From Pseudovibrio sp. Tun.PSC04-5.I4 (GTDB lineage: Bacteria; Pseudomonadota; Alphaproteobacteria; Rhizobiales; Stappiaceae), in assembly GCF_900104145.1 (NCBI RefSeq), contig NZ_FNLB01000001.1, positions 536,823 through 560,822 of the forward strand: 24,000 nt of DNA. The letters run 5' to 3'. The position numbers were made by a program, and so were the translations under genes. How positions within the stretch are numbered: position 1 is the first letter of the stretch; every line of letters begins with the position of its first letter. The notes under the pieces were generated by a model, which searched no databases, was not told the DNA's origin, and worked only from the letters and a program-made list of their open reading frames with translations. This document shows positions 1 to 24,000 of the stretch, one piece after another.

Positions 1-1
1 C

Positions 2-586
2 GGGCTGGTAACGCCAACGGAGACCGCCGTAATCGCCAGTGTCTATGCTCTGTTGGTTGGTGCCTTTGTCTACCGCAAATTGCGGTTGCGGGATGTGCCG
101 CGCATCGTCATTGACAGCGCCATCTCATCCGCCGCCATTCTGGCCCTTGTTGGCTTTGCAAACGTGTTTGGCTGGATCCTGGTTTCAGAACGCATTCCAC
201 AAATGATCGCGGATGCTGTGCTCGGGTTTACGACCAACAAATATGCCGTGATCCTGCTCATCAACTTGCTGCTGCTGTTTGTTGGCATGTTCATGGAAAC
301 AATCGCCGCGCTGATCATTCTGTTCGTTCCGCTGTTGCAGTTGGCGACCAGTGTTGGCGTCGAACCTTTGCACTTTGCGACATTCGCGGTTCTCAATCTG
401 ATGCTCGGACTGACAACACCACCTGTTGGTGTATGCCTGTTCGTTTGTGGTGGCATTGCCAAGTTGCCGCTCTCTAAAATTGTTAGGGCGATCTTGCCCT
501 TCCTATTCTCCAACCTGCTGGTTCTGCTGATGGTTAGTTATATTCCTTCCCTGGCAACCTGGTTGCCTAACTACCTGATGCCATAA
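2..586 (+). CDS. TRAP transporter large permease subunit (DctM family), C-terminal part; 5' end lies outside the window
   Basis: The frame is open from base 2 (GLVTPTETAVIASVYALLVGAFVY...), upstream of the tracked ATG at 53. The sequence is hydrophobic and multi-TM. The C-terminus ...IPSLATWLPNYLMP parallels the complete DctM-type protein at 17090-18406 (...FPQLATWLPDVVMG). Confidence 0.8.
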   Translation, partial: GLVTPTETAVIASVYALLVGAFVYRKLRLRDVPRIVIDSAISSAAILALVGFANVFGWILVSERIPQMIADAVLGFTTNKYAVILLINLLLLFVGMFMETIAALIILFVPLLQLATSVGVEPLHFATFAVLNLMLGLTTPPVGVCLFVCGGIAKLPLSKIVRAILPFLFSNLLVLLMVSYIPSLATWLPNYLMP

Positions 587-651
587 CAGAAAGAGGCAAG
601 GCTCTCCCCCTTGCCTCTCCCCTATTTACGTTTGGACGGAGCATACTCCCC

Positions 652-1704
652 ATGACTGACGCCAGAACAATGCTGAGTTTTTCGATTGAAACCGAGACCA
701 AAAAAGGTGTGATCGAACAGCCAGTTCCCGTGCCGGGCCCGGGCGAAGTGCTCATCAAAATGTCAGTGGTTGGGATCTGCGGTTCAGATATTCACTATTA
801 CAGATCTGCCGCTTGTGGTGCCTTCCAGATCCGTGAGGCATTTACTCCCGGTCACGAAGCTTGCGGCGTTGTCGAAGCGCTTGGAGACGGTGTTACCGGG
901 CTTGAAGTTGGCCAGCTGAGCGCCATCAACCCTTCCAGAACCTGCGGTGAGTGTAGCCATTGTTTGGACGGCGATAATCACCTTTGCACCAACAACGGCT
1001 TTATGGGGTCCGCGTCTCGCTTCCCGCACAGCCAGGGCATGATGAAAGAGTATTTCCTCGTAAAGCAGGGCCAATGTTACCCTGTTCCTGACGAAACGCC
1101 AGTAGAGCAACTCGCTTGTGCCGAGCCCTTCTCCGTTGCCCTTCATGCTTTACAGCGCGCCGGTAATTTGTTCGGCAAACGCGTATTGATTGTTGGCGGC
1201 GGGACCATTGGTCAGCTTGCAGCCATCGGGGCCAAGTTGGCTGGAGCAAGCTTTGTTGCGTTGTCCGACCCGACCGAACATGCCCGCACAGTTGCCCAGC
1301 AGGTTGGCGTGGATGTATCCGTGGATTCATTGTTGCCGCTGGATCAGAAGCTGGACACGCTCGGCCTGTTTGACGTGTGCCTTGAAGCGGCTGGTGCAGA
1401 GCCAGCCTTGGCTGACTGCATTGAGCTGCTAAAACGCAAGGGCGTTATTGTTCAAATCGGGACTTTGCCGATCATGCAAGGCCGCGCAAACTTCAACGCT
1501 ATCATGGCGAAGGAACTGGATTACCGCGGCTCATTCAGGTTCCATCAGGAATTCCGCCATGCGGTTGAATTGATTGTGAGCGGCAAGGTTGACCTGTCCC
1601 CGATCTTGTCCGGGTCCTACCCCCTGTCTCAAGCATCAAAAGCCTTTGACAGAGCCGTAGAAGGCGGCACAGCAACCAAATTGACGGTGCTGGCAGAACG
1701 ATAA
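652..1704 (+). CDS. Zn-dependent medium-chain dehydrogenase, L-idonate 5-dehydrogenase (IdnD) / sorbitol dehydrogenase-like
   Basis: 350 aa. Carries MDR motifs GICGSDIHYY and GHEACGVV, the structural-Zn Cys cluster CGECSHCLDGDNHLC, and the Rossmann motif VGGGTIG. The blocks FMGSASRFPH and GSFRFHQEF resemble E. coli IdnD as I recall it. GGAG lies about 12 nt upstream of the ATG. Confidence 0.8.
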   Translation: MTDARTMLSFSIETETKKGVIEQPVPVPGPGEVLIKMSVVGICGSDIHYYRSAACGAFQIREAFTPGHEACGVVEALGDGVTGLEVGQLSAINPSRTCGECSHCLDGDNHLCTNNGFMGSASRFPHSQGMMKEYFLVKQGQCYPVPDETPVEQLACAEPFSVALHALQRAGNLFGKRVLIVGGGTIGQLAAIGAKLAGASFVALSDPTEHARTVAQQVGVDVSVDSLLPLDQKLDTLGLFDVCLEAAGAEPALADCIELLKRKGVIVQIGTLPIMQGRANFNAIMAKELDYRGSFRFHQEFRHAVELIVSGKVDLSPILSGSYPLSQASKAFDRAVEGGTATKLTVLAER

Positions 1705-2099
1705 GTTTCTGGGTGATGTGAGCAATGACGGCGAGCCAACTAACGCATGAGTGAAGCTTATGGAAAGGTAAAAGGGTGGTGATTGAGAAGAACGGTCTCA
1801 CCCTCGTGATAAAGTATATCAAACCCATCCTTGAGGTATTCAAAGAACTGACCTGCCGTCAGGCAGCTCAAGATTCAACAGGCACCCCGGAGCGTTTCGT
1901 CGGCATGCAATTACAGCGGCGCTCACCGGATTCATCGACTGCAATTCCACCCGCCTTCGCCATACCTTCCAGCGTTTTCTCCAAAACTGCGGTTTCAAAC
2001 GGACCAGGCAAAAATGTTGTTGATTGTCACATTGCTATGGGCAGCCTGCCGCGCCAAACCTAACTAGTTTATTTCCCAATCACTCAATTTGAGATTGCT

Positions 2100-3266
2100 T
2101 TATGGAAATGCTGCTAAGGCAACTCCGGTGCGTAATGTGCCGGTTACGGGTGATACAAGTATGCTGATGAATTTATTGATCTCTGAGACGGATGCATTGG
2201 CAACGTAAATCACATCCTTGTCTTTAATCTCAAAGGCTTGTGTTAAGAACAGTCCGCTAGGTTCTTGGAGGTTGATCCGATACACAATCGGCACTGTCTT
2301 AAACTCGTTATGCTGCTCTTGTGGTGGTAGCAATGGCATCATTTTTTGCCGGTCTTCAAAGCGGAACAGAAATACGCCGGAGGCATCTGCTGTTCCATCG
2401 TGTAGGCCGCCTGACATTCCAATAGCTTCTGACAGGCTGACACGTGAAGCTGGAAAATTTTGCTTTTTACGTTGAACCACAGCACCGAATACGGTGAACG
2501 ACTTTGGCTGATGAGAGACGCTCACAATGTCACGAGGCTGTAACCAGATGTTATTTGCAGTTTGCTCGGCAAGGTCGTCTAGGCCAAATCTAAATTTGCT
2601 TTTGTCTCGAACGACAGTGATCTTAGTCTCATAATCTGGGTGTCGCGTGCCTCCAGCTTCTGAAATCACTTCCACAAGGCTTAAGCCATCCTCGTGGACA
2701 CGATACTGCCCTGACCTTGCAACATCTCCGATAACAACAACCTGATGAGATCCATTTGCCTGCAGGTTTACAACAACTTGCGGGTCGACCGCTTTGCCTT
2801 TAAGTCCCGCCATGATTTGTTTTCGGACTTGTGAGATCGTCTTATTCTCAACATCAAGTTCACCCACGTAGGGAACAAAGATCTGGCCTTCATCATCGAC
2901 AACCAAGGCTAACTCGGTTCGTTTCTGGCCTTGGGTTGAAAAAAGTCCGTCCGTAATGGATTCCCAAATGCCGACAGAGAGTTGGTCTCCTACTCCAACT
3001 CGGATCGCACTTCGCTTTCCTTTGGCGACGCGAAACTCTTTGGGAGGGAGATTGTCAGCATATTTGGAAAGGTGTTGAACTGTCGGGACATCCACGTCCA
3101 GCATCACGTAATCGAGGACACGTTTGTCCTGCTGTGACATTGCTGTCTCAACTTGATAAGCACTTGGGCCATATCCGGGAACCTCCGAGCAACCAACCAA
3201 AGTCAGAAGTGCGATGGCCGCCACAAAAGACCCAAATCGGCATGATGTATGCGAGCGTTTTTTCAC
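2100..3266 (-). CDS. polysaccharide export outer-membrane lipoprotein (Wza/OPX family, Poly_export + SLBB domains)
   Basis: 388 aa with a GTG start and AGGA 7 nt upstream. The signal peptide has the lipobox LLTLVGC. The remainder is typical of OPX proteins (IRVGVGDQLSVGIWE..., FVPYVGELDV..KTISQVRKQI, SLBB-like repeats). Confidence 0.85.
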   Translation of the reverse strand: MKKRSHTSCRFGSFVAAIALLTLVGCSEVPGYGPSAYQVETAMSQQDKRVLDYVMLDVDVPTVQHLSKYADNLPPKEFRVAKGKRSAIRVGVGDQLSVGIWESITDGLFSTQGQKRTELALVVDDEGQIFVPYVGELDVENKTISQVRKQIMAGLKGKAVDPQVVVNLQANGSHQVVVIGDVARSGQYRVHEDGLSLVEVISEAGGTRHPDYETKITVVRDKSKFRFGLDDLAEQTANNIWLQPRDIVSVSHQPKSFTVFGAVVQRKKQNFPASRVSLSEAIGMSGGLHDGTADASGVFLFRFEDRQKMMPLLPPQEQHNEFKTVPIVYRINLQEPSGLFLTQAFEIKDKDVIYVANASVSEINKFISILVSPVTGTLRTGVALAAFP

Positions 3267-3424
3267 AAATGAATCCTGCAGTATTCGCGGGATTCGGAGT
3301 AGCTATTGTATTTGAGTGTTGCGCAAATCGCGCAGCTCTATTTCGGGAGTAGTTAGTGCTACAGGTGAGCTTGCTTCGACAGATATAAGGTAACCTGAAT
3401 CTCGTTTTTCGTGTTCAAATGAGG

Positions 3425-3454
3425 GCAATGCCTGCGTTGGACTGCAGGCATTGC
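3425..3454 (-). terminator. perfect 11-bp stem hairpin downstream of ridA (GCAATGCCTGC-N8-GCAGGCATTGC)
   Basis: Read directly from the sequence. It starts 17 nt after the ridA stop, and only a weak T-tract follows on the minus strand. It separates the ridA transcript from the wza gene. Confidence 0.5.
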
Positions 3455-3470
3455 GGGGTAACTCCTGTCC

Positions 3471-3854
3471 TTATTTAGGGCAGGCGATCATTTCGATTTC
3501 TACAAGTGCGTCTTTTGGCAAGCGTGCAACTTCAACACAGGAACGAGCTGGGAATGGTGCATTGTTGTCTTCAAAGAATTTGCCGTAAACTTCGTTCACA
3601 CGGCCAAAATCATTCAAATCTTTCACGAAAACGGTTGTTTTCATGATGTTAGCAGCCGCAAGACCAGCAGCTTCTACAATCGCCAAACCGTTCTTCAAGG
3701 ACTGAAGGGTCTGGTCAGCTACGTCCGCTGGCATTTCACCTGTTTCCGGATTGATTGGCAGCTGGCCTGATGTGATGATCATGGAACCAAGGTTTACGCC
3801 CTGTACATATGGACCAATCGCTGCAGGAGCTTTGGAGGTATCAATCGCAGTCAT
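3471..3854 (-). CDS. ridA: RidA/YjgF/TdcF-family reactive enamine/imine deaminase
   Basis: 127 aa starting MTAIDTSKAPAAIGPYVQG... and ending ...ARSCVEVARLPKDALVEIEMIA, a classical RidA sequence. I chose the internal ATG at 3854 (SD GAGGAAAG) rather than the tracked start at 3923, which would overlap the pdxY 3' end. Confidence 0.9.
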   Translation of the reverse strand: MTAIDTSKAPAAIGPYVQGVNLGSMIITSGQLPINPETGEMPADVADQTLQSLKNGLAIVEAAGLAAANIMKTTVFVKDLNDFGRVNEVYGKFFEDNNAPFPARSCVEVARLPKDALVEIEMIACPK

Positions 3855-3864
3855 TTTCTTTCCT

Positions 3865-4719
3865 CTATAGAGTTTTGAGTTTGAACACATCTGATGGGGA
3901 GATGAATTCATTTTGAGCGGCAATCGTTTGCAGCTCCCACTCAGCTTTATCGTGTGTGGCTTTTAGAATGCCGTAGACCGCATTGTTGCAGTGCTCAAAC
4001 GCTTCTACGGCAGTCGCGCCGTTCAGATAACCAGCGGCAAATACGGATGTTATCAAGTCGCCAACGCCAACAGGCTGACGATCAAACGATAAATGCGGGC
4101 GCTGCGCCAAATAATTGCCGTCCGGCGTTGCCAACATCATCGTAAATGCTTCATCGGAAACGCTGTGCAAATGTTTGGCAAGGACCATCTTGGGGCCTTT
4201 TTCGCGGGCAATTGTGCAAGCGCGCTCAGCTTCCTCTAGGGAGGAGATCGGCTCACCGATAAACTGAGACAGCTCAAACTGGTTCGGTACGATCACATCT
4301 GCCATTGGCAACAGTTTGCTGACCAACAGTTCCGCAACACCTTCGCTGACGATGCAGCCTTTGTCAGGCGCTCCCATCACGGGGTCACAAAAATAGAGGC
4401 AATCCGGGTTGTGGCGACGAACTTCGCTCACAATATCGGCAATGACATCGCAGTGAGACGCGCCGCCGAGGTAGCCCGTTACAATTCCTTTGATCTGGGA
4501 AAGAACGTTAAGTTTGGAGAGGCCTTCAAACATTTCAGCAATTTGTTTTGCGTCATGAGCCTGCCCAGTCCAGCCTTGAGGATGCTGGGTGTGGTTTGAA
4601 AACTGGACCGTATTGATCGCCCAGACTTCGTGCCCCATCCGTTGCATCGGAAATACGGCGCAGCCATTGCCAGCATGGCCGTAAGTAACGTGAGACTGAA
4701 TCGAGAGTATGCCTCTCAT
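3865..4719 (-). CDS. pdxY: pyridoxal kinase (PdxY type)
   Basis: 284 aa. The N-terminus ILSIQSHVTYGHAGNGCAVFPMQRMGHEVWAINTVQFSNHTQHPQGWTG is closely similar to E. coli PdxY as recalled. Ribokinase-fold C-terminal motif VGVGDL. SD AGGGGA upstream. Confidence 0.9.
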   Translation of the reverse strand: MRGILSIQSHVTYGHAGNGCAVFPMQRMGHEVWAINTVQFSNHTQHPQGWTGQAHDAKQIAEMFEGLSKLNVLSQIKGIVTGYLGGASHCDVIADIVSEVRRHNPDCLYFCDPVMGAPDKGCIVSEGVAELLVSKLLPMADVIVPNQFELSQFIGEPISSLEEAERACTIAREKGPKMVLAKHLHSVSDEAFTMMLATPDGNYLAQRPHLSFDRQPVGVGDLITSVFAAGYLNGATAVEAFEHCNNAVYGILKATHDKAEWELQTIAAQNEFISPSDVFKLKTL

Positions 4720-4739
4720 GGTTCTATTCCCCTTTGATA

Positions 4740-4765
4740 CTGAGGTTCACACCAGTGAACCTCAG
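4740..4765 (-). promoter_or_regulatory. 11-bp perfect hairpin between tnaB and pdxY (CTGAGGTTCAC-acca-GTGAACCTCAG)
   Basis: Read directly. It starts 28 nt after the tnaB stop and ends 20 nt before the pdxY ATG. The T-rich tail is on the plus strand, not in the direction of transcription. It is therefore more likely a processing, stability or partial-termination element than a full terminator. Confidence 0.4.
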
Positions 4766-4793
4766 TTGTGTTTGTTGAGTTCAGATCTACTTG

Positions 4794-6071
4794 TTATGGG
4801 TAAACAGGTAGAAGGTTGAACATTCCTAGAATGTGGCTGGTACCAACGACCACACCGAAGCCGAAGATGATCCAGACCAATGTCTCACCACCCCATACAC
4901 GGAACTGGGGATTGCCAAATTTCTTACGGCTGACACGAACCATTAGCGATGGAACAATTGCTGTCCAGATGGTTGCAGCAAGACCGGCGTAACCAATTGC
5001 AATGATGAACCCATTTGGAAAGAAGATGCCGCCAATGAGCGGTGGCACGAAGGTGACTGCTGCCGTTTTTAAACGACCTTCTTTACTGTCGTCGAAATTC
5101 AACAAGTCAGCAAGGAAATCGAACAGACCAAGCGCCACGCCAAGGAAAGAACTGGCGACTGCCATGTTACCGAAAGCTGACAGCATGTTGGAAGCTGAAG
5201 TGCTTTCAACTGCACGGCCAAGTGCATCAACAAGAACTCCGATGTTACCGCCCTGTTCAATCACAGGTGCAAAGTCTGCACGGGAGATATTACCCAATGT
5301 TGCAAACAGCCAGATGATGTAAAGAAGCAGTGCAAGAACAGTCCCTGTGCCCAGACACATGACGATCTTTTTCGGATCTTTGCCGTAATACTTCATCAGG
5401 CTTGGTACGTTGTGGTGGTAGCCAAATGATGCAAGGCAGAACGGAAGAGCTGCAAATAGGAACGGGAAGTAACTGCCCGTACTCATGCCGCTTTCGGTAT
5501 CAAAGAAGATCGCAGCCTTCATGTTGAAAGTGTAACCAGTCACGGACATGAAGAACGTGACGATCATACCGCCAAGCAAAATAGTGGTAATGCGATCAAC
5601 AGCTTTGGTAGACCACCAGACGAAGAATGCGAGACCTACCGCAAACATCAGTCCGGCCAGAATCTGCGGTGGTGCAAAACCGACAGTTGCTTCCAAAGTA
5701 TGTACGACAATGGAACCGCCGCCAGAGATGTATGCATAACAAAGGATATAACCAACGAAGGCTACTGCTATGTTATTAATGGTGTTCCACCTTTTCCCAA
5801 GGGTGTCTTTTACCATTGTGTCGAAGCTTGAGCCGACTGGGTAATTCAGGTTTGTTTCAAGGATCATCAAACCGGAATGCAACATGCAGAACCATGTGAA
5901 TACCAGTGCGGCAATTGCCCAGATGCTCCACATACCGGCGCTAACCGTCGGTACAGAAAACATACCAGCGCCGACTGCGGTGCCGGCAATAATCATCGCT
6001 CCTCCCAAGAACGATGGACTGACTTTTGTAGCGGTGCCAGTTAATCCGCTTAGTTGTGTGCCCTCAGACAT
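4794..6071 (-). CDS. tnaB: tryptophan-specific permease (HAAAP family, TnaB/Mtr/TyrP type)
   Basis: 425 aa, polytopic. Blocks [41 protein letters not shown] and [20 protein letters not shown] match E. coli TnaB/Mtr as recalled. It lies immediately downstream of tnaA on the same strand. SD GGGAGA. Confidence 0.85.
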
Positions 6072-6151
6072 TTACTTCTCTCCCGTGAAGTAGTGTGTGT
6101 ATATCCGTGAGGAATAGGAAGGCGCCGAGCAGCGCCTCCCTTGCAATCAAA

Positions 6152-7552
6152 TTACTTGATTGGTTTTAGGCGTGCAGTGAAGTGACGCAGCACAGGTGGC
6201 TCGTAATCAAACTCGAAACCTTTGATATTAGCTGCGTTTTTCGTAACTTCAATCAAAGCATCTGCGATGTAGTCCATATGATCGTTGGTGTAAACACGAC
6301 GTGGAATGGCCAAACGCATCAGTTCAAGTGGAGCATCTTTCTGTTTGCCCGTTGCAGGGTCACGGCCCAGCAGGAAGGAACCAATTTCTACCGGACGAAC
6401 GCCAGCTTCAAGGTACAGCGCGTTACACAGAGCCTGTGCAGGGAACTGATCACCTGGAATATGTGGCAAGATCTTGCGAGCATCTACAAATACTGCGTGA
6501 CCACCCGTTGGGTACTGAATAGGAACACCGCCCTCAAGAAGACGTTCGCCCAAGTATTTAACCTGAGAAATACGGTAATGAAGGAAATCTTCGTCCGCAC
6601 CCTCATGCAAACCTTGCGCCATTGCTTCCATGTCGCGACCAGCAAGGCCGCCGTATGTTACGAAACCTTCAAGCGGAACACAAAGGGTCTGTGCAGCCTG
6701 GAAAAGCTCGGTTTTGTCACGGATTGCGATCATGCCACCGATGTTGACGATTGCATCTTTTTTAGCGGACATGGTGAGCATGTCGCCGTAGGAGTACATT
6801 TCGCGGATGATGTCGGTGATGGATTTGTCTGCGTAACCTTCTTCACGTTGCTTGATGAAGTAAGCATTCTCACAGTAACGTGCGGAATCGATCACAACAG
6901 GAATGTCGTTTTTCTGTGCGATCTCATAGACTGCGCGCATGTTAGCCATAGAAACTGGCTGACCGCCCGAGCTGTTGCAGGTTACGGTGGTGATGATTGC
7001 AGCTACGTTTTTGGAGCCAGCTTTTTCAATCTCAGCTTCCAGCTTGACGAGATCGAAATCACCTTTCCAGTCGTAGTAAGTTACTGTATCGAAAGCTTTT
7101 TCAGTAACAACGTTAACGGCCTTGCCGCCATTCAATTCAACGTGTGCAGCTGTTGTGTCGAAGTGGAAGTTGGAGATGAAAACTGGATTTTCACCACCGC
7201 GAACGGTTTCCATGCGCTTGATGAGACAAGGGAACAGGATCTGCTCTGCGCCGCGGCCCTGGTGGGTTGGGATCAAGTATTCGTAGTTGAAGAAATGCTG
7301 CATTGCATCCTTCAGATGGAAGAAGTTACGGGAGCCAGCGTAGGACTCGTCGCCCATCATCATGCCGGCCCACTGCTTGTCGGACATTGCACCGGTGCCA
7401 GAGTCAGTCAGAAGGTCGATGTAAACATCATCGCTGCGCAGCAGGAATGGGTTGTAACCAGCTTCAGCAAGCGCGGCTTCGCGTTGTGCCTTATTGGTCA
7501 TTTTGATAGGCTCAACCATTTTGATGCGGAACGGTTCTGGTATACGTTTCAT
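6152..7552 (-). CDS. tnaA: tryptophanase (tryptophan indole-lyase), PLP-dependent beta-eliminating lyase
   Basis: 466 aa from [15 protein letters not shown] (ATG at 7552, SD AAGGA 9 nt upstream). PLP-lysine motif MSAKKD. The C-terminus [16 protein letters not shown]...[26 protein letters not shown] is near-colinear with E. coli TnaA. The tracked 504-aa ORF adds 38 non-homologous N-terminal residues. Confidence 0.9.
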
Positions 7553-7841
7553 GGTCTTAGTCCTTAAGTAACGAGACGCGCAGGGTCGGTCGCTCTCCGA
7601 CCTCATAAACGCGAAGGGGATCATCTGCCTGAGATTGCAGGCGGTCTGATTTGGAATTTGAAACACATAGGCGGACAGCTTTTGGAATTGAATGAGACGG
7701 ACGCACCTGTCCTACTTACGACCCCGCAAGGAGGTCGAATTTTGCCCGAGAAGACACAAGGGTGGATGTAGATCTACCGTGGCTCCAAGTAAAATGGGCG
7801 TTCTTCATTCAATTGTTAAAGGGGCTGTGTGGCCTTTAGGC

Positions 7842-7946
7842 TTATGCGCAGGCGCTGGGGAAGTCATAAGCAAGACGAACATCTTGCGTATACCATGCCA
7901 GGCACTCTTTATTGCGATACTGAAGAACCAGTTCTGACCGGCTCAT
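7842..7946 (-). CDS. tnaC: candidate TnaC-like regulatory leader peptide (34 aa: MSRSELVLQYRNKECLAWYTQDVRLAYDFPSACA)
   Basis: Hand-translated; too short for the ORF track. ATG with GAGGG 8 nt upstream. It has a single Trp (W18), then D22 and P30. This reproduces the W-x3-D-x7-P spacing of E. coli TnaC (W12, D16, P24). Same strand as tnaA-tnaB and 289 nt upstream of tnaA. Confidence 0.45.
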   Translation of the reverse strand: MSRSELVLQYRNKECLAWYTQDVRLAYDFPSACA

Positions 7947-7989
7947 GACATAACCCTCATTTTTACTGCTTATCGTCTGATAGCAAAGG

Positions 7990-8020
7990 CATATGAATAC
8001 GGAACGGCCTTTGTTGTCAA
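7990..8020 (-). promoter_or_regulatory. possible sigma70-type promoter for the tna leader transcript
   Basis: The minus strand reads CTTGACA (the -35 hexamer TTGACA is the complement of 8015-8020), followed 17-18 nt later by TTCATAT. That would give a 5' UTR of roughly 35-45 nt before the leader ATG. This is pattern matching only. Confidence 0.3.
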
Positions 8021-8595
8021 GAAGCTATTGCGCGGCGACGCTACGTGATATGCCCTAGAGCAAGTATTAATTGTAGTATATCTATGTTTTTATTCTCTAC
8101 TCGGCAATTTGTAATCAGAACTATAAATAAACTTGGCAGATTATGTTGTGAAGTCATCTCAGTGAAACTATAGATACTCCACAGGAATGCAGATTATCTG
8201 TTCCTATCTAGTAAGTTATAGAGATAACAGCTGAATATGCGGGACTGCGATCTTCAGACATATTGGGGGCCTTCCTTGCATTACTGGGATGAGTTTAGTG
8301 CTGGTCAATCCTTCCAATATATTTGCCTAGATATATCAAAAATCGACCATTTCGTGCGTCTAACATCTGTGAGATGTAAGAATATTACGGATCTCAGCGT
8401 TTGCTCTGCGTTTTTTGCAATGCTGCTATGCGCTGAGGCGGTTGATAACTTTTTCGTGAGGTGCGGGGTGCCGTGGTTTGAGCGCATCGAAAATGAACGC
8501 TACGTCGTTTAATCTATCTCATCTATCAATAGAAATATGCCCACATAGGAACGCGTTGTTTTGAAAGGTTTTGCGTTGCTATGTAATTTCGCGCA

Positions 8596-8647
8596 GACCG
8601 CCCCGCAGATGTAACCCTCCGCGGGGCGTCTTAAGTCCTGACTTAAG
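8596..8647 (-). terminator. two adjacent hairpins at and just after the stop codon of the beta-oxidation operon
   Basis: CTTAAGT-cctg-ACTTAAG (8630-8647) overlaps the stop codon at 8643-8645. GACCGCCCCGC-N14-GCGGGGCGTC (8596-8630) has a stem of about 10 bp with one bulge. No clean U-tract follows. Confidence 0.45.
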
Positions 8648-10790
8648 CGGCAGCCAATTTTTCGCTGCGCAGTTTGTTGAGGGCTGCTTCAGTCACTTTA
8701 AATCGAGGACCGTAAGCCGCGGCGAGTTCATCGGCCCGCGTCTTGAACGCTTCAAGGCCTACTCCGTGGATGAATTGCAATGCTCCGCCCGTATGAGCCG
8801 GGAAGCCGATGGCGAAGATGGAACCGATGTTGGCTTCAACCTCGGTCCGCAATACGTCTTCATCCAAACAGCGCAGTGTCTCGATGGCTTGACGGTACAT
8901 CATGCGATCTTCTGCATCCTGCATGGAGACGTTCAGGTCGCGCTCCTTGAACTGGGTCAAGCCGTCCCAAAGCTTTTTGGTGCCGTCCGCTGCATACTCA
9001 TAGAAGCCACCGCCATAATGACGACCTCCGCGATTCAGACCAACCATGGCTTGGCCGACTTTCACATTGGAACTGTCATCTGCCGGAAAGCCGTTCTCAA
9101 CACCGAGGCGTTTGTCGAGTGCGATGTGGGTCTCGTGGATCTTTTTGGTCAGAACCATGGAAACTTCATCATGAACCGCGAGTGGTCCAACCGGCATACC
9201 AATTTTCCAAGCGGCACGCTCAATGGCAACAGGGCTCATGCCGTCACGCATCAACGCCAAGCCTTCATCAAGGTAGGTGCCAAAGACGCGGCTGGTGAAG
9301 AACCCGCGCTTGTCATTCACCACGATTGGCAGGTAGCCGATCTGCTGAACATAATCATAGGCCTTGCGAAGGGTCTCATTGCTGGTCATCTCACCCACGA
9401 TAATCTCGACGACCTCCATTTTATCAACGGGCGAGAAGAAATGCAGACCAATGAAACGGGTTGGATCCGGGCAACTCTCTGCCAAAATGGAAATCGGCAG
9501 GGTTGAGGTGTTGGAGCCGTAAATGCCGGTGTCAGACAGCTGTTTGTAGGTTTCTGGAATAACCTTCTCTTTGAGGGAAATATCCTCGAACACAGCTTCA
9601 ATAATGATATCTGTGCCTGCAAAGGTCTCATCGCTGTCCGTTGCGGTGATGCATCCCAGAAGAGCGGCCTTCTTCGCGTCATCCATCCGGCCACGTGTGA
9701 TGGCTTTGTCCACCAGCTTTTCAGAATAGCCTTTGCCCTTCTCGGCATTCTCAAGGCTCATGTCCTTGAGCACAGTCGGCAGGCCACGGCTTGCATGCGC
9801 CCACGCAATGCCGGAGCCCATCATACCAGCGCCAAGAATGGCCGAACTGCTTGCTTTCCACGCCTCGCCTTGCGGGCGAACCTTGCCGGATTTGATGGCC
9901 TGCATACCGAAGAAGAACGTGGAGATTGCAGCACGTGCCTCTGTTGAGCGTAGAAGCGCCGTAAAGCCACGGCTTTCAGTGCGCAGAGCGCTGTCAAAAC
10001 CCATGCGCATGGAATTGACAGCAATGTCTATGACCTTTTCAGGTGCAGGCATCAGGCCGCGCGTTTTGTTGACCAGCATGGTTGGGGCCATTGCAGCCAC
10101 CATGCGCACCTTGGCACTGTCTGCACCGCCGCCCGGGTAACGGAAACCCTTCTGGTCCCATGACTGAACAACAGCCTCCGGATTGGCTTTGATCCACGCT
10201 TTTGCCGCGGGAATAAGCTCCTCTTGCGTTTCCACCAGTGCTTCCACCAGTCCAACTTTGAGCGCAGCAGCAGGTTTAAGCTGCTTGCCTTCCACCAGCA
10301 ATGGCAAGGCAGTTTCCAGACCCAGCTTTGCGGTGAGACGAATAACGCCGCCCGCACCGGGTAAAAGTCCCAGTGTTGCTTCCGGCAGACCAACGACCGC
10401 CTTTGGCGTGTTGAGCAGAATGCGATGGTTGCAGGCGAGGCAGATCTCAAACCCGCCACCCAGTGCTGCGCCATTGATGGCAGCCACCACGGGAACCGGG
10501 AGTTTTTCCAGAGCCCGCAGCGGGGCTTTCATCTCTTCCACGTAGGCAAAGATGTCTTGCGGATCCATACTGCCGTGGAGCATTTCTTCCAGATCGCCGC
10601 CCGCGAAGAAGGTCTTCTTGGCGGAGGCAATCACAATGCCGGTCAGATCCTCTTCTGTGGAGAGTTTGGCAACCAGCTCCTTCATGCCTTCAGACCATGC
10701 ACGGGTCATGGTGTTGGCAGATTTACCTTGAGAGTCGAAGGTAATTGTGACGATGCCGTCGACGTCTTTTTCGTACTTGTACTCTGACAT
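8643..10790 (-). CDS. multifunctional fatty-acid oxidation protein: enoyl-CoA hydratase/isomerase + 3-hydroxyacyl-CoA dehydrogenase (FadB/FadJ type)
   Basis: 715 aa. N-terminal crotonase fold (FFAGGDL, AAINGAALGGGFEICLACN). Central NAD-binding domain (AILGAGMMGSGIAWA) and HCDH C-terminal domains. SD AGGAGG upstream of the ATG. Confidence 0.9.
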   Translation of the reverse strand: MSEYKYEKDVDGIVTITFDSQGKSANTMTRAWSEGMKELVAKLSTEEDLTGIVIASAKKTFFAGGDLEEMLHGSMDPQDIFAYVEEMKAPLRALEKLPVPVVAAINGAALGGGFEICLACNHRILLNTPKAVVGLPEATLGLLPGAGGVIRLTAKLGLETALPLLVEGKQLKPAAALKVGLVEALVETQEELIPAAKAWIKANPEAVVQSWDQKGFRYPGGGADSAKVRMVAAMAPTMLVNKTRGLMPAPEKVIDIAVNSMRMGFDSALRTESRGFTALLRSTEARAAISTFFFGMQAIKSGKVRPQGEAWKASSSAILGAGMMGSGIAWAHASRGLPTVLKDMSLENAEKGKGYSEKLVDKAITRGRMDDAKKAALLGCITATDSDETFAGTDIIIEAVFEDISLKEKVIPETYKQLSDTGIYGSNTSTLPISILAESCPDPTRFIGLHFFSPVDKMEVVEIIVGEMTSNETLRKAYDYVQQIGYLPIVVNDKRGFFTSRVFGTYLDEGLALMRDGMSPVAIERAAWKIGMPVGPLAVHDEVSMVLTKKIHETHIALDKRLGVENGFPADDSSNVKVGQAMVGLNRGGRHYGGGFYEYAADGTKKLWDGLTQFKERDLNVSMQDAEDRMMYRQAIETLRCLDEDVLRTEVEANIGSIFAIGFPAHTGGALQFIHGVGLEAFKTRADELAAAYGPRFKVTEAALNKLRSEKLAAA

Positions 10791-10801
10791 GATCTAGCCT
10801 C

Positions 10802-12010
10802 CTACACTCGCTCAATGATGGATGCGATGCCCATGCCGCCGCCAACACACATGGTAATCAGCGCGCGTTTCAGGTTGCGGCGTTCCAGCTCGTCCATCAT
10901 GGTGGAAACCAGCATGCCGCCGGTTGCGCCCAGTGGGTGCCCCATGGCAATCGCACCGCCAACCACGTTGAGCTTTTCGTCCGGTACTTCCAGATCGCGC
11001 TGCAAACGCAGCATGACGGAGGCAAACGCTTCGTTGATCTCTACAAGGTCGATATCGTCAATGGTCAAGCCAGCTTTCGCCAATGCCTTCTTGGAGGCTG
11101 GTCCCGGTCCGGTCAGCATGATGGTTGGATCAGAGGCTGTCACGGCAACGGAAAGGACGCGGGCGCGTGGTGTCAGGCCCATGTCTTTACCGGACTGCTC
11201 ACTGCCAAGCAGGATCAGCGAGGCGCCATCCACGATACCAGAGGAGTTGCCCGGTGTGTGGACGTGGTTGATCCTCTCAACTTCCGGGTAGCGCGCCAGT
11301 GCAACCGCATCAAAGCCCATTGCGCCGTGCTTTTCAAAGCTGGCACGCAGTGAACCCAGTGTTTGCATGTCTGTGTTTGGTTTGATGAAGTCATCGCGTT
11401 GCAAAACGATGAGGCCGTTTTCATCCCTCACAGGCACAACGGATTTGTCGAACCAGCCATTGTCGCGGGCATGGGCTGCACGTTGCTGGCTGGCAACGGC
11501 AGCGGCGTCCACATCATCGCGAGACCAGCCGCCAAGGGTGGCGATCAAATCCGCGCCAATGCCTTGAGGCACGAAGCCGGTTGCGAGTACGGTTTCCGGA
11601 TCTTCGCTGAACGGGCCACCATCGGTGCCCATCGGGACGCGGCTCATGCTTTCATAACCGCCAGCGCAGATCATATCTTCCCAGCCTGATGCAATACGGG
11701 CCGCAGCGGTGTTGAAGGTATCCAGACCAGAGGCGCAGAAGCGGTTGACCTGCGCGCCAGCAACGCTCTCGTCCCAGCCCGCCTTTTGCAACGCGATCTT
11801 GGGCAGAACAGCACCCTGCTCGCGAATTGGAGTTACACATCCCATCACCACGTCATCAACGCGGGAAGTATCCAGATCATGACGACCCTGCATTTCTCCC
11901 AGCAAGGTTGTGACCAGATTGATGGGCTTGACTTCATTGAGAGAACCATCCGCTTTGCCTTTGGAGCGCGGCGTGCGGATTGCATCATAAACATAAGCTG
12001 TCTGAGCCAT
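10802..12010 (-). CDS. acetyl-CoA C-acyltransferase (3-ketoacyl-CoA thiolase)
   Basis: 402 aa. Active-site Cys context VNRFCASGL, and C-terminal thiolase motifs NEAFASV, GGAIAMGHPLGATG and CVGGGMG. The stop lies 11 nt upstream of the next gene's start. Confidence 0.9.
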   Translation of the reverse strand: MAQTAYVYDAIRTPRSKGKADGSLNEVKPINLVTTLLGEMQGRHDLDTSRVDDVVMGCVTPIREQGAVLPKIALQKAGWDESVAGAQVNRFCASGLDTFNTAAARIASGWEDMICAGGYESMSRVPMGTDGGPFSEDPETVLATGFVPQGIGADLIATLGGWSRDDVDAAAVASQQRAAHARDNGWFDKSVVPVRDENGLIVLQRDDFIKPNTDMQTLGSLRASFEKHGAMGFDAVALARYPEVERINHVHTPGNSSGIVDGASLILLGSEQSGKDMGLTPRARVLSVAVTASDPTIMLTGPGPASKKALAKAGLTIDDIDLVEINEAFASVMLRLQRDLEVPDEKLNVVGGAIAMGHPLGATGGMLVSTMMDELERRNLKRALITMCVGGGMGIASIIERV

Positions 12011-12078
12011 GTATCTTCACCAAATTCTGTCTGTCTTCACTCAAAAAGGGCAGGAGCTGGCAGGCACCTGCCAAGCAC

Positions 12079-13662
12079 CTAAGCAATATCGCGGCCCTGT
12101 TCTTCCCAGTAAGGCGCGCGCAGCTTGTTCTTCAAAATCTTGTTCATGGCAGATAGCGGCAGCGCTTCCACCAGTGATATGGACCGTGGACATTTGTATC
12201 CAGCGATGCGCTCTTTGGTGTGGGCGCGAATGTCTTCAAACGTTGGTGCCGTACCCTCCCGCGGTACAATCACCGCATGTACAGCCTCTCCGTAGGTGTC
12301 GTCAGGAATGCCGATTACGGCTACCATGGCAACATCGGGATGCATGGAAATCGCGCTTTCCACCTCTGCGGTGTACACGTTCTCGCCCCCGGTAATGATC
12401 ATGTCCTTCATGCGGTCTTTGAGGAACAGAACCCCGAAATCATCCTTCATACCAACATCGCCCGTGCAGTATCCGCCGTTGCGAATAGCCGCTGCGGTCT
12501 GCTTTGGCGCGTTGTAGTACCGGCTCATTATGGAGGGTGTGTAAAACACCACTTCGCCAATAGTGTTGACAGGCAATTCGTTGCCGTCCTCATCCTCGAT
12601 GCGAACTTCAAGCGTCGGCGAACTGGCCTGACCTGCTGCGCTGATCCGCGCCTCGTCCCCAGAATGGAATTGCGGCCACAGGAACACGCCTGCGCCAGCC
12701 TCGGTCATGCCGTAGGCCTGAGTAAGGTCGGTCTCCGGGAAGCTTTTCTGCACCAGTGTCAAAAGGGCTTCTGAGATCGGAGAGGCGCCATAGACGATTT
12801 GCGAGACGCGCAGAAAATCTTCTGTTTTAAACTCCGGTGCATTGATCAACATCTGGAACATGGCCGGAGCCATCAGGAAGGAAGAAATATCAAACCTTTT
12901 GACAGCAGTCACCACAATGTCCGGCCGGAACATGGGCACGACCACAAATGGTCTGTTTTGGATCAGGCGAGCCAGCATCAGGCCGTAGCCGGACAGGTGG
13001 AACAGCGGCATCACCATCATGGCAGGGCGCTGTAAATGTGGAACGCCGTTTGTTGCCAGAACCTGAGCGCAGGACAGCATGGAAAGGTGGGTGTGAACCA
13101 CGCCCTTGGGAAAACCAGTTGTGCCGCCGGTGTAACTCATAAAGCATTCGACGTTTACATCCCGGTCCAGCTTTAGCTCGCACGGGGTATCAAGGAGGCT
13201 ATCATAGGCAAGAACCCCCTCTGGAGCGTCCTTTTTGCCAATGTAAATGAACTGTTTAAGCGAGCCAGCCCGTTGTTTGATTTTCTCAACCAGCGGAGCA
13301 TAGGCATCATCATAAACAATGGTGTTTATCTGCGAATGGTCAATGGCGTAGAGCAGCTCTTCGCCAGACCAACGGATGTTCAGCGGCACGGCAATCATAC
13401 CGGCGAGCACGGCACCGACCATCACTTCCACATATTCTAAGGAATTGAGGCTCAGCAATGCAACACGGCTGCCTTCTTCCACGCCAAGCGTATGCAGGCC
13501 GTTGGCAAACTGGCGTGCGCGCGTGGCAAACTGTCGGCTGGTGAGGGTGCGCCCATCCAGATCCTGTATCAACGGAATACCCGTTTCAACACTGCCCAGA
13601 TAGTTCACGAGCTTGTCAAAATTCATAGTTCCGGATTGTGCCGGCGATGGAGATCCAACCAT
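12079..13662 (-). CDS. acyl-CoA synthetase / AMP-dependent ligase (fatty-acid--CoA ligase family)
   Basis: AMP-binding motif YTGGTTGFPKGV, then YGMTE, GDVG and GGENVY. The start is uncertain. I prefer the ATG at 13662 (GGAGG 5 nt upstream). Alternatives are 13626 (MNFDKL...) and the tracked maximal start at 13761. Confidence 0.85.
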   Translation of the reverse strand: MVGSPSPAQSGTMNFDKLVNYLGSVETGIPLIQDLDGRTLTSRQFATRARQFANGLHTLGVEEGSRVALLSLNSLEYVEVMVGAVLAGMIAVPLNIRWSGEELLYAIDHSQINTIVYDDAYAPLVEKIKQRAGSLKQFIYIGKKDAPEGVLAYDSLLDTPCELKLDRDVNVECFMSYTGGTTGFPKGVVHTHLSMLSCAQVLATNGVPHLQRPAMMVMPLFHLSGYGLMLARLIQNRPFVVVPMFRPDIVVTAVKRFDISSFLMAPAMFQMLINAPEFKTEDFLRVSQIVYGASPISEALLTLVQKSFPETDLTQAYGMTEAGAGVFLWPQFHSGDEARISAAGQASSPTLEVRIEDEDGNELPVNTIGEVVFYTPSIMSRYYNAPKQTAAAIRNGGYCTGDVGMKDDFGVLFLKDRMKDMIITGGENVYTAEVESAISMHPDVAMVAVIGIPDDTYGEAVHAVIVPREGTAPTFEDIRAHTKERIAGYKCPRSISLVEALPLSAMNKILKNKLRAPYWEEQGRDIA

Positions 13663-13767
13663 ATTGCCCTCCCAGGTCATAGGCTGTACAGCGCCGTGGG
13701 ATTGCGCTGCATCTGTGATAATGTGGTGCCTGCTTTGCCATTGGTGCGAGGTGTCCCGCATTTGTGA

Positions 13768-14379
13768 TTAGTCAGGCGCTGAAGGTATCAAAGAGTACGC
13801 TGCTGGCTTCAGCAGGTTGATATCGAGGCTTGGGTGCAGCTTTTGTTGAAGCGCAACACCAAGCAAATAACTTCCGATGGAAACGGCCTGAATGGCGGAA
13901 TCCAGATCCTGAGGAAACTCGCCAGCGGCTTTGCCACGGTCCAGATAACTCATCAGCATATGCTTGATGAAATCGTGGGCCTGCTTCAACGCATCTCCCA
14001 GCAGGGCAACATTAGCAACGCTGCCAGCAACAAGAGCAAAGTAGGCTTGATAAATCGGCTTGTTTTGCAAATCGTCGAAGTGAATGTTGATATAACGGTG
14101 CAAGGCGATATGGCCTTTGGTGTCCTGCGGAATTTCTTCAGCAAGGTGCAGTTTGTTTTCCATCATCATGCGGTCAATCAGCTTGATGAACATCTCATCT
14201 TTTTTGCCAAGACGCTGAATGGTGAGGCCGCGGCTGTACCCGGCCTTAAGACCAATGCTTTCGCAGGTTGCCGATTGAATGCCATCTTCATTGATGATTG
14301 TTACCAATGCATCCAGAAGTTTGCGTTCTGACTCTTCCCGTCGTTCTGCCTGCGTCTTCTTCTTTTCCAAGCTGACCAA
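13768..14379 (-). CDS. TetR/AcrR-family transcriptional regulator, first gene of the beta-oxidation cluster
   Basis: 203 aa. N-terminal TetR HTH region (LLDALVTIINEDGIQSATCESIGLKAGYSRGLTIQRLG). TTG start at 14379 with no upstream ATG, so the exact start is uncertain. Confidence 0.8.
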   Translation of the reverse strand: MVSLEKKKTQAERREESERKLLDALVTIINEDGIQSATCESIGLKAGYSRGLTIQRLGKKDEMFIKLIDRMMMENKLHLAEEIPQDTKGHIALHRYINIHFDDLQNKPIYQAYFALVAGSVANVALLGDALKQAHDFIKHMLMSYLDRGKAAGEFPQDLDSAIQAVSIGSYLLGVALQQKLHPSLDINLLKPAAYSLIPSAPD

Positions 14380-14415
14380 CTTTTCTCAAAAGATAATTGT
14401 TGGATGCTTAGCAAC

Positions 14416-14445
14416 TATACGTAAAAATATCCATAACGTATACGT
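14416..14445. promoter_or_regulatory. inverted repeat TATACGT-N13-ACGTATA, with a 10-bp perfect palindrome ACGTATACGT; candidate TetR operator
   Basis: Read directly. It sits 37-66 nt upstream of the TetR start codon. TetR regulators are usually autoregulatory at palindromes in this position. Confidence 0.4.
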
Positions 14446-14702
14446 CAGACTTTAGGTAAATACCCCAGCGGCGGCAGCTGGTTTTACGGCCTAAAAGAGT
14501 TCTAGAGCTGAGAATTTCATGCGGATTAAGGGATGGAGAAGATCAATCGAATCGCACCGACACCTTACTCAAACCCGTAATCTGGACTGGTCAGCCTCAA
14601 CCGTATTTGTTCCGGCGTCCTACGAAGTGGTCGTGATTCTGGGTTCGTTTTCGCTATAAGAGACGTGCTGTCTTTGCTGGCCGCTGGTTTGGCTAAGTCT
14701 CT

Positions 14703-15368
14703 TTAAGCTGCATTCGAGGTATTTTTCTTCAGGCTCGCCATGAGGAAATGAAACTTTTCACCCTGAACCGCAACATGATCTCGTAGAGAGTTTGCAGCTT
14801 TGTCCGGGTTACCCTTTGTAAGGGCAGCAACGATTGCCTCGTGTTCCGTCATTGATTGAGCCATTCGCCCCCTCAAACGGAGCTGCAATCGTCTAAATGG
14901 TTTGAGCCGTTTATGAAGACGCGCCGCTTCTTTCTCCAAAAAGCCATTCCCTGACTCGCGATAGATGATCATGTGGAATTTTTCATTTTCGAGATAATAG
15001 CCATCACAATCTTGCGCATCGACTGCTGCCTGACAATTGACGTTGGCTTGTCGAAGTTCATCTAACGCACTTTCTTCAATACGTTTTGCAGCCAGACGCC
15101 CACAAACGGCCTCCAGCTCTGCCATCACCTCAAACATCTCCATTAATTCTAATGGCCCCGGTTGGCAGACAAATGCCCCCCTGCGCGGGATAAGTTCCAC
15201 AAGCCCTGACAATGCAAGCCTTTGAAAAGCTTCTCTTAACGGCGTCCTTGAGACCTCAAAACGCTCCGCAAGACGCACCTCATCCAATCGAACTCCATCT
15301 CTGAATGTTCCATTTAAAATGAGCTCTTCCAGCTCTTGAGCGATGTTATCAGCACGACATTTTTCCAT
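14703..15368 (-). CDS. GntR-family transcriptional regulator (FadR subfamily, FCD ligand domain); likely malonate-cluster regulator (MatR/GtrA-like)
   Basis: 221 aa. GntR winged HTH (RLAERFEVSRTPLREAFQRLALSGLVELIPRRGAFV) plus an alpha-helical FCD-type C-terminal domain. Divergent from the TRAP-matAB operon. Confidence 0.9.
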   Translation of the reverse strand: MEKCRADNIAQELEELILNGTFRDGVRLDEVRLAERFEVSRTPLREAFQRLALSGLVELIPRRGAFVCQPGPLELMEMFEVMAELEAVCGRLAAKRIEESALDELRQANVNCQAAVDAQDCDGYYLENEKFHMIIYRESGNGFLEKEAARLHKRLKPFRRLQLRLRGRMAQSMTEHEAIVAALTKGNPDKAANSLRDHVAVQGEKFHFLMASLKKNTSNAA

Positions 15369-15414
15369 TTTGACATATTAGATATTCGCTTGACAGAACG
15401 CAACATACCAGCTC

Positions 15415-15436
15415 TTGTATACAAAAAAATACGTAT
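15415..15436. promoter_or_regulatory. perfect palindromes TTGTATACAA (15415-15424) and ATACGTAT (15429-15436); candidate GntR operator
   Basis: TTGTATACAA fits the FadR-subfamily GntR operator pattern t.GT-n-AC.a. It lies in the 127-bp divergent region between the GntR gene and the TRAP binding-protein gene. Confidence 0.45.
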
Positions 15437-15495
15437 AAAATACAAATGTTCATCATTGTCCGTTTTTGACAACGGTCAGTCTAAGGGAGGAATTG

Positions 15496-16482
15496 ATGAA
15501 AGCTTTGTTGAAAGCGGCTGTGGGAGTGGCTGCGATTATCGCCAGTACAGCACTCGTGAATGCTACGGATCTACGTTTGTCACATCAGTGGTCAAATAAG
15601 GATATCCGGCACAAGGTTGCGCAGATAGTTGCTGATGAGGTAGCTGGCGCAAATGTTGATCTCAACATCAAGATTTTTGGGTCAAAATCACTTTTTAAAC
15701 CAAGAGAGCAATACCGCCCGTTAAGTCGCGGCTTGCTTGAGATGACCGTTCTGCCGCTGAGTTATGCGGGAGGGCATAGACCCGAATACAACCTGACACT
15801 GATGCCAGGTTTGGTTAAAAACCATGATCATGCTGCACGCTTAAGCCAATCACCATTTATGGGTGAGTTGGAAAAGATCATGGCAAAAGATGATGTAATG
15901 GTACTCGTTCATGGGTATTTGGCCGGTGGTTTCGCTGGCAAGGATAAATGCATTACAAAGCCGGATGATATCGTAGGCCTGCAAACACGTGCCGCAGGCA
16001 AGTCGTTCGAGCAGATGTTAGCAGGCGCTGGGGCATCTATTGCGTCCATGGCATCATCCGAAATCTATAATGCCATGCAAACCGGTGTCTTGAACGCTGC
16101 AAATACGTCGTCTTCCTCGTTTGTGTCCTACCGCATTTACGAGCAGGTCAAGTGCTACACTCCGGCCTCTGACATTGCACTGTGGTTCATGTACCAACCG
16201 CTTTTGATGAATAAATCCACATTTGAGGGATTAAACGCCGACCAACAAGCAGCACTCTTGGCGGCCTCTGAAAAAGCTCAGGCATTTTACCTTGAGGAAG
16301 CAAAAAAGCAGGACCTTGCATCCGAAAATGTATTCCGTGAAGCAGGCGTAGAAATTGCAAAAATGAGCCCGGCTGACTTTGATGCCTGGCGCAGTCTTGC
16401 AAAAGAAACCTCTTACAAAGCTTTTGTGAATGATGTGCCAAATGGCCAGAAGCTCTTGGATATGGCTCTTTCTGTAGAGTAA
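15496..16482 (+). CDS. TRAP transporter substrate-binding protein (DctP family), probable malonate/dicarboxylate binding
   Basis: 328 aa from MKALLKAAVGVAAIIASTALVNA (signal peptide). ATG at 15496 with AGGGAGG upstream; the tracked TTG at 15466 is less likely. DctP-family length and composition. First gene of the P-Q-M order. Confidence 0.85.
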   Translation: MKALLKAAVGVAAIIASTALVNATDLRLSHQWSNKDIRHKVAQIVADEVAGANVDLNIKIFGSKSLFKPREQYRPLSRGLLEMTVLPLSYAGGHRPEYNLTLMPGLVKNHDHAARLSQSPFMGELEKIMAKDDVMVLVHGYLAGGFAGKDKCITKPDDIVGLQTRAAGKSFEQMLAGAGASIASMASSEIYNAMQTGVLNAANTSSSSFVSYRIYEQVKCYTPASDIALWFMYQPLLMNKSTFEGLNADQQAALLAASEKAQAFYLEEAKKQDLASENVFREAGVEIAKMSPADFDAWRSLAKETSYKAFVNDVPNGQKLLDMALSVE

Positions 16483-16488
16483 GCCACT

Positions 16489-16509
16489 GGGGCGGCGACT
16501 GGTCGCCCC
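16489..16509 (+). promoter_or_regulatory. intercistronic hairpin after the binding-protein gene (GGGGCG-N9-CGCCCC) followed by a T-rich stretch
   Basis: Read directly. It starts 7 nt after the dctP-like stop. Partial terminators or stabilisers are common at this position in binding-protein-dependent transporter operons. Confidence 0.35.
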
Positions 16510-16541
16510 TCCTTCTTCACTCGTTTTAAAAGGAGGCATAT

Positions 16542-17090
16542 ATGGCAGGTCATAGCTTTGCAGTTGCAGCGCGTTCCAGCAATAACCCCTTTCTTCAAAC
16601 CGTTGCGAGCCTGTCAACTTTGGCGGGGTGGCTTTCTGCTGCAATGATCGTGCTCGCCGTAATGATTACCTGTCAGATGATCTTTGTACGGTTTGCTCTC
16701 AATGGTTCAACTGTCTGGCAAACAGAAGCTGTCATCTACCTTGTTATCGCGTCAACCCTTGTCGGCTTGCCCTATGTCCAGCGTCTGCGAGGGCACGTCA
16801 ATGTCGATCTCATTCCAATCTCGTTACCGCGCAGACCTCGTTTCCTGCTTGCGGTCTTCACACTGTCATTATCCATCCTGATTGTATTTGTGATGGTTTG
16901 GTATGGTTGGGAGTTTTGGTATCTGACATGGGAGCGAGGCTGGAAGTCCGATACAGTATGGGGCGTGAGATTATGGATCCCCTACCTGTCCGTCCCGGCA
17001 GGTTTCACTCTTTTACTGCTTCAGTTGATAGCTGACCTCACCGCACTTCTCCTGTTCATTGACAGGCCGTTTGGTCTGGAGGAATTCTGA
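16542..17090 (+). CDS. TRAP transporter small permease subunit (DctQ family)
   Basis: 182 aa with four predicted TM helices. SD AGGAGG. The stop overlaps the next start (TGATG), between the DctP-like and DctM-like genes. Confidence 0.85.
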   Translation: MAGHSFAVAARSSNNPFLQTVASLSTLAGWLSAAMIVLAVMITCQMIFVRFALNGSTVWQTEAVIYLVIASTLVGLPYVQRLRGHVNVDLIPISLPRRPRFLLAVFTLSLSILIVFVMVWYGWEFWYLTWERGWKSDTVWGVRLWIPYLSVPAGFTLLLLQLIADLTALLLFIDRPFGLEEF

Positions 17091-18406
17091 TGGATCCACT
17101 CGCCCTTGGAGGGCTGGTCGCATTAGCCACCATCCTTGTTCTATTTTCCGGTATTTCAGTTGCCTTGGGACTTCTCATTGTTTCCGCTGGCTTTCTCCTC
17201 GCCTTTGATGGGATGCGCTCATTGGAGCTCATGCCAGAAATCTTATTCGGAAAGCTTGATAATTTTGCTCTGCTTTCAATCCCCATGTTCATCATAATGG
17301 GATCTTCCATTGCCTCCACACGAGCAGGCGCAGACCTTTATGAGGCGTTGGAGCGCTGGCTGACACGGTTGCCAGGAGGCCTCGTTATTTCCAACCTCGG
17401 TGCCTGCGCTCTGTTTGCAGCAATGTCAGGGTCTTCACCGGCAACGTGTGCGGCCATCGGCAAGATGGGCATTCCTGAGATGCGCAAGCGCGGGTATCCA
17501 GACGGTGTTGCTGCTGGATCAATCGCTGCAGGTGGCACGCTCGGAATTCTCATTCCCCCCTCCGTGACTATGATCGTTTATGGCATCGCAACTGAAACAT
17601 CTATTGGCCGTCTCTTCCTTGCCGGGGTCATTCCGGGTCTGTTGCTTGTTGGCCTGTTTATGGCGTGGTCGCTGTATTCCACATGGCGTTCTGGCGATGC
17701 ATCCAGACTGAGCTCAGGCAGTTACAGTTGGGCCGAACGCTTTGAAATTCTGCCCCGTGTTGTTCCCTTTCTCCTCATAATACTGGGTGTTCTGTATGCA
17801 ATGTATGGAGGTATCGCCACGCCTTCGGAAACGGCTGCGGTAGGTGCGTTGCTGTGTTTGTTGATTGCCATGATTATCTACAAACTCTGGCATCCCTCAC
17901 AAATCTGGGTGGTTTTGCGTGATAGCACTCGTGAAAGCGTAATGATCCTTTTCATTATTGCAGCAGCTGGTGTGTTTTCTTACATGCTTTCATCATTGTT
18001 CATCACTCAGTCCATCGCGGAATGGATAGGCACGCTGGATGTGAACCGCTGGGTTTTGATGGGTACAGTAAATCTTTTCCTGCTGATTGCTGGCTTCTTC
18101 CTTCCACCGGTTGCCGTAATTTTGATGGCTGCTCCAATCCTTTTGCCAATCATCACAGTTGCGGGATTTGATCCAATTTGGTTTGCCGTTGTGCTGACTA
18201 TCAATATGGAGATTGGTCTGATCTCCCCGCCTGTGGGTCTCAATCTTTACGTCATCAACGGTATAGCTCCGGACATCTCGCTCAAGACTATTTTGACCGG
18301 CTCACTTCCATTTGTTGGATGTATGATATTGGCCATTGTCCTGTTGTGCTTGTTCCCGCAACTCGCGACCTGGTTGCCTGACGTCGTTATGGGGAGGGCA
18401 ATATGA
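17090..18406 (+). CDS. TRAP transporter large permease subunit (DctM family)
   Basis: 438 aa, polytopic. DctM-type blocks (LLSIPMFIIMG, GGLVISNLGACALFAAMSGSSPATCAAIG, GTLGILIPPS). Translationally coupled on both sides. Confidence 0.9.
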   Translation: MDPLALGGLVALATILVLFSGISVALGLLIVSAGFLLAFDGMRSLELMPEILFGKLDNFALLSIPMFIIMGSSIASTRAGADLYEALERWLTRLPGGLVISNLGACALFAAMSGSSPATCAAIGKMGIPEMRKRGYPDGVAAGSIAAGGTLGILIPPSVTMIVYGIATETSIGRLFLAGVIPGLLLVGLFMAWSLYSTWRSGDASRLSSGSYSWAERFEILPRVVPFLLIILGVLYAMYGGIATPSETAAVGALLCLLIAMIIYKLWHPSQIWVVLRDSTRESVMILFIIAAAGVFSYMLSSLFITQSIAEWIGTLDVNRWVLMGTVNLFLLIAGFFLPPVAVILMAAPILLPIITVAGFDPIWFAVVLTINMEIGLISPPVGLNLYVINGIAPDISLKTILTGSLPFVGCMILAIVLLCLFPQLATWLPDVVMGRAI

Positions 18407-19671
18407 GCATATTCGCAGATCTCCTTTCGTCCGTTTTCGAGCGCCGGTTCAAATTCATACTGTCCAAAGAAAAGGATGACCGTTCTCTTGAGGAACTCTG
18501 CACTGAGCTGGTGAGCTCCTCAGGAGAAATCTCGGGTCAAGCTTATGGCCAAAGAATTCTGGCCGGTTTCAAGCAACTCAGCGATGAGGAGAAGCTAAAT
18601 TTCTTCCATCATCTTGCAGGCGCAATGAACATTGACCCGAGTGAAGTGCGAAAAACATTGAGCGCTTATGAGGAGGCTCCCTCCAAGGTGTCGTATGGAG
18701 CCTTCATGAGGGCAGCCGAACCAAACCGGCAAGAGTTGATACGCAGGCTCAACTGGTTGCCCGGTGCGACAGAAGAACTGGTGCGCATGCGCGCTGATCT
18801 TCTCAGGTTAGGTCCCAAGGATCCTCAGCTTCAAGCGCTTGATCTGGACTTTCAGCACCTGTTCCAGTCTTGGTTTAACCGTGGTTTTCTTGTTCTCAGA
18901 CCAATCAACTGGGAAAGTCCCGCACATATTTTGGAAAAGATCACCGAGTATGAAGCTGTTCACGCGATCGACAGTTGGGACGCTTTACGTCAAAGGTTAG
19001 AACCAGAAGACCGGAGATGTTTTGCATTTTTCCATCCTTCAATGCCGGATGAGCCGCTGATTTTTGTCGAGGTTGCCTTAACCAACGGTACGCCCGACTC
19101 GATCCAATCCTTGCTGGCGGAAGATAGAATTTCCATTAGCGCCGATGAAGCAAATACCGCGGTTTTCTATTCCATCTCCAACTGCCAACCCGGACTTGCC
19201 AGTGTTTCTTTTGGCAATTCCCTGATCAAACAGGTTGTTGCAGATTTGTCAGCTGAACTCGCTTCACTGAAAACATTCGTAACCCTGTCTCCTATTCCGA
19301 GGTTGGCAAGTTGGATAAAGGAAACAGCCTCTTCGGCCACGGTGGATTATCAAGAGACATCAAACATTAATGCGTTAGCTGCTCACTATCTTTTGCAGGT
19401 AAAGCGACCAGATGGCACGCCTCACGATCCCGTGGCTCGCTTCCATTTGGGAAATGGCGCCCTTGTCCATATGGTTCACGCCGAGGCTGATACGTCGCCG
19501 AAAGGGCAGTCTCAATCTCTCAGTGCAATGGTGAACTATCTATATGATCTTGATCGCGTTGCTCAAAACCACGAAGCCTTCGCAACAAAAGGTCAGGTTA
19601 TTGCCTCCCCCGAGGTAGTGACTCTCGCAAAAAATGCAGAAAAGCAGCAATATTCAGGAAAGGCAGCTTAA
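18403..19671 (+). CDS. matA: malonyl-CoA decarboxylase
   Basis: 422 aa. MCD-family blocks FFHPSMPDEPLIFVEVAL, FYSISNCQPGLASVSFGNSLIKQV, TLSPIPRL and ARFHLGNGA. The start overlaps the dctM stop (ATGA), with GGGGAGGG upstream. Confidence 0.9.
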   Translation: MSIFADLLSSVFERRFKFILSKEKDDRSLEELCTELVSSSGEISGQAYGQRILAGFKQLSDEEKLNFFHHLAGAMNIDPSEVRKTLSAYEEAPSKVSYGAFMRAAEPNRQELIRRLNWLPGATEELVRMRADLLRLGPKDPQLQALDLDFQHLFQSWFNRGFLVLRPINWESPAHILEKITEYEAVHAIDSWDALRQRLEPEDRRCFAFFHPSMPDEPLIFVEVALTNGTPDSIQSLLAEDRISISADEANTAVFYSISNCQPGLASVSFGNSLIKQVVADLSAELASLKTFVTLSPIPRLASWIKETASSATVDYQETSNINALAAHYLLQVKRPDGTPHDPVARFHLGNGALVHMVHAEADTSPKGQSQSLSAMVNYLYDLDRVAQNHEAFATKGQVIASPEVVTLAKNAEKQQYSGKAA

Positions 19672-21179
19672 TGACTAACCCGCTTTATGACCGTTTGTTT
19701 GGGATACATGCATCCAAAACAACGCCTTTCCTTCATCTGCAAAATGGCGAAGTCATTACGCATGATGACTTTCTTTCAACCACGGCCCAGCTGGCAAACG
19801 TTCTGGTTCAAATCGGATTAAAGCCGGGAGACCGGTTGGCTGCACAGGTTCATAAATCACCACAAGCGCTCGCTCTATATGCCGCATGTGTTCAAGCCGG
19901 GCTCATCTTCTTGCCACTGAACATTGCCTATACTGTTGATGAACTTTCTTATTTCATTGAAAACAGCGGAGCATCGCTGGTTGTCTGCGATAAGGCCAAT
20001 GAAGAAAAATTACGGCCTGTCGCCGGACAGTTCGGCGCCAAACTCCAAACACTGAATGCAGATGGCGGCGGGAGCCTGACAACTCAAGCAAAGACTATGC
20101 CGGCGACCTTTGCAACAGTGGACAGAGACCGGAATGATTTAGCAGCATTCCTCTACACATCAGGCACGACAGGGCGCTCTAAAGGAGCGATGCTGACACA
20201 AGACAATCTCCTTTCCAATGCTGAAACCCTGGTGGATTACTGGAAGTTTACAGCCGATGACGTGCTTTTGCATGCCCTACCGATCTTCCATACGCATGGC
20301 CTGTTTGTGGCAACCAATGTGACGCTGGCAACCGGTGGAAGCATGATCTTTTTGCCAAAGTTTGATCTGGAGGCCATGTTGGAGATGATGCCAAAAGCAA
20401 CCTCTATGATGGGCGTACCGACTTTCTACACCCGCCTTCTTGGAGATGATCGTTTCACCCATGACTTGGCAGCACACATGCGTCTCTTTATCTCTGGCAG
20501 TGCGCCATTGCTTGCTGAAACGCATGTACAGTTCGAAAACCGGACCGGTCATCGCATTTTGGAACGCTATGGCATGACAGAAACCAATATGAATACGTCT
20601 AATCCATACGATGGCGAGCGGCGAGCGGGGACGGTTGGTTTTCCTCTTCCCGGAGTTGAACTCAAGATAACCGAGGCAAGTACCGGAGCGGAGTTACCGC
20701 CAAATACCGTTGGTCAGATAGAGGTGCGCGGGCCAAACGTTTTTAAAGGTTATTGGCAAATGCCGGAAAAGACTGCAACCGAGTTGAGGGAAGACGGTTT
20801 TTTCATTACCGGTGACTTAGGCAAAGTCGATGAAGATGGCTATGTCCACATTGTTGGTCGGAACAAAGATCTTATAATTTCAGGCGGTTACAACATCTAC
20901 CCGAAGGAAATAGAGCTGGTTCTTGACGATCAACCCGGAGTTTTAGAAAGCGCTGTCATTGGAGTACCGCATTCAGATTTCGGTGAGACCGTGATCGGGA
21001 TTATCGTTCCTGAACTCGGGAAAACTCCAGATCTGGATGCGATTATGGCGTCCCTGAAAACGTCACTTGCCCGTTTCAAACATCCACAAAAGTTGCTCCT
21101 CATCGACGAGCTTCCGCGCAATACCATGGGCAAGGTCCAAAAGAACATTCTCAGAGAGAAATTCAACGAAGTTGTTTAA
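19671..21179 (+). CDS. matB: malonyl-CoA synthetase (malonate--CoA ligase)
   Basis: 502 aa. AMP-binding motif YTSGTTGRSKGA, then YGMTE, TGDLG and GGYNIYPKE. N-terminal colinearity with rhizobial MatB as recalled. TAATG overlap with the matA stop. Confidence 0.9.
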   Translation: MTNPLYDRLFGIHASKTTPFLHLQNGEVITHDDFLSTTAQLANVLVQIGLKPGDRLAAQVHKSPQALALYAACVQAGLIFLPLNIAYTVDELSYFIENSGASLVVCDKANEEKLRPVAGQFGAKLQTLNADGGGSLTTQAKTMPATFATVDRDRNDLAAFLYTSGTTGRSKGAMLTQDNLLSNAETLVDYWKFTADDVLLHALPIFHTHGLFVATNVTLATGGSMIFLPKFDLEAMLEMMPKATSMMGVPTFYTRLLGDDRFTHDLAAHMRLFISGSAPLLAETHVQFENRTGHRILERYGMTETNMNTSNPYDGERRAGTVGFPLPGVELKITEASTGAELPPNTVGQIEVRGPNVFKGYWQMPEKTATELREDGFFITGDLGKVDEDGYVHIVGRNKDLIISGGYNIYPKEIELVLDDQPGVLESAVIGVPHSDFGETVIGIIVPELGKTPDLDAIMASLKTSLARFKHPQKLLLIDELPRNTMGKVQKNILREKFNEVV

Positions 21180-21188
21180 TTTGGTCGT

Positions 21189-21221
21189 ATCAGTGAGAGG
21201 GCCACTGCCTATCTCACTGAT
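21189..21221. terminator. 10-bp hairpin between convergent matB and the dehydrogenase small-subunit gene (ATCAGTGAGA-N13-TCTCACTGAT)
   Basis: Read directly. It starts 10 nt after the matB stop and ends 28 nt from the convergent stop at 21249. No strong U-tract on either side. Confidence 0.45.
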
Positions 21222-21248
21222 CTTAGGACAGATCCCAGAATAAGACGA

Positions 21249-21635
21249 TCACGATACCAGACTTGCACAAATAAGCGCCTCTGTACGGCTAACAACCATG
21301 TTATCAATCACCAGACAGTCACCCTCAGCAAAATCAAGGCGGCACTGCTCACCAACGAGCTGGGCTTGTGTAGTAGGGCAATCTACTTGCAATGCACGAA
21401 CCAACAATGGCTTCGCGTTCAGCTCATCTTCAATATACGAAAAGCTTGCATAGCGTTTTGCGTAGCGAACCACTGCTTCCCCAAAGAGCTTCAGCGGTGC
21501 CTTGCTGTTATTGGCAAAGAATGCTGGTGTGTTACGCGGCACAGATCGGCACGCCAATAATGCCCCGCCATAACCTAGGGCTGGTGCTGTAATCAGAGCA
21601 CCTGAGAACATAAGCAAAGAGCGACGATTAATCAT
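21249..21635 (-). CDS. Tat-signal small subunit of a membrane-associated FAD sugar/polyol dehydrogenase complex
   Basis: 128 aa from MINRRSLLMFSGALITAPALG (twin-arginine signal). ATG at 21635 with GAGGAG upstream, 11 nt after the GMC gene stop. The C-terminal ...DFAEGDCLVIDNMVVSRTEALICASL resembles the conserved tail of sorbitol/gluconate dehydrogenase small subunits as recalled. The tracked start at 21731 would overlap the upstream gene. Confidence 0.65.
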   Translation of the reverse strand: MINRRSLLMFSGALITAPALGYGGALLACRSVPRNTPAFFANNSKAPLKLFGEAVVRYAKRYASFSYIEDELNAKPLLVRALQVDCPTTQAQLVGEQCRLDFAEGDCLVIDNMVVSRTEALICASLVS

Positions 21636-21646
21636 ATACGTTCTCC

Positions 21647-23239
21647 TCAAGCCACTGGTGTTTGTGAGAGGTGATCTGAAAGACGAATTGCGAGAGCGAC
21701 AATTGTTAGGGTTGGGTTCGCCGCCCCGCAAGTTGGAAACACGGAACTACCCGCCACATACAAGTTAGCTAATGAATGCAAGCGGCAGTCCTCATCCACA
21801 ACACCTTGTTTAGCCTCGGTATGCATCCGGGTTGTTCCCATGTGATGGTATCCAGTGAAGACCTCAGACAAATCCGTGGGATCAGTGATGCCCAACTGAA
21901 GCCGGCCTAGACCGGCCGCTCCGAATGCTCGTCCGACGATCTTATGGGTCTCGTTTAAGCTTTCCAAATCACTTGTAGCCACACGCCAGTCCAGTGCCGC
22001 GCGCCGCATACCTAATGCATCACGATCATTGGTAAGTGTGACGCGGCTGTCCCGGTTAGGTGCTTGTTCTGCATCCTGACGCAGCAACACATGGCTGATC
22101 TGGTCTCCCTGAAACAACCGGCGTTTAATATTACGAGTGATCCCAACAAATACTGAACTTGGGGATTCCAAAACATTACATGCCCGCTCAGAAAGACGTT
22201 CAGGAACTTCTCCTTGAGCGAAGGTCTTGGCAAGTGTAGAAAACGATAACCAAGCATGATCACGAAAATCATCATTGCGGGCATTGTCTTTCCAAACCAC
22301 CGATAAGAAAGCGGTGTTGTTCAAAAGCCCACGCTCACGCACCAAAGCCGGGTTTACCTTTAACCCAATACGCAGATCTGTCGAATCTGTTGCTTGACTA
22401 TAATAATCGAGGTTTTGACGGTCATCAGACAACATTAAACTGCTGGTTTCGATATTCAGGTGGTCCATAAAATAACGACCTACAAGGTCGTTTTCATTTC
22501 CCAAACCAGCTGATCGCTGTTTATTTGTGGCTAACAATATGCGGGCGTTTTCGATACCCCCACACGCAAGCACGAAACGGGACGCAGCGATCTTTGCCTG
22601 TTTGCCACCAAGTGTTTTAACCGTCAGTTTCTCAACCACATTGTTGCCGTCAGCAAGCTGAATGTCGGTCACATTGGCGTGCAAGATACAGCGTATGTTC
22701 TTTGATGCAGCGATATCATCTTGATAAGTAGTTGCAAAACGTGTGGGAGGGCTTTGCTGATAAACAGAATGGTGTACCAACTCTCCAGGTAAATTGAGTG
22801 CTGCACCCTCTAAGCGCCCGTCCCATTCCTGTTTGCTGTATTTGTATTCTCCCAACTCTAGGTAGAACTGACTGCGTTCGTAAAACGGATCCAGATCTGC
22901 ACGAGCTATGGGCCAACCCGTGTTGCCCGTGCAATCACGCGCTTCAAAATCAATGGGATCGAGCGGTGCGCATTGTCCGGTCCAATGTCCGGTCGTGCCG
23001 CCAAACTGGCGTAACCGTGAATACGAAAGGTCTGTATTAGTGTGCCCCTTCAACGGACCATCATAGAGCTCTTGAGTTTCATCTTCATAACTCAAGCCAC
23101 CAGCCTCAATAAGGATCACTTCTCGATATTTTTTCGAAAGCTCCAGTGCCATCACAATACCGGCTGCTCCAGCGCCGATAATACAAATATCAGTTTCAAA
23201 CGAAGCATTATCTTCAAGATCTTGGAGGTCAAATATCAT
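21647..23239 (-). CDS. FAD-dependent GMC-family oxidoreductase (large subunit)
   Basis: 530 aa. N-terminal FAD-binding motif DICIIGAGAAGIVMALEL...VILIEAGG. C-terminal GMC motifs (HHMGTTRM, NLYVAGSSVFPT.GAANPTLT). Confidence 0.85.
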   Translation of the reverse strand: MIFDLQDLEDNASFETDICIIGAGAAGIVMALELSKKYREVILIEAGGLSYEDETQELYDGPLKGHTNTDLSYSRLRQFGGTTGHWTGQCAPLDPIDFEARDCTGNTGWPIARADLDPFYERSQFYLELGEYKYSKQEWDGRLEGAALNLPGELVHHSVYQQSPPTRFATTYQDDIAASKNIRCILHANVTDIQLADGNNVVEKLTVKTLGGKQAKIAASRFVLACGGIENARILLATNKQRSAGLGNENDLVGRYFMDHLNIETSSLMLSDDRQNLDYYSQATDSTDLRIGLKVNPALVRERGLLNNTAFLSVVWKDNARNDDFRDHAWLSFSTLAKTFAQGEVPERLSERACNVLESPSSVFVGITRNIKRRLFQGDQISHVLLRQDAEQAPNRDSRVTLTNDRDALGMRRAALDWRVATSDLESLNETHKIVGRAFGAAGLGRLQLGITDPTDLSEVFTGYHHMGTTRMHTEAKQGVVDEDCRLHSLANLYVAGSSVFPTCGAANPTLTIVALAIRLSDHLSQTPVA

Positions 23240-23486
23240 TATAAATGTCTTTCATGGCTTTAATGAAAGCAAAATAAACGTGCAACAACCATATAATTAT
23301 CTGGAACTTGGAGTGTTCAACTTACCCAAAAACACCCTGTCAATATTAACATATCATAAATAAAAACAGAGGCCACCGAAATCACATGACACTCGTGTAT
23401 TTGTTAGAGCACCGTTTGGTGGCATGTTGCCATAAGTCTGACTTTGCATCCAACTCGTCCTCACCAAAATTTTAGGTCATAAAAAC

Positions 23487-23503
23487 GGTTCTGTCGCAAA
23501 GTT
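23487..23503. repeat. IS6-family terminal inverted repeat (GGTTCTGTCGCAAAGTT)
   Basis: Matches 12 of 14 positions of the IS6100 terminal repeat GGCTCTGTTGCAAA, and is close to IS26 GGCACTGTTGCAAA (both recalled). It sits 37 nt beyond the transposase stop in the expected orientation, with the outer end at 23487. Confidence 0.6.
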
Positions 23504-23539
23504 TTTAGGGGAATGAGACTTGCCTCTTCCTGAACTTAG

Positions 23540-24000
23540 TTACTCTGGTAGCCTCGCAATAACTGGGAAAACTGACTGTTCCCTTGCGCTGATTTGTCCT
23601 TTGCGGATCATATGAGACACTTCGACACCTCCCAGTCTTGCACTGGCGGAGCGGGAAGTTTTAAACCCGAGCGTCGGCCGAATAATGTTCATGATGAAGC
23701 GATGATCCCGTTCAACGACATCACTGAGAAGTCCTGCTGCAACGTTCCGACCCAGCATATGGCATAATAACACTCGACCGGGACATTCTTACCATTCAAA
23801 CCTATGCCGTATGGCGTGGTACAAGCAAACCGGCAAATGATTGGCGCAGGGTGAAACCTAGACGCGCCGACTTAAGCAGGTCATCGGAAATAAACTCAAA
23901 TAACGCTGCATAGAATTCAGAGAACAGAGGCAAAAATTGGCATCACAGTTCTCAAGAGAATGACAACACTCGGACGCCCTGCGCTCGGGGCTGTTTCATC
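23540..24000 (-). pseudogene. IS6-family (IS26/IS6100-like) transposase, disrupted
   Basis: The open 77-codon tail ...SDVVERDHRFIMNIIRPTLGFKTSRSASARLGGVEVSHMIRKGQ aligns with IS26 ...NNVIECDHGKLKRIIGATLGFKSMKTAYATIKGIEVMRALRKGQ. Upstream there is an in-frame TAA 6 codons before the ORF. The weaker transposase-like signal (..TTPYGIGLNGKNVPVE) sits in another frame that is itself bounded by stops. Confidence 0.6.

What the first reader, a model, noticed from the sequence alone, without database searches (positions are those of the whole stretch)
7842..7946. Untracked 34-codon ORF upstream of tnaA with the TnaC W-x3-D-x7-P stalling signature
Seen in sequence: the minus strand encodes ATG...TAA giving MSRSELVLQYRNKECLAWYTQDVRLAYDFPSACA, with GAGGG 8 nt upstream of the ATG. 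It lies on the same strand as tnaA-tnaB, 289 nt upstream of tnaA, and is masked by a spurious plus-strand ORF (7692-7937). It contains one Trp (W18), followed by Y, then D22 and P30. Established knowledge: in E. coli TnaC (MNILHICVTSKWFNIDNKIVDHRP), W12, D16 and P24 are the residues required for tryptophan-dependent ribosome stalling, and they have the same i, i+4, i+12 spacing. Proteus vulgaris TnaC keeps that spacing (W20, D24, P32) but has extra codons after the Pro and stalls during elongation rather than termination. Inference: this is a tnaC-type sensor peptide. Because four codons (SACA) follow P30, it would be of the Proteus elongation-arrest type. Leader peptides of this kind are normally missed by annotation. 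I cannot say from here how far outside the enterobacterial lineage this one lies.
Basis: partly seen in the sequence, partly recalled or inferred. Interest (0 to 1): 0.7.

Follow-up and report, generated by a model that had tools for sequence, protein, structure and literature searches.

The report
Tryptophanase leader peptide (tnaC) in Pseudovibrio
The 34-codon reading frame is a real, conserved relative of the TnaC leader peptide, which in E. coli and Proteus stalls the ribosome when free tryptophan is present and so switches on tryptophanase; here it sits in a marine alphaproteobacterium (Pseudovibrio), where public records call it only a hypothetical protein.

Summary
Window 7946-7842 (- strand) encodes MSRSELVLQYRNKECLAWYTQDVRLAYDFPSACA. 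It has its own GAGGG ribosome-binding site and ends 289 nt before tnaA. The window comes from Pseudovibrio sp. Tun.PSC04-5.I4, where GenBank lists this ORF as a 'hypothetical protein'.

All 12 related Pseudovibrio/Polycladidibacter tnaA loci carry the same ORF, with W18 and the core W[YF][TN]xD[VI]xLAYDFP. Codons 25-30 show only synonymous changes (pN 0, pS 0.53). The N-terminal half evolves almost neutrally.

Twenty-five Photobacterium, Shewanella and Enterovibrio loci carry WYNxD..L..DFP before a tnaA that is 76-81% identical. A profile built from those leaders alone picks out the window peptide as its only hit (30.5 bits). The curated tnaC model TIGR02616 is the peptide's only NCBIfam match, but it scores below the cut-off, which would explain why the ORF goes unnamed.

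Pro is never the last codon in this subfamily. Arrest during elongation, as in Proteus, is therefore the logical inference, but it is not shown.

The output step is probably Rho-dependent attenuation in the long spacer, which has no intrinsic terminator. This is inferred, and the C-rich signature is not uniform across the genus.

Verdict: a new member of a known kind, well supported and of moderate interest.

The parts
8015..8020 (-). TTGACA, the likely -35 element of the tna promoter. A conserved TTCATAT block at 7991-7997 is the likely -10 region.
   Evidence: CTTGACA is conserved in 10 of 13 aligned Pseudovibrio leaders, and TTTCATATG is nearly invariant. Mean pairwise identity is 0.80-0.85 here against 0.3-0.5 further upstream. 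The promoter role is inferred.
8041..8059 (-). Conserved upstream block TCTAGGGCATATCACGTAG (CTAGGG..CGTAG, an imperfect inverted repeat). It is a candidate activator site about 30 nt upstream of the -35 element.
   Evidence: Conserved in the core Pseudovibrio leaders. No function was tested.
7954..7958 (-). Shine-Dalgarno sequence GAGGG of tnaC, 7 nt before the ATG.
   Evidence: TGAGG is invariant in all 13 aligned leaders.
7842..7946 (-). tnaC-type leader ORF of 34 codons plus TAA: MSRSELVLQYRNKECLAWYTQDVRLAYDFPSACA.
7856..7895 (-). Sensor and stalling core W18-Y-T-Q-D22-V-R-L25-A-Y-D-F29-P30.
   Evidence: W, D and P are invariant, and L25 and F29 are at least 90% conserved, across 18 aligned leaders that include E. 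coli and Proteus TnaC. pN/pS is 0.18 for codons 17-30. For codons 25-30, pN is 0 and pS is 0.53.
7845..7855 (-). Four sense codons after Pro (S31 A32 C33 A34). On the elongation-arrest reading, codon 31 would sit in the A site.
   Evidence: The tail is variable in length (1-6 codons) and sequence, and never absent, in 38 loci.
7800..7841 (-). Conserved C-rich, G-poor block just after the stop codon, a candidate Rho loading (rut) region. It includes the boxA-like CCCCTTTAACAA at 7813-7824.
   Evidence: C/G peaks at 2.2 in the 60-nt window that straddles the stop codon. Mean pairwise identity is 0.74-0.84 among the 10 core leaders. The rut and boxA roles are inferred by analogy with E. coli.
7627..7642 (-). 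Spacer hairpin GCCUG-CAAUCU-CAGGC.
   Evidence: It forms in all 10 core leaders at -7 to -9 kcal/mol and 98% of cells are paired. No U-tract follows it on this strand.
7577..7613 (-). Two-tier stem-loop: CGCG..GGUCGG-loop-CCGACC..CGCG.
   Evidence: It forms in 9 of 10 core leaders at -13 to -18 kcal/mol, with U-A to C-G exchanges in the inner stem. Statistical support for covariation is weak. Its function is unknown.
7561..7565 (-). Shine-Dalgarno sequence AAGGA of tnaA.
   Evidence: AAGGA is conserved in the 10 core leaders.
6152..7552 (-). tnaA, tryptophanase.
   Evidence: NF009709 749.8 bits, above its cut-off. TIGR02617 789.8 bits. PF01212.
4794..6071 (-). Tryptophan permease of the Mtr/TnaB family.
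   Evidence: NF007789 602.5 bits, above its cut-off of 515. PF03222.
3865..4719 (-). pdxY, pyridoxal kinase, in the same gene string.
   Evidence: NF004398 344.5 bits, above its cut-off. Present after the permease in all 12 Pseudovibrio-group loci.
3471..3923 (-). RidA-family protein, last gene of the string. Its start codon is uncertain.
   Evidence: PF01042 at 3.9e-40. Present in all 12 Pseudovibrio-group loci.

Best explanation
The ORF is a tnaC-family regulatory leader peptide heading a tnaC-tnaA-tryptophan permease-pdxY-ridA operon in Pseudovibrio. The proposed mechanism has three steps. (1) Transcription starts at the conserved promoter and the leader is translated from its own ribosome-binding site. 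This step is supported by sequence conservation. (2) When P30 reaches the P site, the nascent segment W18..D22..L25..F29-P30 and the exit tunnel together bind one free L-tryptophan and silence the peptidyl-transferase centre. Because a sense codon (S31) is then in the A site, the block is to peptide-bond formation, as in Proteus vulgaris TnaC, and not to release-factor action, as in E. coli. This step is inferred from residue and spacing conservation. (3) The arrested ribosome holds the 3' end of tnaC and the start of the C-rich stretch that straddles the stop codon. This hinders Rho from loading, so RNA polymerase reads through the 289-nt untranslated spacer into tnaA. Without tryptophan the ribosome finishes and leaves, and Rho terminates in the spacer. 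This step is inferred by analogy and is the weakest. My confidence that the ORF is a functional TnaC homologue is about 0.93. For tryptophan-dependent arrest at P30 it is about 0.75, and for a Rho-dependent output about 0.5.
For: The exact ORF and its signature are present. It is conserved, with W at codon 18, in all 12 Pseudovibrio/Polycladidibacter loci whose surrounding DNA is only about 79-96% identical. Selection acts on the peptide and not only on the RNA. For core codons 17-30, pN/pS is 0.18, with 13 of 14 third positions variable against 4-5 first and second positions. For codons 25-30, pN is 0 and pS is 0.53. For the N-terminal codons 2-16, pN/pS is 0.84. The core is shared with 25 gammaproteobacterial tnaA leaders. 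W, D and P are invariant, and L and F nearly so, in an alignment with E. coli and Proteus TnaC. TIGR02616 tnaC_leader is the only NCBIfam hit; residues 17-30 align to profile positions 9-22, ending at Pro. A profile built from 17 gammaproteobacterial leaders finds only this peptide among 885 window segments, at 30.5 bits and E 1e-5 with Z set to 1e6. BLASTP against Proteus TnaC P28779 gives 6/13 identities across W..P. The literature gives TnaC lengths of 24-36 residues, W/D/P essential, I19/L27 semi-conserved, and arrest at termination in E. coli versus elongation in P. vulgaris (PMC3902921). Phe at the position before Pro is common in homologues and raises Trp sensitivity, and Phe13, Asn14, Asp16 and Lys18 contact 23S rRNA (PMC8429421). 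Here these positions are Y19, T20, D22, R24 and F29. The spacer has no intrinsic terminator on the coding strand, no Rfam match and no conserved ORF. C/G peaks at 2.2 across the stop codon, similar to the C-rich stretch after the E. coli tnaC stop. The E. coli Rho and rut model is summarised in PMC12360218.
Against: There are no experimental data for this organism. The score against the curated tnaC model is below its cut-off (15.9 versus 23.55 bits), and Pfam PF08053 gives no hit. Asn14, which contacts the ribosome in E. coli, is Thr here. With four codons after Pro, a ribosome arrested at P30 would reach only to about the stop codon, so most of the C-rich stretch would stay exposed. The C>G bias is modest and is absent in the three most divergent relatives: in the first 80 nt of spacer, C/G counts are 12/15 (L002), 18/15 (L006) and 15/23 (L007). 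Related Photobacterium leaders have spacers of only 69-70 nt, which fits a Rho mechanism poorly. I could not check whether an alphaproteobacterial ribosome (uL22 Lys90, the A752:U2609 pair) supports the tryptophan pocket.
Confidence: 0.75

Rival explanations
1. The peptide is a TnaC-type tryptophan-dependent arrest peptide, but its output is not Rho-dependent termination. Instead, the arrested ribosome would remodel the leader RNA, for example by freeing the tnaA ribosome-binding site or changing mRNA stability or processing, as in erm-type translational attenuation.
For: Two spacer stem-loops are kept in 9-10 of 10 core leaders, with a few compensatory changes. RNAalifold pairs AGCCU, directly after the tnaC stop, with the tnaA AGGACU Shine-Dalgarno region. 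The C-rich signature is missing in L002, L006 and L007. Photobacterium relatives have 69-70-nt spacers.
Against: The pairing between the post-stop sequence and the tnaA Shine-Dalgarno region is only 5 bp with a bulge, over about 290-380 nt, and it never varies, so it carries no covariation evidence. The whole-leader fold is not unusually stable (z -1.66). Both studied TnaC systems, E. coli and Proteus, use Rho. The spacer is long, untranslated and free of terminators, which is what Rho needs.
Confidence: 0.15
2. The ORF is a conserved small protein or an inherited relic that no longer regulates the operon in Pseudovibrio. On this view it was carried along when tnaA was acquired from a gammaproteobacterium.
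For: tnaA is 76-81% identical to Vibrionaceae and Shewanella genes, which suggests horizontal acquisition. An alphaproteobacterial ribosome might not support the mechanism, and this is untested. The ORF is annotated only as hypothetical.
Against: A relic would decay. Instead the core is under strong purifying selection across a genus whose locus DNA has diverged to about 79% identity. The pattern of constraint, with the W..P core conserved and the N-terminus and tail free, is that of a tunnel-acting arrest peptide and not of a folded small protein. The SD, the start codon and the position before tnaA are invariant.
Confidence: 0.05
3. The ORF is a classical attenuation leader of the trpL kind, sensing charged tRNA-Trp through slow translation of the Trp codon.
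For: It is a short leader ORF containing a Trp codon upstream of a tryptophan-related operon.
Against: There is only one Trp codon. No terminator or antiterminator pair and no U-tract terminator lie on the coding strand. The operon is catabolic, so induction by starvation would make no sense. Conservation extends over D, L, F and P at fixed spacing, which a codon-sensing leader does not need.
Confidence: 0.02
4. The ORF is a chance ORF with a chance motif.
For: Short ORFs are abundant: 109 ORFs of at least 25 aa overlap 3000-11000.
Against: The motif arose in 14 of 5000 shuffles for a single locus. It recurs in 12 of 12 orthologous loci and 25 more distant ones, with synonymous-only variation in the core.
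Confidence: 0.01

Closest known systems
Proteus vulgaris TnaC (UniProt P28779, 34 aa: MFSSFNVLIILRGFVRLKKWFNIDSELAFFFPKK)
   Same: Both are 34 residues long, with the same W-x3-D-x2-L-A-x-x-F-P core (6/13 identical). Both have sense codons after Pro, a position upstream of tnaA, and a single Trp. Arrest during elongation and a Rho-dependent spacer are reported for Proteus (PMC3902921; Kamath & Yanofsky 1997 and Cruz-Vera et al. 2009, cited but not readable here).
   Different: W is at residue 18, not 20. The tail has four codons (SACA), not two Lys. Thr replaces Asn at W+2, and Asp replaces Phe at W+10. The spacer is 289 nt and shares no sequence with Proteus. The host is an alphaproteobacterium. 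The operon carries pdxY and ridA in addition.
Escherichia coli TnaC (b3707, 24 aa: MNILHICVTSKWFNIDNKIVDHRP)
   Same: It has the same W/D/P spacing, with I19 matching L25. It has its own SD, a long untranslated spacer to tnaA (220 nt), and a C-rich stretch directly after the stop codon. The tryptophan pocket and the rRNA contacts have been solved structurally (PMC8429421).
   Different: In E. coli Pro is the last codon and arrest blocks RF2 at UGA. Here four sense codons and TAA follow Pro. Only 3 of 13 core residues are identical. E. coli has Arg before Pro, whereas this peptide has Phe, the residue that the R23F variant showed to raise Trp sensitivity.
tnaA leader ORFs of Photobacterium, Shewanella and Enterovibrio (seen here in loci L013-L080; I did not check whether they are described in print)
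   Same: These are the closest sequence relatives: WYNxD[FI]xL[SA]xDFP followed by 1-5 sense codons, before a tnaA 76-81% identical. Shewanella and Enterovibrio share LAYDFP exactly.
   Different: They have Asn, not Thr, at W+2. Their spacers are shorter (69-282 nt). No homologue of the window's permease, pdxY or ridA was found within the roughly 4 kb of sequence held downstream of tnaA.
Vibrio tnaA leaders (the V. cholerae leader is annotated as tnaC, VCA0161.1; PMC4332508)
   Same: They have W-Y-N-L-D-Y-C-L at the same spacing upstream of tnaA, and they match TIGR02616 weakly.
   Different: Lys, not Pro, sits at W+12 (WYNLDYCLSLLSK), so one of the three hallmark residues is missing.
SpeFL, the ornithine-sensing arrest peptide of speF
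   Same: It works on the same principle: a leader peptide and the exit tunnel capture a free amino acid, and the stalled ribosome blocks Rho (PMC12360218).
   Different: Its sequence is unrelated, and its ligand and operon are different.

Membership tests
TnaC, tryptophanase operon leader peptide (TIGR02616 / PF08053) | Short ORF (24-36 codons) with its own SD, directly upstream of tnaA on the same strand | tested here: met
   34 codons, with GAGGG 7 nt before the ATG and 289 nt before tnaA. The length range is from PMC3902921.
TnaC, tryptophanase operon leader peptide (TIGR02616 / PF08053) | A single Trp, with Asp at W+4 and Pro at W+12 | tested here: met
   W18, D22, P30; no other Trp. These are invariant across 18 aligned leaders, including E. 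coli and Proteus TnaC.
TnaC, tryptophanase operon leader peptide (TIGR02616 / PF08053) | Medium-sized hydrophobic residue (I or L) at W+7 | tested here: met
   L25, kept in all 38 Pro-containing leaders seen here. The requirement is from PMC3902921.
TnaC, tryptophanase operon leader peptide (TIGR02616 / PF08053) | Score at or above the curated profile cut-off | tested here: not met
   TIGR02616: 15.9 bits against a cut-off of 23.55, E 0.01. It is the only NCBIfam hit, in the correct register. PF08053: no hit. That model is narrow, since the genuine Proteus TnaC scores only 12.8 against a cut-off of 25. This is a limit of model breadth: a profile of gammaproteobacterial leaders gives 30.5 bits.
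TnaC, tryptophanase operon leader peptide (TIGR02616 / PF08053) | Conservation of the peptide, and not only of the RNA, in orthologous loci | tested here: met
   Present in 12 of 12 loci. Core pN/pS is 0.18, and codons 25-30 vary only synonymously.
TnaC, tryptophanase operon leader peptide (TIGR02616 / PF08053) | Free L-Trp-dependent ribosome arrest with Pro-tRNA in the P site | not testable with these tools
   This needs toeprinting, in vitro translation or Ribo-seq.
TnaC, tryptophanase operon leader peptide (TIGR02616 / PF08053) | Rho-dependent termination in the tnaC-tnaA spacer, relieved by the stalled ribosome (rut site next to the stop codon) | tested here: inconclusive
   There is no intrinsic terminator. 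In the window, C/G reaches 2.2 across the stop codon, but there is no C excess in L002, L006 or L007. Rho dependence itself cannot be tested here.
Elongation-arrest (Proteus-type) subclass of TnaC | Sense codon(s) between the conserved Pro and the stop codon | tested here: met
   Four codons follow Pro here, and 1-6 in all 38 related leaders, never zero.
Elongation-arrest (Proteus-type) subclass of TnaC | Trp inhibits peptidyl transfer from TnaC-tRNA(Pro) to the next aminoacyl-tRNA | not testable with these tools
   This is inferred only from the fixed W-to-P distance and the variable tail.

The most novel reading that the evidence does not exclude
The tnaC-tnaA module crossed from a marine gammaproteobacterium into the alphaproteobacterial genus Pseudovibrio and still works there. 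If so, the tryptophan-sensing pocket would form on a phylogenetically distant ribosome. This 'DFP plus tail' subfamily would be a purely elongation-arrest class, and its output in some members (short spacers, no C-rich tract) would run through RNA remodelling and not through Rho.
Probability: 0.15. Interest if true: 0.55.

Novelty: new member of a known kind. Interest (0 to 1): 0.35.

Why it matters
TnaC is a textbook case of a nascent peptide that turns the ribosome into a small-molecule sensor, and it is used as a tryptophan biosensor in synthetic biology. This locus extends the family to an alphaproteobacterial genus of sponge and coral associates that is known for indole-derived natural products (PMC12842680).

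It also offers a set of natural variants to test against the solved structures:
- Phe before Pro
- Thr in place of the Asn that contacts the ribosome
- tails of 1-6 codons
- spacers of 69-380 nt

It shows that the curated tnaC models are too narrow. As a result, such leaders are either left out or named 'hypothetical protein'.

It also points to a functionally coherent operon: tryptophanase, a tryptophan permease, a PLP-salvage kinase, and the RidA deaminase, which would detoxify the aminoacrylate that tryptophanase produces.

Tried and rejected
- Rfam at gathering thresholds over the whole window, and at E up to 5 over 7450-8250, gave no RNA family.
- Pfam found nothing for the peptide.
- The look-up of encoding contigs had no record of the peptide.
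- The key older papers could not be read because they are not held: Cruz-Vera & Yanofsky 2008, Cruz-Vera et al. 2009, Kamath & Yanofsky 1997, and Konan & Yanofsky 2000. What I say about them rests on citations in held papers and on my own knowledge.
- The + strand ORF 7692-7937 and the small ORFs 7716-7808, 7557-7706, 8237-8512 and 8305-8487 have no Pfam match. The + strand ORF 7692-7937 is also not conserved in the 12 related loci.
- An intrinsic terminator in the spacer was rejected. The only terminator-like hits are on the opposite strand.
- A leader-wide RNA structure was not supported. The fold has z -1.66, and covariation in the alifold helices is weak because the sequences are closely related.
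- GC content does not mark the locus as foreign.
- I did not run the metagenome scan or the 1.84-billion-protein search. A 13-residue core cannot reach significance there, and neither search would give taxonomy.

Full report
**1. Observation**

The minus strand of window 7946-7842 reads ATG...TAA and translates to MSRSELVLQYRNKECLAWYTQDVRLAYDFPSACA.
- The key residues are W18 (the only Trp), D22, L25, F29 and P30. Four sense codons and TAA follow P30.
- The next gene on the same strand starts at 7552, 289 nt after the stop. It is tryptophanase (NF009709 749.8 bits; PF01212).
- After tnaA come a tryptophan permease (6071-4794), pyridoxal kinase PdxY (4719-3865) and a RidA-family protein (3923-3471).
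- The + strand ORF 7692-7937 that overlaps the leader is real as an ORF. It is not conserved in related loci and has no Pfam match.
- An ORF with W-x3-D-x7-P on the tnaA strand appears in the 600 nt upstream in 14 of 5000 dinucleotide shuffles. With L/I at W+7 as well, the figure is 3 of 5000.

**2. Origin**

The exact peptide is GenBank SDQ21824.1, 'hypothetical protein', from Pseudovibrio sp. Tun.PSC04-5.I4. Near-identical peptides in P. denitrificans and in strains Ad46, W64 and Ad13 are also unnamed. The ORF has therefore been called as a gene, but never recognised.

A scan of one genome per species with TnaA returned 80 loci:
- 12 from Pseudovibrio or Polycladidibacter (Alphaproteobacteria), 84-94% identical.
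- Then Photobacterium, Vibrio, Shewanella, Enterovibrio and Microbulbifer (Gammaproteobacteria), 76-81% identical.

That level of identity across classes, for a gene that is rare in Alphaproteobacteria, points to horizontal transfer of the module. I did not establish the direction.

**3. Conservation**

All 12 Pseudovibrio-group loci have an ATG-started ORF with W at codon 18, the core W[YF][TN]xD[VI][RM]LAYDFP, and 2-6 further codons, ending 255-380 nt before tnaA. In the DNA alignment the TGAGG ribosome-binding site, the ATG and the core are invariant or nearly so.

Codon analysis shows that selection acts on the amino acids:

| Region | pS | pN | pN/pS |
|---|---|---|---|
| Codons 17-30 (core) | 0.43 | 0.079 | 0.18 |
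| Codons 25-30 (LAYDFP) | 0.53 | 0 | 0 |
| Codons 2-16 (N-terminal) | 0.36 | 0.31 | 0.84 |

- In the core, 13 of 14 third positions vary, against 4 and 5 first and second positions.
- In codons 25-30, every codon varies and every change is synonymous; Pro uses all four codons.
- A free N-terminus, a fixed 13-residue C-terminal core and a free tail are what is expected of a peptide that acts inside the ribosomal exit tunnel.

**4. Link to known TnaC**

- Twenty-five gammaproteobacterial loci carry WYNxD[FI]xL[SA]xDFP plus 1-5 codons before tnaA.
- In an alignment of 18 leaders that includes E. coli TnaC and Proteus vulgaris TnaC (both sequences verified), W, D and P are invariant, and L at W+7 and F before Pro are at least 90% conserved.
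- BLASTP against Proteus TnaC gives WYTQDVRLAYDFP against WFNIDSELAFFFP, 6/13 identical.
- Among 18,950 NCBIfam models the only match is TIGR02616 tnaC_leader. Residues 17-30 align to profile positions 9-22, ending at Pro, at 15.9 bits. The cut-off is 23.55.
- Pfam PF08053 does not match, but it also fails on the genuine Proteus peptide, which scores 12.8 against a cut-off of 25.
- A profile built from 17 gammaproteobacterial leaders only finds the window peptide as the single hit among 885 stop-to-stop segments of the window, at 30.5 bits.
- The literature gives the defining features of the family: 24-36 residues, a unique Trp, Asp and Pro whose mutation abolishes induction, a semi-conserved I19/L27, and arrest at termination in E. 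coli versus peptidyl transfer in P. vulgaris (PMC3902921).

**5. Mapping onto the solved structure (PMC8429421)**

| E. coli residue | Role reported | Residue here |
|---|---|---|
| Trp12 | Stacks on the ligand | W18 |
| Phe13 | Stacks on C2611 | Y19 |
| Asn14 | H-bond to A2058 | T20 (a difference; relatives have N) |
| Asp16 | Contacts U2609 | D22 |
| Lys18 | Contacts U2584 | R24 |
| Ile19 | Hinge | L25 |
| Residue 23 (Phe in R23F) | Stacks on A2451 | F29 |
| Pro24 | Displaces U2585 | P30 |

The R23F variant raised tryptophan sensitivity, and the paper describes Phe as common at this position in homologues. The Pseudovibrio peptide may therefore be a sensitive variant. This is an inference.

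**6. Where the ribosome would stop**

The W-to-P distance is fixed at 12 residues in every leader. The tail is variable in sequence and in length (1-6 codons), and it is never absent in this subfamily. The register is therefore set by Pro at the peptidyl-transferase centre, with a sense codon (AGC, S31) in the A site. It is a logical inference and not a measurement.

**7. Output step**

- The coding strand of the spacer has no intrinsic terminator, no Rfam family and no conserved ORF.
- In the window, C/G peaks at 2.2 in the 60 nt that straddle the stop codon, with a second C-rich stretch 95-155 nt before tnaA.
- The first ~45 nt after the stop are conserved at 0.74-0.84 pairwise identity among the ten core leaders.
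- That stretch contains CCCCTTTAACAA, which resembles the boxA consensus as I recall it. That is a lead and not a test.
- E. coli likewise has a C-rich stretch directly after tnaC, where a stalled ribosome shields the rut site (PMC12360218).

I therefore favour Rho-dependent attenuation, with three reservations:
- A ribosome arrested at codon 30 reaches only to about the stop codon.
- The C excess is missing in the three most divergent relatives, L002, L006 and L007.
- Photobacterium relatives have 69-70-nt spacers.

Two stem-loops (7642-7627 and 7613-7577) are maintained in 9-10 of 10 core leaders, with a few compensatory changes. Covariation statistics are weak because the sequences are close, so their role is open. 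The rival in which arrest acts through RNA remodelling is kept at about 0.15.

**8. Novelty**

TnaC and its two arrest modes are well known, and the V. cholerae tnaC leader is annotated. In the held library I found no paper that describes TnaC in Pseudovibrio or in any alphaproteobacterium.

This is a new member of a known kind. It is solid, useful for annotation and as a natural variant set, and not surprising to a specialist. Interest: 0.35.

Noticed in passing
window 3471-7552 (- strand); L001-L012: In the window and all 12 Pseudovibrio-group loci, tnaA is followed by a tryptophan permease, pyridoxal kinase pdxY and a RidA-family gene. None of the gammaproteobacterial loci shows a homologue of these genes within about 4 kb downstream. 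The grouping makes functional sense: PLP supply for a PLP enzyme, and RidA to remove the aminoacrylate or enamine product.
   Followed up: partly
about 37 Vibrio loci in the range L020-L074, e.g. L072 (V. cholerae), 78-182 nt (mostly 92-147) before tnaA at 4001: Vibrio tnaA leaders read W-Y-N-L-D-Y-C-L-S-L-L-S-K. W, D and L sit at the TnaC spacing, but Lys, not Pro, is at W+12. How such a leader arrests the ribosome, if it does, is not obvious.
   Followed up: no
L017 (leader stop 63 nt before tnaA at 4001) and L018 (tnaA at 536): Two low-GC Alphaproteobacteria MAGs have tnaA 79% identical to the window's but no W-x3-D leader. Instead a different mini-ORF with a strong SD precedes tnaA: MEKENFLKWIICLIKCPDS and MSKENLFERIFCLVKCPDS, sharing CL[IV]KCPDS. 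This may be another type of leader peptide.
   Followed up: no
L048 and L069 (Microbulbifer), last ~150 nt before tnaA at 4001: Both have a conserved reading frame ...SPI..FICTI.(V/A)LK... just upstream of tnaA, again without the TnaC signature.
   Followed up: no
L013, L015, L016, L019 (Photobacterium): The tnaC-type ORF ends only 69-70 nt before tnaA. That is much shorter than the 220 nt of E. coli or the 255-380 nt of Pseudovibrio, and fits a Rho-loading spacer poorly.
   Followed up: no
L082 = CP128431.1 54-10051 ('Microbulbifer sp. MKSA007 plasmid p_1', from the sponge Smenospongia aurea): This 454-kb 'plasmid' of a gammaproteobacterium carries the Pseudovibrio-type locus: the leader MSRSVLVLQYRNKKSLAWFTQDVRLAYDFPNACV, then tnaA, pdxY, ridA and a polysaccharide export gene. 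It is 96% identical in DNA to P. denitrificans / JE062 over 6.5 kb. Either the record is mis-assigned (for example a mixed culture) or a large replicon moved between sponge symbionts.
   Followed up: partly
window 7577-7613 (- strand); A2 columns 298-334: A two-tier stem-loop lies 25-60 nt before tnaA and is kept in 9 of 10 core leaders, with U-A to C-G exchanges. Most other species have an extra ~55-nt insertion with further hairpins between it and the tnaA SD; the window and P. axinellae lack this insertion.
   Followed up: partly
window 8041-8059 (- strand): A conserved block CTAGGG..CGTAG (imperfect inverted repeat) lies about 30 nt upstream of the conserved TTGACA. It is a possible activator site, at a position comparable to the CAP site of the E. 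coli tna promoter as I recall it.
   Followed up: no
window 7947-8642: The ~700-nt gap between tnaC and the upstream fadJ-like gene has no Pfam-recognisable ORF. In 7450-8250 there is also no Rfam match. Only the 150 nt nearest tnaC are conserved in relatives.
   Followed up: partly
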